Origin: a virus
IMG/VR virus record: IMGVR_UViG_3300037119_005846
Span: 1-64,000 of that record
Length of the DNA: 64,000 bases
Strand: one strand, 5' to 3'
Shown here: piece after piece, positions 1 through 64,000 of the stretch
How the letters are laid out: every line of letters starts with the position of its first letter
How positions within the stretch are numbered: the first letter of the stretch is position 1
Position numbers and translations under genes: made by a program
The notes under the pieces: generated by a model
What the model was told of the DNA's origin: nothing
What the model saw: only the letters and a program-made list of their open reading frames with translations
The model's database searches: none

Positions 1-2
1 AA

Positions 3-2798
3 ACGCTGAGCACTGACGCATGGAAGACAGTCGGCAAGCCGGGCAAGGTCCAGTACGCCGCGCCCGGCGACGTCACTATCCCGCAGACGTCCAATGCGGT
101 CGAGATCTATCGCGAGTTCGCGCACACTCGCAAGCTGACGCGCGATGGCTTCGTGCCCGCGATCGGCATGCACGTGCGCGACGCCGAGGGTCATCAGCTC
201 GTCATCACCCGCATCGCCCAGACGCACAGCGGCAACCCGTCGACGGTGTGGACGGTCGACGTCGATAACATCTGGGCCGACCCTGTCGGTCGCCAGCCGT
301 CTCGCCTCTGGGTCGATCACGCCGCCGAGCTGGCGACCGCCGACGGCCAGCCGCTCCCGAAAGTCTCCTCGTTCTACATGAGCGCGAACGACAAGGGTGT
401 CTCTCTTCCGTCTGGCGCGATCGTCTACAGCTACGAGGAATACGACTACGTCGGCAATCGCAACATGATCATGAAGAAGTACTTCATGTCAATGCCAGAC
501 GGCACTGCTCGCGCGATTCACTCGAATGGCATAGGCGAGGCGATCGCACCGGACAAGATGAATCAGATCTTGACCTCGAAGAAGCCACAGAAGATCGCAT
601 ACGCAGACGAGCTGTCAGACACGATGATCACGTTCGAGTCCGTGCTGAAGAATAGCTACGGCAGCCAAGTGATCTCGGGACTCTGGATTCACTCGACGGC
701 AGATGGCGCGCTCGAGCAACTGAAGGCCGAGGTCCATCAGAAGAAGCTCGACGCCGGCATCGTCGAACCGGAGAAGTTCTCTGGCTCGATCGCGCACCTG
801 ATCCGCTTGCCGAAGCCGTCGACAGCGCCGAAAACCGGTGACGTCGTCGCGCCTACGAACCCGCCGCCACTCATCGTTGCTGAGCCAGACAGGCTCCGCG
901 GCGCGCCCGCGATCGGTGGCTCGTACTCGATCGAGTCCGGCATCACTCAGCTACGAGTGAAGAAGGCTGCGGGCGGACCTGGCTCGCACACTCTGTACTC
1001 GATGGGTGACAGCGACTACATCGAGGATATGAGCATCAGGGTGCAGGCATCGGTCGATCAGGACGGCGTCGAGTACAACGAAGTGCGGTTCCGTTTGCTC
1101 GAGGACAAAGTCGATGACCTGGCTGATCGGCTGATTATCTCCGACAACGGGAAGGTCGGCGACTGGAAGCAAGCTGAGATGCACAGCCCCGACGATCTCG
1201 TCGCCGGCGACTCGGTCAGCATTCGCATCAGCTCGACCGGCACGCTGAAGCCAGATGACGGCTACTACCCCAACGCGACAGTCGTCGGAATACCTGTGAA
1301 AGTTGGCGTCACCGATAACGGCTTCGATGCATATGAGGTTCAGGTCGCGATGGCTAGTGGCACGGTCGGCAGGATGATCCTCGAGAAGCGGCCTGTAGCC
1401 TCCGTCCGGACGTTCGAGTGGGATCCACTGAAGCCGATACCGAGCAAGAACTTCCAGGGCTCTGTCAATCCGGACGCCATTAACATGGGCTGGTCGATGT
1501 GGCAGTCCAACGCGGTCGGTTACGAAGCGCTGTCTGGCAGCAATACCATGGTCGACAAGGCCGGTAACAAGCTGTTTGACCTGAACAAGCCGGCTATGAC
1601 GACGGTCGCGTCGCAGAATGGCGCGATGCGTCTGCGATTCGACGCCGGTGATGGCGGCTCAATGCTCGTTCAAGTGACTCATACGGCCGCTGAGAAGCGA
1701 GTCGATACCATCAATCATAACGGCGACAACAGATCGCGTCGCGCGACCGTGAACGGTGAAGTAATCATCCGCGTCCGTGCCGATGACCCCGAGGGACTGA
1801 GCAAGATCAGCCAGATGATGTCGGCTGCCGGCGTCCCGCCCGAGGCGCAGGGCCAGCCGACTGGAATCCAGCTGCGGAAGATGGCACTGAACAAAGTAGC
1901 CAAGCAGCTAGCGCCGTCGTACCAGCACATGAGGCGGCCGGATGTCACCGGTGAGGATGACGCAAGTGCGACAGCAGTTCTCTCTATGATCCAGAAGCGC
2001 GCGCCGGCTCTCGGTCGACCGGCGACGATGGACGACATCTTGATCCGTACAGGACCTGATGGCCGTGTTCAGGTCGTCTTCAGCGACGAGGTCGCTGAAG
2101 CAATGACAAAGAACTTCCCCTTCGACTACGCCTATCACTCGTTCTCGTTCAGGCCCGGCGGCTCGTTCACCTCGAACATCCTCAACAGCCCCGTGGCGAC
2201 CGGACTGATGTCGACAGACGAGCGCTGGAGTCAGGGAATCCTGATCTCGGGTGGCAGCTCGAAGGATGACGTCAGTAACGACGCCGGCAACCGCATCTTC
2301 TTCCGCGTGGCAAAGGGCAAGAAGGAGAACCTGGTCGGTGACAACCTGCTGTTCATCAGCGGCGTGTCGATAGCGAAGCTCGTTGACACGTACTTCAATC
2401 CGGGCGATCGCTACGGGAAGCGCAGCTACAGCAACGGCTCGCAGTACGGCAGTGACAGCTACTTGACTAACAACGAGATCATGATCAAGAAGAAGGTCGA
2501 TCCCGAGATGTTCGGATTCGTCATCGTGGGAAGTGAGTCCGTTCGGCAGAAGCGCATCAGCGAGCTGAAGGCATCTGGCGTGACAGAGATCGGTGGGCGT
2601 GCGATCGAGGACGTCATTGTCGTCAGCGGCACGAAGACGTCAGCGGACCTCGGCAGCATCGGCCAGGTCTGGGGCACTGAGGTCCCGATCACAAGCATTC
2701 CTGGCGCGCCAGTCAGCGCGACGACACCGACACCGACGGGCATCCTTCCGACCGTGCCTGTCACGGTGACACCGCCAGTCGCGGGACCGATCGTATGA
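3..2798 (+). CDS. Giant phage protein, 5'-truncated by the window edge; possible virion-packaged protein with a C-terminal ADP-ribosyltransferase-like domain
   Basis: Frame is open from base 3 to the stop at 2798 (>930 aa). C-terminal YH..(I)L...GLMS...S...FFR...NEIM pattern recalls ART folds. Lies directly upstream of head genes. Confidence 0.5.
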   Translation, partial: TLSTDAWKTVGKPGKVQYAAPGDVTIPQTSNAVEIYREFAHTRKLTRDGFVPAIGMHVRDAEGHQLVITRIAQTHSGNPSTVWTVDVDNIWADPVGRQPSRLWVDHAAELATADGQPLPKVSSFYMSANDKGVSLPSGAIVYSYEEYDYVGNRNMIMKKYFMSMPDGTARAIHSNGIGEAIAPDKMNQILTSKKPQKIAYADELSDTMITFESVLKNSYGSQVISGLWIHSTADGALEQLKAEVHQKKLDAGIVEPEKFSGSIAHLIRLPKPSTAPKTGDVVAPTNPPPLIVAEPDRLRGAPAIGGSYSIESGITQLRVKKAAGGPGSHTLYSMGDSDYIEDMSIRVQASVDQDGVEYNEVRFRLLEDKVDDLADRLIISDNGKVGDWKQAEMHSPDDLVAGDSVSIRISSTGTLKPDDGYYPNATVVGIPVKVGVTDNGFDAYEVQVAMASGTVGRMILEKRPVASVRTFEWDPLKPIPSKNFQGSVNPDAINMGWSMWQSNAVGYEALSGSNTMVDKAGNKLFDLNKPAMTTVASQNGAMRLRFDAGDGGSMLVQVTHTAAEKRVDTINHNGDNRSRRATVNGEVIIRVRADDPEGLSKISQMMSAAGVPPEAQGQPTGIQLRKMALNKVAKQLAPSYQHMRRPDVTGEDDASATAVLSMIQKRAPALGRPATMDDILIRTGPDGRVQVVFSDEVAEAMTKNFPFDYAYHSFSFRPGGSFTSNILNSPVATGLMSTDERWSQGILISGGSSKDDVSNDAGNRIFFRVAKGKKENLVGDNLLFISGVSIAKLVDTYFNPGDRYGKRSYSNGSQYGSDSYLTNNEIMIKKKVDPEMFGFVIVGSESVRQKRISELKASGVTEIGGRAIEDVIVVSGTKTSADLGSIGQVWGTEVPITSIPGAPVSATTPTPTGILPTVPVTVTPPVAGPIV

Positions 2799-3640
2799 GG
2801 CGCGTCATCAGCAGGCCTGCCACAGTCGTGATGTCGTACGACGACGGCGAAGACTACATGATCTACCTCGAGGCACGGATCACCGACGAGCATCAGTTCC
2901 CGACGACTGTGGAGCTCGACGACGGCTACAGCAACCGCATGGTCGACATCGGTCAGATCGACTTAGACATTCCCGGCATGCTCACGGGAGTGACCGCTCC
3001 GAGTGGATACGGCATCACCATCCGTCCAGTTGAGGACGACGACTGCGTCGGAATGATGGGCATGCCCGACTTCCCCTGCCCGGCGGTTGTCGTCGGTGCA
3101 ATAATCGCCGGAGAGAACATGGACACTCACATCGAGGCAATGGTCGAGAGCGATGGCTTCGTCAGCACGCTGATGCTGGTCACCGACGTCGGCCTCTGGC
3201 TGCGGTACTCAAGCGGCTGGATCAAGCTCAACGACGTCTCACTGATTGACGGCCTCGGCGCAGTCAACGTCGAGGGTGGATCGGTAGACCTGTACGACGC
3301 AGCAGATCGCGCCGGCAAGCAGCTGCCGATCAGCTCGCTGCCAGGCTCGGGCGAGAACGCGTCCGGGCCGTACTACACAGACATCTATGTCGCCGCCAAC
3401 GCGAGCATGACGTTCACGGAGCCGGTCACGGCATCAATGGCGACAGTCAGTGTCAAGATCGACACGGTCCGCGACTTGCCTGGCGCAGTCGAAGCAGCCG
3501 CGAGTGATGAGTCGATCCGCTGGTATGTCGAGCGACGCGCTCGCGCGCTTGACCCGGAGTATCCGCTGCCGTGGCGCGACGGCGAAGCAGTGCTTCCGCT
3601 CACTGACCCATCGCGCGCTAGCGAGCTGAATGGTGAGTGA
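2795..3640 (+). CDS. Hypothetical head-associated protein with a short C-terminal DUF6582-like motif
   Basis: ATGA-coupled to the previous gene. C-terminus IDTVRDL..AV...RWYVERRARAL....LPW resembles the small helical module at the end of the protease. Confidence 0.55.
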   Translation: MRRVISRPATVVMSYDDGEDYMIYLEARITDEHQFPTTVELDDGYSNRMVDIGQIDLDIPGMLTGVTAPSGYGITIRPVEDDDCVGMMGMPDFPCPAVVVGAIIAGENMDTHIEAMVESDGFVSTLMLVTDVGLWLRYSSGWIKLNDVSLIDGLGAVNVEGGSVDLYDAADRAGKQLPISSLPGSGENASGPYYTDIYVAANASMTFTEPVTASMATVSVKIDTVRDLPGAVEAAASDESIRWYVERRARALDPEYPLPWRDGEAVLPLTDPSRASELNGE

Positions 3641-4595
3641 GCGCACGTACCCGGTCCCGGCGCGAATCAGCTCGCCGCTGCTTGGCACCGCGGCGACGAT
3701 GAGCGACATCGACTTGCTCGTCGAGGCCGGATACGGGTCAGCAGCTGAGCGGCAGTGGGCGATCGGCGTGCGAAGCAAGTTTGTCTCATCGCGTCTCGAT
3801 CTCGTGTGCGAGAATGATGTGCTTCCGATGGGACTAGTCGCGGATGCTGGTGACGTAGACATCGTCGTCGCTCTGACTGACGGTCCGCGAGTGTGGCGCG
3901 GTGAGTGGATGGACGCTATGCCTGTTCACTACGACGACGTCATTCAGTTGACTGGTGAGGAGATCGCTTTCTCAGTCGAGGCGTTGAGCGCTGGCGCTGG
4001 CCTGGCCCTGCATGCTGCTTGTCCTTTGGGCTTCCTCAGCCGCGCAGTAACAGCCGCGGCGGAGCCGAGCAACATGAAGATCATTGCGGTCGTCGACAGA
4101 GTCGACCGGGATGCTGTGCTTGAGCTGCTCGCGATTGCGCCCGGTCCAATCGTGTTCCGTCGCAACGACGGCAAGTGGGAGCGCGACAACGACTGGCTGC
4201 GTCAGCTGAAGGGTGTCAAGCCGCCGCCGATCGTCGCGCTTGACGATAACGCGGCCGCAGGTATCATCGCCCAGGTCGATGCGTCGACGAAGGGCAAGGA
4301 GTTCAAGCCGCAGCAGGCGAGTGGGTTCGACTCACGCTTACACGAGATTAGTCTCGAGTGGTGGCTGCGCTCAGCGGCGCCGGCACCTATCACAGCGGCT
4401 ATGCCGGCTAAGCTTGCTAAATACTGGTTGTTCGGCGCGGGCGCATCGAAAATCCGGTGGGGAACACCTGGCGCTTGGCGAAGGTGTCATCGACAGTTGT
4501 CGAAATACTTTGACCCGTACCGAGCTAAAGGCGCGTGTACGAACTTGGCATCCCGTATCGGCGGCCATGGAATTGCAACTCATGTGGGTGGGTGA
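3630..4595 (+). CDS. Head-associated protein with C-terminal KIRWGTPG domain
   Basis: LAKYW..G.GASKIRWGTPGAWRRC..QLSKY....AKGACTNL matches a small module recurrent in actinophage head-morphogenesis proteins. Confidence 0.6.
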   Translation: MVSERTYPVPARISSPLLGTAATMSDIDLLVEAGYGSAAERQWAIGVRSKFVSSRLDLVCENDVLPMGLVADAGDVDIVVALTDGPRVWRGEWMDAMPVHYDDVIQLTGEEIAFSVEALSAGAGLALHAACPLGFLSRAVTAAAEPSNMKIIAVVDRVDRDAVLELLAIAPGPIVFRRNDGKWERDNDWLRQLKGVKPPPIVALDDNAAAGIIAQVDASTKGKEFKPQQASGFDSRLHEISLEWWLRSAAPAPITAAMPAKLAKYWLFGAGASKIRWGTPGAWRRCHRQLSKYFDPYRAKGACTNLASRIGGHGIATHVGG

Positions 4596-5107
4596 ATCCG
4601 CTTCACGTGACGGGAAAGCCAAGTGTGAGGAATCATTTCACTGCAGACCTCACACTGCACTCGTTTTGCTTTTGCGTTAGGAGTAATACACTTGTGCCGA
4701 GAGAAGTTTGTGACGGTCATTGTGCGGTCACACAGTGCGCAGTATCTGAGCTTGTGAGGTCGTGCTTTCGCAGCGACTGACATTCGAGCACGTGTCTCTG
4801 CTGACATCTTGTGACCCTTCCGTGTGCCACCGGTCCACGGTACGCCGGCGCCTCGCCGAAGTCGCTGCCAATGCTTTGCATTCTCAGACCTTGGCGCGAG
4901 TCTGAGGTGGGACGGTCGGACGCAGAGGTTACGCTCATGCCATCGCTCGCATAGATGCATCCAGACGTTGTGATGATCATTCTGCCCCAGCACATCGTGG
5001 AACCATCGATCGACGTCTGCTCGGTACTGCAAAGAGACCCAGCACTCCGTCTCGAACCCGCGGTTCATCACGATGTACGGGAATGGCGGGGTAGGATCTG
5101 CGGTCAT
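4580..5107 (-). CDS. Free-standing HNH homing endonuclease with NUMOD3 motif and C-terminal Zn fingers
   Basis: CW...MHLC.....CVRPSHL......EN HNH core; GHKMSAETRARMS NUMOD3; AAGGAGG RBS on the minus strand. Confidence 0.8.
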   Translation of the reverse strand: MTADPTPPFPYIVMNRGFETECWVSLQYRADVDRWFHDVLGQNDHHNVWMHLCERWHERNLCVRPSHLRLAPRSENAKHWQRLRRGAGVPWTGGTRKGHKMSAETRARMSVAAKARPHKLRYCALCDRTMTVTNFSRHKCITPNAKAKRVQCEVCSEMIPHTWLSRHVKRIHPPT

Positions 5108-5131
5108 CGGGCCTCCTTAACAGGTTCGATC

Positions 5132-5163
5132 TCGGCCGGGTGTGATCGCACGCGCCCGGCCGA
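5132..5163 (+). terminator. GC-rich stem-loop, probable terminator
   Basis: TCGGCCGGGTGTG / CGCGCCCGGCCGA arms with G-U pairs; intergenic. Confidence 0.55.
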
Positions 5164-5202
5164 ACCAGCTTACTTCAGAGCAACAGAGTAATATCCGATC
5201 TT

Positions 5203-6411
5203 GTGATCGACACCTTAGACGGCCTGTACACCGCAGACGCGATGTGGACGGGGATGGTGCGCGAAGACGTCACCGCTCTTCTCGCGTCGACGTTCCCTGT
5301 CAAGCCACCGCGAGGCTGGTTCGAGAACCCCCAGTTCACGGCGGTGACGCCGATGACCGTGCAGTCAGACGGTCGCGTGATGGGGCACGTCGCTGGTTGG
5401 CGCGACAGTCACATCGGAATGGCCGGCGGTGTCAAGGCGCCGCGCAGCAAGAGCAACTACGCGTTCTTCAGTACCGGCGCGATCGAGTGCGATGACGGCA
5501 GTTATGTCAACGTCGGCCAGGTGACGCTGGCCGGCGGGCACGCGCCGCTGGAAGCGTCCGTGGCCGAGGCGGTCGCTCACTACGACAACACGAAGTCTGC
5601 AGTCATGGACGTCACAGCCGGCGAGGATGACTACGGCATCTGGGTCGCCGGCGCGCTCCGGCCTGAGGTCAACGAGATGCAGCTCCGCTCGATCCGAGCG
5701 TCAAGCGTGTCCGGCGACTGGCGGCCGATCAACGGGAACCTCGAGCTGGTTGCCGTCTGCGCGGTCAACGTCCCCGGATTCCCCATCCCGCGGGCCCGAG
5801 TGGCGTCCGGGCAGGTCGTGGCCCTGGTCGCAGCTGGGACCGAGGAACTGGTCTCTCAGGCCATCATGGACCGCGTCGGAGCAGACGTCATGGGCATTGT
5901 CACGGGCTCTGTCGGTGCGGTCAGCGAGCGCCTGGCGCTGGTCGAGGACGCGCTGCTCAACCGCGTGCGCGAGCGGCGCGAGCAGATCGCTGATGCGGTC
6001 GCGGCGGTCGTGGCCTCCGGTTCATCGGCCGCGGCCGCCGCGGATCTTCGCGCTCGAGTGCACGCGGTCACTGCCGCGGCAGGTGACACGTCGTGGGTCG
6101 ACGGCGCACCGATCGAGAACAGCACGGCAGAGTGCCTTCAGGCGAGTCTCCGCGCTCGAGTGGCCAGCGCTGAGATCGTCGGGACCGCGTCATCTCACTG
6201 GAAGTCCGAGAAGCGCAAGACAGCGGCAGCTAAGGGACAGGCGCTGCCGGATGGCTCGTTCCCGGTCGCTGACAAGACTGACTGGTACAAGGCTCGTCAG
6301 GCGCTCGGGCGTGCGAAGAATCGCGCTCGCGTCGTCAGGCACTTACGCTCTCGCGGTCGCACGCTGGGGATTCCGAAGAAGGAACTCGACTCTTTGCACG
6401 CGACGGCCTGA
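5203..6411 (+). CDS. Capsid maturation (prohead) protease with C-terminal DUF6582-like module
   Basis: GHVAGW, AGGHA, GIWVAG and SVSGDWR..NGNLELVAVCAVNVPGFP motifs typical of actinophage maturation proteases; ALPDGSFPV..D...A.Q.LGRA tail; upstream of the capsid gene. Confidence 0.75.
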   Translation: MIDTLDGLYTADAMWTGMVREDVTALLASTFPVKPPRGWFENPQFTAVTPMTVQSDGRVMGHVAGWRDSHIGMAGGVKAPRSKSNYAFFSTGAIECDDGSYVNVGQVTLAGGHAPLEASVAEAVAHYDNTKSAVMDVTAGEDDYGIWVAGALRPEVNEMQLRSIRASSVSGDWRPINGNLELVAVCAVNVPGFPIPRARVASGQVVALVAAGTEELVSQAIMDRVGADVMGIVTGSVGAVSERLALVEDALLNRVRERREQIADAVAAVVASGSSAAAAADLRARVHAVTAAAGDTSWVDGAPIENSTAECLQASLRARVASAEIVGTASSHWKSEKRKTAAAKGQALPDGSFPVADKTDWYKARQALGRAKNRARVVRHLRSRGRTLGIPKKELDSLHATA

Positions 6412-6460
6412 CACTGGTGGAGCCGCCGCAGGTGCGGCGGTGAGATGACGGTGGTGACAG

Positions 6461-6718
6461 ATGCTCAAAGGACGCTCTGTCATTGAGACAATGATCATCG
6501 CCTTCACGGCGATCGTCGTGTTCGTGATGTTCGCGACGGCGACGACGATCGCCATCGTGGAGATCCTCTCTCACGGTGACGCCAACACCGATAACGCCGT
6601 GGATGGCCTGATGTCACTCATCAGTGCCATCCTCGGTGCGTTGCTCGGGTTGATCGCCGGCAAGTCGGACACAATCAACAAGCCGCCGCCTAAGCCGCCC
6701 GAGGAGCCGCCGTCGTGA
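6461..6718 (+). CDS. Small two-TM membrane protein
   Basis: Two hydrophobic stretches and a Pro-rich tail. Confidence 0.65.
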   Translation: MLKGRSVIETMIIAFTAIVVFVMFATATTIAIVEILSHGDANTDNAVDGLMSLISAILGALLGLIAGKSDTINKPPPKPPEEPPS

Positions 6719-7572
6719 GCAAGTTTCTGCCGCTCTACATCCTGGCCGGTGTGTCAATCAGCACGGGCGCCTCAACTGCAGCGGTGTTAGCGGCCACTGA
6801 CGGCGCCGGTGGTGTGACACCAGTAACCACAGTCGTCAATGTCCCTACTGGCACTGTCTCGTTCGAGGTCATCCCCGGCCCGGCCGGTCCGGAGGGACCA
6901 CAGGGCGAGCAAGGTGAGCAGGGAGTTCGTGGTCCATCCGGAAGCGACGGTGAAGATGGCGAGTCGATCGTTGGCCCGCCCGGCTCGCCCGGCAATGATG
7001 GTGAAAGCATCATTGGCCCAGCGGGACCACCCGGAAGCGACGGCGAGGACGGCAGTGATGGGATCGCTGGCGAATCGATCACCGGACCTGCTGGTCCTGC
7101 CGGACCGCAGGGTGAGCCGGGCCAGGACGGCAGCGACGGCAACGACGGCCAGTCGATCCAAGGCGAGCAAGGCGAGCGCGGACCAGCCGGCCCGCGGGGC
7201 TCGCCCGGCGAGAACACGCCGGTTCCCGGTCCTCGAGGTGAGCCGGGCCCACCAGGAAGCATTGGTCCGGCCGGGCCGCCTGGAAGCTCGGTGACGGGAC
7301 CGGCCGGACCGGCCGGGCCTGCCGGCCCGCCGGGGGCTGACTCACAGATTCCAGGCCCCGCCGGTCCGCCCGGAAGCTCGGTCGTCGGTCCGGCGGGTCC
7401 AGCCGGGCCGCAGGGTGAGATCGGTCCGCAGGGCGAGCAAGGACCGCAGGGCGAGCAGGGCCCAGCCGGCGACTCTAGCGGATGGTGCCCCGGCTCGATC
7501 ACGCAGATCGTCGTCCATCAGCGTGTCCCATTCGACGGCGATGTCGCGATAGTCGCGTGTGTTGTTGGCTGA
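6715..7572 (+). CDS. Collagen-like (Gly-X-Y) protein with N-terminal signal/membrane anchor
   Basis: About 200 aa of GPA/GPQ/GEQ triplets after a hydrophobic N-terminus; two C-terminal Cys. Confidence 0.85.
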
Positions 7573-7574
7573 CG

Positions 7575-7583
7575 TGGTATACT
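7575..7583 (+). promoter_or_regulatory. Extended -10 promoter (TGGTATACT) for the capsid gene
   Basis: TGn-TATACT just after the collagen stop, about 90 nt before the capsid start. Confidence 0.5.
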
Positions 7584-7671
7584 TCCTCCTCAGCGAGCGA
7601 CTCCGGAGTTCCGTGAGTACCTCACCTCTGACTGAGACGAGCACTTCAGCCGACCAGGTGAGGAGATCACG

Positions 7672-9522
7672 TTGAACGGCAACGACCAGTTCGATGATCG
7701 ACTCTCACGTCTCACTGAGCTCAATGACGACGAACTGTCCAACCTCGAAGAGGAAATGGTAGCGGCCTTCGATGCCGCTGACTCCGCCGGAGACGTCGAC
7801 CAGATGCAGCAGCTTGCTGATGCTCTGGACGGTGTTCGCGCAGAGAAGGCGAATCGCGAGAGCGCGGCCGGAACCGCCGAAGAGGCGACAGCACCTGCAG
7901 AGGAGGCGCCGATGGCGCCAGCCGTTGCAGCGTCCGCAGAGAGCGAAGACGAGAGTGGAGAGAACGACAAGCCCAATGGCGAGAGCGAAGCCACTCCGGA
8001 AGAACCCAGTGGAGACGAAGCACCAGGAGACGCGGAAGCCGCTCCCGAGGATGCGCCCGTCGAGCCACCGGACCCCGAGGCAGACGCCGTCGCATCCGAT
8101 GACACGACTAACGAGGAGGAGACCGTGAAGGTCACCAACGCGGACGTTCCCGCCGACAACCAGCCGGTGACGGCTTCCGCGGGTCCGGCCTACACCATCA
8201 CTGCTGGCGGGGACATTCCCACTATCACGGCCGGCAGCCCACTCAACGACATGGACGAAGTCGTCGATGCCATGGTCAAGAAGGTCAACGCCATGCGCGG
8301 CGTTGGCGGCGACGGCGAGCAGGTCATTGTCGCCTCACTTCGTCGAGATCTCGAAGACGAGTTCGGCGATGATCGTGTCCTGCGTCGCGGCGACACCGAG
8401 GGCAACTCTGCCAAGATCCGGAAGTTCAACCAGGAGAACCACACCGTCGAGTCGCTGACCGCGGCCGGCTGGTGCGCTCCCAAGACGCCGATGTACGACA
8501 TTCCCGGCGTCGGCTCGACGGCAACGCCCGTCGCTGACAGCCTGGCGTCGTTCGGCGTCGACCGTGGCGGGATCATCTGGACCGAGCCGCCCTCCCTGGG
8601 CACGTTCTCGACTCAGCTGGCGACACTCGGCGTCTGGAAGAACACGGCGACCCCGCCGACTCAGACGTGGCAGTACGTCCCGGGCACGACCGGCGCCGGC
8701 ACGCCGGCCAACACCAAGCCGTGCATCGACGTCCCGTGCGGCACAGAGCGCAGTGCCGAGCTGATCGCCATCCCGCTCTGCCTTTGCTTCGAGGTCCTCA
8801 TGAGCCGGGTCAACCCCGAGCTCGTGAAGGCGTCGACCGATCTGGTCCTCGTCGGTCAGGCTCGGTTCAAGGAGCAGTGGCTGCTGGCTCAGATGTTCGG
8901 AGCCTCCGGCGTGGTCAACACGCCGGCGACGATCGGCACGCCTGACACGCCGCTTGGTATCGCCCGCGACTTCCTCGTCGGCGTACGACTCGTGGCAAGC
9001 CAGTTCCGCTGGCGAAACCGTCTCGACGCGGGCCAGCAAGTCGTGCTCTACGCTCCGGCGTGGCTGCGCGACGCGATTGCCAGCGACCTGGCGATCCAGA
9101 TGCCCGGCGACGACACCCTCGACACCGGCTACTCCGAGGTCGACGGCTACCTGACCAGCGTCAACGTCAGCCCGGTGTGGTTCATCGACGACGTCCCGAC
9201 GGGAGTCGGCACCGGCGCGACTGCGGCAACGTCGAACTTCGACTCGTACCTCGGGTACGGGACACCGGCAGAGTGGCTGATGACTCTTCCCGGCGTCTTC
9301 ACTCGCCTCGACGGCGGGACGCTGGATCTCGGCGTGGTCCGCACCAAGGACGATGTCCTGGCCAACAAGTACTGCGAGTTCGCGGAGACGTTTGAGTCGG
9401 TTGCCTACATGGGACCGACCGTTGCCGCCAACGCGTGGGCAATCCGTGGCACGACGCCAGTCGCTCTCCGCGGTGGGTTCGCTCCCGCCGTGGCCAGCCT
9501 GACGAGTGTCTTCGCTGAATAA
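7672..9522 (+). CDS. Major capsid protein with N-terminal acidic scaffold-like region
   Basis: 616 aa, TTG start with GAGGAG RBS. Coiled-coil/acidic N-terminus, then LTAAGWCAP, RGGI, KPCIDVPC and LDGGTLDLGVVR..D...N.Y..F.ETFE motifs typical of actinophage major capsid (hexamer) proteins. Confidence 0.85.
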   Translation: MNGNDQFDDRLSRLTELNDDELSNLEEEMVAAFDAADSAGDVDQMQQLADALDGVRAEKANRESAAGTAEEATAPAEEAPMAPAVAASAESEDESGENDKPNGESEATPEEPSGDEAPGDAEAAPEDAPVEPPDPEADAVASDDTTNEEETVKVTNADVPADNQPVTASAGPAYTITAGGDIPTITAGSPLNDMDEVVDAMVKKVNAMRGVGGDGEQVIVASLRRDLEDEFGDDRVLRRGDTEGNSAKIRKFNQENHTVESLTAAGWCAPKTPMYDIPGVGSTATPVADSLASFGVDRGGIIWTEPPSLGTFSTQLATLGVWKNTATPPTQTWQYVPGTTGAGTPANTKPCIDVPCGTERSAELIAIPLCLCFEVLMSRVNPELVKASTDLVLVGQARFKEQWLLAQMFGASGVVNTPATIGTPDTPLGIARDFLVGVRLVASQFRWRNRLDAGQQVVLYAPAWLRDAIASDLAIQMPGDDTLDTGYSEVDGYLTSVNVSPVWFIDDVPTGVGTGATAATSNFDSYLGYGTPAEWLMTLPGVFTRLDGGTLDLGVVRTKDDVLANKYCEFAETFESVAYMGPTVAANAWAIRGTTPVALRGGFAPAVASLTSVFAE

Positions 9523-9529
9523 GCCGTCT

Positions 9530-9555
9530 GCGGGTGCACGGTGACGTGCACCCGC
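9530..9555 (+). terminator. Perfect 11-bp stem-loop after the capsid gene
   Basis: GCGGGTGCACG-GTGA-CGTGCACCCGC. Confidence 0.7.
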
Positions 9556-9580
9556 CTGATCCCTTGAAAGGAGGGACGTC

Positions 9581-10489
9581 ATGACTGCAAGAGACAATGC
9601 AGCATCCGTACAGGGTGACGCGATTCGCATCACGCCACTCAACATCGACGGCACGATCAACGCGTCGAAGCCGATCCTGACGACGGACGGCTTCATCTCG
9701 GCGAGCTTCGGCACGGAGTTTGAAGATGGGGACGAAATTTCGGAGAAGGCAGCCAACGGCAAGGTCTGCATTCAATACAAAGCTGACGACTCGATGACGG
9801 GTATTACGTTCAATCTGTCACTGTGCTCGCCTGATCCCGAGGCCGCGGCTGTTCTCGCCGGCGGTGACGTGATCATGAGCTCGGCGTCTGGTCCCGTCGT
9901 TGGTTACTCGTCTCCGGGCGTCGGTGATCTCGTCGGTAACCCGGTGGCAATCGAGATCTGGTCGAAGGCGATCATCAACGGCAAGCCTGCTAGTGGTGAC
10001 CCGTACTGGGCATGGGTATTCCCGTACGTCCGCGTCCGCTACGACGGTGATCGTGAGTTCACCAATGGCGCGCTCGCGAACGAGTTCTCGGGAACCGGAG
10101 TCGGCAACGACGCTCTCGTCGCGGCCGGCCTCAACCCGGTCCGCCCCACGGATACCTTCGTCGTCTACCGCGGTGCTCTCACCAACCCGTTCAGCTACGT
10201 CCGCGCGGCGTCACTGCCGACCTTGGGCTGGAGCACGGTGGCATGGAGCGGTGGTGGCATCGGCCCGAGCGGCACGACCATCGCGGCGACTCTGGCGACC
10301 GGCGCTACCGCCGGCACCCCTGGCTCCTTCACGGGAGGCGCCGTCCCGGCCAACCTCGCCGCCCTGACCGGTGCCGCGCCGGCCATCGTCGCCTCGCCGA
10401 CCTCGGCGTGGACCGGAACACAGTACGTCGTGCTAGGTGACGGCAGCCACGCCTTCTGGAACGCGACAGCCTGGACGGCAGGGCACTGA
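9581..10489 (+). CDS. Major tail protein
   Basis: EDGDEISEKAANGKVC, LCSPDPE, VAIEIWS and YWAWVFP motifs, plus a C-terminal ATGATAGTPGSFT..PANLAAL..W...QYVVLGD..W accessory domain seen in actinophage tail tube proteins. Confidence 0.75.
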   Translation: MTARDNAASVQGDAIRITPLNIDGTINASKPILTTDGFISASFGTEFEDGDEISEKAANGKVCIQYKADDSMTGITFNLSLCSPDPEAAAVLAGGDVIMSSASGPVVGYSSPGVGDLVGNPVAIEIWSKAIINGKPASGDPYWAWVFPYVRVRYDGDREFTNGALANEFSGTGVGNDALVAAGLNPVRPTDTFVVYRGALTNPFSYVRAASLPTLGWSTVAWSGGGIGPSGTTIAATLATGATAGTPGSFTGGAVPANLAALTGAAPAIVASPTSAWTGTQYVVLGDGSHAFWNATAWTAGH

Positions 10490-10833
10490 TGCCAGACGAG
10501 TTCCGGAGCAAGGAGAACTTCCAGTCCGGCGACGAGTGGCTGACTGGTGGCGGGGGCACGGGAGCGCAGGCTCCTCCCGCCATCACAACGCTCACTCCGA
10601 GCACGGTCGGGAACACGCCGACGACTGTCGCGGTCGCTGGCACGTTCCTCAGTGACGTCACCACGGTCAACCACAAGCTCGGTGCTTCCGGTGCGAGCGG
10701 TACCTTGCCGCCGAACATCAACAGCCCGACGTCGCTGACGTTCCTCGCGGACTTCGCGACCGACGGCGTCTACACGATCACGGTGACCAGCCCGGACGGG
10801 ACATCGTCCGGGCTACCGCTCACGGTGTCCTAG
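10489..10833 (+). CDS. Small Ig/IPT-like virion protein
   Basis: PAITTLTPS..G.TF....SPTSLT...GVYTITVTSPDGTS pattern. Confidence 0.55.
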   Translation: MPDEFRSKENFQSGDEWLTGGGGTGAQAPPAITTLTPSTVGNTPTTVAVAGTFLSDVTTVNHKLGASGASGTLPPNINSPTSLTFLADFATDGVYTITVTSPDGTSSGLPLTVS

Positions 10834-10871
10834 CCAGCGCAGTCTTCCTCCCCCCTCGAAGGCTGCCTGGA

Positions 10872-10905
10872 GACGGAGCCGCGGCTTGACGGCCGCGGCT
10901 TCGTC
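10872..10905 (+). terminator. Stem-loop terminator overlapping a promoter
   Basis: GACGGAGCCGCGGC / GCCGCGGCTTCGTC arms. Confidence 0.65.
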
Positions 10906-10915
10906 GCGTTACACT
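10886..10915 (+). promoter_or_regulatory. SigA-like promoter TTGACG-N18-TACACT, leaderless to the GIY-YIG gene
   Basis: -35 lies in the hairpin loop; -10 ends 7 nt before ATG 10923. Confidence 0.55.
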
Positions 10916-10922
10916 GGCGTGC

Positions 10923-11645
10923 ATGACACAGACGAGACAGTGGTCTGTCTACAGCTTGATCGATCCGCGAGACGACGTCGTACGATACGTAGGACTCACG
11001 ACGAATCCAACGAAACGTCTAAGACAACATCTCTACGCCGCGACGCACGGAGCGCCAACTCACTTGTACAAGTGGATTCGCACACTCATTGCGGCTGGTC
11101 TCAAGCCGACGATGAGAATACTTGAGGCAGATGAGTGGACGCGTAGTCAGGCTGATCTTCGCGAGCGCTACTGGATCTCAGAGTTTCGACGCGCTGATCT
11201 GTCACTAACGAATTACACGCGTGGCGGCGAGGGCGGCTGGGGTAGTACTGCAGTGTTCGGCACACGGGAGTATCGTGATCGAGTCTCGGCTGGCGTCAAG
11301 GCACGGTTTGCGAAGTACCCAAAGACACCATCGGAGCGAGGCATGGATGAGGCATGGCGCGACGCAGTTCGACAAGGCAATCGTCGCGCGTGGGACAACC
11401 CAGTCAAGCGTGATCAGATGCTAGAGCGGTTTCGCGCATCGTACTCGGCAACTATTGCGGCAATGACTGAAGAGGAGCGGCAGGCGCGACATGAGCGTCA
11501 CGTCATGGCCGGCAAGTCCATCACCCCCGAAGGACGTGAGCGCTGGAAGCGTCAGATGTTCACGAAGACATCTTGTCCTGACTGCGGCAGAGAGTTCAAC
11601 CGTGTCTGGATGAAGCGACATAAGACGATTGGGCAGTGCACATGA
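10923..11645 (+). CDS. GIY-YIG homing endonuclease
   Basis: VYSLIDPR...RYVGLT..P.KRL.QH, E.YWI and LTN...GGEG motifs; C-terminal CxxC. Confidence 0.85.
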   Translation: MTQTRQWSVYSLIDPRDDVVRYVGLTTNPTKRLRQHLYAATHGAPTHLYKWIRTLIAAGLKPTMRILEADEWTRSQADLRERYWISEFRRADLSLTNYTRGGEGGWGSTAVFGTREYRDRVSAGVKARFAKYPKTPSERGMDEAWRDAVRQGNRRAWDNPVKRDQMLERFRASYSATIAAMTEEERQARHERHVMAGKSITPEGRERWKRQMFTKTSCPDCGREFNRVWMKRHKTIGQCT

Positions 11646-12304
11646 CTCTGCCACCTGACGACCCGGCGCATCAAGACTTCGAGGTTCAGTGGTGGGGCGA
11701 CTGCGCAAACACGTTCTCCGAGGAGACGAAGCAGATCACCTACGCCTACCGGATGGGGCTGGTCCAGACGACGCTGGGTGAGAAGTGGCCGGTGTACGAC
11801 GTCGGCCACAGAGTCATCGTCGACGTCGGCGGCGGCCCGTCGAGCATTCTCCTGAAGTGTCTCAACGTCGGCGCCGGCAGCATGGTCATCGATCCGGGCG
11901 CCTACCCGGAATGGACGCGAGCGCGATACGAGCACTGCGACATCACGGTGTTGCGCGCGCACGCAGAACGCGCGCTGGCGGCGATCAACGAAGAGTCGTT
12001 CGACGAGGCATGGTGCTACAACGTCCTTCAGCACGTCATCGACCCATACGAGATCCTGCGCGAGGCGCGTCGCGTGGCCGGCCGCATCCGCATCTTCGAG
12101 TGGGTCAACACGGAGCCGTCACTCGGGCACCCGCACAAGCTCCTGCCCGAGGCACTAGACGAGATACTGGCCGGAACCGGCCGTGTCGACGACATTCATG
12201 AGAACGGGTGTCACGGCCAGGCGTACTACGGCACGTTCCTGACGAGGCCTTTCGGGCCTGATAAGGTAGCTGGCTCGGTACAGACCACAGACAGGAGACA
12301 GTGA
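11642..12304 (+). CDS. Class I SAM-dependent methyltransferase
   Basis: IVDVGGGP motif I; FDEAWCYNVLQHVIDP motif; ATGA-coupled. Confidence 0.8.
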   Translation: MTLPPDDPAHQDFEVQWWGDCANTFSEETKQITYAYRMGLVQTTLGEKWPVYDVGHRVIVDVGGGPSSILLKCLNVGAGSMVIDPGAYPEWTRARYEHCDITVLRAHAERALAAINEESFDEAWCYNVLQHVIDPYEILREARRVAGRIRIFEWVNTEPSLGHPHKLLPEALDEILAGTGRVDDIHENGCHGQAYYGTFLTRPFGPDKVAGSVQTTDRRQ

Positions 12305-12305
12305 C

Positions 12306-12617
12306 ATGACGACGGATGTCGTCCTGAGCGACAGCATCATCGACTCGGCGCGTGAGCTACGCCGTATTCGTGACCAGCTCGGGAAGCTGAAGAGAAGTGA
12401 GACGCAGCTGCGTGACTCGATCATGAGCGCGCTCGACGGCGCGCCGCGCGGGCTGACTGCGAGCGGAATGCCGGTCGCACACGTCGAGACACAGCACCGC
12501 CGGGGTGTCTCGAGAGACAAGCTCGAGGCAATGTATCCGGAAGTGTTCGAGGCAGTGATGGAGGAGACAGAGGTGAAGGTCCTCAAGATCGACCTGATGA
12601 GCGAGGTGACGCTGTGA
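12306..12617 (+). CDS. Hypothetical coiled-coil phage protein
   Basis: 103-aa ORF with AGGAG RBS. Confidence 0.6.
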   Translation: MTTDVVLSDSIIDSARELRRIRDQLGKLKRSETQLRDSIMSALDGAPRGLTASGMPVAHVETQHRRGVSRDKLEAMYPEVFEAVMEETEVKVLKIDLMSEVTL

Positions 12618-13069
12618 CGAAGTTCGCGCGTGCTCCTCGTCTGACGACGATGGGTGAGAAGGTGATCAAGGACTATCACCCGGAACTGGACGGCATCCGC
12701 GTCGACTTCGTGCTCCGTGACACGACGATCATGGCCGGCAAGAAAGAGATCTGGGGGCGTGCCAAGAAGGTGACCGGTCTCACGGCGTTCTTGGCCGACA
12801 GTGACGAGACGGGCGACGAGTTCTTTCTCATTGAGATCTCGCAGGGCATCTGGGACAAGCTGAATGAAGCCGAGCGCACGGCACTGATCGACCACGAGCT
12901 GTGCCACTGCGTCGCCGAGCGAGCGGGTGAAGACCCGACCAGCCCCGCGACACTCAAGCTCCGAACGCATGATTTCGAAGAGTTCCACGAGATCATCAAG
13001 CGCCACGGCCTGTGGCGCCCCGACATGGAAGCGGCGGCCGCGACATTCGATGAGGTCCTTGAGACGTGA
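12614..13069 (+). CDS. Putative phage metallopeptidase
   Basis: ALIDHELCH (HExxH) and HDFEEF...I.RHGLW motifs. Confidence 0.75.
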   Translation: MTKFARAPRLTTMGEKVIKDYHPELDGIRVDFVLRDTTIMAGKKEIWGRAKKVTGLTAFLADSDETGDEFFLIEISQGIWDKLNEAERTALIDHELCHCVAERAGEDPTSPATLKLRTHDFEEFHEIIKRHGLWRPDMEAAAATFDEVLET

Positions 13070-13254
13070 ACCTCGAGGAGGCGATTCGTATCTCTACGAG
13101 CGCACTCCAGATCGAGAGCATGATGCAGAAGCTCGGCAAAGAGCTGGATGCAGTCGACGGCGTCACGGTGAATCATCACCGCATGCTCGACAACGCGCGT
13201 CAGGCGATGAGAATGCTGGCTGAGTCACTGAGGCCGCTGGTCAACGAAGAGTAA
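13066..13254 (+). CDS. Hypothetical protein
   Basis: Coupled 62-aa ORF. Confidence 0.5.
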   Translation: MNLEEAIRISTSALQIESMMQKLGKELDAVDGVTVNHHRMLDNARQAMRMLAESLRPLVNEE

Positions 13255-13263
13255 GCTGACGGC

Positions 13264-13719
13264 GTGGCTGTTGATGTAACATTCGTGGTCAATCCTGCGG
13301 GGTACCAATCAGCCTTCAAGAGCTGGAACGGCTCGCCGGTCGGCAGGTACATGAGGGAGAAGACCGCGCTGGTCAAGGCGGCGGCGATCCTCGAGGCGCC
13401 GGGACCGGGACACGCGCCCGTGAACACGACCGGAATCATCTACGGCACTGGCGCACTGAAAGCATCGATCATCTCAACAGAGAGTCATCACATGCCCGGG
13501 CGAGACCTCGAGGGTCACGTCATCGCTCTCGCGAAGCACGCGCTGTGGGTGCACAACGGGACACGCGGTCCGTACGTCATCAAGCCCAAAAGTCCAACTG
13601 GTCATCTCCGCTTCTTCGACCTCAAGCGCGGGCACATGGTCATCACCAAGCGAGTGATCCACCCCGGTGTTCGGATCAAACAACCGTTCTTGCTGAAGGC
13701 GCTCAAGCGAGCCATCTGA
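13264..13719 (+). CDS. HK97 gp10-like neck/tail completion protein
   Basis: TGALKASI, ALWVHNGT.P..I.PK...LRF and VIHPG...PFL..AL motifs. Confidence 0.7.
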   Translation: MAVDVTFVVNPAGYQSAFKSWNGSPVGRYMREKTALVKAAAILEAPGPGHAPVNTTGIIYGTGALKASIISTESHHMPGRDLEGHVIALAKHALWVHNGTRGPYVIKPKSPTGHLRFFDLKRGHMVITKRVIHPGVRIKQPFLLKALKRAI

Positions 13720-13748
13720 CGATTCGAGCTCCAAGGTAGTATCGCTGC

Positions 13749-14531
13749 GTGGCAGCTCCACTGACGCCGTGGGTCTCTATCTATGATGTGCTCGGGCGAT
13801 ACGCACCCGAGCTGATTGATCCTGATACTGGCGAGATCATCGGTGATCCGATCGTTGTCGCCCAGTGGCAGAGCGCGATCGACTACGCGACATGGACGCT
13901 GTCAACGCTCTCACGCGGGGCAGTTCATCCTGAAGAGTGCTGGATCGATGAGTACTTGACCACGGCCAGCTGCAAGATCCAGCTGCGTCATCAGCCGCTT
14001 CTTACGGTCATCCGCGTTGACGCGGTCACGGTGTGCGGCAGCTCGATCAACGCGCCGAGCGAGATCGAGTACTGTCTGATCGACCCGCGCACGATCGACG
14101 TCTGTTGCTCTACCGGTGGAGTGACATCATCGCAGTGCGGCTGCTTCCAGACCGCTATCCGCGTCTACTACCGAACAGACTCGACGCTGCCACCGAGCAC
14201 GGAATACCTCATCGCATGGCTCGCGAATCAGCTCATGCTCCAGCAAAGTGGCAGAGCGTGCGAGCTTCCTCAGCGCGTCACGTCGGTCTCGCGCCAGGGC
14301 GTCAGCTGGTCGTTCGTCGACCCGATGGACTTCCTTGACAAGGGTCTGACCGGCATCGGTCAGGTAGACACGTGGGTCTCACTCGTTAGATTGAACTATC
14401 CGTCGTCGCGCCTGATCGATCCACTTCGCTCGCAGTTGCGCACCACGCGACGTGTCAACTGCGACGGCGCTGAGTTCCAGTCTGTCGAGTATTCTCCCAG
14501 CTTCAACGTCACGACAGACATGGTGGGATGA
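13749..14531 (+). CDS. Head-to-tail adaptor
   Basis: [17 protein letters not shown]...D....GLTGI..VD.W motif typical of actinophage adaptors. Confidence 0.75.
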
Positions 14532-17383
14532 TGACGATCAGCGACAAGTGGCTCAAGTCCGGCTACCCAGCGACACTCGACGCCGGCGTCGAGTCAAGTA
14601 TCGCGCCGTTCCAGGACAACACCGAGGAAGAGATCACGGCGCGAATCCTTCGTAACTTCGCGTACGAGATCGATCAGATCCTGACCGAGTGGATTGGCGA
14701 GGGGCATGGACCACCGGGAGCGACCGGAGCGACCGGGCCGCCCGGCGCCGGTTTCAACTACGTGGGCGTCACCGGAGACGACCCACACGTCGGCGTTAAC
14801 TCACTAACTGTGGGTGAGATTCCGGCGGGCGGCTGGTCCACCGGCGATCTCGTCTTGGCGTTCTACTCGTACGAGGGCGGCGGCGGCGGCAGTGTGCCGA
14901 CGATCGTGCCGCAGCTCTGGGTCTACAATGAAGAGCCGACGACAATCTGGACGTGGATTGGCGAGATAGCCAGTCCTATTCCCGGACCGATCGGTCAGAC
15001 CGGCGCAACCGGACCAACTGGTGAGCGAGGCTCATCCGGGACGACAGGAGAGACAGGTCCGCGTGGCATTCAGGGCTACGTTGGCATGCCTGGTTCGACC
15101 GGACCGATCGGGCCGCCGGGGCCTAGCGGGCGGCCCGGACCGTCAGGCTCACCGGGACCCTCCGGTTCATCTGGAGCAGCCGGGCCCGCGGGTGGTCCAA
15201 CAGGTCCATCGGGCGTGTCTGGCGCCGTCGGTCCTTCAGGTCCTCCCGGTGCGACAGGGCCGGCCGGGCCGTCTGGAGCATCTGGCCCTCCCGGCACCGG
15301 CGGCGGAGGTAGCGGTGATGGAGCGACTGGAGCGACTGGAGCGACAGGAGCGACAGGCGTCAAGGGAACAACGGGAGCTACCGGACCAACCGGGCCAACC
15401 GGTGCAGGGACGACCGGCGCGACCGGGCCAGTAGGCGCAGGAACAACTGGAGCGACCGGGCCAGCTGGCTCTGTCGGTGCGACAGGCTCGACCGGACCTG
15501 CTGGCACCGTCGGTGCGACAGGCGCGACTGGACCAGCCGGTGTCACGGGACCAACCGGCACCGGCGGACTGACAGGCGCAACGGGACCGACCGGCGCGAC
15601 AGGAGCAGCCGGCTCTGGTGTCGCTATCAAGGGCACGCTGTCCGGCACCGGTACAGCGCTGCCGTCGTCACCGGTCGTCGGTGACATGTGGATTCTTGGC
15701 TCGCCGGTGCCGACTGCCGCGCCTGATCCACCTGCCGGGTCAAAGGCGCCTGGCGACGGTATCGTCTGGTCCGGCTCAGTATGGAACAACGTTGGCCCAA
15801 TTCGTGGGCCGCAGGGTGACATCGGTCCTACCGGGCCCGCGGGAGTAACGGGAGTAACAGGAACAAGCGGCGCGACAGGAGTAACCGGACCCACCGGATT
15901 GACGGGTGTCACCGGACCGACTGGTGTCACCGGCACAGTCGGAACGACGGGAGCGACTGGACCCACCGGACCTGTGGGTACTACTGGTCCTACAGGCGTG
16001 ACAGGAGCAGCCGGGGTAACTGGGGTCACCGGGGCAACAGGCGTCGGCGCTACCGGTGTCACAGGACCGACTGGTGTGACAGGAGCAACCGGTGCCGGCG
16101 TGACTGGCGCGACAGGGCCAACCGGTGTGACGGGAGCGACGGGTGCCGGAGTTACCGGGGCGACAGGACCGACTGGTCCTACCGGGCCGACCGGCGTGAC
16201 AGGAACTGCGGGTGTCACGGGAGCCACCGGCGCAACCGCGACGGGTGCCGTCCTGACTACGCGCACGATTTCCACGACCGCGCCACTGACCGGCGGTGGT
16301 GACCTGTCTGCGGACCGTACTTTCGCGATCACCGACTTCACCGTGTCGACAAAGGGTACGGTCCCGACTCCTGGCGGCACGAGCAGTGGCCGGTTCCTGA
16401 TGGACGACGGCACCTGGACCGTTCCACCGTCGACGTCCAGCTCGGCGTCCGGGGTGTTCCCGTTCATGTACTCGACGTCGACGACGGAGCCGCCGACCGG
16501 TTCCCAGATCCGCGGCAACAACGCCACGTTCACGTCGTCCACGAAGTTGTGGATCATGGAGACGACCACCGACGGCCTCGACGTCACCGTCGGTCTCGGC
16601 CGGATCAAGGCCGGGTTCCAGGTGTACGTGCAGGACTACTCGTCGTCGGCCCGCTACGCCCTGTTCAACGTCACCGCCGACGCCACCGACAAAGGCGTCT
16701 ACTGGGAGGTGACCGTCGCGCTGGCGTCGTCGGCTGGCACCGTCCCGGCCGGCAAGATCGCCTTGCAGACGTTGTCGTCGGCGCAGGCATCGAAGGTGTT
16801 CTCGACGACGGCGACGATCCCAGGGATCGTCCCCGGCTCGAACGGTGCCACCACCTCGTTCCTGCGTGGCGACGCCACCTGGGCGACCCCGTCGACCACG
16901 CCGGCCGCGTCGACGATCACGCCGGCGATGATGGCCAACGGCGACTTCGGTGACTTCACCGTCGCCTCCAACGTCGCCACCATCGACGCCGCCGCCGTCA
17001 CGTTGGCGAAGATGGCGAACCTCGCCCAAGACCAAGTGATCGGCCGCACTACCGCCTCGACCGGTGTACCGGAGACGTTCACCGTCACCGCCGCGGCACG
17101 CACCGTCCTCGACGACACCACTACCGCGGCGATGCTGACGACGTTGGGCGCCCAACCCGTCGACTCGGACCTGACGACGATCGCCGGCCTGACCGCCACG
17201 ACCGACAACATCATCCAGTCGGTCGGCTCGGCGTGGGCGTCACGCACGCCGGCGCAGGCTCGCACCGCCCTCGCTGTACCCCAGGCTCTCAACGGACTGG
17301 TCGCCGTGTGGAAGGGCACCGCCGCTGAGTATGCCGCTATCGGCACTAAAGACGCCAACACCCTCTATGCCGTCACCGCCTAG
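14528..17383 (+). CDS. Collagen-like tail fibre / minor tail protein with Gly-X-Thr repeats
   Basis: Long GAT/GPT/GVT tracts, FLRGDATW fibre motif and C-terminal [16 protein letters not shown]. Confidence 0.85.
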
Positions 17384-17386
17384 GAG

Positions 17387-17974
17387 ATGACAGAACCAAT
17401 GCGTCACGGGGGAACAAGCTACAAGTTCGCTCACCATCGCACCGTCGATGGCGAGCGCTGTCTCATCTGGGGCAATGGGATCGGCGAGGTGCTCATCCCT
17501 GTCGCCTCTCCCGAATATAGCGAAGCTCTTCACGATCGGTCCTGGGACCACAACGCTCTCGTCAACAGTGGCGAGGATGACATCCTCAACGTGTACTTCC
17601 GCAACACGACCAGGCTGACGACGTTCTACGGGCGCCTCTACGGCGGCGGTTCTCCCGATGACACGGCCACCTTGACCACGGTGGGTACCGAGGTGACCAC
17701 GCCAACTACGCAGGGCTATACCCCTGTGTCGTGGGCGACCGCTGACTTCGGTGCTCCTGCGAACATCACCACGTCGCAGACAACGACCTCATCGGTGAAG
17801 ACGTTCGGGCCTGCTACGGCTACGTGGGCGGTGGCTAACCGTCTTGCGCTGTGTTCAGTGAACTCAGGCACCACGGGCACTCCTGGTCTGATCGCTTGGG
17901 TAGCTCTGTCGACTGCTCGCACGCTCGTCAACACCGACACGCTCGATGTGTCCATCGCCGTGGGGCTGGACTGA
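17387..17974 (+). CDS. Putative virion structural protein
   Basis: Thr-rich beta protein (TEV...GY.....W...F....W..ART...DTL) within the fibre cluster. Confidence 0.55.
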   Translation: MTEPMRHGGTSYKFAHHRTVDGERCLIWGNGIGEVLIPVASPEYSEALHDRSWDHNALVNSGEDDILNVYFRNTTRLTTFYGRLYGGGSPDDTATLTTVGTEVTTPTTQGYTPVSWATADFGAPANITTSQTTTSSVKTFGPATATWAVANRLALCSVNSGTTGTPGLIAWVALSTARTLVNTDTLDVSIAVGLD

Positions 17975-18010
17975 GTACCCTCTACGCCGTAACCGCCCTA
18001 GGAGAACAAC

Positions 18011-18316
18011 ATGGCCCTCATTGATGATTACGCCGCCATCTGGCAGAACGACACCGAGTTCAGGCAGCGGCTCACCGTCCAGTTCGCACAGACGATGACG
18101 TCGATCCTGGCCGGCACCCCATCCGTCGAACACGTCAATCTCGGCCGGCTGTACGCCCAGTCACCGGACACGGCAATCAACCAGGCGTTGCCGTTCTGCG
18201 GGGCGTTCATCCTCAACCGTGGCGACTCGGACCCGTCCGACGACACCCAGATGGTGGCCGCCGTCGAACAGTCGATCGGCATGCTCGTCACCCTCGGCGT
18301 CGGCATCCCGGCATGA
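18011..18316 (+). CDS. Hypothetical protein
   Basis: AGGAG RBS; 101 aa. Confidence 0.55.
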   Translation: MALIDDYAAIWQNDTEFRQRLTVQFAQTMTSILAGTPSVEHVNLGRLYAQSPDTAINQALPFCGAFILNRGDSDPSDDTQMVAAVEQSIGMLVTLGVGIPA

Positions 18317-18768
18317 GTTCCCTGAACCTCGTCTCGGTGACGGCGACGTCGTCGGGGTTGACGACGGCCACGACCGCCTACACGGCAGACGACACGCTCG
18401 GCGCCCTCATGTCGTGGAACGTGACGGCGGCGAAAGGGTTGATCCTCGGCGCCGTCATCACCGACGTGTCCGACATCATCGGTGCCGTCGACGTGTTCCT
18501 GTTCGACAGGTCCGTCACGTTCGGCACCGACAACGCCGCCCCGTCGATCTCCGACGCCGACATCCTGTTCGACATCGGCGTCATCAACTTCCCGTACCCG
18601 TACGACCTGGGCGGCGCCCGAGCCGCGTCGGTCGACTCGATCGCCCTGCCGTACACCGCCAACGCCTCGACCACCATCTACGGCGGGCTGGTCACCCGGT
18701 CGGGGCACACTTTCTTCGGTGCCGCCTCGGCGCTGCAAGTGAGGCTGCTCGTCTCGACGGACTCGTAA
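18313..18768 (+). CDS. Small beta-rich virion protein
   Basis: Coupled 151-aa ORF, Thr/Ala-rich. Confidence 0.55.
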   Translation: MSSLNLVSVTATSSGLTTATTAYTADDTLGALMSWNVTAAKGLILGAVITDVSDIIGAVDVFLFDRSVTFGTDNAAPSISDADILFDIGVINFPYPYDLGGARAASVDSIALPYTANASTTIYGGLVTRSGHTFFGAASALQVRLLVSTDS

Positions 18769-18770
18769 CG

Positions 18771-19454
18771 ATGGCACGGGCGTTCAGTTCCTCGTACATC
18801 CAGTACGCCGCCGGGCCGTTGGAGACGCAGGCGACGACGACGATCACACTTGCCGCCGCCTTCGTGCCGCCCGCTATCAACGGGGCATGGCAGGCGATGC
18901 TCGGGGTCAACACCTCGGGGGCCGCCGACGGAATCGAACTGAGCCTCGACAACTTCGGCTGCCAACCGTTCATCTACGACAGTAGTGGCCAGATTTTTTC
19001 CGGGTTCCAAGCGTTCGTCGCCGACGGCTGGACTGTGTTGGCGGCGACGTTGACGGCATCGCAGACAACGTTTCATTACTACGTGTTCGGCACCAACACC
19101 TGGACGCACACCACCGCGGCCGGCAGCGCGAACCCTGACCCGGCCGGTACGGGCGGCGCGTACATTGTCGGAAGGTCACGCGGCACCGACGCTATGGCCG
19201 CGTCGACGTGGGCGGCGGGGGCGATCTGGTTCCGTGAACTGAAACAGGGTGAGATCGAACGGCTGCCTCGCGGCAACTGGTGGACGACGACCCCCGCCTT
19301 CCACGTCGAGTTCCCGTCCGGAGTCGACAATCCGGCGCTGACGAAGGACGTCAGCCGCTACCACCTGACTCAGTCGACGGTGTCCGGCACCACCCGCGCC
19401 GCCCTCGCCGACCCGCCCGGCTTCCGTTTCTCACCGCTCAATCGGAGGCGCTGA
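18771..19454 (+). CDS. LamG/concanavalin-like domain protein
   Basis: True start is probably MARAF at 18771; GWT.LA.T and IWFREL..GEI..L pattern of LamG folds. Confidence 0.6.
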   Translation: MARAFSSSYIQYAAGPLETQATTTITLAAAFVPPAINGAWQAMLGVNTSGAADGIELSLDNFGCQPFIYDSSGQIFSGFQAFVADGWTVLAATLTASQTTFHYYVFGTNTWTHTTAAGSANPDPAGTGGAYIVGRSRGTDAMAASTWAAGAIWFRELKQGEIERLPRGNWWTTTPAFHVEFPSGVDNPALTKDVSRYHLTQSTVSGTTRAALADPPGFRFSPLNRRR

Positions 19455-19900
19455 TGGCTCACGGGCCGGCCGGGCACCTCCTGCTGCCGATCCGCGGCCG
19501 GTCCGGACCGGCCGCCCCGACCGTCGTGCAGGAGGGGTTCCGTTGGCGTAACGACGACGGGTCAGAGACGACAGCAACCTGGGCGGCGGCACAGGACACG
19601 AACGCGTCGTTGGCGTTGGCGACGAACACCCGGCTGCGTGTCGTGCTCGACGCAACCGGCGATCCGGCCCCGACCGCCTACACCCTGTACTACAAGAAGT
19701 CGACGGACTCGACGTGGCTGCCGGTCGCGGTCGGATCAGGTGGCGGCGACCCCGTGTACGTCGCCACGTCATCGAACATCACTGCTTCGGGTGAGGCGAC
19801 GACCGCTCAACTGACTGCACCGTCCGGTAAGACGACGGCCGATTTCTCGGTGGGCCGGATGTGGGACGACGAGAACGGCACCGACCTGATCGACCTCTAG
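19454..19900 (+). CDS. Virion appendage protein carrying the FRWRNDDG module (part A)
   Basis: TGATG-coupled start; QEGFRWRNDDGSETTA...GRMWDDENG.D.IDL, repeated at 21355-21723. Confidence 0.65.
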   Translation: MAHGPAGHLLLPIRGRSGPAAPTVVQEGFRWRNDDGSETTATWAAAQDTNASLALATNTRLRVVLDATGDPAPTAYTLYYKKSTDSTWLPVAVGSGGGDPVYVATSSNITASGEATTAQLTAPSGKTTADFSVGRMWDDENGTDLIDL

Positions 19901-19908
19901 GAGCACCG

Positions 19909-20343
19909 ATGGCAACAACGAAACACAAGGCCTACTCAGCGGCGATCGCGAACGTCCACACGACGTCGCTCAACTCGTTGGCGAACAACGCCAACAGTGC
20001 GGCGTCGTCGGCGATCGACAACGGGACGCTCCTCGACCTGTACGACGACCTCACCTTGACCGTCGCCACGCAGGGTTCGGCCCGTTCGGCCGGGGCCGTC
20101 GTCACCGTCTATCTGATCCCGGCGTTGGACGGCACCAACTACGACGCCGTCAGCGAAGCCACCGCAGAGGTGGCCGCCGTGTTCTCGCTGGATGCGGCGA
20201 CGACGGCCCGCCAGTCGACGCGGCGTGACATCCCGATCCCGCCCGGCCTGTTCGAGTACTTCGTCCGCAACTCGACCGGGCAGGCATTCGCCTCGTCCGG
20301 CAACATCCTCGAACGTCGCCCGCATTCGTTGGAGACTGCCTGA
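19909..20343 (+). CDS. Small beta-rich virion protein
   Basis: AGGAG RBS; YLIPALDGTNY and IPPG.F.Y...N.TGQA motifs. Confidence 0.6.
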   Translation: MATTKHKAYSAAIANVHTTSLNSLANNANSAASSAIDNGTLLDLYDDLTLTVATQGSARSAGAVVTVYLIPALDGTNYDAVSEATAEVAAVFSLDAATTARQSTRRDIPIPPGLFEYFVRNSTGQAFASSGNILERRPHSLETA

Positions 20344-21068
20344 TGTCGGCCCCGGCGATCGCCGTACGTCCAAGGTGGCGGCCCGCTGCTTCGGCCTCCG
20401 TCGACTGGTCACATCCGTTGTCGAACATGTTGATGTCGGCGATCGTCGTGGAGGCGGGCAGCTTCGTGGATCTGGCCGGCGGTGTGCAGCTTCCCGTCAA
20501 CGTGGCGCCGCCCCACACCGTGAACGGCTGGGGTCGGGGGATGGGGAACACCGCTGCCGGTGAGGGCGCCTTCCTGACGATCGGCACCTCGCACCGGTTA
20601 TGTCTTCAGCCGCCGTTGTCGCTGATGTGGGTCGGCAGCCGGGACGGCACCCCCGACGACTTCGCCGACCTGTTCGGGGTGATCCTCGACGCCAACCCGT
20701 ACTTCTGTTACGGACTCGGCTTCGAGACTTCACCGTCGACCAGGATGAAGTTCGCCTACAACGACTCCGGGTCCAGCTACTACAACGCCCAAACGACGGC
20801 CGCGTTGCCAGCCGGACCGCAGGTGGCGGTCGGTGTCCTACCTCGGGGTAACGGGTCCGCCCTGTACGCCAACGGCACCGTGGCGACTGGCAATACGTGC
20901 AATGTGATCGGGTATACGTCGACGGCAATATTCATCATTGCAGGAAGCAACCTGCTCGGCCGTGCCACCCGAGCCACAACGAATTTCGGGGCCGTCTGGA
21001 ACCGTGAACTATCGGCTGGCGAGATCGTCCAGCTGTCCGCCGACCCGTTTACTTTTCTGAGGAGGTGA
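20343..21068 (+). CDS. LamG/concanavalin-like domain protein
   Basis: VDWSHPL, LYANG and VWNRELSAGEI.QL.ADPF motifs. Confidence 0.7.
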   Translation: MSAPAIAVRPRWRPAASASVDWSHPLSNMLMSAIVVEAGSFVDLAGGVQLPVNVAPPHTVNGWGRGMGNTAAGEGAFLTIGTSHRLCLQPPLSLMWVGSRDGTPDDFADLFGVILDANPYFCYGLGFETSPSTRMKFAYNDSGSSYYNAQTTAALPAGPQVAVGVLPRGNGSALYANGTVATGNTCNVIGYTSTAIFIIAGSNLLGRATRATTNFGAVWNRELSAGEIVQLSADPFTFLRR

Positions 21069-21072
21069 CCCG

Positions 21073-22290
21073 ATGATCGCTGCGGGCCGCGTCGCACTCC
21101 TCGCAACGCCTGCATCGGCGTCGACCAGCAAGTACACCGAACTCGAATGGTCACTGAAGACTCAATCGCCGGCCGTCAACACTGACGTCTACGAGTTCCG
21201 GGTCTTCGCCGGGTCGACACCGCTCAACTCGTACGCCGTAACCCCGCAGCTCACCATCAGCGTTGCTGTCAGCACCTACGACGAGACCGGTCGCAGTGTC
21301 ACCATCGCCGCCACGGTCAACAGCACCAGCGTGCAGTACATCGGGATCCTCACCCAAGAGGGATTCCGCTGGCGCAACGACGACGGCAGTGAGACAACGG
21401 CGACGGGACTGGCGGCTCAGGACACCAATGCATCGCTCGTTCTCGCCACAGCGGCTCGCCTTCGAGTGCTGGTCGACACCGCCGGCAGCCAGGCTCCAAC
21501 GAAGTACAAGCTCTACTACAAGAAGACGACCGACTCAGTGTGGGCGCCCGTCCCGGTGGGATCTGGTGGTGGTTCTCCGGTCTATGTCGCTACATCGTCC
21601 AATATCACCGCCTCCGGTCAGGACACGACGGCGCTCCTCGCAGCGCCTTCGGGCAAGACCACCGCTGACTTCCTGACCGGCCGCATGTGGGACGACGAGA
21701 ACGGCGTTGATGCCGTTGACTTAACTGGTGTTCCCTCGTTCGCCCCGTTCGTGCTCGCCGACATCACCGGCCCCGGCATGGGCACTCCGTCCGTCACTGC
21801 CGGCGTGCTGTCGACATCGAACGGCGGCTACGGGCGCCTGATCTTCCTACCGGCTACACGCACTGCCCATAACTGCCTCTTCGAGGTCGAAGTAGATCGC
21901 TCCGAAATCGATGGTGAGTCCTGGTGGGCACTGCTGGTCAACACCGACTCCAGTGCTAACGGCGGAATCAAGACGATGATTCATTGGGGGAGCCACAACA
22001 CCTCCGACGCTTCGGGAGTGTCTGCTGGTCTGTCCAGTGACTGGATGTACGCAAGCGGCACGATGGCTCGGATCGCTTCTGACCCGTCTGGATGGACGAA
22101 CTCGGGGGTTCACACGGTCGGCCTTCGTGTCGTCGGTTCACAGGTCACCGTTGTCCTGGATGGCATAGATGTGTTCCAAGTAACTGACTCGGCCTTTGCC
22201 ACGATGACAGCCGGAGGTTACGTCGGCGTCGGCGGTGACACAGGTGGTGCCACGCGCTCCTGGAACACCTGGCGTCTGACGGAGTTGTAG
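21073..22290 (+). CDS. Modular appendage protein: KYTELEW module (B) + FRWRNDDG module (A) + lectin-like domain
   Basis: Internal similarity to 19454-19900, 22293-22547 and the C-terminus of 22558-24468. Confidence 0.7.
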   Translation: MIAAGRVALLATPASASTSKYTELEWSLKTQSPAVNTDVYEFRVFAGSTPLNSYAVTPQLTISVAVSTYDETGRSVTIAATVNSTSVQYIGILTQEGFRWRNDDGSETTATGLAAQDTNASLVLATAARLRVLVDTAGSQAPTKYKLYYKKTTDSVWAPVPVGSGGGSPVYVATSSNITASGQDTTALLAAPSGKTTADFLTGRMWDDENGVDAVDLTGVPSFAPFVLADITGPGMGTPSVTAGVLSTSNGGYGRLIFLPATRTAHNCLFEVEVDRSEIDGESWWALLVNTDSSANGGIKTMIHWGSHNTSDASGVSAGLSSDWMYASGTMARIASDPSGWTNSGVHTVGLRVVGSQVTVVLDGIDVFQVTDSAFATMTAGGYVGVGGDTGGATRSWNTWRLTEL

Positions 22291-22292
22291 CG

Positions 22293-22547
22293 ATGGCCAA
22301 GTACACCGAGTTCGAGTGGAACCTGAAGCTCCAGTCCCCGGCGACTGGCAGTGAGGTCTACGAGTTCCGCGTCTATGCCGAGGACGACCCGTTCGGCACC
22401 TACGCCGTCACCCCGCAGCTGACGGTCAGTGGTGGCGGAACAACCGGCTCATTCGTCGGCGTCAACGCCGTCACTGCCGCTTACATTGGCACTACCGCTG
22501 TCACTAAACTGTACGTTGGAACCACTCAGGTGTGGCCGCCCGTCTAG
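22293..22547 (+). CDS. Small appendage protein with KYTEFEW module (B)
   Basis: KYTEFEW.LKLQSPA...VYEFRV.A; C-terminal KLYVGTTQVWP. Confidence 0.65.
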   Translation: MAKYTEFEWNLKLQSPATGSEVYEFRVYAEDDPFGTYAVTPQLTVSGGGTTGSFVGVNAVTAAYIGTTAVTKLYVGTTQVWPPV

Positions 22548-22557
22548 GAAGTGAAGT

Positions 22558-24468
22558 ATGAGCAGCACCCAAGATTTCCCGCCAGCAATCGGCCAGAGCC
22601 CGTGGGGTGAGGACCTCAACACGTATCTGGCGTGGCTCGACACCCGGCTCGCCCGCATCGAGGACGGCACGATCGGCCCGCAACTGCCGTTCGCGCTGTC
22701 ACCGTTCGGCGCCGTGCACGCTCTCGTCTCTGATCTCGTGACGTTGGCAACCACCCCGCCGCTCGGCACGCTCGGCGTCAACAACTCCGTGCACGTCATG
22801 ACGTCGGACACGCCGACGCTGACGGTGCCGCCGCCCACTGTCTGGACGCTCGCCCCGGCCAACGCCGCCCACGTCATGACGTCGAACACCCCGGCGCTGC
22901 TACCGGACGGGCCGGTCGAGTTGACGATGGAGGCGGGGGCGACGACCTTCCAGCCGTGGGTCCAGCTGCAGGTCGGGTCGACGGCGACGATCACGTGGAA
23001 GGACACGGCCGGGGCGACGATCGGCACCGGTTCGCAGCCGACGATCACGGTGCCCACCGACCGCATCGTCCGCATGTACGTCACCCAGAGCGGGCTGCCG
23101 GCGATGAACCAGGTCGACTACTTCAACATCGGTTTCGACGACAACCAGGACCAGGGCCGCGAAAGCATCGGTCACGCCTACGACTGGCCCGGTCAACGCG
23201 TCGTTCAGATGGCCGGCACCCAGCTGCTGACCGGGATGCGCTATTTCATGGCGGCCAACACGCCGCTGTCGACAGCGTTCAACTTCACCGGCATGTCGAA
23301 CCTGCAGTTCATCGAATGTTTCGGGGCGAAGATCACGACCGCCGTGCTGACCGGCTGCACATCACTGATCAGGTTCTGTGTCGAGGGATGCAATATCAGC
23401 TACATGGACTTCTCCCCGGTCAAGAACTGCCTAAGGGATCTGCGCTGCGCCGCCAACCACGGCGGGCCAGTGACACTCTTCACAGACGGTCCCATGACGC
23501 AGCTATTTCACTACTGCGTCCAGGGTCAGACCGTGGCTGTACACCTACCGGGCGCCATGTTGCCAGCGATCTCCGAATTCTGGGTGTACGGCACCGACAT
23601 CACGGCGATAGACCCGATCATCTCGCCCGCCGCCGCAAGCATTCTGATGCAGCACAACCCGCTGAACCAGGCCACGGTGGACGGCATGCTGATCCAGGCG
23701 AACGCGATGGGCCTCAGCGGTAGCGGTATCAACTACAACCTGACTGACGGGCACCCGCCGACGTCGGCGGGGCAGGCGGCGCGGGTCGCCCTGGAGAACA
23801 GGGGATGCCGTATCGAGTGTCCGAATGCCGGTACCGACAGCGGCTTGAACGGCACACTCGGCACCTATACCGCGCCGACGCATCAGCCGTGGGTTCTCGC
23901 CAACACGCACACCACGGCGGGCGCCTTCGGTACCGTCAACATGATTACGAGCGTCACCTCAGGTGTGCTGGCGGCGGCGTGGGACGCATGGCAGATGTGC
24001 CTGTTCAACCCGACCGGCCACTCCACTTGGGAGGACTGCTACTTCGAGGTCGTGATCGACTGGGCCGAGATCAACAACTCATACGACTGGATGTTAGTAG
24101 TCAACAGCGACACCAAAGGCCGCAACGGCGCCCGTCTCAAGGTCAACTGGTCGGTGGTCAATAGCGGTCAGGATTGGGGTGTCAGTGCGGGCAAGTCCGA
24201 CTCATATGACTACAACACCCCCGTCGAATGTGTCCGCATCGCTCCCAACCCGGCCGGCTGGTCCAACGCCGGGGCACACAAGTTCGGCATCTACCACGGC
24301 GGCGACACCTTGTACCTCACACAGGACAGCGTGAAGACACACCGCTGCCGCACGCCGTGGATCGACTGGCTCGGCGGCGGACCGTACGCCGGGATCGGCG
24401 GCTACGGCATCGGCGGCAAGACCTATCACTTCGCGTCATGGGGCTATGCCCCCGTGACGATTCCCTGA
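22558..24468 (+). CDS. Minor tail/receptor-binding protein with LRR-like repeats and C-terminal lectin-like domain
   Basis: LTGM..L..I.C / LTGCTSL..F repeats; duplicated N..HVMTS.TP.L; C-terminus similar to the end of the 21073 ORF. Confidence 0.6.
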   Translation: MSSTQDFPPAIGQSPWGEDLNTYLAWLDTRLARIEDGTIGPQLPFALSPFGAVHALVSDLVTLATTPPLGTLGVNNSVHVMTSDTPTLTVPPPTVWTLAPANAAHVMTSNTPALLPDGPVELTMEAGATTFQPWVQLQVGSTATITWKDTAGATIGTGSQPTITVPTDRIVRMYVTQSGLPAMNQVDYFNIGFDDNQDQGRESIGHAYDWPGQRVVQMAGTQLLTGMRYFMAANTPLSTAFNFTGMSNLQFIECFGAKITTAVLTGCTSLIRFCVEGCNISYMDFSPVKNCLRDLRCAANHGGPVTLFTDGPMTQLFHYCVQGQTVAVHLPGAMLPAISEFWVYGTDITAIDPIISPAAASILMQHNPLNQATVDGMLIQANAMGLSGSGINYNLTDGHPPTSAGQAARVALENRGCRIECPNAGTDSGLNGTLGTYTAPTHQPWVLANTHTTAGAFGTVNMITSVTSGVLAAAWDAWQMCLFNPTGHSTWEDCYFEVVIDWAEINNSYDWMLVVNSDTKGRNGARLKVNWSVVNSGQDWGVSAGKSDSYDYNTPVECVRIAPNPAGWSNAGAHKFGIYHGGDTLYLTQDSVKTHRCRTPWIDWLGGGPYAGIGGYGIGGKTYHFASWGYAPVTIP

Positions 24469-24484
24469 CCAAGGAGAAACAGTT

Positions 24485-24853
24485 ATGGCCAAGCGAGTAG
24501 ACAGCACGGTCCTCGACACCGGACTCAACGTGATCAAGACCGGGGCGATCCGTATGACGGTGTGCTCGGCCGAGCCGACGAACATGGCCGCCGTCGCCGG
24601 GGTCACCCTCGCCGAGGTGACGATGGCGTCGACCGACATGACCGTCGGGGCCGGCACCGGGCAGGGCCGCAAGCTGACGACGACGGCGAAGAACTCGGTG
24701 CCGATCCTCACGACCGGCAACGCCACCCACATCGCCCTGCACAACAACTCGACGGTCCTCTACTACGTCACCACCTGCGCCCTGCAGTCGTTGACGGCGG
24801 CGGGCACGGTGAACATCCCGGCGTGGACGATCGAGATCCAGGCGCCGACCTGA
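24485..24853 (+). CDS. Putative virion structural protein
   Basis: AAGGAG RBS; VLD.GL..I, GRKLT, G.ATHIAL and GTVNIPAW motifs. Confidence 0.6.
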   Translation: MAKRVDSTVLDTGLNVIKTGAIRMTVCSAEPTNMAAVAGVTLAEVTMASTDMTVGAGTGQGRKLTTTAKNSVPILTTGNATHIALHNNSTVLYYVTTCALQSLTAAGTVNIPAWTIEIQAPT

Positions 24854-24870
24854 TGGCCTAAGATGAGCTG

Positions 24871-25101
24871 ATGGACACTGATGCTCTGACAAGAGACGAC
24901 CTGATCAAGCTGATGCAGCGAAGCAACTTTGTGCGTGACCAGCAGAGCCAGCGGATCGGTCAGCTGCTCAGTGAAAACTTAGAACTGGCGGCCATCCTTA
25001 ACGAGCTTCAGCAGGAGAACACGGCACTCCGCGAGACGATCGCGAGCGCGAATGGCGACGGCGGCGCGACGCTCGACGCGCCCGATGACGCGCTCACGTG
25101 A
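24871..25101 (+). CDS. Small coiled-coil protein
   Basis: Heptad-rich 76 aa. Confidence 0.5.
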   Translation: MDTDALTRDDLIKLMQRSNFVRDQQSQRIGQLLSENLELAAILNELQQENTALRETIASANGDGGATLDAPDDALT

Positions 25102-26201
25102 CCATCCACGTCATCGGCTTCGTCCACACGCGCTTCGACGACGTCACCTTCAGCCACTGCGCGTTCACGTCCAAGGTTGTCCGCTGGGTAGAAATGATGG
25201 CTGCCGCCGGCGAGCGAATCATCGTCTACTGGGGCGGCGATTCGCCGCCAGGCGGCGACTACGGCATGGTCGACTACGTCAGCATGATGAGCGACGCCGA
25301 GCAGAACGAGCGCTTCGGCGCCGAGCTTCCGAATACGATCCTAGACCTCGACTGGAATCCAAACGCGAGTCACTGGCGCATGCTCAACCATCGAGCAGCC
25401 GCGGCCCTGTACACTCACTGGCGTGAGGGCGACGTGATAGCGGTGCTCTCAGGGTCCAATCATGACACCCTGATGACGGAGTTCAGCCACACTTGGTTTG
25501 TCGAGCCGTGGGTCGGCTACGCCGGCATCAGTAAGCTGTCACGGGCTCGATGCTTCGAGTCGTCGGCATGGCGTCACTACATGTACGGTCAGCATCAGAT
25601 AGCCGACGGCCTGCCGCTCGACACGGTGATTCCGAACTACTACCGTCCCAATGACTTCCGCACGGGCGACGATGACGGCTACCTGCTGTACGTCGGCCGG
25701 ATGATCCAGCGGAAGGGGATCATGGACATCATCGAGGTGGCGCGGCGCTCCAAGCGAAAGTTATACATGGTCGGCCAGGGAGCGCGAGTTGATGAGGAGA
25801 ACGACACGCTCGTCTGCGACGACGGCACGGTCATGAACACGCTGGGCGTCGACGTCACGTACTTCGGCATCGTCCAGCCCGGCCCCCGCGCGGATCTGTA
25901 CGCTCGAGCATCGGCGACGATCGCGGCAACGACGTACATCGAGCCGTTCGGCGGCGTGTTCGCGGAGGCGATGCTCTCGGGTGTTCAGCCGGTATGCCGG
26001 AACTGGGGCGCGTTCGTCGAGTACGTCGACGGCAGATACAGGTTCGACGACGTCGACCAGGCCGTTGACGCGGTCGACCGAGCGGTCATAGCTCGCGGGC
26101 CGGAACTTCGCGAGCGAGCGATCGAGACGTTCAGCGTCGAGACGGCGACGGGCGCGTACGCCGAGTGGCTCGGACGCATCCGCGATACGATGGCTCGGTG
26201 A
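25098..26201 (+). CDS. GT-B (GT4-like) glycosyltransferase
   Basis: YLLYVGRMIQRKG and YIEPFGGVFAEAMLSG (ExFG...E) signature. Confidence 0.85.
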   Translation: MTIHVIGFVHTRFDDVTFSHCAFTSKVVRWVEMMAAAGERIIVYWGGDSPPGGDYGMVDYVSMMSDAEQNERFGAELPNTILDLDWNPNASHWRMLNHRAAAALYTHWREGDVIAVLSGSNHDTLMTEFSHTWFVEPWVGYAGISKLSRARCFESSAWRHYMYGQHQIADGLPLDTVIPNYYRPNDFRTGDDDGYLLYVGRMIQRKGIMDIIEVARRSKRKLYMVGQGARVDEENDTLVCDDGTVMNTLGVDVTYFGIVQPGPRADLYARASATIAATTYIEPFGGVFAEAMLSGVQPVCRNWGAFVEYVDGRYRFDDVDQAVDAVDRAVIARGPELRERAIETFSVETATGAYAEWLGRIRDTMAR

Positions 26202-26650
26202 GCCTGTACACCGACGCGCAGTCGCTGCTCGCACTGCTGGAGCTCACGGTGACGGTCGATCAGCCGTCCGTTCGCTGGGCGCAACTCGGCTCGCCGGTCG
26301 TCACGTGCGAGTCGATGGTCGTCGGCATCGTGACCGCTCGAGAGGAACCACTGTTCGCAGGCGGCGGCAGAGACTGCCAGATCCTCGAGGTGATCGACGT
26401 CGTCGCGGCGATCGCGCGCGACTGCGCATTCGGGAGCGACGCCGACGGCAACACCGACCCGGAGAAGGTAGCCGCGATCAGTGTCGCGCAGGACGCCGAT
26501 GTCACCGCGCTGAAGGCGTGGGTGGAGGCTCTGCCGCGACCCGCGGACACACTGACCAATCACACGTTCTCATCGGAGGGCGGCCTCGCGATCGTGACGA
26601 CGTCGACGTCCGTGTACGTCGGCTGGCTCGGCACCGGTGTCACGCCATGA
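26198..26650 (+). CDS. Putative tail terminator-like protein
   Basis: GTGA-coupled; C...VG, IARDC and EGG pattern resembles actinophage tail terminators. Confidence 0.4.
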   Translation: MSLYTDAQSLLALLELTVTVDQPSVRWAQLGSPVVTCESMVVGIVTAREEPLFAGGGRDCQILEVIDVVAAIARDCAFGSDADGNTDPEKVAAISVAQDADVTALKAWVEALPRPADTLTNHTFSSEGGLAIVTTSTSVYVGWLGTGVTP

Positions 26651-26871
26651 CCGCGCGACGCTTCGAGCTGCATCGAGACGTCGACGTCACCGGCATCTCG
26701 GGTACCGGCGTCGTCGCCGAGGGAGTTCTCTTCTCCGATGACGTCGCCGTGCTTCACTGGGTCAGCCAGTGGCCGTCGTCGGTCGTTCACTACGAGCGCG
26801 GCATGGAGAGCGTTGAGCATGTCCACGGGCACGGCGGGCAGACGCGCATCGTCTGGCTGGACGAGTCGTGA
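26647..26871 (+). CDS. Conserved hypothetical actinophage protein
   Basis: RF.L.RD.DVTG.SGTG.VAEG..FSD...HGHGG.TRIVW. Confidence 0.65.
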   Translation: MTARRFELHRDVDVTGISGTGVVAEGVLFSDDVAVLHWVSQWPSSVVHYERGMESVEHVHGHGGQTRIVWLDES

Positions 26872-28418
26872 CCAACGTCCTCGGCGAGCTCGACGACATG
26901 AGCCTGATGGAGCGCATCGCGCTTCTGCCACGAGACGAGCGCGACCGTGTGATCACCGGCCTGACCGACGCAGAGCTGAGTGATCCGCGGGTGTGGCTGA
27001 GGCCGAAGCAGCAGAAGGTGATGGACGACCCGTCACCGATTGTCGTTGTCGCGTCAGGTCGCGGATCAGGAAAGACTCGCATTGGCTCAAGCTGGACGAT
27101 CGAGAAGGCACGCCGTCCGGGCACACGCATACACTTAGTGGGGCGCACCGTCGCAGACGTCCGGGATGTCATGGTACAAGGCGACAGCGGGATTCTGAGT
27201 ATCAGTCCGCCCGACTTCAAACCGGAGTACGTGCCGTCAGTCAGGCGCTTGATGTGGCCGAACGGATCGATGGCGATCACGCACAGCTCGGAAACGGCTG
27301 ACAGCCTTCGCGGTCCGCAGGCAGACGCGACGTGGGCCGATGAAGCCGGGACGTTTAAGACGAAGCCAGACAGCTCCGGCGCGACGACTTGGGACAACAT
27401 TCTCCTGTCTACTCGTCTTGGGTCTCACCCGCAGATCCTCGTGACGACAACGCCTCGTCGCACCCGCATTATCAAAGAGCTGTTCGCTGACGCAAAGAGC
27501 GCGCCCGATCGTGTGTCGCTGCACATTGGTAGTACACTCGACAATCGCGCCAACCTCGCGCCGGAGTACCTCGCCAACATCATCGCGATGTACGACGGCA
27601 CGCCGCTGGCAGCGCAGGAGATCTACGGCGAGCTGCTCGACGAGGTCGCCGGCGCGATGTGGCGGGACACGGACTTCGTCTACGAGCCGGCGGACCGTGA
27701 TCTGCTGCCGGAGCTCGTGACCGTGATCGGCGTCGACCCGGGCCTGACGACGGGCGGCGACAGCACAGGCATCGTCACGGTTCGCGGGACGACGGATCGA
27801 TTGCTCACGGACAGGCGCGCGTGGGTGGCGCGCGACGACACCGAGAGCGGGGGCGGTGTGAGCCCTGACCGGTGGGCGGCGCGCGTCGTCGCCGTCTGGC
27901 GAGAAGAGACGGCGCTGTGTCGCCGGCCGGCGATCGTGGTAGCCGAGAAGAACGCCGGCGGCGAGCTGGTGTCGACCGTGATTCGCCAGACCGAGGGCGG
28001 GACGGAGATACCGATCGCGCTGGTGCACGCGAAGGGGAGCAAGATGGCGCGCGCCGAGCCGGTCTTGCTCGCGTACAGGCGCGGGCGCGTGCTTCATGAA
28101 GACGTGCTGCCGGAACTGGAAGACGAGATGACGTCGTATGAAGAGAGCTCGGGCTGGTCGCCGAACCGGCTCGACGCTGCCGTGCATGCTCTTCGGGCGC
28201 TGCTGGTGAACGACGAGGCGCTGCGGCGGTTCGGGTCGCTGTTCGCGGTGCGGCCCAGCGTCGAGTTCGGGACGAGCGCGTTCAGGGGCGGGGACCGGGC
28301 GCGCGGCGGGATGCGCGCGCCGCACCGGGAAGAGCGCGGGCCCGTGGCTCAGCCGATCGACGCGGGCAGTCGGTTCGACCTGCCCGTGACAGACTGGCAG
28401 CCTCGCCGGGAGACGTGA
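26868..28418 (+). CDS. terL: Terminase large subunit
   Basis: GRGSGKT Walker A, LRGPQ...W.DE Walker B, VTTTP motif C; nuclease IGVDP, EKNAGG, K..RAEP and SPNRLDA. Confidence 0.93.
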   Translation: MTNVLGELDDMSLMERIALLPRDERDRVITGLTDAELSDPRVWLRPKQQKVMDDPSPIVVVASGRGSGKTRIGSSWTIEKARRPGTRIHLVGRTVADVRDVMVQGDSGILSISPPDFKPEYVPSVRRLMWPNGSMAITHSSETADSLRGPQADATWADEAGTFKTKPDSSGATTWDNILLSTRLGSHPQILVTTTPRRTRIIKELFADAKSAPDRVSLHIGSTLDNRANLAPEYLANIIAMYDGTPLAAQEIYGELLDEVAGAMWRDTDFVYEPADRDLLPELVTVIGVDPGLTTGGDSTGIVTVRGTTDRLLTDRRAWVARDDTESGGGVSPDRWAARVVAVWREETALCRRPAIVVAEKNAGGELVSTVIRQTEGGTEIPIALVHAKGSKMARAEPVLLAYRRGRVLHEDVLPELEDEMTSYEESSGWSPNRLDAAVHALRALLVNDEALRRFGSLFAVRPSVEFGTSAFRGGDRARGGMRAPHREERGPVAQPIDAGSRFDLPVTDWQPRRET

Positions 28419-28654
28419 CGCTGGTCATGACCGACTCAGACTGGACCGACAGCCAGCTGCCGACCGACGTCGTGAAGGCGATCCGGGCGTCTCTGAGCGA
28501 GGTGTCGGTGTTCAGCGCGCGGGACTACGCGCACATCGAGGACTTCGTCTACGACGGCGTCGCATCGATCCTGGGAAGTCGCATCCGCGAGGTGAGTCAG
28601 GCGGCGCTGACCGCGGGCATCCGCGAGGCGATTCGCGCTCGGGCCGAGCGGTAG
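28415..28654 (+). CDS. Hypothetical protein
   Basis: Coupled ORF. Confidence 0.5.
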   Translation: MTLVMTDSDWTDSQLPTDVVKAIRASLSEVSVFSARDYAHIEDFVYDGVASILGSRIREVSQAALTAGIREAIRARAER

Positions 28655-28942
28655 GTGGTGGTGAGCGTGATCCCGTCGGCTGTCACGTACGTGGCCAGCC
28701 TGACGGAAGATGACGGCTCGGTCACGGTCGTCGTGCCGACGCCGACCAACCCGCGCTACATCGGCATCCGCATGACGCCGGGGACGCCGGGGCTGACGGC
28801 GGTGTACGGCGGCGACGACCCTCGGGAGGTCGGCGAGGACTCGCAGCGCCTGTACGAGCGCGTCGGTTCTGCCGTGCGCGTGCGTGAGGCGGACGGCGAG
28901 CCCGCGACACATGCTGGGACGCTGTACGTGCGTGTATGGTAG
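28655..28942 (+). CDS. Hypothetical protein
   Basis: Adjacent ORF, 95 aa. Confidence 0.5.
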   Translation: MVVSVIPSAVTYVASLTEDDGSVTVVVPTPTNPRYIGIRMTPGTPGLTAVYGGDDPREVGEDSQRLYERVGSAVRVREADGEPATHAGTLYVRVW

Positions 28943-29155
28943 AGGTCAGTGGCGGCTGACAACTTCAAGGACTCGCAGCACGCACTGCGCACCGGTCTGC
29001 TGATCGGTGCGCTTCGCGCTGCCGGCTTCGACGCGGTCATGACGACCGATCATGACGGCGACTGGACGCCCGTGATCCGGATCGTGGGCTCTGAGCAGTT
29101 CGACGTCGAGCTCCTGGCGGAGAAGTAGGGCGGGGACCGGTGACGTGAACGACTG

Positions 29156-29440
29156 ATGCCAGCCCGCCGGCTCACCCTCGTCAGCGTCGTCATCGTGCCG
29201 GCGCCGACCGCGGCTGGTCGGACACCCGTCGCTCCTCTGTGCTCGGGCCTGACCGAGATCTTCTACTCTGAGCGTCTGAGCGACAAGCGCTGGGCGATGA
29301 AGCTGTGTCGCAGTTGCCCGTATCAAGTGCCGTGCCTCGACGCGGCTCTGCACCGGCGCGAGCAGTACGGCGTCTGGGGCGGGCGGGCGTTCAGGTCCAA
29401 GCGACGCGGCCGTCAGCTGCCGTTCGATGACTCGTGCTAG
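29156..29440 (+). CDS. whiB: WhiB family transcriptional regulator
   Basis: C....EIFY......A.KLCRSCP....CL..AL...E.YGVWGG. Confidence 0.88.
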   Translation: MPARRLTLVSVVIVPAPTAAGRTPVAPLCSGLTEIFYSERLSDKRWAMKLCRSCPYQVPCLDAALHRREQYGVWGGRAFRSKRRGRQLPFDDSC

Positions 29441-29467
29441 GATTTGGGCGAAACAGGAGGTCAATTC

Positions 29468-29680
29468 ATGACCGTACTTCTCGCAGAGATCATGACCAGT
29501 CCGAGCTTCGGGGAGGTGATGTTCCTCGTCGCCGTGATCCTCTTCGTGATCGCGCTCGTCGGCGAGCTCATGTCCGTCCTCACTCATCCGCCGGCGACGT
29601 GGGCGTACGGCCGGCTCATCGCGTTTGCGGGGCTAGCATGCGTCGCCATGGGCTGGCTGGCGCTCGTGACGGGGGACTAG
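29468..29680 (+). CDS. Small membrane protein
   Basis: AGGAGG RBS; two TM segments; followed by a 34-aa single-TM ORF at 29682-29786. Confidence 0.6.
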   Translation: MTVLLAEIMTSPSFGEVMFLVAVILFVIALVGELMSVLTHPPATWAYGRLIAFAGLACVAMGWLALVTGD

Positions 29681-29964
29681 CGTGGTCACTCTCGCGGCGC
29701 TGATCGCCGACGGCATCTACATCGGCGGCGGCTTCATCCTGCTCGTGCTCGTCATTATCCTCATCGTCCTGCTTCTGCGGCGGTGAGCGAGGGCTGATCG
29801 TGTCGTCGCGCGCCGCCCGGGGGCTGGCGCTGGACGCGCTGTTGATCGCGGCAGTGGTCGGGATGCTGATCTTTGGATGTTGCGCGTACGTGGGCTGGGT
29901 GGCACTGTAATACCTGCTGGTGTATGTTGGTCAGTCCCAGACCCAGACGAGTGAGGGAGATCGA

Positions 29965-30222
29965 ATGAGGTACCGCAGGAGGGCTCTTGAAGTCGACGCG
30001 GCGCGTGTGCCAGACGGCGACCCGGACGCGTGGCGAGTGTTCGGCGAGTGGCTCGGCATCGACGCTGTCCCGTTCGTCGGCATCGACGACGGCATCACTA
30101 TTCACCGAACAAGCAGTGACGACGACCTGCGTGCCGAGATCGGCGACTGGGTCGTGCGCGACGGGTGGGGCATGTCCGTGTGCCCGGGCGACAGGTTCGA
30201 CGACCTGTACGAGGAGCTGTGA
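29965..30222 (+). CDS. Conserved hypothetical phage protein (YRRR..EVDA...A.IGDWVV)
   Basis: Resembles the common KYRKKPV.VEA phage family. Confidence 0.55.
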   Translation: MRYRRRALEVDAARVPDGDPDAWRVFGEWLGIDAVPFVGIDDGITIHRTSSDDDLRAEIGDWVVRDGWGMSVCPGDRFDDLYEEL

Positions 30223-30610
30223 GTGGGTCGGGTGTGGCTCCGGGATGAAGACGGAGCCGTGCCGTTGAGCGAGATCGACGACGACGACGTCGGGGCGCGG
30301 CGGGAGCCTGTCACGCGGGAGCTGTTCGTCTGCGCCCGTCTCGAGTACGACATCCTCGCGCATCTGCCGTGTCCGGACTGCGGGCACCGGGCGGACGCGC
30401 ATACCGCCGAGCTCTCGTGTGACGTCTGCGCCGTGATCCGGGCTGTCGGGTAATAGCAACTGTCCTGCGGGCGGGCGCGTGCGAGCGCGTGACGTGGCAC
30501 GCGTCGCGGCCAGGAGGTGGTTCTGGCAGTGATGATAAGGTTCACGCTCTGCGCCCGCCGGTGCACTGACCGAGACGAGAAGACATGATCGAAGACGCAA
30601 CGCCGGCAGC

Positions 30611-33070
30611 ATGCTGCATGCTGAGTACCAGCTGCGCCGCGATATCTGGAGGGGGACCTTTGACGTGGGATCTGAAGCGTGGAGCGAGCTGCCGCCGCCT
30701 CCGTCCTCGGGGACGCCGCTCGTGGAAGTCGTCAGGTACTACACAGAGACAGCGCGGGGTGCGCTGGGTCCGGGCTGGGACCTCGAGCTGATACCGGTCG
30801 CGGGCAAGAACCCGCGGGTGAACGGGAGCGGCTGGCAGCTGCTCGCGTCGTCTGACCCGGTCGCGGTGCTCGAGCAGCTGAAGAGACTGGGTGGGCGTGC
30901 CGACGGGATCGGTGCGCTGATGAACCGACACATCGCGTTCGACGTCGACAACCGGGCGGCCGTGCCGTCGGGTCTGATGTCGATCTTCGAGGAGGGCCTG
31001 ACCAACGAGACGCGGCCCGGGCGATCGCACCACATCTTCCGCGTGCCCGAGGGAGTGAAGTACGGCGGGAGCAAGGCGAAGCTCGACGAGGTGTACAGCG
31101 TGACCTCTAAGTGGGGCGAGGTGAAGGCCTGGAACAGTCAGGTACGGATCTGGTCACCGAACGACGACGGGTCGCACGTGGCGCTGAGGCCAGCGCTCGT
31201 GCCAGAGCTACCGCCCGTGCTGACCGGCGGGCTGCTGCTGCCGCCGCTGGCACCCGGTGAGTCTGTCACGGACGCCGAGCTCGAGGACTTCCTCGCGGAG
31301 CACACTGAAGAGTGGCACCCGGAGTGGCTCGCCGAGGACATCGATCGGTTCGTTCGGGATCTGCAGTCGAAGTACGAGGCGATGAACTCGCGGATCTTCC
31401 ACCTCGCGAACAACGTCGCGAAGGGAAGATACTCAGGGCAGCGTGCATATGACACCCTGCTCGCGGCGTATCGCGCGGCGTGCGAGGCGAGCAGCGACTG
31501 GAACGCCGAGCGCGAGCCGAAGTACCGAACCTCCTGGCGCGGAGCCGTGGCAAAGGTGACCCGCGACCCGGCGATCATTGCGTCGATCGCCGAGGCGAGG
31601 CGACATGGCAGCGCGAGTGTGCCGTGGGACCCGGAGCATGATGAGAGTGATGCCGCACTCGATGCGTGGTTCGAGCAGTGGGCAGAGTCAATGGGCGTCG
31701 AATACTCCGGCGGAAGCGCACGTGACTCGTCCGCAGACGCGACCGATCCAACCGTGCTGCTTCATGCCGCAGCTACCGATGAGGCTTCTAGTGAGGCAGA
31801 GAGCGAGGCAGAGAGCGAGGCAGAGCCATCGTCGGCTGACCCGTCGGTCAGTGGAGAGAGTGACTACGAACGACAGAAGCGACTCCGACTTGCTGACCCA
31901 GAGCGCATCGACTATTACCGCAACAAGCTGAATGAGCGGGTCGACGAGGAGATCCTCAAGGACGCATTCCGCGAGATGGTAACCGGCAAGGTGGCGGCGA
32001 AGACGATCGACCTGACCGCGGTGCACGCCGAGAAGGCGCCGACAATGATGGTAGTCCGCCCTGAGACAGACGGCTTCGGACTGATGTATGACGACGCCGT
32101 GGCTAACCTGATCGGCGACAAAGCAACAGGTAAGAGCTGGATGCTGATGCAGGTAGCAATCGACGAGATGAATCGTGGTCGACCTGTTGTCTGGCTCGAC
32201 TGGGAGATGACAGAGAACCGCGTCGGTCTGCGACTCGTTCAAATGCGAGCTGATCCAACTGTCGTAATGAGTCGGTTCAGATACCTCGAGATGGGCGGCA
32301 AGACACTCGCCGCAGCAGTGGGTGCAGCCGAGAGCTCGTTCGGTCGGGGGAGCGGCGCGCTGGTCATTCTTGACTCAGTCAGCCGCGCGCTCGGCAGCGA
32401 AGCCGGCGCCGGCGACGAGCGAGACGAGAACTCCGCGGGCCTGTATGCCGCGTTTATCGAGCGCGTGTCGCGTCTTCGCCAGGTAGTCGGCGGGCCCGTG
32501 GCGATGGTGGAGCATACCGGCCACAGCTCGAAATGGCGAGCTCGCGGGACGTCGGCGAAGGGACAGCAGGTCGACACAGAGCTGTCAGTCACGGTCGTCA
32601 AGAGGTGGTCGCGATCAGAGTCAGGCTGGGCTGCTCTGACTGCTCGGAAGGATCGCGGTGGCTGGCTCGAGGAAGATCAGCCGCTGTGGGGTGCGTTCTT
32701 TCAGCCGCTTGGCGGGGCCGGCGAGCTGTCCGTGAAGTTCCGCGAGCTGGATGACTGGGAGCGCGGTGAAGCCGGCATCGCCGGCCTCGACGAGTCAGAG
32801 CGATCACGGCACGAGCGGGACAGCGCGCGTGAGCGACGGACCGTCGAGAAAGAAGAGGAGAACGTTGAGCGAATCATGAAGGTGCTCGCCGACGACAAGG
32901 AGCACTCGAACAGCGAGCTTGAGCGGATCACGAAGATCCCACGGAAGACCGTTGGAGAGATCGTCGATCAGCTCCTCGCGGACGGCGAGGTCGTCTGGAA
33001 CGGCAAGTCTGGGCGGTTCAACGGAGTCCGGCTCGCGGGTGCCGAGGGATCTGATCCCATTGAGTCTTGA
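30611..33070 (+). CDS. Bifunctional primase-polymerase / RecA-like (AAA_25-type) helicase with C-terminal winged helix
   Basis: N-terminal IPV.GKNP, FDVD and T.PGR.HHIFR Prim-Pol motifs; GDKATGKS Walker A, LVILDS Walker B, EHTGH..ARGTS. Confidence 0.82.
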   Translation: MLHAEYQLRRDIWRGTFDVGSEAWSELPPPPSSGTPLVEVVRYYTETARGALGPGWDLELIPVAGKNPRVNGSGWQLLASSDPVAVLEQLKRLGGRADGIGALMNRHIAFDVDNRAAVPSGLMSIFEEGLTNETRPGRSHHIFRVPEGVKYGGSKAKLDEVYSVTSKWGEVKAWNSQVRIWSPNDDGSHVALRPALVPELPPVLTGGLLLPPLAPGESVTDAELEDFLAEHTEEWHPEWLAEDIDRFVRDLQSKYEAMNSRIFHLANNVAKGRYSGQRAYDTLLAAYRAACEASSDWNAEREPKYRTSWRGAVAKVTRDPAIIASIAEARRHGSASVPWDPEHDESDAALDAWFEQWAESMGVEYSGGSARDSSADATDPTVLLHAAATDEASSEAESEAESEAEPSSADPSVSGESDYERQKRLRLADPERIDYYRNKLNERVDEEILKDAFREMVTGKVAAKTIDLTAVHAEKAPTMMVVRPETDGFGLMYDDAVANLIGDKATGKSWMLMQVAIDEMNRGRPVVWLDWEMTENRVGLRLVQMRADPTVVMSRFRYLEMGGKTLAAAVGAAESSFGRGSGALVILDSVSRALGSEAGAGDERDENSAGLYAAFIERVSRLRQVVGGPVAMVEHTGHSSKWRARGTSAKGQQVDTELSVTVVKRWSRSESGWAALTARKDRGGWLEEDQPLWGAFFQPLGGAGELSVKFRELDDWERGEAGIAGLDESERSRHERDSARERRTVEKEEENVERIMKVLADDKEHSNSELERITKIPRKTVGEIVDQLLADGEVVWNGKSGRFNGVRLAGAEGSDPIES

Positions 33071-33252
33071 CCAATGGTATCAGATGAGCCAATGGAGCCA
33101 TATGCTGACGAAATCCCATCGGAAACCGGCCATCGTGGAGTATACATTGAAGTGTACCCCCATTGGCCCCACTGATCACCGCCCGGAGGGCGGTGCCTGG
33201 CCTCAGGTGCCTGGCCCAGGTGCCAGTGACCAGTGGGATCAGTGGGACAATT
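33068..33252. repeat. Short direct/inverted CCA(A/G)TGG repeats after the primase gene; candidate replication origin
   Basis: GACCAATGG, GCCAATGG, CCCATTGG, GACCAGTGGGATCAGTGGGAC clustered in ~190 bp. Confidence 0.45.
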
Positions 33253-33764
33253 CGCCGACCACGAACCCGGACTTCCCACTGAATTTTGAACTGACGAGAC
33301 GAGAGGACAGACCGTGACCACAGATGATGACCTGACAACGCTCGGCAAGGAGCTGACCGTGACGACAATTGCCGGATTCAGACTCGGCGGCCAGCTAATC
33401 GAGTGGGGACGTTGGGTGTGACCGTCCGCACCAGCGGTCCAGACCGCGATCGAACGTTCATTCCGTGGACGAGTGTGTCGCACGTCAACCGTCCGTGGCA
33501 TCCGCGCGATGCAGAGCTGATCATGAATCAGGCCGTGGCTAACGCGCTGAAAGAGCCTGACTATGACCGCCCACACTGACGGCATGAGGGCCTGTGGTCA
33601 CGCCTGCGGTGAGAGACGGTGAGAGCTGAAGGGATATCCATCAGGGCAGCTGAGGGCCTGAGAGGGACACAGGGAGCGAGCCAGAAGCCCGGCCGGACCA
33701 CAGGTAAGCCAACCGATGTTGGCTTTAGAGATCCTGTCCCGCGACGACGCACGTGCGCGTGCGT

Positions 33765-34166
33765 CTGAGATCCATGCCCATATCACATTCCCGTCGGCGA
33801 GGCGCCGCTGACAGGGACGTCAGCGCGCTGACTGCGACCGCGACCGCATCGCTGCCGGAGATGCCTGCCCATATGCTTTTTGAAGTATAAGCACGCGACG
33901 TTCGGCGCTGATCGCTGACAGCTCGCTCTCGCAGAAAAGTGCTGCCCATATGCTTTTCAGACCGGCCTGGGACATCGACGACGACGCGCAGGTTATTCGC
34001 TGACAGCTGACAGCTCTGCACAGGTGTCATTCTCGTGAAAGTGCCGACCATATCATATTTCTCGGGTCCCCTGATTGTCACGCGCTTTCGGCGTGCATGA
34101 GTAGATTCTTAGATGCGCGCAGGGTGCACACACATTCTAGATAATGCTGCCCATATCATTTTCTAA
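33765..34166. repeat. Array of five palindrome-flanked CTGCCCATAT elements
   Basis: Cores at 33774, 33865, 33942, 34044 and 34147; e.g. TAGATAATG-CTGCCCATAT-CATTTTCTA. Confidence 0.75.
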
Positions 34167-34747
34167 TAATCGGCGAGTCTTTGACGCGTGCATTCTCTTC
34201 CCGAGATTCCCGCCGGCGAATGCCGGCGCGCGGGCACGCGAGCGTGCCGGTGCACCGCAACCACAGCCATGTCACTTTGGCACGTGTCGCTCGGCGCGCT
34301 CTCTCGCGCACAGGTGAATGCACGCGCGTGCACGCACGCATGCGCGTGTATGCGCACGCGAGAGAGCGAGCAGTCGTCTCGTCGCTCAGCGCTCAGCGCG
34401 CATGAGCGAGAGCGCAGGCACGGGCAGCGGCAGGGGGGCACGTGCAGGCACGTGCAGGCGCGCGAGTCTCTTGACTCGTCGGCGCTCGGCCCGGCGACGT
34501 TGCTCCGGCGTCGGCGCCCGGGGGCGAGAGCTCGAGCTCGTGCTTGTGGCCATGGGCCGGCTCCCGCAGAGCACCGAGCTACGCGGAGTGGAGTTGTGCG
34601 TGCACTACGCGCCCTTCACCTCCAGATCCCCCCGTGTTAGGCACAAACATGTATACGCCCTCAGCATGAGCGAGAGCTCAGGGCTGTTTCACCGCCCTCA
34701 CCACGGGGAACTATGACCGCGAGTCAGCACACTCAAAGGAGACAACA

Positions 34748-34939
34748 ATGGCCCAGTCACAGAAGTCAGCGCCCAAGTCCAAGGCAGACGACCTGTCCGC
34801 CGAGGAGCAGAACTGGATGAACGAGCCGGACAAGCCCGGCTACGACCCCACGCTCCCCCAGAACACCCCCAAGGCCGGCGCTCGCCCGACGTCCCCCGAC
34901 GAGACGGTCGCCCTCGAGGTCGACGACAAGGAGAAGTAG
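34748..34939 (+). CDS. Small acidic hypothetical protein
   Basis: AAGGAG RBS; 63 aa. Confidence 0.6.
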   Translation: MAQSQKSAPKSKADDLSAEEQNWMNEPDKPGYDPTLPQNTPKAGARPTSPDETVALEVDDKEK

Positions 34940-35086
34940 ATAAGGTGTCTCTTGCTCGCCGCGTGACGCGGCAGGCCGGGAGGGATCGCACGTAAACGAC
35001 CGTCCCGAGGCCCGGACGGCTGCCGGCGCCCACATCCCGCCGGCGGCCCCGGGTACCGGGCACGAACGCTGATAGCGTAGCAGTCG

Positions 35087-35398
35087 ATGGCGACGTCGAA
35101 CAGTCCCTGGGTCATCAGCGGCGCGCTCGTAACGGCGACCTGCGCCTGGAACTGGCCGGCAGACGAGAGGGACCCGGACCCGGACCCGGACGCGGACGCG
35201 GACGCGGACGAACCCGTCTACCCGCCGGACCCGATGTACGACGACCCGCCCCCGACGCCGACCCCGCCCGCTCCCCCGCCTCAGTCCCAGGTGCCCCTGA
35301 TGCACGAGTGTCGTCTGACCCCCGGGCACGCTGACAGCCACTACTGCGCCTGCGGCGTCGTCGGACCGGAGTCTTCGACGCCGAGCCCTCCGGCCTGA
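35087..35398 (+). CDS. Pro/Asp-rich hypothetical protein with (GACCCG/GACGCG)n microsatellite
   Basis: DPDPDPDADADAD tract; C-terminal C...GH...H.C.CG. Confidence 0.45.
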   Translation: MATSNSPWVISGALVTATCAWNWPADERDPDPDPDADADADEPVYPPDPMYDDPPPTPTPPAPPPQSQVPLMHECRLTPGHADSHYCACGVVGPESSTPSPPA

Positions 35399-35429
35399 CA
35401 CGAGAGCGCCCGGCCACAAGCCGGCCGGG

Positions 35430-35458
35430 TGGTCATTTACAACACATTGGTGTATAAT
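35430..35458 (+). promoter_or_regulatory. Promoter family member TGGTCA-N17-TATAAT (leaderless ATG 35465)
   Basis: Same architecture at six other sites. Confidence 0.75.
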
Positions 35459-35464
35459 GACGCC

Positions 35465-35695
35465 ATGACACAGACAGAGAAGCCCGATCCCTACCCGATG
35501 GAGATCAGCCCCGAGCTCAAGGCCTTCCTCTACGGCGACGTGCTCGTCCGACGCGAGCTGGACGCCGACGGCGACCCGGCTCCCGACGACGAGCCCGAGC
35601 TCAAGGCCGGCGAGCTGTACGACGACGACGCCCTCCACGACCGCTTCAACGCCTACCGCCCCTACGAGCGCGACGACTGGAACGAGCGTGACTGA
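35465..35695 (+). CDS. Acidic hypothetical protein (leaderless, MTQT start)
   Basis: ATG 6 nt after TATAAT. Confidence 0.6.
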   Translation: MTQTEKPDPYPMEISPELKAFLYGDVLVRRELDADGDPAPDDEPELKAGELYDDDALHDRFNAYRPYERDDWNERD

Positions 35696-35833
35696 CAAGA
35701 CCCAGACCCAGACCCGCGAGCCGATCCGCCCGCCGGCCACTCCCACCGCGACGCGGTACGCTAGCAACCACAACTGGTCGCGCCGCGGTGACAACACCAA
35801 GTACAAGACCAAGAAGTGAAGTAAGGACCCGAC

Positions 35834-36127
35834 ATGACGACCAACGCATCCCACTCAGCATGCGGCGCACACCCGAACCATCACCACCCCTGGAAGCTCG
35901 CCCAGTACGTCTCGCCCGGCGACGTCGTCAGCGACGAAGATCACCTGTACTGGACGGTGACGGCGACCGCCCATGCGCACTACCCGTCGTCCGGCATCGT
36001 CCTCGAGCTCGCGGGCGCCGAGGACGGCGTCAACGCCGACCGCCGAACCTCCGTCTTCTACGGCGCCCACGAGCGAGTGACGCTGGTCGCCGACCTCGAC
36101 CCCGGCACCCCCGAGGCGACGCCGTGA
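35834..36127 (+). CDS. Hypothetical protein
   Basis: AAGGA RBS; 97 aa. Confidence 0.55.
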   Translation: MTTNASHSACGAHPNHHHPWKLAQYVSPGDVVSDEDHLYWTVTATAHAHYPSSGIVLELAGAEDGVNADRRTSVFYGAHERVTLVADLDPGTPEATP

Positions 36128-36230
36128 GCGGCTCTCACATCGGCACCCGCGGTATGTGCGTATGGGAGGAGGACACGCCCATCCCAGACGTGGTGGCCGT
36201 GTTGGCCCGGTATCGGGAGGCGAGGAAGTG

Positions 36231-36512
36231 ATGGACGCCGTAGACGTACTCAACGGGATCATCGCCACGAAGGACGCCGAGATCAAACAGCTACGGGACG
36301 ACCTGGCCCGCATGTACCGGCTGCGCCGCGAGCAGCCACCAATCACCCCGGAACAGCGGGCCGTCCTCGACGCCGCGATCGGACTGCACGAATGCTCCGG
36401 GGCGGACGACACCGACGAGGCCGACGATCCGCGTCTCGCCGAATGGACCGACCGTCTCTACGCAGCTATCGACGCCCTCCGGGCCGCCACCCCGAAACAC
36501 GACGACCGATGA
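36231..36512 (+). CDS. Hypothetical protein (MDAVDVLNG paralog 1)
   Basis: TGATG-coupled. Confidence 0.6.
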   Translation: MDAVDVLNGIIATKDAEIKQLRDDLARMYRLRREQPPITPEQRAVLDAAIGLHECSGADDTDEADDPRLAEWTDRLYAAIDALRAATPKHDDR

Positions 36513-36761
36513 GCCTGTTCTTCGGGGACTTCCCCACCGAGGACACGCTTGCGCCGACCGTGAGTGGCAGCAGTGCCGGGATGAACTCGGCGATGTTCTT
36601 CACCTGCCCCGCCTGCGGAGCGTGCGTCGTGGACACGCACTACGAGACCACGAACCGCCACCTACACGACCAGTGGCACGCCGCCGGAGAGCTCTGACAC
36701 CGCCCGCACCACGACCCTGTATAATCGACTCAGACACAGACAAGAAAGGTAGGTCGACATC

Positions 36762-36992
36762 ATGACCGACGGCCCATCCGACCTCGTCACCGAGGGTCCG
36801 GACGCGTGGTGGCGCTTCCACGACAACGTCGTCCAGCTCGCGCACCACCTCGCCGACACCGGCTGGGAGGCGAAGAACGTCGCCCACGCGGTGGAGAAGC
36901 CGTGGAAGTTCGAGGACGAGTACCGCGAGGCGCTGATCGCTCAAGCCGAGAGCGAGGCCAGCGAGGCCGGCGAGGCCGGCGATGCCGACTAA
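36762..36992 (+). CDS. Hypothetical protein
   Basis: Follows TATAAT at ~36720; VEKPWKF motif. Confidence 0.6.
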   Translation: MTDGPSDLVTEGPDAWWRFHDNVVQLAHHLADTGWEAKNVAHAVEKPWKFEDEYREALIAQAESEASEAGEAGDAD

Positions 36993-37130
36993 GCGAGCAT
37001 CCCGCTCCCGCCTCCCGCCCTGCGACGTGCTCATGGAGAACTTCAGTAGCGAGGGCGTGTTCATCTGGGAGGAAGACACTCCTCTGCCAGATGTGGTGGC
37101 GTTGGCCCGTTGGCGAGAAGTGAGGAAGTG

Positions 37131-37376
37131 ATGGATGCCGTGGACGTGCTCAACGGCGTCATCGCCGTCAAGGACGCCGAGATCCAGCGGCTGGGCGACG
37201 ACCTAGAGAACGCCTACCGGCTGATACGAGAGCGCCACGACATCATCGGTTACGAGAGGGCGCTGGCCGACGACTTGGCCGCTGTGCTCTCCACGGTCCT
37301 CGATCAGTACGGCACCTTCCACGCCGAAGACGAGGTTGAACGGGTGCTGGACCGCTGGCGGGAGGCGAGGAAGTGA
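37131..37376 (+). CDS. Hypothetical protein (MDAVDVLNG paralog 2)
   Basis: TGATG-coupled; ends REARK. Confidence 0.6.
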   Translation: MDAVDVLNGVIAVKDAEIQRLGDDLENAYRLIRERHDIIGYERALADDLAAVLSTVLDQYGTFHAEDEVERVLDRWREARK

Positions 37377-37464
37377 CTGTCGCCAGGTGGATCTCGGTGG
37401 TGGTGATGGCCGTCCTGCTCGGCCTCACCGTGTTGCTGATCATCGACGTGCAACGGAGGAAACG

Positions 37465-37707
37465 ATGAACGAGCGCCCGAAGTGGGTCAGGGCGGTCAGT
37501 GACTTCGTCACTGACGAGGTGATCGATGAGAAGTACGACTACCCCGAGGACGGCAGCGACGACTGGCTGCACAGCCTGGTCGAGGACGCTGTCAACGCCA
37601 TCTTCTGCAACCACTACGGCCATGAGATCGTGGACGACCAGTGCATGATCCCCGCCCACAGGTACTGCGTATGGTGCGGAAGGAGCGCCAGTGCCATCGC
37701 CGGATGA
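37465..37707 (+). CDS. Small Cys/His-rich hypothetical protein
   Basis: GGAGG RBS; C..YGH....DQC..P.H.YC..C. Confidence 0.55.
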   Translation: MNERPKWVRAVSDFVTDEVIDEKYDYPEDGSDDWLHSLVEDAVNAIFCNHYGHEIVDDQCMIPAHRYCVWCGRSASAIAG

Positions 37708-37829
37708 CAAGCACTACGTCGTGCGAGTGACGGACATGCCGCCGACCGAACTGGAGTGCAAGTGCGGGATGCGTACCGAGGGACCGGATTGTCTCGACCG
37801 AATGGTCGTTCACGTCAGGGAGGGCAATC

Positions 37830-38237
37830 GTGAGTGAAGAGAAGCTGACACCGGAGCGGGCCGTCAGGCTGTTGAGGGCCAAGGGCGCCGAGTTGGAGAA
37901 CAAGGCCGCCGTGCTGTTCGAGGACGACACCGACGTACTCAACGACGAGTTCGGCTTCATCGCCGCCGACATCGCTCTCGTCGCCCAACTGCTGGCCGAC
38001 CACATCGAGCGCACCGCCTACACGCTCACCACGTCGGCGTCGAGCGGCTCGTTCACCGCCACGACCCATCAGCGGGTGAGCCGTGGCTACCTCAAGTCGA
38101 TCCTGAACGTGACCGAGTTCGAGGTCGGCTCCAAGGAGGAGGCCGACTACGTGGCGGCGTTGAAGGCCGAGTGTGACGCCTACCTCGGCCGTCGCTGGGG
38201 GCCGGATCACCACGACTACGACGAGATGGGCCAGTGA
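37830..38237 (+). CDS. Hypothetical protein
   Basis: GGAGG RBS; 135 aa. Confidence 0.55.
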   Translation: MSEEKLTPERAVRLLRAKGAELENKAAVLFEDDTDVLNDEFGFIAADIALVAQLLADHIERTAYTLTTSASSGSFTATTHQRVSRGYLKSILNVTEFEVGSKEEADYVAALKAECDAYLGRRWGPDHHDYDEMGQ

Positions 38238-38577
38238 TGAGCGACGGCTTCGCCTGGACGATCGTGGTCGAGTTGGCCGTCATCATCGGCCTGCTCGTCG
38301 GCCTCGTGTTCGGACCGCGGAAGTGAGTGAAGAGCGCATCGCTCGCCTGGAGACGGCGATGACCGAGATGGCCGAGGCGATGACCGAGACTCGCGTGGAC
38401 ATCCGTCGCCTGTACGAGGCGTGGCCGGGCCAGTTCAAGCAGGTCACCGCAGCGGCCGATCACGTCCGTCAGCGGATCTCCACGGCCGAGGTCGCCGTCG
38501 TCAGTGAGATACGGCGCATTCATGACCGACTCGATGCACTGGAGAAGAAGTTGTGATCGACAACAGAGGGGGAACCT

Positions 38578-38988
38578 ATGAAGAGACTGATCATGGCGTT
38601 TGCGGCAGCGATCTGCCTGACCTTGACAGTGGCCAGTCCGGCCGAGGCGATACTGCCGACGTGCGACATCTGGTTCACGATGTCATCGACACCGAAGGCG
38701 TACAGCCCGTGCAACAACACGGTGATCGGGCCGTGGACGAGTCCAGCGGGCGGCTGCCTGCAATGGGTGTCGTGGCATCGGACCCAGCGCCGGGTGCAGA
38801 GAGGGGCGGTGACCCGCTGGCAGTACCGGGAGCTTCTGGAGAACGAGGTACGGGCCAAGTTCACGGTGACGGTGGGGCCGGTCGTCTACCACAAGACGCA
38901 GACGATGCCGGGGTCGCACACGACGACGACATTGCGATCGTGGCTGGTATGGCCGGGTCCGGGCGGTTGCGTACCGCTGCACATATGA
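38578..38988 (+). CDS. Secreted hypothetical protein
   Basis: Classical signal peptide MKRLIMAFAAAICLTLTVASPAEA; paired Cys. Confidence 0.6.
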   Translation: MKRLIMAFAAAICLTLTVASPAEAILPTCDIWFTMSSTPKAYSPCNNTVIGPWTSPAGGCLQWVSWHRTQRRVQRGAVTRWQYRELLENEVRAKFTVTVGPVVYHKTQTMPGSHTTTTLRSWLVWPGPGGCVPLHI

Positions 38989-39384
38989 ACCGCTGGACGG
39001 TGCTCACTGTGGTGGCCATGTTGTGGCTGATCGCCGCCGCCGTCAACGCCATCTGGTTCCCGTCATGGGGCGCCCTGGCCGGAATGCTCCTGGTCATCCT
39101 GGCGGCGTGGTGGGTAGTCGGCGGCTGCGCCCGCCGCGGTGACCCACTGGCTCGACGCCTGACACACATCCACTCGTCGTGATCATCATCGCTCTCGCCG
39201 CCCTCGCCTTGATCGGCCTGCTCGCCGTTGCGGCGACGATGCTGAGCAGCATCATCAGCCGGGAGGAAGAGTGACCACCAAGCACCACGTCATGCTCTGG
39301 CTGGCGATGATCACGATCATCTTCGACGTCACGCTTCTCGCCGGTCACTATCACTAACAACACAGACATGAAGGAGACACAGTC

Positions 39385-39753
39385 ATGAGTAGGAAGGACA
39401 AGCGCGCTGCCGAGCGTGCCGCGTACCTCGCGTACTACCAGGCACAGGTCGCGCCGACGCAGTTCGTGCCGCCGGTCATAGCGCAGGCTCAGCTCGCGCC
39501 GCCGCGGTCGAAGAAGATCAAGGTCAAGCGCGGCCAGCGACTCTGCGCGGTCTGCGGCGACATCAACAAGCCCAAGGTCAAGACCGAGACGTTCCGCGGC
39601 CGGCCGCGCAAGAAGGTCAGCGGCTGGGGCGCGCTGGCGACCGGCGGGCTGTCGGTGATCGGCGACCTGGCTGCCCCGCGACGTCAGGGCCCGGTCACCG
39701 GCAGGCAGCGCACCGCCTACTGCCGCAGCTGCGGGGCGGCGAGCCCCGGCTGA
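39385..39753 (+). CDS. Basic Zn-ribbon protein
   Basis: CAVCG...ATGGLS...CRSCG; AAGGAG RBS. Confidence 0.6.
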   Translation: MSRKDKRAAERAAYLAYYQAQVAPTQFVPPVIAQAQLAPPRSKKIKVKRGQRLCAVCGDINKPKVKTETFRGRPRKKVSGWGALATGGLSVIGDLAAPRRQGPVTGRQRTAYCRSCGAASPG

Positions 39754-39778
39754 CAGACCCGCGCCATTTACAGCGGAG

Positions 39779-39807
39779 TGGACAAACACAACACAATGCT
39801 GTATAAT
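39779..39807 (+). promoter_or_regulatory. Promoter TGGACA-N17-TATAAT
   Basis: Family member; leaderless ATG at 39814. Confidence 0.75.
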
Positions 39808-40380
39808 GGCGCTATGACAACAGACTTGACAATCCGATGAGCGCCGCCATGCCGGGAATCCTCGCGATGCTGTTCATCACCGCCGCGTTCGTGTGGCTGG
39901 TGCGGCGATGACCGGTATCAGCCAGAATTGCGTCATATGCGGCCAGAACGGCGATGTCGCCGAGCTGGTCTGGCACGAGACCTTTCCGCACGGCGAGCCG
40001 AAGCTGGCCCATCCGGGCTGCGTCGGAGCGCTCGGCTACGAAGTCGGGGCCGAGCAAGCCCGCAGAGAACAGCGTTGACCGGCATCACCAGCGCCGAGGC
40101 GATGGTCGAGCTCGCGGCCCGCGCGCTGGACGACATGTACCGATCGTACGAGGAGGACGGCGGCGTCTCGCCCGACACGTACGACGAGCACCTCGCCGTC
40201 GCTGACACTCTCGGCGCGCCGCCGTTCGACCGCGACAACGAGCTCGAGCGCCTGCTTCTCGACGCCATCTACGATCAGGCCCAGGGCGGCATCGCCATCG
40301 ACGAGATCGCGCGCCTCCACGTCGAGGCGCTCGGCGACTGGCTCGACTATGACGCCAGCTGAACACCAAGTACAGCCAGG

Positions 40381-40409
40381 TGGACAATTACAACATGATG
40401 TTGTATAAT
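40381..40409 (+). promoter_or_regulatory. Promoter TGGACA-N17-TATAAT with palindromic spacer CAACATGATGTTG
   Basis: Family member; followed by four CAGAC copies. Confidence 0.75.
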
Positions 40410-40491
40410 AAACGCAGACCTCAGACACAGACCACAGACCCAGGGAGAGAGAAATCATGACGATCAACGCCAACACCGAAGGCGACGACTG

Positions 40492-41325
40492 ATGGCCGCC
40501 GTCGATCACGTGCCGGACGAGAGCTTGCTCGAGCCTGACCCACGGAAGATGCTGCACATCTCGGTCACCAAGCTGGTCATCGACAGCGAGCCTCAGCGGG
40601 CCATGAACATGGACGTCGTAGAGCGCATCGCCAACGAGTGGGACTGGCTGCGGGCAGAAGCCGCAACCGTCGTCCCCATCGGCGGCGGGAAGTTCCGGGT
40701 GGTCGAAGGCCAGCACCGAGTCCGGGCCTTGCAGCTCCTCGACCTCACGGTCTCGATGTGGTGCCTGGTGCTCCCGAACGAGGAGCTGGGCGTGACCAAC
40801 GAGGCCAAGCTCGGACGGCAGATCGCCACCGGACGTCGTGGCTACTCGACGCTCGCCAAGTGGGTGAGCTGCGCGGCCAGCAATGAGCCTCATGAGGTCC
40901 AGGCCAACAAGGTGCTCGCCAAGCACGGCCTCCGGGTCGGGCAGGCGCAGTCCACCCGCACCATTGCCGCGGTCGGGGCGGTCTCTAAGATCGTCCACGG
41001 GCAGAAGAACACTCCGGCCTCGGGAGCTGATCAGCTCGACAAGGTGATCATGATCATTCTGAACACCTGGCCGGATCATGACCCCAGCTCCAGCACATCG
41101 CGATTCGACGGCCGCCTCATCGAGGCTCTCGGCCTGATCGTGGCTCGCAACCCCGACCTGGACGTCAAGCGCATGGTCACCAAGCTCGCCTCCAAGCGAG
41201 CGATGCGCTGGATCGACGACGTGCTCAACACCACCTCGGGGAGGTCCATCCGCGACCTGGTCGCCGGCTCGATCATCACGAGCTACAACGCACAGCTCCG
41301 CACGGGATCGAGACTAAAGTTGTGA
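40492..41325 (+). CDS. ParB/Srx-like (DUF6551-type) protein
   Basis: L.ID...QR......V..IA.EWD and VVEGQHR..A motifs. Confidence 0.7.
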   Translation: MAAVDHVPDESLLEPDPRKMLHISVTKLVIDSEPQRAMNMDVVERIANEWDWLRAEAATVVPIGGGKFRVVEGQHRVRALQLLDLTVSMWCLVLPNEELGVTNEAKLGRQIATGRRGYSTLAKWVSCAASNEPHEVQANKVLAKHGLRVGQAQSTRTIAAVGAVSKIVHGQKNTPASGADQLDKVIMIILNTWPDHDPSSSTSRFDGRLIEALGLIVARNPDLDVKRMVTKLASKRAMRWIDDVLNTTSGRSIRDLVAGSIITSYNAQLRTGSRLKL

Positions 41326-41954
41326 GCGGCGAGAAGAGGTTCGACAGCACAGGGCGCCCGCAGTATGTTCGCAAGTCCACGCAGGCCGAGATCGACCGGC
41401 GCACGGGGCTGATTGCCAAGCTCTACCGGCGCGGACACAACACGCAGGAGATTGCGACGGGAATGAACGTCAGCGAGGACGTGGTGCGAAAGACTCTGCG
41501 GGCCATCTCATCAAACAGAGGGAAGCGGTACAGGGGGCGGGGCCCGGTGACCGAGGCGTGCCCCTGGCGCGACGAGGACCTGCCTGTCGTGGAGCGCCAC
41601 GTCACGACCGAGGTCGAGGAGTCTCGGTGGCGGCGGTCCAAGATCATCGGGATGGCTCAGATGCTCAACGACGAGTATCGAGAATCCAACTTCACCAATA
41701 TCCTCGCCAACCAGGTGACCGATGCCGAGGCAGCCGGCGACAAGGACTGGCTGATCGAGGCGCTGGCGCATGTCACGTCGGCCATCGAGAAGTTGGAGCG
41801 GGCCCGACGCGTCCTTGTCGACGACCACTACCGAGTGCTCTGCCGAGACACCCTCGAAGGCGTCGAGCAGATGCGGCACAAGGTCAGCGTGCCACTCCTG
41901 CGGGTGATCTCGTCCGGCTCCCCCGAGAGGAGCGCGCGTTGTGAAGAGTCATGA
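41322..41954 (+). CDS. Helix-turn-helix DNA-binding protein
   Basis: I.KLY..G....EIA..MNVSE.VVRK.L. Confidence 0.6.
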   Translation: MSGEKRFDSTGRPQYVRKSTQAEIDRRTGLIAKLYRRGHNTQEIATGMNVSEDVVRKTLRAISSNRGKRYRGRGPVTEACPWRDEDLPVVERHVTTEVEESRWRRSKIIGMAQMLNDEYRESNFTNILANQVTDAEAAGDKDWLIEALAHVTSAIEKLERARRVLVDDHYRVLCRDTLEGVEQMRHKVSVPLLRVISSGSPERSARCEES

Positions 41955-42192
41955 CGAGGAGATCGCCGTGATCTGCCTTACCACCGACACCCACTCCTCC
42001 AACGTGCCCGGCTCGACGCGAGAGTACTGCTCGATCTGCGCCGCCGAGGTGTGGTGTTCGCCCGCCAGCAGGCTTCTGGCCGACGTCATCATCTGCATGG
42101 ACTGCGCCCCCGGAGCGATGGAGGCGACCGGCGGCGAGCTGAGCAAGCCAACGCCCGAGCAGCTGCGCGAGGTCATGGAGAACTGGCCGTGA
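41941..42192 (+). CDS. Small Cys-rich protein
   Basis: CSIC...VW...ICMDC. Confidence 0.55.
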   Translation: MKSHDEEIAVICLTTDTHSSNVPGSTREYCSICAAEVWCSPASRLLADVIICMDCAPGAMEATGGELSKPTPEQLREVMENWP

Positions 42193-42581
42193 CCAACCCC
42201 GGAGTCTGGATGCTCTGGCCACAGCGTCTTACGGCCAGAGACCCCGGCTCCCGCATCGTTCGGGCATTTGATGATCACATCCCCGAGTCCGGGATCATCC
42301 TCGCCGCGGCTCCGAACAACGACCTCCGACCGCGCGTCCCGCTGGCCGAGGCCGACGTCAAGACGACGATCGGCCAAGGCCAGGCCATAAGTCGCGACCG
42401 CCGTCGGCCGGACCATCGCCCGGACTACCTCCTGTCACTGTGCTGGTGCGGCGCCACCAGAGTCTGGGTGTCCTCGGCAGAGGTCAGGGCCGGTCGCACG
42501 CGGCCGTGCCGCAATCTGAGGTGCGGCCCGACGAACCAGCTGACGAGGGTCAGAAGCAACAGCTCATGGTAGAGTCGCGGC

Positions 42582-44081
42582 GTGCCCGTGTCATCGCTGC
42601 AGCCTGTCTACCCGCCGCCGGCCGGCCGCGCCGTCGAGGCTCCGTGGGGCGTCGCCGTCGCCGAGAGCGTCGTCCAGCACTTCGCCAGCACGACTACTCG
42701 TGATACAAACTGGACGACGCCGCCTGTCGGCGCGCTCTGCGCGACTCAGAGCGACAAGTTTCTGTGGTACTTCGCCGGCGGCACCGTCCCGACCGGCTGG
42801 AAGAAGATCGCGCAGGTAGCTCTCGACGTTACCCCGGTCGCAGCCGCCGCGGTACAGACCATCGGCGACACCATGACCGGCCCGCTGATCATTAATGCTA
42901 CACCGGGTCTCAAGATACGCCGCAGCAACAACTTGCCGTACTTGCAGTTCGAAGACGTCACTGGCGTTACTCGATACGGCTACGTCCAGGGCACGGCAGC
43001 GGACATGGTCTATTACGTCGATGCGGCGACAGCCGATCACAGTTTCTGGGTCAATAACGCGCGGAAGCTGGAGATCAACAGCACTAACACTGACGTCTGG
43101 ACAACGCTCACCGCACACCAGAGTATCGACGTTACGAGTGGTATTGATGTGAACGGCGGCGGCGTGCGCATCGGCGGCAACGGCGCCCAGCTCAAACTGA
43201 TTGACACGTCGACGTCCGCGTCTGACTTCCACGACACCTACATCGAGTTCTTCGGCGACGGCGTGTCGATGGCGTCGCCTGGCACCCGGTCCGGCTACGT
43301 CGGGTTCCCCGGTAGCACGACGATGTACATGAACAACGAAGTCCTCAACGGAGGGATACGACTTCAAGGCAATGGGTCGGGCACGGTCACCCTCGCGACC
43401 GGCACCAGCGGCGACATCAACATGTTGTGTGGGTCGGCCGGCAACATCTTGCTGAACGCGGCCACCTGGGGCGTGATGTCTTCGGGAGGTGCCGAGCGCG
43501 GCCGTTGGGGTTCGACGTTCATGTGGGGCAAGACGAGCAGTGGTCACGGCAACGTTGGTTGCGAGTTGTTCGAGTCCGGGGTGATCTACGCGACGACGGC
43601 GACCGCATCGTCGTGTCTGGTGCTGCGTCACAACACTGACACCGATGGCGGCTCATTCATCCTGTTCCTCAACTCGGCCGGCGGTTCCCTGTCGACGCTC
43701 AGTCAAGATGACGTCGCCCCCACCGGCATCAAGATCAACAACTGCACGACGACCACCCCATCCGACTACCGGTTGAAGGACGACCTCGGCCCGATGGTCG
43801 GCGCCCTCGACCGGGTCCTCCAGCTGCAACCAAAGCATCTGGCGTGGAAGGAGACCGGCGTCGAGTTCGACGGGTTCATCGCCCACGAACTGGCGACGGT
43901 GGTGCCGGACGCCGTAGACGGCGACAAGGACGCCGTCTACGACGAAACCGAAGCCGAAATGATGGGCGTCCAACCGGGCGACATCAAAGCGCAGCAGCTC
44001 GACCAGACGCCGCTGATCCCGTTGCTGGTCGCCGCCGTTCAGGAACTCGCCGAGCGCCTCGCCGCGCTCGAAGATGCATGA
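42582..44081 (+). CDS. Tail fibre/spike with C-terminal intramolecular chaperone (peptidase S74) domain
   Basis: GDTMTGPL fibre motif; SDYRLK...ALDRV..L.P...W...GFIAHEL..V.P.AV.G.KD...LIPLLVAAVQEL. Confidence 0.85.
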   Translation: MPVSSLQPVYPPPAGRAVEAPWGVAVAESVVQHFASTTTRDTNWTTPPVGALCATQSDKFLWYFAGGTVPTGWKKIAQVALDVTPVAAAAVQTIGDTMTGPLIINATPGLKIRRSNNLPYLQFEDVTGVTRYGYVQGTAADMVYYVDAATADHSFWVNNARKLEINSTNTDVWTTLTAHQSIDVTSGIDVNGGGVRIGGNGAQLKLIDTSTSASDFHDTYIEFFGDGVSMASPGTRSGYVGFPGSTTMYMNNEVLNGGIRLQGNGSGTVTLATGTSGDINMLCGSAGNILLNAATWGVMSSGGAERGRWGSTFMWGKTSSGHGNVGCELFESGVIYATTATASSCLVLRHNTDTDGGSFILFLNSAGGSLSTLSQDDVAPTGIKINNCTTTTPSDYRLKDDLGPMVGALDRVLQLQPKHLAWKETGVEFDGFIAHELATVVPDAVDGDKDAVYDETEAEMMGVQPGDIKAQQLDQTPLIPLLVAAVQELAERLAALEDA

Positions 44082-44431
44082 CATCGGAGGAACAGATGAC
44101 CACGACCATCGAGCCGCCGCCTCCGGGCACCGTCTTCACGAGAGACCCGGTGCAGATCACGACAGGCATCTTCACGCTGCTGCTCGGAGTCACCGCCGTG
44201 CTGACGATGACCGGTGTGCTCGAGGAGGTGATCAGCGGCGTCATTACCGGAGTGCTCACGGCCGCCTGGGCCGCCGTCAACCAGCTGCTCGTGCGCCCGG
44301 CCACGGTGCCCCGTCAGCCGCTGGCTGAGCTCGCATACGAAATGGCTCAGCCGGCGAGCACAGTCGCTCCGGCGTCCACTCTCGTGGTCGAGGTCGAGTC
44401 GGATCAGAAGAAGTCACCGCCGAAGAAGTAA
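44078..44431 (+). CDS. Putative holin
   Basis: Two TM segments, charged tail, directly upstream of endolysins; alternative ATG at 44096 with GGAGG RBS. Confidence 0.6.
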   Translation: MTSEEQMTTTIEPPPPGTVFTRDPVQITTGIFTLLLGVTAVLTMTGVLEEVISGVITGVLTAAWAAVNQLLVRPATVPRQPLAELAYEMAQPASTVAPASTLVVEVESDQKKSPPKK

Positions 44432-45219
44432 TGGCTGATACCTCTAACGGCATCGTCTACACGACGAAAGAGTGGGCCTACGTTTGCGCCCACGTCGGCT
44501 GGCGGCAGCCTGATCTGTCACGGTTCGTCGCCACCTGCATCGGTGAGTCACAGCTTCACTCGGCCGCGTACCGGCCGGCGACGCAGAACCCGGGCATCCC
44601 CACCACCGTGCCGAAGAACCGGGCAGGCCATGACTGGTCGATCTGCATGATCAACGACTACTTCTTCCCGGTCGATGACCCGTTCACCCGGCTCGATCCG
44701 ATGACAGCTGCTCGTGATGCCCTGGAGATCTACAAGGCGAATGGGTTGAAGCCGTGGGGCTGGTACGACAAGCGCAACGACGTCAACATGCACGTTGCTG
44801 CGATCACCGAGGAGATCGGGCCCAACCCGTACGACATCCACCATTCGCCGTACTGGCGGATGAAGAGTGCGCTGATTAACACGTGGGACTTGCCGGTCCC
44901 GCCGGCGGATGACTACGTGCCGATCCTGCCGCCGGCGCCGCTGCGGTACAACACCGGCGGCTATCCGCCCGATCCGACTGGCGTCAGCGTCAACAAGCTC
45001 CAGCGGATTCTACAGTCGATGGGTCGCTTCACCGGCGCGCTCGACTACTGGTACGGCAGTCGGGTGCGAGATGGCGTGGCGTCGATCCAGCGCGATCTCA
45101 CGGCGGCAATGCTGTGGACCGGACCGAGCGACGGTAAGCTGTTCAGCGTCGAACTCGCGCAGGTATGGGAGGGTGTGCTCGAGGCTCAGTTCGCATTCAA
45201 CAGAGGGACACTGACATGA
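44431..45219 (+). CDS. Endolysin: lysozyme/SLT-like domain + peptidoglycan-binding domain
   Basis: A.C.GES....A, D.SICMIND, DP..AA..A.EIY...G..PW; C-terminal V.KLQ..L...G.FTG.LD..YG. Confidence 0.6.
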   Translation: MADTSNGIVYTTKEWAYVCAHVGWRQPDLSRFVATCIGESQLHSAAYRPATQNPGIPTTVPKNRAGHDWSICMINDYFFPVDDPFTRLDPMTAARDALEIYKANGLKPWGWYDKRNDVNMHVAAITEEIGPNPYDIHHSPYWRMKSALINTWDLPVPPADDYVPILPPAPLRYNTGGYPPDPTGVSVNKLQRILQSMGRFTGALDYWYGSRVRDGVASIQRDLTAAMLWTGPSDGKLFSVELAQVWEGVLEAQFAFNRGTLT

Positions 45220-45401
45220 GTGATGAACCAGAAGTAGTCGAAGATGACTCCGAAGAGGTCGACTTCGAGATCGACTTGGACGCCGTGCCCGAGATGACGG
45301 GAGGGCGCTTTCCCGAGGAACTCGAGGAGCATCTCTCCGATCCCGTCGAGGAAGGCGAAGTGCCCGAGGTCGATGGGTCAGAAGAAGATGAGGTCGACTG
45401 A
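45216..45401 (+). CDS. Very acidic small protein
   Basis: 61 aa, D/E-rich, coupled on both sides. Confidence 0.5.
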   Translation: MSDEPEVVEDDSEEVDFEIDLDAVPEMTGGRFPEELEEHLSDPVEEGEVPEVDGSEEDEVD

Positions 45402-46261
45402 TGGCGATCCTGTATCCATTCGGCTACGGCGACTGGGCGGCTCGGGTCACACTCGACACGCTGTTCGAGAAGGAGACGGTCCGCAAGCTGCACCCCGAGT
45501 ACCGGCGACGACTCAAGTCCTTGCTCGTCAAGGGTGGCGGTCGCTTCGGCATCGGCACCGGATGGCGCTCGTCGGACGTGCAGAAGTCGATCTTCCTCGC
45601 TCGTCACTACAAGGTCGCCTCGGGCGGGTGCTGCCGCTACGGCAACGCCCGCTACCAACTCAAGAAGGGCGTCGCCCACGCAGCTCCGCCTGGATCGAGC
45701 TTCCACGAAGCGGTCGTGCACGGCTGGGCCAGTGCCATTGATGCGATCGGTGACATCAACTGGTTGGCGCAGAACTGCGAGGCGTACGGCCTTGAGCAGG
45801 CGACGTGGGGGAACGAGGACTGGCACTACCAGTTCACCGAGTTCCCGCACTCGGTAACGCAGTGGCGTGCAGCTGGTCAGCCCGCTCCGAAGACGTGGTC
45901 AATCCCGGGCGTGCAGCCGCCGGTCGGCCCGCCGACTACCGGCTGGGCTGCCGCGGGAGCGAAGATGAGCACGCCGCCGGGCACGCCGACGCTGCGTCGC
46001 ACGGTCCAGCACAGCAACGTGCCGTGGCTTCAGGCGGTGATGTGCTCGATGCCGAAGCCGCCGGCAGACGGTGGCAAGCCGATCTATCCGCCGACCCGCG
46101 TCACGTCCGACCGGATCGGCGCTGGTCCCGTCGACGGCGACTTGTTCGGTGATCTGACGTACGAGGCCGTGCGCTACTGGCAGTCGAAGAACGCGCTCAC
46201 CGCGGATGGCATCTACGGGCCGCAAACGGCGGCGAAGCTGACCACAGTTCGCGGCAAGTAA
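45401..46261 (+). CDS. Endolysin: M15-type peptidase + PG_binding_1
   Basis: GWRS...Q, AAPPG.SFHE, AIDA and E.WHYQ motifs; AV.YWQ....LTADGIYGPQT. Confidence 0.82.
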   Translation: MAILYPFGYGDWAARVTLDTLFEKETVRKLHPEYRRRLKSLLVKGGGRFGIGTGWRSSDVQKSIFLARHYKVASGGCCRYGNARYQLKKGVAHAAPPGSSFHEAVVHGWASAIDAIGDINWLAQNCEAYGLEQATWGNEDWHYQFTEFPHSVTQWRAAGQPAPKTWSIPGVQPPVGPPTTGWAAAGAKMSTPPGTPTLRRTVQHSNVPWLQAVMCSMPKPPADGGKPIYPPTRVTSDRIGAGPVDGDLFGDLTYEAVRYWQSKNALTADGIYGPQTAAKLTTVRGK

Positions 46262-46707
46262 TGTTCACACGACCGCCGCAGCAGACAATCAAGGTAGCGG
46301 CCGCCGTCTATGGCCAGCTGACCGTGAACATCCGTGAGGGTGACGCACTCCACGGTGAGAACTACAGGCAGGCGAGAATCTGGATCGTCATCGACGAAGA
46401 TGAAGACGGCAGCGACGAGCCAGTGGGGCATCTCATCTACGCGTTCAACGACTCGAGCAGAGGCGGGCAGCCGACGTGGGTCGAGGCTGGTTCAGTGCAG
46501 CGCGCGATGGTGCGCGCGGTCGGCGGCACACAGTCGTGGGACGTCGTCCTCGTCGACCCGATCGACGATGGCCCAATGTCATTGAGGATAGTCGCAGCTC
46601 CGTGCGTCTGCGGCGCTGGCGCAGTCGGCAGCGCCGGTCCGTCCGGCGAAGCACACTACGTCGACTACGTCCGCGCCGACCAGTACGCGTTCATTCAGCG
46701 CTCGTGA
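46261..46707 (+). CDS. Hypothetical protein
   Basis: Coupled 148-aa ORF with CxCG. Confidence 0.55.
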   Translation: MFTRPPQQTIKVAAAVYGQLTVNIREGDALHGENYRQARIWIVIDEDEDGSDEPVGHLIYAFNDSSRGGQPTWVEAGSVQRAMVRAVGGTQSWDVVLVDPIDDGPMSLRIVAAPCVCGAGAVGSAGPSGEAHYVDYVRADQYAFIQRS

Positions 46708-46724
46708 GCTGTACGGTCTACTCT

Positions 46725-46764
46725 GGAGCAGGAGAGGATCGCCGCCGAGTTTCTCTCTTGCTCC
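46725..46764 (+). terminator. Stem-loop terminator
   Basis: GGAGCAGGAGAG / CTCTCTTGCTCC arms. Confidence 0.55.
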
Positions 46765-46792
46765 ATAGCGGTCGCGAGTATAGTTCAGTTTC

Positions 46793-46999
46793 ATGAACCT
46801 CGCGGTCGTGGTCATGGGCGTCTGCGTCACCTTCTGTTTCGCCGCGGCCGTGGCATTGTTCTTCATTGATCAGTCGGCTGCAGCGTGGGCAACTCTCGTC
46901 ATCGCGCTGCTGTCTACGCTCTCGCTTCTCGCCATGGTCGTGTCGACCGGTCGCGCTGAGACGAGCGTCGCTGACATCAACTCGAGGCGGCGGCTGTGA
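46793..46999 (+). CDS. Small membrane protein
   Basis: Two TM segments; TATAGT just upstream. Confidence 0.55.
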   Translation: MNLAVVVMGVCVTFCFAAAVALFFIDQSAAAWATLVIALLSTLSLLAMVVSTGRAETSVADINSRRRL

Positions 47000-49248
47000 A
47001 TACTCTCACCGCGGCCGTCGCGTACGACGTCACCGATTCCGCGGTCAAGGCGGTCGAGAGCGCGTCACGCGTCGCCGACGAGAAGACCGCGAGCACTGCC
47101 GCGCTAGCGCTGGCGATCGCGATGGACTCCGAGAACGAAGAGTCTGCGAGAGTGGCGGTCCTTAAAGATCCGCGCATCGCTCGCCTCAGTCTCGAGGCGG
47201 CGCAGGCGATCAACGACGCCGCCGAGCTCGCGGCCTGGCATCCGTCGCCGGATACGGATGCCGCGGTCAGCGGCAGTGTCAAAGATGCACTGCGAACACG
47301 TCGAACCGATGCCGAGCTCGCTGACACGATCCGGAGCACGGTCGCTGACGCAGCAGCGGCTAGACGCTCGACGGTTGAGACCGATGATGAGACGCCCGAC
47401 GCCGAGTCACGCCGTCACTGGAGTGATGCCGCCGGGCGCACTGCCGCGACACGGCTGGCAGCTGAGCGAGTCGTTGAGTCCATGCCGGTCGTGGAAGAAG
47501 CCGCCGGTGTCTCGCTTCACAAGCTCTGGCTGACTCAGGCAGACAGCCGCGTCCGGTCAAGTCATCGTCATCTCCAGGGTAAGACCGTCGAAGCTGACAA
47601 GCCGTTCTGGCGCGAGCTCGGCACCGACAAGCAGCTGCGCTTCCCGGGCGACCCAGAGGCGCCGCTGGATCAGACCGTGAACTGCCGGTGCTTCTTGTGG
47701 CTCGTCCCCGCGGACCAGGCGGCGGCCGCCGAGGAAACGTTCCAGATCAGTGACGATGACTACGCACTCGCTGCGTCTGTTAGTCGCCATCCGTCATGCG
47801 GGCTGCTACACGGAAATGCCGCGCTGATGACAGTCGATGAATTCGACGGTGCGGCCGACATCCTGTACGGTCTGACAGCAGCGACCGAGCGCAAGTACGA
47901 CGAGAGCAAGCACAAGCGCGACAAGGGCGGCAAGTTCTCGAAGCATGCCGGCCAGCAGGGCGGCACAGTTCACGAGCACAAGCGCTTCGATCGCAAGAAG
48001 TGGCTCGCCGAGGGTGGCTGGGACAGGGTCAGAGCCAAGTACGGTCTCGGCAAGGGCAAGGGCAAGGGCAAGGGCTCTGGCTCCGGCTCTGGCTCCGGCT
48101 CCGGCGGCGGAGACAGCGGCAGTGGAGACGACGTCGACGCGGGCAAGGCCTTTGACGACGCCGCCGAGCGTGCTCGCAAGCGCTTCGAGACAATACAGAA
48201 GGCTCTTCAAGATCGCAGAGATGAGATCGAGAACACTCGAGCATCGAACGAGGCTGATAGAAGGCAGCTTCAGGCGCAGGCCGACCTCGAGCAGATCACG
48301 CGGCGCGAGGGCGAGGACGCCGCGATGAGGAAGCGGGAGCAGATGGTCCGAGACGTTGAGCAAGATCTGCGCAAGCACCAGAGTGACGTCGAGCGGTCGC
48401 AGAACTTGATCCTCGGCATGCGCCTCCGCGGCGAGCTGCCGGACGTGATCGAGGCCGAGCGTCAGAAGCTCCTCCGGCTCAAGGGTGAGACGACCGAGCT
48501 GGTCAATCTCAGTCGCTCGCTCGGCACTCCCGACCAGGTGCGCGACCTGCGCGATCGCGTCCGCTCGAGTCGCCGCATTCAGGACGTCGGCACGCGGAAC
48601 AATCGCGCGGACCTGGATCGTCGGATCAGACTCGCGCAGCGCCGGCAAGATCAGGGCCTGCGAAACACTGAGCGCTCCGCGTCGCAGGACTACCAGAATC
48701 AGGTACGTGACTTGCGCGCTCGAGCGAACGAGGCGAGGAAGCAGGCGGCGGAGGCGAAGAGGGGTCGCCGCGCCTCGCTGGTTGGCGGCGGACACGCGGA
48801 CTCACCGCAGTCATGTGTCATCGCGCTCATTCCGAAGGGCCACAAGGAGATCGAGTACGAGTCCGGCGAGAAGGCTCCGGCACATCTGACGCTGGCATAC
48901 CTCAGTGACGGCAGCGACAACATCGAGGATGACTTTGACGCGATCGACGCGGCCGTTGCGCGCTTCGCTGCGAGTCGTCAGCCGTTCACCGTGACTGTCG
49001 CCGGTCGAGCTAACCTTGGCGAAGATGGAGATGACGTCATCATCGTTGAGGCGTCGGAGCTCGCTGAGGCGCGGGCCTGGGCGGAAAGTGAGCCGGGCAT
49101 CAGCGAACGCTGCGCTGCCAGTGATCACCCGCACTGGATTCCGCACATGACTGGCGTCGACGGTGACTACGGCGACGAGGTCGAGTTCGATCGCATCGGC
49201 GCGTGGTACGGCGACGACAAGCGAGAGTACCCGCTCGGCGGCGGGTAA
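46996..49248 (+). CDS. MuF-like minor head protein fused to a coiled coil and a C-terminal 2H phosphoesterase
   Basis: K.W....D.RVR.SH....G...PF...LRFPGDP......NCRC MuF motif; HLTL and HMT 2H motifs. Confidence 0.8.
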   Translation: MNTLTAAVAYDVTDSAVKAVESASRVADEKTASTAALALAIAMDSENEESARVAVLKDPRIARLSLEAAQAINDAAELAAWHPSPDTDAAVSGSVKDALRTRRTDAELADTIRSTVADAAAARRSTVETDDETPDAESRRHWSDAAGRTAATRLAAERVVESMPVVEEAAGVSLHKLWLTQADSRVRSSHRHLQGKTVEADKPFWRELGTDKQLRFPGDPEAPLDQTVNCRCFLWLVPADQAAAAEETFQISDDDYALAASVSRHPSCGLLHGNAALMTVDEFDGAADILYGLTAATERKYDESKHKRDKGGKFSKHAGQQGGTVHEHKRFDRKKWLAEGGWDRVRAKYGLGKGKGKGKGSGSGSGSGSGGGDSGSGDDVDAGKAFDDAAERARKRFETIQKALQDRRDEIENTRASNEADRRQLQAQADLEQITRREGEDAAMRKREQMVRDVEQDLRKHQSDVERSQNLILGMRLRGELPDVIEAERQKLLRLKGETTELVNLSRSLGTPDQVRDLRDRVRSSRRIQDVGTRNNRADLDRRIRLAQRRQDQGLRNTERSASQDYQNQVRDLRARANEARKQAAEAKRGRRASLVGGGHADSPQSCVIALIPKGHKEIEYESGEKAPAHLTLAYLSDGSDNIEDDFDAIDAAVARFAASRQPFTVTVAGRANLGEDGDDVIIVEASELAEARAWAESEPGISERCAASDHPHWIPHMTGVDGDYGDEVEFDRIGAWYGDDKREYPLGGG

Positions 49249-49257
49249 GATCGAAGC

Positions 49258-50055
49258 ATGAGCGCCGTCGAGAGCGAGCAGACCACGCCGCCGGCAGAAG
49301 ACAAGCGAGTCAGCGCCGACGGCGACGACCGCCGTGATCGCGCCGTCAGCTCGTCCGGCTTCTACGCGTGGCTCGCCAAGTACGCCGACGATCGGTACAG
49401 CCCCCTGAAGGAGAAGCTCGACCGCAAGGCGCAGAGAGCTGTGCTCGGTGCGACGTTCAGTCGCGAGAAGATCGCCGCCTATCTCGAGTACGACGAAGAC
49501 CTCATGACTCTGCTGACCAACGCGGAGATGGAGTGGCGCGCCGACATGGTCGCGAAGGACGGCCTCAAGGCGCACATGGAGGTCGACACCAGTCCACGCT
49601 ATGACTTCCGCGATCCGACGATGAGACGCGCCCAGACATGTCGGTATCGCGGTGCGAGTGGCGTGTGCGGGAAGGGCGCCGTTCCGGGCACGGTTCGATG
49701 CGGCGAGCACGGCGGCGAGCTGGTCGATGAGGTGACGCGGCGAGCGATCCTCATGACGAGTTACTTGCAGATTGTCGAGGCCAGCGGTGTCGCCGTCGAG
49801 GCGCTGGTCGATGTCGCGCAGCACAGTCGCAACGACATCGCTCGAGTTGCCGCCGCGAAGGAGATTCTCGACCGCGCCGGCCTCACGGCAGATCTTCAGG
49901 TCACGGTGCACATCGAGGGAGACGAGCGCAACGAGCGCATCTCGCGACTGCGGGACCGGCTCGACTCGATGCAGAAGGGACTTCAGAGCCGAGCGATCGA
50001 CGCTGTCGCTCGCGAGGAGAACATCGTCGACGCGGAGGTCGTCGCCGCGGGGTAA
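49258..50055 (+). CDS. Putative terminase small subunit
   Basis: C......C...AVPG...C..HGG and RVAAAKEILDRAG motifs common in actinophage TerS-like proteins. Confidence 0.55.
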   Translation: MSAVESEQTTPPAEDKRVSADGDDRRDRAVSSSGFYAWLAKYADDRYSPLKEKLDRKAQRAVLGATFSREKIAAYLEYDEDLMTLLTNAEMEWRADMVAKDGLKAHMEVDTSPRYDFRDPTMRRAQTCRYRGASGVCGKGAVPGTVRCGEHGGELVDEVTRRAILMTSYLQIVEASGVAVEALVDVAQHSRNDIARVAAAKEILDRAGLTADLQVTVHIEGDERNERISRLRDRLDSMQKGLQSRAIDAVAREENIVDAEVVAAG

Positions 50056-50094
50056 GATAGGCAAGTCACATCAGACTCAGACAGGAGACAAGTC

Positions 50095-50436
50095 ATGGCA
50101 CTCGCAGAGGTTCCACCTCCTCACGACGACAAGTACATCACGTTCAAGCTCGACGACTTTATGACATGGGTGAGTCACGGCGTCGCAGACGACGAGGAAA
50201 AGTTCAAGCTCGCGTTCAACGACGCGGTCTTGCTCTCGCTTGATGACGCTGTCGTCATCCGCCGCCAGGACTACTTCGCCTCGCCGGCGCTGGCGACGTA
50301 CGCGGCGATGATCGCGATCACGATCAAGCTGATCGACGACCCGGATCGCCGCGCTCAGCTTCTCGCGATCGCCGACTACTTTACAAGACAATCAGAGCTC
50401 GCGGCGGATGAGGGATGGAAGTACCCCGACCTGTAG
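50095..50436 (+). CDS. Hypothetical protein
   Basis: AGGAG RBS; DAVVIRRQDYFA.PAL..YA. Confidence 0.6.
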   Translation: MALAEVPPPHDDKYITFKLDDFMTWVSHGVADDEEKFKLAFNDAVLLSLDDAVVIRRQDYFASPALATYAAMIAITIKLIDDPDRRAQLLAIADYFTRQSELAADEGWKYPDL

Positions 50437-50449
50437 TAGCTTGGATGTC

Positions 50450-50791
50450 GTGTTCGACATCCTGATTGTCATCGTCATCGCGGCGCTAATCGGGTTCCGT
50501 CTCGCTCGAGCTATCGCTATGGATGATGTTGGCAGGCCGATTCGTGACTGGACTGTCAAGTTCAAGGGTCGAAAGCCGCGCAGCCGGCCGCGGACGTGGC
50601 TCGTCGGCCTGATGCAGTGTCCGCACTGCATAGGTGTCTACGTAACGATCGTGGTCGGGCTCGCCGTTAGCGCGATCTTGCTCGATGTTGACTGGATCGT
50701 CGACCTGATCATCGCCGCCGCGGCGGTTGGTGCTCAGAGCCTGATGGCGACGTACGCTCAGGAGGAACAGGTCCACGTAGACCTTGAGTGA
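50450..50791 (+). CDS. DUF1360-like membrane protein
   Basis: RL.R.I..D....PIR and L..CP.C.GV; located before the portal. Confidence 0.65.
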   Translation: MFDILIVIVIAALIGFRLARAIAMDDVGRPIRDWTVKFKGRKPRSRPRTWLVGLMQCPHCIGVYVTIVVGLAVSAILLDVDWIVDLIIAAAAVGAQSLMATYAQEEQVHVDLE

Positions 50792-50803
50792 TACGGTTGG
50801 CCG

Positions 50804-52519
50804 GTGGCAGCACGACGGTTCTTCGATGACTCGACTAATCTCGCGAGACAACCGTACGCGACACCGCGTCCGATCGTTGGCTCCGTCGAGCGACTGAATC
50901 TGAGCAAGGGCAGCGAGCGAGTCGAGAAGCGTGCCGTCAGCGCATGGCAGACGAGCGCGTGGCAGATGTTCGACGCCATCGGCGAAGTCCACTTCGCCTT
51001 CAGTCTGATCGCTCAGATCCTCAGTCGGGTCCGGATCTTCGCCGCGATCGTGCAGCATCAGGACGAGGCACCTGTCGACGTCAACGACTTTGTCAAGTCT
51101 CTTCAGGGCGACGCAGAAGTCGACGCTCCGAACACGCGCGAGGCCTGCGAAGAGGCGACCAAGATCCTTAACCAGCTCGTCCTCAACGCGCACGGCGGCA
51201 TCAGCACGCTGCTCAGACTGATGGGGTTGAACCTCTGCGTTCCCGGCGAGATGTACCTTCTCTACTTCAAGGATGAGTGGCACATCGCCAGCGTTGACGA
51301 GCTGACGCAGAGCGGCCAGACGCTGTACTACCGGACGATGCGGACCTCTCCTAACACCGGCACCAAGGCAACAGCTGGTCGCGGCGAACCGCTGCCGAAG
51401 GACGCGTTCGTCGCGCGCATCTGGCGACCGCACCCACGGTACTCCGGCGAGCCGGACAGCTCGATGCTCGGAGTCCTTGATGACTGCGAACTGCTCGTCC
51501 TGCTCGAGCAGTCGATGAGGACGATCACGCGGAGCCGGATGAACGCCGGCGTGATGTTCATCCCCGAGGGACTCGCGTCGTTCGTTGCCGGCGACGAGGC
51601 AATGAGTGTCGAGGATGCGATCAGTCGAGCTAGCATCGAGAGTGTTGAGAACGAGACGGCTCAGGCGACCGTGGTGCCGCAGATTCTGAAGGGCCCGCCC
51701 GAGCTCGGCGACAAGATCAAGTGGATCCCGTATGGTCGGCAGATCGACCAGCAGTTCGTCGAACTCGTCGACAGGACGTTGCAACGCGTCCTTCAAGGGA
51801 TCGACATTCCGAAGGAAGTCGTCTCCGGCCTCGCTGACGCGAAGTTCGCTAACGCGATCGTGATCACAGATGAGCTGTTCAAGGCGCATGTCGAGCCGCT
51901 CGTGCTCTTGTGTGTCGATGCACTGACGCAGGTCTATCTGAGGCCGCTGCTCAAGCGAGCACTCGGGATTGCTCCGGGCTCGGACGCGGACAGTGATGGC
52001 TCGAACATCGCTAACCGGATCATCATCTGGGCCGACACCGCCGGTATCGCTACGCGACCCGACAAGAGCCAGGCGGCGAACGACGGCTTCGACCGGAAGG
52101 TCCTCAGCGCCAAGGCGTGGCGTGACACGCGAGGGTTCACGGACTCCGACGCGCCAGAAGAAGAGGAGCTGCTGTTCCGCGTGGCGCTTCAGAGCGCGGT
52201 CATCCCGCCGGAGATCGTCGAGGCGGTGCTCAAGCGGATCGACCCGGCGTTCTTCGCAGCAGCTCGCGCGGCTAACTCGGAGATCCCACCGGAGATCGAG
52301 CAACTGCTCGAGCCGGTGCTCGGGCCACCACCCGGCGAGGCACCATCAGCCGCCGGCGGGGCGGGCACTCGGCCGTCGTCTGGCACCACGGCGCCGCCGG
52401 TGAATCCAGCGCCGCCGGGGGCCGCGCCGCCGTCCGCGCTGACGACGCAGCTGAATGGCGCGGACATCAACACGAATGGCTCGAAGCCACCGCGAGCCGG
52501 CGAAGCGGCACTCCGCTAG
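50804..52519 (+). CDS. Portal protein
   Basis: WQ..AW..FDAIGE, NL.VPGE.YL, RIWRPHP...EPDS, R..SR.NAG..FIP and GIDIP.E...G....F.NA motifs of actinophage portals. Confidence 0.85.
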   Translation: MAARRFFDDSTNLARQPYATPRPIVGSVERLNLSKGSERVEKRAVSAWQTSAWQMFDAIGEVHFAFSLIAQILSRVRIFAAIVQHQDEAPVDVNDFVKSLQGDAEVDAPNTREACEEATKILNQLVLNAHGGISTLLRLMGLNLCVPGEMYLLYFKDEWHIASVDELTQSGQTLYYRTMRTSPNTGTKATAGRGEPLPKDAFVARIWRPHPRYSGEPDSSMLGVLDDCELLVLLEQSMRTITRSRMNAGVMFIPEGLASFVAGDEAMSVEDAISRASIESVENETAQATVVPQILKGPPELGDKIKWIPYGRQIDQQFVELVDRTLQRVLQGIDIPKEVVSGLADAKFANAIVITDELFKAHVEPLVLLCVDALTQVYLRPLLKRALGIAPGSDADSDGSNIANRIIIWADTAGIATRPDKSQAANDGFDRKVLSAKAWRDTRGFTDSDAPEEEELLFRVALQSAVIPPEIVEAVLKRIDPAFFAAARAANSEIPPEIEQLLEPVLGPPPGEAPSAAGGAGTRPSSGTTAPPVNPAPPGAAPPSALTTQLNGADINTNGSKPPRAGEAALR

Positions 52520-52541
52520 CCGACCGGCCACGAGGCCCGAG

Positions 52542-52570
52542 TGGCATTTCTATACATCACGTGGTATAAT
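52542..52570 (+). promoter_or_regulatory. Promoter TGGCAT-N17-TATAAT (leaderless ATG 52577)
   Basis: Family member. Confidence 0.75.
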
Positions 52571-52576
52571 GGCCAC

Positions 52577-52873
52577 ATGACACAGACTTCAGACAAGGCG
52601 CTGGCGCCAGACCAGGTGGTCACGATCGCCGGCACCGTCGGATTCTTCAAGGTCAAGGAGATCCCGGACCACGGCCGGTTCGTCGTACTGTACGGTGGCA
52701 ACGTCCAGAGGCGCGGCGGTATCAAGGCGTCGAGTCGTACGGTGCCGCCGGCGAAGGTCGAGCCGATCACTAGCTCGGCGACTCTGAAGCGAGCGAACGC
52801 CACACTGCATGCCATCGCCGAGGCGATGGAAGCCGCACCGCACCCGCACTACAAGAAGGCCGGCGCCAAGTAG
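52577..52873 (+). CDS. Hypothetical protein (leaderless, MTQT start)
   Basis: ATG 6 nt after TATAAT. Confidence 0.6.
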   Translation: MTQTSDKALAPDQVVTIAGTVGFFKVKEIPDHGRFVVLYGGNVQRRGGIKASSRTVPPAKVEPITSSATLKRANATLHAIAEAMEAAPHPHYKKAGAK

Positions 52874-52904
52874 CTCGGCCGCAACCCGAGAGGCAAGACG
52901 AGAC

Positions 52905-53117
52905 ATGAACGACCTGCGCAAGAGCAAGTTCGAGACCAAGGTAGCAGCGGCTGAGGCCGCCGTTGCCGCCGGCGCCAAGCTGTACGTCGGTGGACGACGT
53001 ACCGTCGCCACTGCAGAGGAAGAAGGCGAGACACGGGTGTATAACCTCGGCGGCGGTGAGGGCGCCTACCAGTGGCGCTGGCTGACCGCGCTGGATGATC
53101 CGAGTGGCATTCGGTAA
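52905..53117 (+). CDS. Hypothetical protein
   Basis: 70-aa ORF; its end overlaps the next -35. Confidence 0.5.
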   Translation: MNDLRKSKFETKVAAAEAAVAAGAKLYVGGRRTVATAEEEGETRVYNLGGGEGAYQWRWLTALDDPSGIR

Positions 53118-53133
53118 CATCACAATGTATAAT
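53105..53133 (+). promoter_or_regulatory. Promoter TGGCAT-N17-TATAAT for Ku
   Basis: Family member; followed by hairpin 53141-53163. Confidence 0.75.
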
Positions 53134-53199
53134 GACATCAGCCAGCCGGCGAACCCGGCTGGCACCAGGACTTCAGACACAGACAAAGGAACCAACCCA

Positions 53200-54009
53200 A
53201 TGCACGCAACAGCCCCAGTGCCGAACCGATCGACGTCATCGTTTGTCGTCTCCTTCGGCCTGATCAACATCCCGGTCAGCGTCTACACGACGGTGGCCGA
53301 GACCAAGGTCGCCCGCAAGGAGTTCACCGCGGACGGCCACGCCGTCGGCCGTAAGCCGTACGACAAGGAAACGGGCGCTGACGTCAACTTCGGTGACGTC
53401 GTCAAGATGGTCGAGGTCGGCGGCGCCACAGTGCCGCTGTCCGACGAGGAGATCGCTGGCGCGACCGGCCACGTCGCCGGTGTCGCGCCGATCGTCGGCC
53501 GCGTCTCGATGACCGAGCTCAACTCGGACTTCATTGCCGAGCGCGTCTACCAGCTTCGCCCGAAGAGCGACAAGAAGGTTCAGAAGGCGAGTGATCGCGC
53601 ATTTGCGCTGCTGATCGCCACGCTGAAGGAGACAGACGAGGCCGCGCTGGTGCGAGTCAGCATCCGCGGCACTGTCGCCAAGTGGGGCGCGATCACACCG
53701 GACGGGTACCTCCGCATCATCCACAGCGCAGACCAGGTGAAGGCGGCGCTGCCAATGCCCGACGCGGTCGTCACCGAGAAGGAGACGGAGCTCGCCAAGG
53801 CACTCCTTGGCGCGATCCCGACACTGGCCGTGGAGGACCTCCGTGACGATTCCAGTGAGCGGATTGCCGCATACGTCGACGAGAAGCTGGCTGCTCTGGC
53901 TGGCACTGGCACACTGCTGACCGAGCCGATGGCTCTGACGCCGGCCGCGGTCGATGACATGTTCGCAGCGCTTCAGGCAAGCATGGACGCCCTCGTGGCG
54001 AAAGGATGA
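53200..54009 (+). CDS. ku: Ku DNA end-binding protein
   Basis: SFGLINIPVSVY, V....VVK..E.G...V.LSDEEI, Y.L.P, F.LL...L and E..LAK.L motifs; AAGGA RBS. Confidence 0.85.
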   Translation: MHATAPVPNRSTSSFVVSFGLINIPVSVYTTVAETKVARKEFTADGHAVGRKPYDKETGADVNFGDVVKMVEVGGATVPLSDEEIAGATGHVAGVAPIVGRVSMTELNSDFIAERVYQLRPKSDKKVQKASDRAFALLIATLKETDEAALVRVSIRGTVAKWGAITPDGYLRIIHSADQVKAALPMPDAVVTEKETELAKALLGAIPTLAVEDLRDDSSERIAAYVDEKLAALAGTGTLLTEPMALTPAAVDDMFAALQASMDALVAKG

Positions 54010-54015
54010 AATGAA

Positions 54016-54207
54016 ATGATCACACCACAACAGCGGCTGGCTGCCAGCAACAAAGCGAACGCCAAGCGTCGAGCACTGTCAGCCGAGACGAAGGGTCTGG
54101 CCGACTGCGGTCGGGCCTCGTCTGGTCGGTATAGCACTGGCTGCCGATGTGACGCGTGTCGCACGGCAAAGCGCGAGTACGACGCAGCGAGAATTGCCAC
54201 CGCGTGA
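54016..54207 (+). CDS. Small Cys-rich protein
   Basis: Y..GCRC..C..A motif. Confidence 0.55.
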   Translation: MITPQQRLAASNKANAKRRALSAETKGLADCGRASSGRYSTGCRCDACRTAKREYDAARIATA

Positions 54208-54221
54208 TAGTGTCCCGTGTC

Positions 54222-55793
54222 ATGAGGGCACGGGTGGCGGCACTGTTGGTGGCGAGTGCGGCGGTGATCGGGATACCGGCTGTTGCTCTCACGGAATCGG
54301 GTGGTGTGGTGCAGGGCGGCGGGTCCTACACCACGACCTCCCATCCGTCGTACACAACGACGACGACGACGATCACTCCACCCACCAGCACCTCCTCCCC
54401 GTCCACCACGACTACGACGGCGGGTTCGACCACTACGTCCTCTACTCCGACCTCTACTTCGACTACGAGCGTGGTGACTTCTACGAGTACGACGACTACG
54501 ACCTTGACAACTACGTCCACGACCGCAGCGTCGACCACCACGACGACTGAGGTCATCAAGAAGGTCTTTGTCTGTAAGTTCGTGGGGACGCCGGGAGTTG
54601 ATGAGAGACTTCAGACTGGTCAGAACCCGATCTCGGTCAGCGTCAACGCCATCCCCAACTGGGACGGCGTGATCGGCTCCTTCTTCGCTGACGCCCAGGG
54701 CCGCAGTCGGGTGATCGCCTTCGACGTCGGCCAGCCCGAACCTGACGTGTCTCAATGCCTCCCTGGTGGTGGTACAACAACTACATCGTCAAGCACCACG
54801 ACAAGTTCGACCACCGCGCCAAGCACGACGACCTCCACCGTCGTGCCTACGAGCACGTCTACGACGACTTCCACCCCATCTTCTACGACGACGACTTCCT
54901 CGACTTCTACTTCCCTCCCCCAGATCACACCGTTCGCGATCGAGGTCGCCCCGCTGTGCCCGGACGGGACGACACCGCAGATCGAGATCACGTTCGGGGT
55001 ACGCCCTGATCTGAACGGTCAGACCGGCACCCTGAGCTTCTCCACCGGAGGGTCGGTCCCGTTGGTGTTCAACTCGGGTGGGACGACCGACATCGCGTAT
55101 CCGGCGTCGGCCGGGACCGGGCCGGTGACGATGACCTACACGTTGGGGGCCGAAAGTGTGGAGCGCTCGACGACCTTCCCCGAAGCTTGTGAGGTGACGA
55201 CATCAACGACCACGACGACCTTGATTGGCACGACGACGTCTACAGCGGCTCCGACGACGACGACCGCTCCGTCGACATCTACAACGAGCACCAGCAGCAC
55301 GTCCGTGCCATCCTCGACGACTACTTCGTCGACCACCTCAACGACCCTGCCTGACACGTTCACGTTCGGCGCGGCCGGCACGGTGTGCGTGCGTGAGGTG
55401 CCGACGATCCGCATCACCTTCCAGAACCTGTTCCCGTCCCTCGCCGGGCAGACGGGCACTCTGACCATGACGGCGGCGGCAACGGGCGAAGTCGTTGGCG
55501 TCCAGTCCCTCGTCTATGAACCCGGGACGACAGTCGACATCCTCTACCCGGGGACGCATGTCAATCCCGACGGCTCCGTGGCCGACGTCCCCGGGTGGAT
55601 TCTCAACGAGGACGGCTTCTGGATTCAGGACCCGTCCGATGCCTTCCTCCGCGACGGCATTTTCCTCACTTACGAGGTGAACCCGACGGCAGGCCCGGTG
55701 CTGGTGCTTTACCCACCCGAGTCGAGCGCCTGCGCCAACCCGGACGGCCCGTTCCCGCCGTTGAATCCGAACCAGCTGCCGCCTACCGCGTAG
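54222..55793 (+). CDS. Secreted Ser/Thr-rich, mucin-like surface protein ending in LPPTA
   Basis: Signal peptide, three Thr/Ser tracts separating Cys-bounded beta domains (the second and third similar). Confidence 0.75.
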   Translation: MRARVAALLVASAAVIGIPAVALTESGGVVQGGGSYTTTSHPSYTTTTTTITPPTSTSSPSTTTTTAGSTTTSSTPTSTSTTSVVTSTSTTTTTLTTTSTTAASTTTTTEVIKKVFVCKFVGTPGVDERLQTGQNPISVSVNAIPNWDGVIGSFFADAQGRSRVIAFDVGQPEPDVSQCLPGGGTTTTSSSTTTSSTTAPSTTTSTVVPTSTSTTTSTPSSTTTTSSTSTSLPQITPFAIEVAPLCPDGTTPQIEITFGVRPDLNGQTGTLSFSTGGSVPLVFNSGGTTDIAYPASAGTGPVTMTYTLGAESVERSTTFPEACEVTTSTTTTTLIGTTTSTAAPTTTTAPSTSTTSTSSTSVPSSTTTSSTTSTTLPDTFTFGAAGTVCVREVPTIRITFQNLFPSLAGQTGTLTMTAAATGEVVGVQSLVYEPGTTVDILYPGTHVNPDGSVADVPGWILNEDGFWIQDPSDAFLRDGIFLTYEVNPTAGPVLVLYPPESSACANPDGPFPPLNPNQLPPTA

Positions 55794-55802
55794 GCTGATA
55801 CC

Positions 55803-55844
55803 GCGAGCCGGCCCTCTCAACTGTGGGGGGAGGGGGCGGCTCGC
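55803..55844 (+). terminator. Stem-loop terminator
   Basis: GCGAGCCG-GCCCTC ... GAGGGGG-CGGCTCGC. Confidence 0.55.
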
Positions 55845-55872
55845 TTGACCGCAGACACAGACAGGAACACAG

Positions 55873-56448
55873 ATGACACTGAGTATGGATGAACACGCAC
55901 GGCTGGATGAGACGCGAGGAGGAGCATGGCTGACACCGTCAGAGGCGAGGCGTCATGACTTTCTGACGACGACGAGCGGCGGCCTGATCGACAAGGTCGA
56001 CGCTGCCGCAGTGTTCGGCGCTGGCGGTGGCGGCGTCGCCGCGTACCTCCGGCACGTCAGTCATGTCGCGAGCTTGACGCTCGTCGAGGATGACGCGTCC
56101 GGACTGATCGCGCTGCGGAACACGTACACCGGCGCTCGCGGCGTGACGATCGTCGAGGCCGATCCGGTCGAGGCACTGGACGATGTCATCCGGCAGCGCC
56201 AGCCGTCCGTGGTGATCCTTGACCTACGTGGCCGCGAGGTGGAGCCGCCCGTGGTCCGGGTATTGGCACAGCCGCTTGATCGCGTCGAGGTCCTGTGGGT
56301 CATCTACGGGCCTGAGACGGACTCCGAGCGGGCCGCGGGCCTCGACGAGATGATCCGGACCTGGCACTCGGACGAGCTGCGTTGGTACCTGCAGTCGGTG
56401 AAGCACAACGACGAGATCGGCTCGCTGCTCGTGTATGCCAGAGAGTGA
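55873..56448 (+). CDS. SAM-binding Rossmann-fold (methyltransferase-like) protein
   Basis: VFGAGGG motif I, LVEDD, IVEAD, VILD. Confidence 0.55.
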   Translation: MTLSMDEHARLDETRGGAWLTPSEARRHDFLTTTSGGLIDKVDAAAVFGAGGGGVAAYLRHVSHVASLTLVEDDASGLIALRNTYTGARGVTIVEADPVEALDDVIRQRQPSVVILDLRGREVEPPVVRVLAQPLDRVEVLWVIYGPETDSERAAGLDEMIRTWHSDELRWYLQSVKHNDEIGSLLVYARE

Positions 56449-56501
56449 CCGCGAAGTTCATAGTATAGTATAGTAAGTGACACAGACAGGAAGGATGACG
56501 G

Positions 56502-56840
56502 ATGACGTTGCGACTAGAGGACATGACGACGGTCGACCACGAGACGTTGGTGGGCGCGCTGCGATGCGCCACGATCGGTCACGCGTGGTTCGACGTCGAC
56601 TCGACGTGGAAGCCGAACATGGGTGTGCCACTGACAGTCCGCTGCGAGCGCTGCGGCCGCGAGCGGCGTGACACACTGGACGTTCACGGTGAGGTGCTCA
56701 ACCGGGACTACTGGCCGCGCAAGTCGTGGCTCCGCTACCCGAAGCATCAGCGACCATCTCGCGCTGAGTTTCGTCAGCTGCTGCTGAAGCAGCGGATGCT
56801 CGAGGCTCGTGAGGCTCGGAAGATGGCGGTGAGCGCATGA
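56502..56840 (+). CDS. Zn-binding hypothetical protein
   Basis: C..IGHAW...RCERCG..R.D. Confidence 0.6.
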   Translation: MTLRLEDMTTVDHETLVGALRCATIGHAWFDVDSTWKPNMGVPLTVRCERCGRERRDTLDVHGEVLNRDYWPRKSWLRYPKHQRPSRAEFRQLLLKQRMLEAREARKMAVSA

Positions 56841-57172
56841 CTCGTGAGAAGGTGCCGTGCCCGGAGTGCGGCGTCGAGTACTACCGCGGTCCCGGCATCA
56901 CGATGCATCGCAAGAGCGCGCACGGCGTTCAGCCGGCCGGCAACGCGGCCTTGCGGAAGCGTGATCGTGAGCGAAAGCGTCGCTCTCGCGCGAAGGCAAA
57001 GTCTTTGACGCCGACGACGGCGCAAGTCGACGCTGGCTCGGAGTTGACGGCCGACGACATTCTCGTCTCATTCGTCTCCATGCGATGGCCGGAGCGAATG
57101 CCGACATCCGTGATGGCACCACTGCTTGACTGGCGTGAGGCGACCAGTCGGATGCTCGAGCGAACTCAGTGA
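56837..57172 (+). CDS. C2H2 zinc-finger protein
   Basis: CPECG.......I.MH...AH. Confidence 0.6.
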   Translation: MTREKVPCPECGVEYYRGPGITMHRKSAHGVQPAGNAALRKRDRERKRRSRAKAKSLTPTTAQVDAGSELTADDILVSFVSMRWPERMPTSVMAPLLDWREATSRMLERTQ

Positions 57173-57660
57173 CCTACTCGTACTCGTCTCGTGTCGTCCT
57201 CGGGCAGTGTCCCGGCGAGGGTGGCCCGCTGCCGTTCTTCGGCGACGTGCCATCGGACTCCGCCGGGCGCATGGACAAGTTGATGGCGAACTGGCGCGAT
57301 CATGCGCGGGGCGTGAACCTCTGGTGGAACGCGCACGACTGGCAGTGGGGCAATCCGCATCACCTCGACGACATCGTCGCGGAGACTCAGTGTGAGCTGA
57401 TCGTTGGCCTTGGCACGTTCGTCTGCACAGAGCTCGGCATGAACAAGCGCGGTGACATCTTCGAAGCTGAGGTCGTGCCATTGCTCACTCGCGAAGTTCT
57501 CGCAGTTCGCTTTCCACACCCGTCCGGGCGCAATCACTTCTGGAACATGGAGCGCAACCGTGAGTGGGCGGCACACGCGCTCCAGTACTCTCTGACAGCG
57601 CCGATCAGCGAGATCCGTGAACTGACGAAGCATGACAGGCGCTGGGTAGCAGCACGATGA
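57169..57660 (+). CDS. Uracil-DNA glycosylase-like superfamily protein
   Basis: VLGQCPG, IVGLG and FPHPSGRN.FWN motifs. Confidence 0.6.
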   Translation: MTYSYSSRVVLGQCPGEGGPLPFFGDVPSDSAGRMDKLMANWRDHARGVNLWWNAHDWQWGNPHHLDDIVAETQCELIVGLGTFVCTELGMNKRGDIFEAEVVPLLTREVLAVRFPHPSGRNHFWNMERNREWAAHALQYSLTAPISEIRELTKHDRRWVAAR

Positions 57661-58577
57661 GTGAAGCCATAAGAGTCAGTCACAGCGACATCGCGTCGTT
57701 CCTTCGCTGCCGGCGCCAGTTCGCGTGGTCATACATCGACGATTTCCGCGAGCCGGAGCGACTCTGGGGGCCGATGGCCACGGGCAGCCGCGTCCACAGC
57801 GCGATCGAGCAGGCGCGCAAGACGGCGACGCCGATTGTGGAGACCCACAAGGCACTGGCCGCTCGTGATGAAGAAGTCTTGATCGCGACTCGCGCTCCCG
57901 GCTGGGCCCTGGACGATTTCTACGAGAACGTGATCATGGGCCGCAACTGCTGCATCGCCTATGAGCGCTGGGTCGAGACCGAGGGACCGTACGATGGCTA
58001 CGACGTCGAGTCAGAGGTGCTCCTCGAGGCACCGATCCTGGACGGCCGCGCGATTCTCATCGGCAAGGCCGACCTGCTGCTGACTCGGCGCGACGACGGC
58101 TGGATCTTCACGGACGACATCAAGACGTCGTCGACGCACGTCCGGACGACGCTGCCGGTGATCCTCGAGAAGAGTTATCAGCATATCTGCTATCAGGGCC
58201 TCGCTCAGCGGATGAACCCGGAGGCGCACATCGGCGAGGCGTGGTACACGATCCTGTTCAAGGCGAAGAATCCGGCGAGGATGACTCACCCGATGGTGGA
58301 ACGGTTCCGGGTGCCCGGCCATATCAGCGCGCTGCCGAATCGCATGCGACAGGTCGAGACGATCGTCGCCGACATGCTGGCGCTGATGGAGCGCCGCGAG
58401 AGTGAGGGTGCACACGTCGCCTACCCGACTCCCGGAGACAGCTGCCGGTGGTGTCCCATGAGATTACCGTGTGGGTTGGTAGATGAAAATCCTTTGGGCG
58501 CTCGAGCACTGCTCGATGTTGAGTTCGTGCGCGGCGGCCGCCATGCACGGTACGACAATGAAGGAAACAGGAGATGA
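57657..58577 (+). CDS. PD-(D/E)XK (Cas4/RecB-like) exonuclease
   Basis: S.S.I..FLRC.RQF, GS.VH..IE, E....GKADL...DDIKT, Q...Y and C.WCP....C motifs. Confidence 0.85.
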   Translation: MSEAIRVSHSDIASFLRCRRQFAWSYIDDFREPERLWGPMATGSRVHSAIEQARKTATPIVETHKALAARDEEVLIATRAPGWALDDFYENVIMGRNCCIAYERWVETEGPYDGYDVESEVLLEAPILDGRAILIGKADLLLTRRDDGWIFTDDIKTSSTHVRTTLPVILEKSYQHICYQGLAQRMNPEAHIGEAWYTILFKAKNPARMTHPMVERFRVPGHISALPNRMRQVETIVADMLALMERRESEGAHVAYPTPGDSCRWCPMRLPCGLVDENPLGARALLDVEFVRGGRHARYDNEGNRR

Positions 58578-58578
58578 C

Positions 58579-58911
58579 ATGACGAACACTATGACTACTG
58601 ACACGACCGTAGAGCTGATGTCGCCATCGCCGGACGTAGCGAAGATGCGTGATCAGCTCGACATAATCGGCATGCTCGCGCTGCTGCCGTATCCGTTCAC
58701 GCCAGATCAGGCGATGAAGGTATTCCGCCTCATCGACCACATCGTGCTTGACTTGAGCGCTCCGCTGATCGACATCTGGCCGCGTGAGGAATCGAAGAAT
58801 CGCTACATCGCGCTGAAGTTCAAGGGCTTCTCCAAGGCGATGTACGTGCACTCGAACACGCGCACCGATAGCTACGTCGACATGCCGGACGGTCGGCGAG
58901 TGACTCTTTGA
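58579..58911 (+). CDS. Hypothetical protein
   Basis: AGGAG RBS. Confidence 0.55.
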   Translation: MTNTMTTDTTVELMSPSPDVAKMRDQLDIIGMLALLPYPFTPDQAMKVFRLIDHIVLDLSAPLIDIWPREESKNRYIALKFKGFSKAMYVHSNTRTDSYVDMPDGRRVTL

Positions 58912-58936
58912 TCATGATCAACGACAGGAGAATGAC

Positions 58937-59287
58937 ATGACCACGAAGATGCCCAAGCTGATGGGCACGCAGGAGATGGTGGCGCGCATCCGCGTGCACT
59001 CGCTCGACGAGGCCGATGACTTCCTCGAGGCGTTCGCGCCAGGCGCTCGCAAGAAGGGAACGGTTCAGATCCTTCGAGCGACGCGCACGAAGGGCGTGGA
59101 CTCGTATCTGCTGACGATCAAGTTCACGCACACCGCCCAGAACATGACGCAGACGGTCGACGGCTACCCGTCGGGCAACGGCGACGGCGACTACAACACG
59201 CGTCGCTTTATCCAGGAGGCGTCTGACCGCAGCAAGATCGATCCGATGAAGGTCGAGATCGAGCTCGGGCGCTGGGTGCGTGCGTGA
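58937..59287 (+). CDS. Hypothetical protein
   Basis: AGGAG RBS. Confidence 0.55.
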   Translation: MTTKMPKLMGTQEMVARIRVHSLDEADDFLEAFAPGARKKGTVQILRATRTKGVDSYLLTIKFTHTAQNMTQTVDGYPSGNGDGDYNTRRFIQEASDRSKIDPMKVEIELGRWVRA

Positions 59288-59489
59288 GCGACCGCCCGTA
59301 CGACTTCAGCGTGCCGATCGACGAGGCTCACCGGATCTCGCTCGAGCTCACGGGTCTCATCAACGAGGCGTACGAGCAAGCACGCAGGCGGGCGGCTGCA
59401 TGGCAGCCCGCGCCCTGTCCACCGCGCTGTACTCGCAGCTGAGTACACGGTAGTGTAGACGATATCGACACAGACAGGAAGATGATGAA

Positions 59490-60293
59490 GTGAATCGGTC
59501 ACTGACGATCCTCGTTCACGGGGCTAGTAAGAGTGGCAAGAGCTCGTTCAGTGTCACGTGTCCGACGCCGCGTCTGTATCTCGATGTCGAGTCGGCCGGC
59601 CGATTCCTCGCGATCAAGGCAGTTTCATGGGACCCTGCCCGTGAAGCACCGCCAGTAGAGGATGGCACGTGGGACACGGCCGTGGTCGCGACGCGTGACT
59701 GGGGTACGGTTGAGCGAGCGTATCAGTGGCTTGCCTCAGGTCAGCATCCGTTCAAGAGCGTCATCATCGACTCTGTCAGCGAGCTCCAGCAGCGCTTCAT
59801 CGAGAGCAAGTCAGGCCGCAATCAGCCGACGATGCAGGATTGGGGCGCGGTGTTCCGCGTGGTCTCCGGTCTCGTCCGCGACATTCGCGACTTGACGATG
59901 CATCAGACCAAGCCGCTCGAGTGCGTCGTCATGACGGCGATGACTCGACAGCAGGAGGGGATGTGGCGCCCGTGGGTCAGTGGGCAGCTCCAGACCGTCT
60001 TGCCGTACCTGCTCGACGTAGTGGCGTACTTGTGGACCGAGCAGGCGGTCGACGAGACGACCGGAGAAGTGAAGGAGGTTCGTAAGATCCTGACGCGCCG
60101 GACGACACAGTTCGAGGCCGGCGAACGCGTCGACGGCAAGATCCCGATCGTGGTGGAGGTGACGGCACGCGCTCCTGGTGAGCCGGGCACAGACATCGAC
60201 CGCCTGATCGACATGGTCTTTCCGCCGACGGCGACAACTGAGACTGAGACAACACCAATCACCACAACAACGGAGACTACAGATGACCATTGA
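59490..60293 (+). CDS. AAA_24 / Sak4-like recombination ATPase
   Basis: HGASKSGKS Walker A, LDVE, VIIDSVSE, DWG. Confidence 0.8.
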   Translation: MNRSLTILVHGASKSGKSSFSVTCPTPRLYLDVESAGRFLAIKAVSWDPAREAPPVEDGTWDTAVVATRDWGTVERAYQWLASGQHPFKSVIIDSVSELQQRFIESKSGRNQPTMQDWGAVFRVVSGLVRDIRDLTMHQTKPLECVVMTAMTRQQEGMWRPWVSGQLQTVLPYLLDVVAYLWTEQAVDETTGEVKEVRKILTRRTTQFEAGERVDGKIPIVVEVTARAPGEPGTDIDRLIDMVFPPTATTETETTPITTTTETTDDH

Positions 60294-60831
60294 CTGGGGC
60301 GCGGAACTCGACCGCGTCGAACAGGCCACCAAGCCCATGGCTGAGGGGCCGCACACCTTCCGGATCGTCGACGCGAAGCCCGTGACAGCGAGCACCGGCA
60401 ACAAGATGATCAAGCTCACGTGCAAGGTCGAGGGCGGCCCTGACGACGGCAAGCTCGGCTACAACAACATCGTGTTCACGTTCGACAACCCGCGGGCACT
60501 GAAGATGACACTGCGGCGCCTGCGTGCCCTCGGCATCGACGCTGACTTGCTGCGCGGCGAGAAGCCGTCGATCGAGCAGATCGCCGGCAAGCTGATGGGT
60601 CGCAGCGCGGAAGGCAACGTGACGCATCGCCAGTGGAACGGCGAGACGCAGGACGACATCGACTTCGGCGCGGCCGGCTCTGGCACGCCGGTCATCCCGG
60701 CGGCGCCCGTCGTCGGTGGCCCCGCTCCAGTTGTCGCTCCCGCGCCGACCAAGGAGGCGGCGGCCCCGCCGGCGCCGGTCATCCCGACCGAGCCGACGAC
60801 GCCGGTCGCGCAGAGCGAGGAATCGTTCTGA
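60283..60831 (+). CDS. DUF669-like single-stranded DNA-binding protein
   Basis: P..EG.H...I.DA....ASTGN.MI....V..G...G; Pro-rich tail ending in F; follows the Sak4-like gene. Confidence 0.7.
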   Translation: MTIDWGAELDRVEQATKPMAEGPHTFRIVDAKPVTASTGNKMIKLTCKVEGGPDDGKLGYNNIVFTFDNPRALKMTLRRLRALGIDADLLRGEKPSIEQIAGKLMGRSAEGNVTHRQWNGETQDDIDFGAAGSGTPVIPAAPVVGGPAPVVAPAPTKEAAAPPAPVIPTEPTTPVAQSEESF

Positions 60832-60832
60832 C

Positions 60833-61258
60833 ATGACCGATCGCCTCGACGAGATCTTCGCCCGGCAGCAGCAGCTCCAGCTGGAGTCGTTCCACATCGA
60901 CGTCACCGCCCTCGAGGGCCTGCCTCGCGAGAGGTACGTCGTCCAGAACGCGTTCGCTGTCGTCGCGGAGCTCGTCGAGGCGCTCGACAACATCGACTGG
61001 AAGATGTGGACGACCGGCAGCCCGGCGCGGTTTAAGGACCGGGACAGCTTCGTCCGCGAGATGGTCGACGTCCTGCATTTCATGGTGAACCTCCTTCTGA
61101 TCGCCGACTGCGATGCCACAGAGCTGTATAGTCGTTATCTCAGGAAGGCCGAAGTCAACGCGCAGCGTCAGCTGGACGGGTACGACGGCGTCAGCACAAA
61201 GAAGGATGGGCGAGCGATGGACGAGCCCGAGTGGCGTCGAGAGGAGGTGGAACCATGA
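60833..61258 (+). CDS. Dimeric all-alpha dUTPase / MazG-like nucleotide pyrophosphohydrolase
   Basis: EL.EAL....WK.W, EMVDVLHF..N and Y..K..VN..RQ..GY motifs. Confidence 0.8.
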   Translation: MTDRLDEIFARQQQLQLESFHIDVTALEGLPRERYVVQNAFAVVAELVEALDNIDWKMWTTGSPARFKDRDSFVREMVDVLHFMVNLLLIADCDATELYSRYLRKAEVNAQRQLDGYDGVSTKKDGRAMDEPEWRREEVEP

Positions 61259-61494
61259 ACGTGCTTGACGAGCTGAGGCAGACGACGAAGGCGCTCGAGG
61301 ACGCGGAGTTCGTCGTCTTCAGGCTCAAGCAGCAGCGCGACGCGCAGGTGTCTGCGGCTCGCGACGAGCGCATCGGCTACGCCGAGATCAAGGACGCGAC
61401 CGGCATGTCGATCAGCTGGATCAACGCGTCGCTCGTGCGCACCGACGGCTATCGGCCGCGCGCCGGCCGGCCGCGGAGGCGCGAGGTCGCGTAG
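61255..61494 (+). CDS. Small HTH protein
   Basis: RD..V..AR...I.Y.EI..ATGMS. Confidence 0.6.
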   Translation: MNVLDELRQTTKALEDAEFVVFRLKQQRDAQVSAARDERIGYAEIKDATGMSISWINASLVRTDGYRPRAGRPRRREVA

Positions 61495-61592
61495 GTAGCG
61501 GCGGCCACCTATGCCAGCGACCAGCCGGCGCCGTGATCACAGAGCCACGACGCCGCTGGTCGCTTCTGCGTTCTGCCCGCGTGCGGCCCGTG

Positions 61593-61621
61593 TGGCTTTT
61601 GCTTACATCGCGTTGTATAAT
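61593..61621 (+). promoter_or_regulatory. Promoter TGGCTT-N17-TATAAT
   Basis: Family member; three CAGAC copies follow. Confidence 0.75.
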
Positions 61622-61659
61622 GGTTCCAGACACAGACCCAGACCAACTTCGAGGAGACC

Positions 61660-62649
61660 ATGTCCACCACAGTCAAGTTCGACCCGACGGCGCCTGACGC
61701 CGGACGGGCCATTCTGGCGGCGGCCTTGGACCGGACCAGCGCGATGCGGGACCTCAGCCGCATCAAGTCGATGCCGTCCACGACGACCGCCTCAACCTCT
61801 ACACCGGCCGAGCCCGCCAAGATGCGGACCGTGTTCGACGGCATCGAGGTCAGCTCCAGCTACGTCAGGCCGAACGGCTCGGAGTACAAGCCCCGCGCCA
61901 TGACGGTCGACGGCGTCGTCGTCCACGACGTCACCTTCGTCCGGTCGGCCGCCAAGGTCAACAAGCCCGTACTGCTGTACGGCCCGCCAGGAACCGGCAA
62001 GACCTCGCTGATCGAGGCCGCCTTCCCCGACGTCGTCACCGTCCAGGGCACCATCGAGACCGAGATGACCGACTTCGTCGGCAGCTGGGTCCAGGACAGT
62101 GACGGCACGTACCGCTGGATCGACGGCCCCTTGCTGGTCGCCGCCGATGAGGGCAAGAAACTGCTGATCGACGAGATCGCTCTTATCGACCCGCGGAGCC
62201 TGGCCGGCGTCTACGGCGTCATGGACGGTCGCGACGAAATCGTCGTGACTCAGAACCCGAAGCGTGGCGTTGTCAAGGTGCAGCCCGGGTTCATGGTGCT
62301 CGGAGCGTTCAACCCGAACGTCCCCGGCGCCGTGACATCGGACGCGCTGATGAGTCGCTTCCCGGTTCAGATCGAGGTCGGCACCGACTGGTCACTCGCC
62401 TCGGCGCTCAAAGTGCCGGCAAAGATCATCCAGGTCGTTCGCAACCTCAACCACAAGGCCGAGACCGGAGAGATCACCGCGGCCCCCCAGCTTCGCGAGC
62501 TGCTCGGCTTTCGCGACCTCACCGAGGTCTACGGCGAGGAGTTCGCCCTCAGGAACTTCATCAGCCAGATCCGTCCGGAGAACCGGGCGGTCGCGCTGGC
62601 AGCTATCAAGGCGGTCATGGGCGCAGAGCCCACCGCACTCACCATCTGA
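61660..62649 (+). CDS. MoxR/CbbQ-type AAA+ ATPase
   Basis: YGPPGTGKT, WIDGPL, LLIDEI, A.NP and DALMSRF motifs. Confidence 0.88.
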   Translation: MSTTVKFDPTAPDAGRAILAAALDRTSAMRDLSRIKSMPSTTTASTSTPAEPAKMRTVFDGIEVSSSYVRPNGSEYKPRAMTVDGVVVHDVTFVRSAAKVNKPVLLYGPPGTGKTSLIEAAFPDVVTVQGTIETEMTDFVGSWVQDSDGTYRWIDGPLLVAADEGKKLLIDEIALIDPRSLAGVYGVMDGRDEIVVTQNPKRGVVKVQPGFMVLGAFNPNVPGAVTSDALMSRFPVQIEVGTDWSLASALKVPAKIIQVVRNLNHKAETGEITAAPQLRELLGFRDLTEVYGEEFALRNFISQIRPENRAVALAAIKAVMGAEPTALTI

Positions 62650-62666
62650 CACAGACAGGACACATC

Positions 62667-63314
62667 ATGACCACCACAGCAGCGAGCTTCCTCGGCTCCA
62701 ACCCCCACGTCGCGCCGTCACCCCATGGCGTGGACGCCTATGGCCTCTACATCGAGACCGTCGAGGTTAACAGCCTCAACCAGGTCCAGTGGTACAACCG
62801 GATCTTCCTGGCCGGCAACGCAATCAGCTTCTATCACCGAGCAGCTCACGCCTCTCGAACCACGTGGAAACTGTACCGCTACGCTGACACCGCCACCGCC
62901 GAGAAGGCGCTGACCAAGTTCACCACGGGCGGCCGCGGCACGATGCTCCTCCGCGGGGCGCCGATTCTCGTCCAGTTGGACGCGGTCGACGTCACCGCGA
63001 TTGATGAGATGAAGATGCCGATCGCTCGGTATCGCGGCAACAACCGCCACGAGAGCTTGTTCGGCAAGTTCAACCTAGACGACACGCCCCAGATCGCACC
63101 GCAAGCGCTCAACGCCAAGGGCTTCGACTCCGCGAATGCCGCGATCGTCGCGGCCGCAGCCTCGGCCGCAGCCGCCGCCAAGGTGGCGACCGACTTGACG
63201 TCAACCATGACCCCACCCTTGCCGACAGTTGGCGGGATGACGAGTGGCACGACGACGAGTGGCACGACGACTGCCACGATCATCACCACCAGCTCGGGCA
63301 CCGAGCCGTACTGA
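62667..63314 (+). CDS. Hypothetical protein
   Basis: AGGA RBS; low-complexity A/T tail. Confidence 0.55.
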   Translation: MTTTAASFLGSNPHVAPSPHGVDAYGLYIETVEVNSLNQVQWYNRIFLAGNAISFYHRAAHASRTTWKLYRYADTATAEKALTKFTTGGRGTMLLRGAPILVQLDAVDVTAIDEMKMPIARYRGNNRHESLFGKFNLDDTPQIAPQALNAKGFDSANAAIVAAAASAAAAAKVATDLTSTMTPPLPTVGGMTSGTTTSGTTTATIITTSSGTEPY

Positions 63315-63356
63315 CCGACAGCGCCCGGTCCGGGAGTCAGACGGGTTCCCGGCCGG

Positions 63357-63385
63357 TGGCCATTGTGTTCACAATGGTGTATAAT
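63357..63385 (+). promoter_or_regulatory. Promoter TGGCCA-N17-TATAAT containing perfect palindrome CCATTGTG-TT-CACAATGG
   Basis: Family member; leaderless ATG at 63392. Confidence 0.78.
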
Positions 63386-63391
63386 GAGGAC

Positions 63392-64000
63392 ATGACAGAC
63401 ATGAAGACGACAAGGACGGTGAACCCGCAGCGTGACGCTCTGCAGGTCGCCCTGAACGCGGAGATCCGGTACTCCCCGCTGCGGGTGCCCAGCGCGGTCG
63501 TCCACATCGAGGACGACGAGTCGCAGCCGAACCCGCCGGCGGTGGCGTGGTACGAGCCGAAGACCGGGGACATCCACATCCACATCGACCGCGCCAAGAT
63601 CAACCCCACCGACGCCAACTCGCGCGGCCGCAAGGACTACGCCGTCACCCGCGGCCTACTGGTCCACGAGGCCTCGCACGCCAAGAACAGCGCCTGGCTG
63701 ACCACCCTCTGGCACACCGGCATCAAGCCGTCGGTGATGCGGACTCTGACGATGTTCGAGGAGATGCGGGTCGAGGCACGGGCGGTCAACGCCGACCCGG
63801 ACGAGTCCCGCATCAACCTCCGGGCGTCGCTGCCGCTGGCGATGGGTGACATCCGCGACAACCCGCCGGTGACCCGCTACGACGCGGCCAACAGCTGGGG
63901 CCTCATCTACGGCCGCTCGCTGACGACGGTCGTCAGCCACATCGAGCTCCAGTGGCTCGATGACGCGGCTCGCACCATCCTCGGCGACGACGACGTCGAT
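63392..64000 (+). CDS. HExxH metallopeptidase-like protein, probably the VWA partner of the MoxR ATPase (3'-truncated)
   Basis: Open to the window end; AVAWY, GLLVHEASHA..S.W and FEEMRVEA motifs. Confidence 0.7.
   Translation, partial: MTDMKTTRTVNPQRDALQVALNAEIRYSPLRVPSAVVHIEDDESQPNPPAVAWYEPKTGDIHIHIDRAKINPTDANSRGRKDYAVTRGLLVHEASHAKNSAWLTTLWHTGIKPSVMRTLTMFEEMRVEARAVNADPDESRINLRASLPLAMGDIRDNPPVTRYDAANSWGLIYGRSLTTVVSHIELQWLDDAARTILGDDDVD

Follow-up and report, generated by a model that had tools for sequence, protein, structure and literature searches.

Why would a phage encode two sequence modules on different proteins, each present twice, with the break between them at the same point? We examined this question in a window of 64,000 nucleotides (positions 1 to 64,000 of the IMG/VR virus record IMGVR_UViG_3300037119_005846), which belongs to a 96-kb genome of an uncultivated phage. 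The initial annotation of the window had noted that module A and module B recur in neighboring putative appendage genes, and had proposed that the two are parts of one fold that is completed between proteins. We first confirmed the modules and their order, then investigated how they occur in homologs, and finally considered which assembly best explains their separation.

Two copies of modules A and B in the fiber locus

All four modules were confirmed (Table 1), and the whole 96-kb genome holds exactly two A and two B modules. In a BLASTP comparison, A1 and A2 were identical at 96 of 125 positions (77%, E 1e-64), and B2 and B1 at 37 of 75 positions (49%, E 2e-20), with the latter match running past the core of B into the linker/tail. 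At the DNA level, A1 and A2 were only 68% identical, with pS 0.73 and pN 0.18 (dN/dS about 0.07), while B1/B2 gave dN/dS about 0.35. Both pairs are thus under purifying selection, and they are old copies kept by selection rather than a recent duplication.

Table 1. Coordinates of the A and B modules and of genes in and around the fiber locus
Feature	Coordinates	Strand	Description
Major head protein	7672-9522		Structural gene
Major tail protein	9581-10489		Structural gene
Adaptor	13749-14531		Structural gene
Collagen-like tail fiber	14528-17383		Structural gene
227-aa protein	18771-19454	+	LamG-like C-terminal motif
P0001	19454-19900	+	148 aa; 23-aa leader plus A1 (residues 24-148); ends ..LIDL, followed by TAG
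Module A1	19529-19897		P0001 residues 26-148
144-aa protein	19909-20343	+	Unknown family
241-aa protein	20343-21068	+	LamG/ConA-like
P0002	21073-22290	+	405 aa; B1 (19-63), one stalk repeat as linker (64-92, YDETGRSVTIAAT..), A2 (93-217), putative C-terminal ConA-like lectin-type domain (about 221-405)
Module B1	21130-21261		P0002 residues 20-63
Module A2	21355-21723		P0002 residues 95-217
P0003	22293-22547	+	84 aa; B2 (2-46) at the very N-terminus (MAKYTEFEW), 38-aa tail motif (..YIGTTAVTKLYVGTTQVWPPV)
Module B2	22299-22430		P0003 residues 3-46
636-aa protein	22558-24468	+	Neighboring fiber or receptor-binding gene; same putative C-terminal lectin-type domain as P0002; no A or B module
Next gene	24485-24853		

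The locus lies in the structural module, just after the collagen-like tail-fiber gene. Each gene has its own ATG and a Shine-Dalgarno-like site, with GGAGG lying 6 nt before the ATG of P0001. The TGA of the 227-aa gene overlaps this ATG (TGATG), suggesting translational coupling, although membership of the 227-aa protein in the assembly is only inferred; it has no Pfam hit and shares only a short motif with the 241-aa protein. The initial annotation regarded the two genes between A1 and B1 as unrelated. This was correct only in part, because the second is itself LamG-like, with a weak Laminin_G_3 match (E 9.6e-6, 26.3 bits against a cut-off of 27.6). In a syntenic related viral contig, L027, a module of that type is fused directly in front of B (L027 P2), and LamG-B fusions also occur in the proteins P0223, P0226 and P0229, although no direct sequence match to these was found. 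The 144-aa protein had no family match and no homolog in the related loci at E 1e-5. Introns, inteins and homing elements were rejected as the cause of the separation, as no endonuclease signature was found in these intervening genes.

The C-terminal domain of P0002 is 32% identical to the C-terminus of the 636-aa protein, which is conserved, with the next gene, downstream of the A/B genes in the related contigs L009/L027 (57% and 74% identity). This domain gave no Pfam hit and no sequence hit to solved structures; the nearest Atlas clusters, at score 0.97, carry PF06439 in 24% of members, which is a lead only. Searches of 50,697 GenBank phage records found nothing, either by megablast of 18700-24500 or by tblastn of P0001. 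No Pfam, NCBIfam or PHROGs match was obtained for P0001-P0003 or for fused homologs of A and B, and literature searches combining split-domain, strand-complementation or gene-fission terms with phage fiber terms returned no relevant paper.

Contiguity in homologs and predicted structure

To investigate whether A and B form one unit, we examined 213 homologous proteins and found 181 instances in which A is followed by B within 4-6 aa, with junctions such as ..DDENGxDxIDIxxDxYTELEW.. Tandem (AB)n arrays also exist, for example in P0123 (6179 aa) and in P0124, the Paceibacteria protein of contig L050. This agrees with the contiguity supposed in the initial annotation. The family, recognizable by FRWRNDDG...YTELEW, comprised 1973 clusters at E<=1e-3.

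An AlphaFold2 model of the fused homolog P0149 showed pLDDT >90 over residues 38-203 as a single predicted Ig-like beta-sandwich, in which B supplies the last three strands (163-172, 180-187 and 200-203). Every structural match spanned residues 37..204-207 as a single Ig/FN3-like domain. However, Foldseek against the PDB gave no match at E<=0.001, and VIA-wide comparison gave only generic Ig-like matches at Z 6-8, with a best Z of 8.4. Based on this model, A ends before the last three strands of the sandwich.

We next modeled the complex of P0001 with residues 1-92 of P0002. The model scored ipSAE 0.93/0.94/0.93, whereas the best of three controls scored 0.01. There were 233-240 confident contacts, and the runs agreed in at least 93% of contacts. 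The pLDDT of the P0002 fragment was 69-70, falling to 35 when A1 was replaced, and that of A1 was 87-88, falling to 62-63 with unrelated partners. The predicted interface on the second chain was residues 18-66, which is B1, with B1 21-26 lying against A1 61-65 and B1 41-45 against A1 77-80. In the calibration of this score, 58 of 80 solved complexes and 2 of 110 mismatched pairs passed, but it holds only roughly here because our own alignments were used. The score is a model's confidence rather than a measurement of binding, and halves of one domain tend to pass such a test. No like solved complex was found. Only the A1 and B1 pair was modeled, and the pairing of A2 with B2 rests on homology.

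Recurrence of the split and alternative readings

The split was not confined to this locus. Related viral contigs have proteins that end exactly at the end of A, or at A plus a cargo domain, and the next gene then starts MA(K/G/DK)YTE.EW, often with a TGATG stop/start overlap. In L010, ..DSVDI is followed by TGATG and MADKYTELEW; in L006, an 1806-aa protein with A plus 680 aa is followed by MAKYTEVEW; in L003, A plus 434 aa is followed by a 70-aa protein starting MAGYTELEW, the counterpart of P0003; and L027/L034 show a three-protein chain, with the tail of P0003 matching the C-terminus of L027 P3 at E 4e-6. Further proteins that start with B are P0216, P0224, P0241 and P0276, while a search for small B-only proteins with P0003 found one 55-aa hit. 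At least ten phage-sized contigs carry both an A without B and a B without A.

These observations bear on the possibility that the pieces are leftovers of recombination or fission, with A and B acting only as conserved recombination linkers that flank cassettes. Fiber loci are highly mosaic, the modules flank variable cargo domains, the two genes between A1 and B1 look like an insertion, and no hit in cultured phages provides a functional anchor. On the other hand, A1/A2 show low dN/dS with saturated synonymous sites, the start codon sits exactly at the first residue of B in divergent contigs, A and B counts are equal in every complete locus, and A alone lacks three strands and is predicted with lower confidence without B. 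We therefore consider gene decay very unlikely.

Fusion of the pieces by read-through or frameshifting, or stops that are sequencing or assembly errors, appears even less probable. In L003 the stop between A plus its cargo and B is a single in-frame TGA, and many junctions have overlapping or adjacent stop and start codons. However, the frame relation differs from locus to locus, being in frame in L003, +2 in the window, and a one-base TGATG overlap in L006, L010 and L008. In addition, every B has its own ATG and usually a Shine-Dalgarno site, A1 and B1 are 1.2 kb apart, and the same boundaries recur in contigs from different metagenomes, for example L008 and L009, and L016-L019. Without read data, the stops in the window rest on the assembly and on this recurrence.

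A further alternative is that B1 folds back over the 29-aa linker onto A2, so that P0002 is self-contained and only P0001 and P0003 pair in trans, or stay unpaired. The linker is long enough in principle, P0149 has exactly the leader-A-B-tail architecture that equals P0001 plus P0003, and the similarity of A1 and A2 means that either could accept either B. A model of P0002 alone folded poorly (mean pLDDT 45) and does not exclude such cis pairing. Comparative data, however, favor trans pairing. Within a domain the order is always A then B in the 181 instances, and B followed by A occurs only as the junction between successive domains, 6-11 aa apart in tandem arrays. The P0002 linker is a conserved stalk repeat whose motif follows B in L006, L027 and the further contig L030, where no A is near, and in L027 P2 about 235 aa of stalk separate B and A. 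In L003, L006 and L010 only trans pairing is possible. Cis pairing in P0002 thus seems unlikely, although it is not excluded.

Proposed trans completion of a predicted split domain

Taken together, we favor, with moderate confidence and on computational evidence alone, the interpretation that A and B are two pieces of one predicted Ig-like domain of about 170 aa, which serves as a joint in phage fibers and in giant surface proteins. Each A would receive its last three strands from the N-terminal B of another polypeptide, holding P0001, P0002 and P0003 together non-covalently in a short fiber, A1.B1-stalk repeat-A2(-lectin).B2-tail. This supports the initial annotation in its main point, but the ordered chain it envisaged, with A1 specifically taking B1 and A2 taking B2, was not demonstrated. 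A1 is closer than A2 to the A of L003, and B1 is closest to the B of L010, so there is no clear congruence. P0001 has no other domain and cannot by itself tether the chain to the virion. Two genes also lie between A1 and B1, whereas in relatives the A and B genes are usually adjacent.

The initial annotation also suggested that the A/B break is a slot for cassettes, and this holds. LamG, GDSL esterase, DUF4082, CBM_4_9 and apiosidase-like modules sit at the A/B junction or in a second slot inside A, and these loops are also where gene boundaries fall. Single-chain relatives such as P0149, P0015, P0124 and P0123 have the same two slots and the same classes of cargo (LamG, CBM, glycosidase-like, esterase), but their chain is continuous, while in the window and its relatives a gene boundary sits in the slot.

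The proposed arrangement resembles donor-strand complementation in chaperone-usher pili, in which an incomplete Ig-like subunit is probably completed by an N-terminal extension of the next. It would work like that system but is not a member of it: three strands (about 45 aa) rather than one would be donated, there is no sequence or family relation, and the joint also carries cargo domains. No family match to a chaperone or usher was found among the neighboring genes, and none is expected for a phage assembling in the cytoplasm. In branched receptor-binding complexes such as those of CBA120 and G7C, docking probably occurs between complete folded domains, and no family match to those adaptors was found. 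Compared with engineered split Ig-like domains such as SpyTag/SpyCatcher, which probably forms an isopeptide bond, this would be a natural, recurrent, non-covalent version.

Because P0002 carries both a putative donor (B1) and an acceptor (A2), a more speculative and rather unlikely possibility is that it polymerizes head to tail like a pilin, with P0001 and P0003 as end caps, giving a lectin-studded fiber [P0001].[P0002]n.[P0003] of variable length. More widely, split AB joints at two conserved loop sites would be a general plug-in system by which many uncultivated phages build and exchange receptor-binding appendages.

If the pieces do assemble, this is a natural fragment-complementation joint for phage fibers, bringing the donor-strand logic of bacterial pili into phage morphogenesis and offering compact natural split-domain pairs for protein engineering and for re-targeting phage receptor-binding proteins. 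It also defines a large domain family, about 2000 clusters, that is absent from Pfam, NCBIfam and PHROGs, and it indicates that small "orphan" ORFs of 70-150 aa in fiber loci can be halves of a domain. Such a joint would explain how these phages attach several sugar-binding or sugar-cleaving modules to one appendage, and how cassettes are swapped without breaking assembly.

Genomic context and the two copies of each module

The window is part of a 96-kb uncultivated virus record of about 64% G+C, and the genes examined here lie within its virion structural block, downstream of a head protease/portal-like gene and the genes for the major head and tail proteins. A GIY-YIG endonuclease gene and a methyltransferase gene sit between the major tail protein and the adaptor/fibre genes, inside the structural block. 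The window also contains two collagen-repeat proteins, the larger of which has long Gly-X-Thr/Pro tracts, with a glycosyltransferase gene nearby. The seven genes of the module, from the 227-aa to the 636-aa protein, each have an ATG and a Shine-Dalgarno-like site.

Features of the window in and around the split-domain genes
Coordinates	Strand	Product or feature	Remarks
6715-7572		Collagen-repeat protein	
7672-9522		Major head protein	
9581-10489		Major tail protein	
10923-11645		GIY-YIG endonuclease	
11636-12304		Methyltransferase	
13749-14531		Head-tail adaptor	
14528-17383		Collagen-like tail fibre	951 aa
17387-17974		phrog_8123, unknown function	195 aa
18771-19454	+	Protein with a LamG-like C-terminal motif	227 aa
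19454-19900	+	P0001	148 aa
19909-20343	+	Unknown family	144 aa
20343-21068	+	Weak Laminin_G_3 match	241 aa
21073-22290	+	P0002	405 aa
21262-21348		Single stalk repeat of P0002	Between B1 and A2
22293-22547	+	P0003	84 aa
22431-22544		Tail motif of P0003	
22558-24468	+	Leucine-rich-repeat-like middle part, lectin-type C-terminal domain	636 aa
25098-26201		Glycosyltransferase	

The initial annotation had described one domain apparently split at the same point twice, and this observation was confirmed. Module A of P0001 (A1, residues 24-148) and that of P0002 (A2, residues 93-217) are 77% identical over 125 aa (E 1e-64), and P0003 residues 2-76 and P0002 residues 19-91, which contain the two copies of module B, are 49% identical (E 2e-20). 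P0001 ends exactly at the end of A (..LIDL, stop), whereas P0003 begins MAKYTEFEW, so that B starts at residue 2. At the DNA level, A1 and A2 are only 68% identical, with synonymous sites near saturation and a dN/dS of about 0.07, while dN/dS for B1/B2 is about 0.35. Both copies are therefore old and kept by selection. The whole genome has exactly two A and two B modules. The C-terminal lectin-type domain of P0002 recurs in the 636-aa protein (32% identity), which is conserved together with the following 122-aa gene in the related viral contigs L009/L027.

A and B as parts of one predicted domain

To examine the relationship between the two modules, we built small HMMs of A and B and mapped them on 213 homologues obtained from two database searches. 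A was followed by B within 4-6 residues in 181 instances, with junctions such as ..GRRWDDENGDDNIDIAEDEYTELEW.., and giant proteins carried tandem (AB)n arrays with 6-11 aa between a B and the next A. These include P0123 (6179 aa) and P0124, a 2777-aa protein of Candidatus Paceibacteria. Structure prediction of the fused homologue P0149, using an alignment of 40 sequences, gave a model with pLDDT above 90 for residues 38-203, which forms one beta-sandwich in which B supplies the last three strands. Foldseek and VIA-align matched residues 37 to 204-207 as a single Ig/FN3-like sandwich, with matches including RhoGDI/PDE-delta, CARDB, macroglobulin MG domains, the Wzt carbohydrate-binding domain and CLIPPER. 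However, nothing was close: the Foldseek E-value was at best 2e-3, and the best Z was 8.4, a generic level. The family has 1973 clusters at E<=1e-3, yet it has no model in Pfam, NCBIfam or PHROGs, and no tblastn hit was found in 50,697 deposited phage genomes. It also occurs in metagenome-assembled genomes of several phyla, including candidate-phyla-radiation bacteria.

Recurrence of the split in related contigs

Related viral contigs showed the same arrangement. In L010, one protein ends ..GRMWDDENGTDSVDI, and the next gene starts on the overlapping TGATG with MADKYTELEW. In L006, an 1806-aa fibre protein carries A at 1003-1125 followed by 680 aa of other domains, and the next gene starts MAKYTEVEW, again on TGATG. 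In L003, A plus 434 aa is followed by a 70-aa protein starting MAGYTELEW, which is the counterpart of P0002|P0003. The contigs L027/L034 are syntenic with the window, sharing homologues of the 195-aa, 636-aa and 122-aa genes, and hold a three-protein chain in which P1 ends with A, P2 consists of LamG-B-about ten 24-aa stalk repeats-A-LamG', and P3 consists of MADFTELEW..-stalk repeats-tail. The 195-aa protein is conserved at about 60% identity just upstream of the A/B fibre genes in L003, L006, L008/L009 and L012, and is a marker of this fibre module.

Two parts of the window's proteins have counterparts in the chain of L027/L034. The stalks in the relatives (L027:6329-9828 for P2 and P3) are made of repeats of about 24 aa (..TDQADWKSNVGLSVPVVATTT..), each segment opening with Y/F-(D/N)-ETGRS(I/V)TI, and the 29-aa linker of P0002 (YDETGRSVTIAAT..) is a single copy of that repeat. 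The tail of P0003 matches the tail of P3 (E 4e-6). A tail motif of short hairpins (..YIG..V.KLYVG..QVWP; INIGDDFKEV..) is shared by P0003, the C-terminus of L027 P3 and P0149 residues 205-253; it follows B in terminal proteins and may be the end piece or an anchoring piece of the fibre. The two genes between A1 and B1 in the window are unusual. The second is LamG-like and occupies the place of the LamG that is fused to B in L027, though without detectable sequence similarity.

A profile search with B found more proteins that begin with B (P0216, P0224, P0241 and P0276), as well as many with a LamG or other module directly in front of B. In every complete locus, the numbers of A and B agree. 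Given this parity, the precise starts and the purifying selection, decay is unlikely. Recoding or assembly error is likewise unlikely, although this judgement was made without read data, because the frame relation at the junctions varies (in frame in L003, +2 in the window, and a one-base overlap elsewhere), every B has its own start, and the same boundaries recur in contigs from different samples.

Interestingly, many single-chain homologues carry about 200 aa inserted inside A, between HMM positions about 68 and 76. In P0001, this corresponds to the loop V91-P100, which in the window is a bare GSGGG loop. In at least a dozen viral contigs and several genome bins, a gene boundary falls at this site, such that one protein ends with the first four strands and another, adjacent or 1-3 kb away, supplies the rest of A plus B. 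In the viral contigs L013, L016-L020, L022, L031, L036 and L037 and the genome bins L048, L049, L053-L055 and L060, the first protein is about 230-290 aa long, and the second, adjacent or 1-3 kb downstream, starts with or contains the rest of A plus B; L015 also has a boundary at this site. This form is more widespread than the A/B split. The inserts are carbohydrate-directed modules, with LamG, GDSL esterase, DUF4082 and CBM_4_9 in the inner slot and apiosidase-like glycosidase and LamG after A. The initial annotation had proposed that the A/B break serves as a slot for inserting lectin cassettes; the idea of a slot for cassettes is therefore borne out, and there are two slots.

Predicted pairing of A with B

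To investigate whether A may bind B, we modelled the complex of P0001 with P0002 residues 1-92. The result supported an interaction, with ipSAE values of 0.93, 0.94 and 0.93 against 0.01 for the best of three controls, and with 233-240 confident contacts, at least 93% of which agreed between runs. Partner pLDDT was 69-70, compared to 35 when A1 was replaced, and A1 pLDDT was 87-88, compared to 62-63 with unrelated partners. In the calibration of the method, the mark was reached by 58 of 80 solved complexes and 2 of 110 mismatched pairs, which holds only roughly here because our own alignments were used. The score is a model's confidence rather than a measurement, and halves of one domain tend to pass such tests; however, no like solved complex was found that could explain the pass by memory. 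The interface on P0002 is residues 18-66, exactly B1. In the model, B1 21-26 lies against A1 61-65, B1 41-45 lies against A1 77-80, and B1 27-29 touches A1 102-103. The donated strands therefore sit inside the sheets rather than at an edge.

P0002 modelled alone folded poorly (mean pLDDT 45), and we cannot exclude that B1 folds back on A2 in cis. Several lines of evidence argue against this reading: B-then-A order occurs elsewhere only between successive domains, the linker is a conserved stalk repeat that follows B even where no A is near, and only trans pairing is possible in L003, L006 and L010. Because P0002 has both a donor and an acceptor, it could also polymerise, with P0001 and P0003 as end caps. 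The proposal of the initial annotation that the fold is completed in trans is supported by comparative and predicted-structure evidence, although it is unproven biochemically.

The proposed mechanism works like the donor-strand complementation of chaperone-usher pili, in which an incomplete Ig fold is completed by the N-terminus of the next subunit. It is not a member of that system, however, as three strands are donated, the neighbouring genes gave no family match to a chaperone or usher, and there is no family relation. It also resembles the branched receptor-binding complexes of some phages in outcome, but not in the docking principle. We found no paper describing such a split joint in phage fibres, although the literature searched was incomplete and this is only weak evidence of novelty. 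The proposed joint rests on an undescribed and widespread domain family. Giant cellular surface proteins such as P0123 and P0124 are built from tandem AB domains, some with large inserts in the inner slot, and the domain is thus shared between phage fibres and the surface proteins of ultrasmall bacteria.
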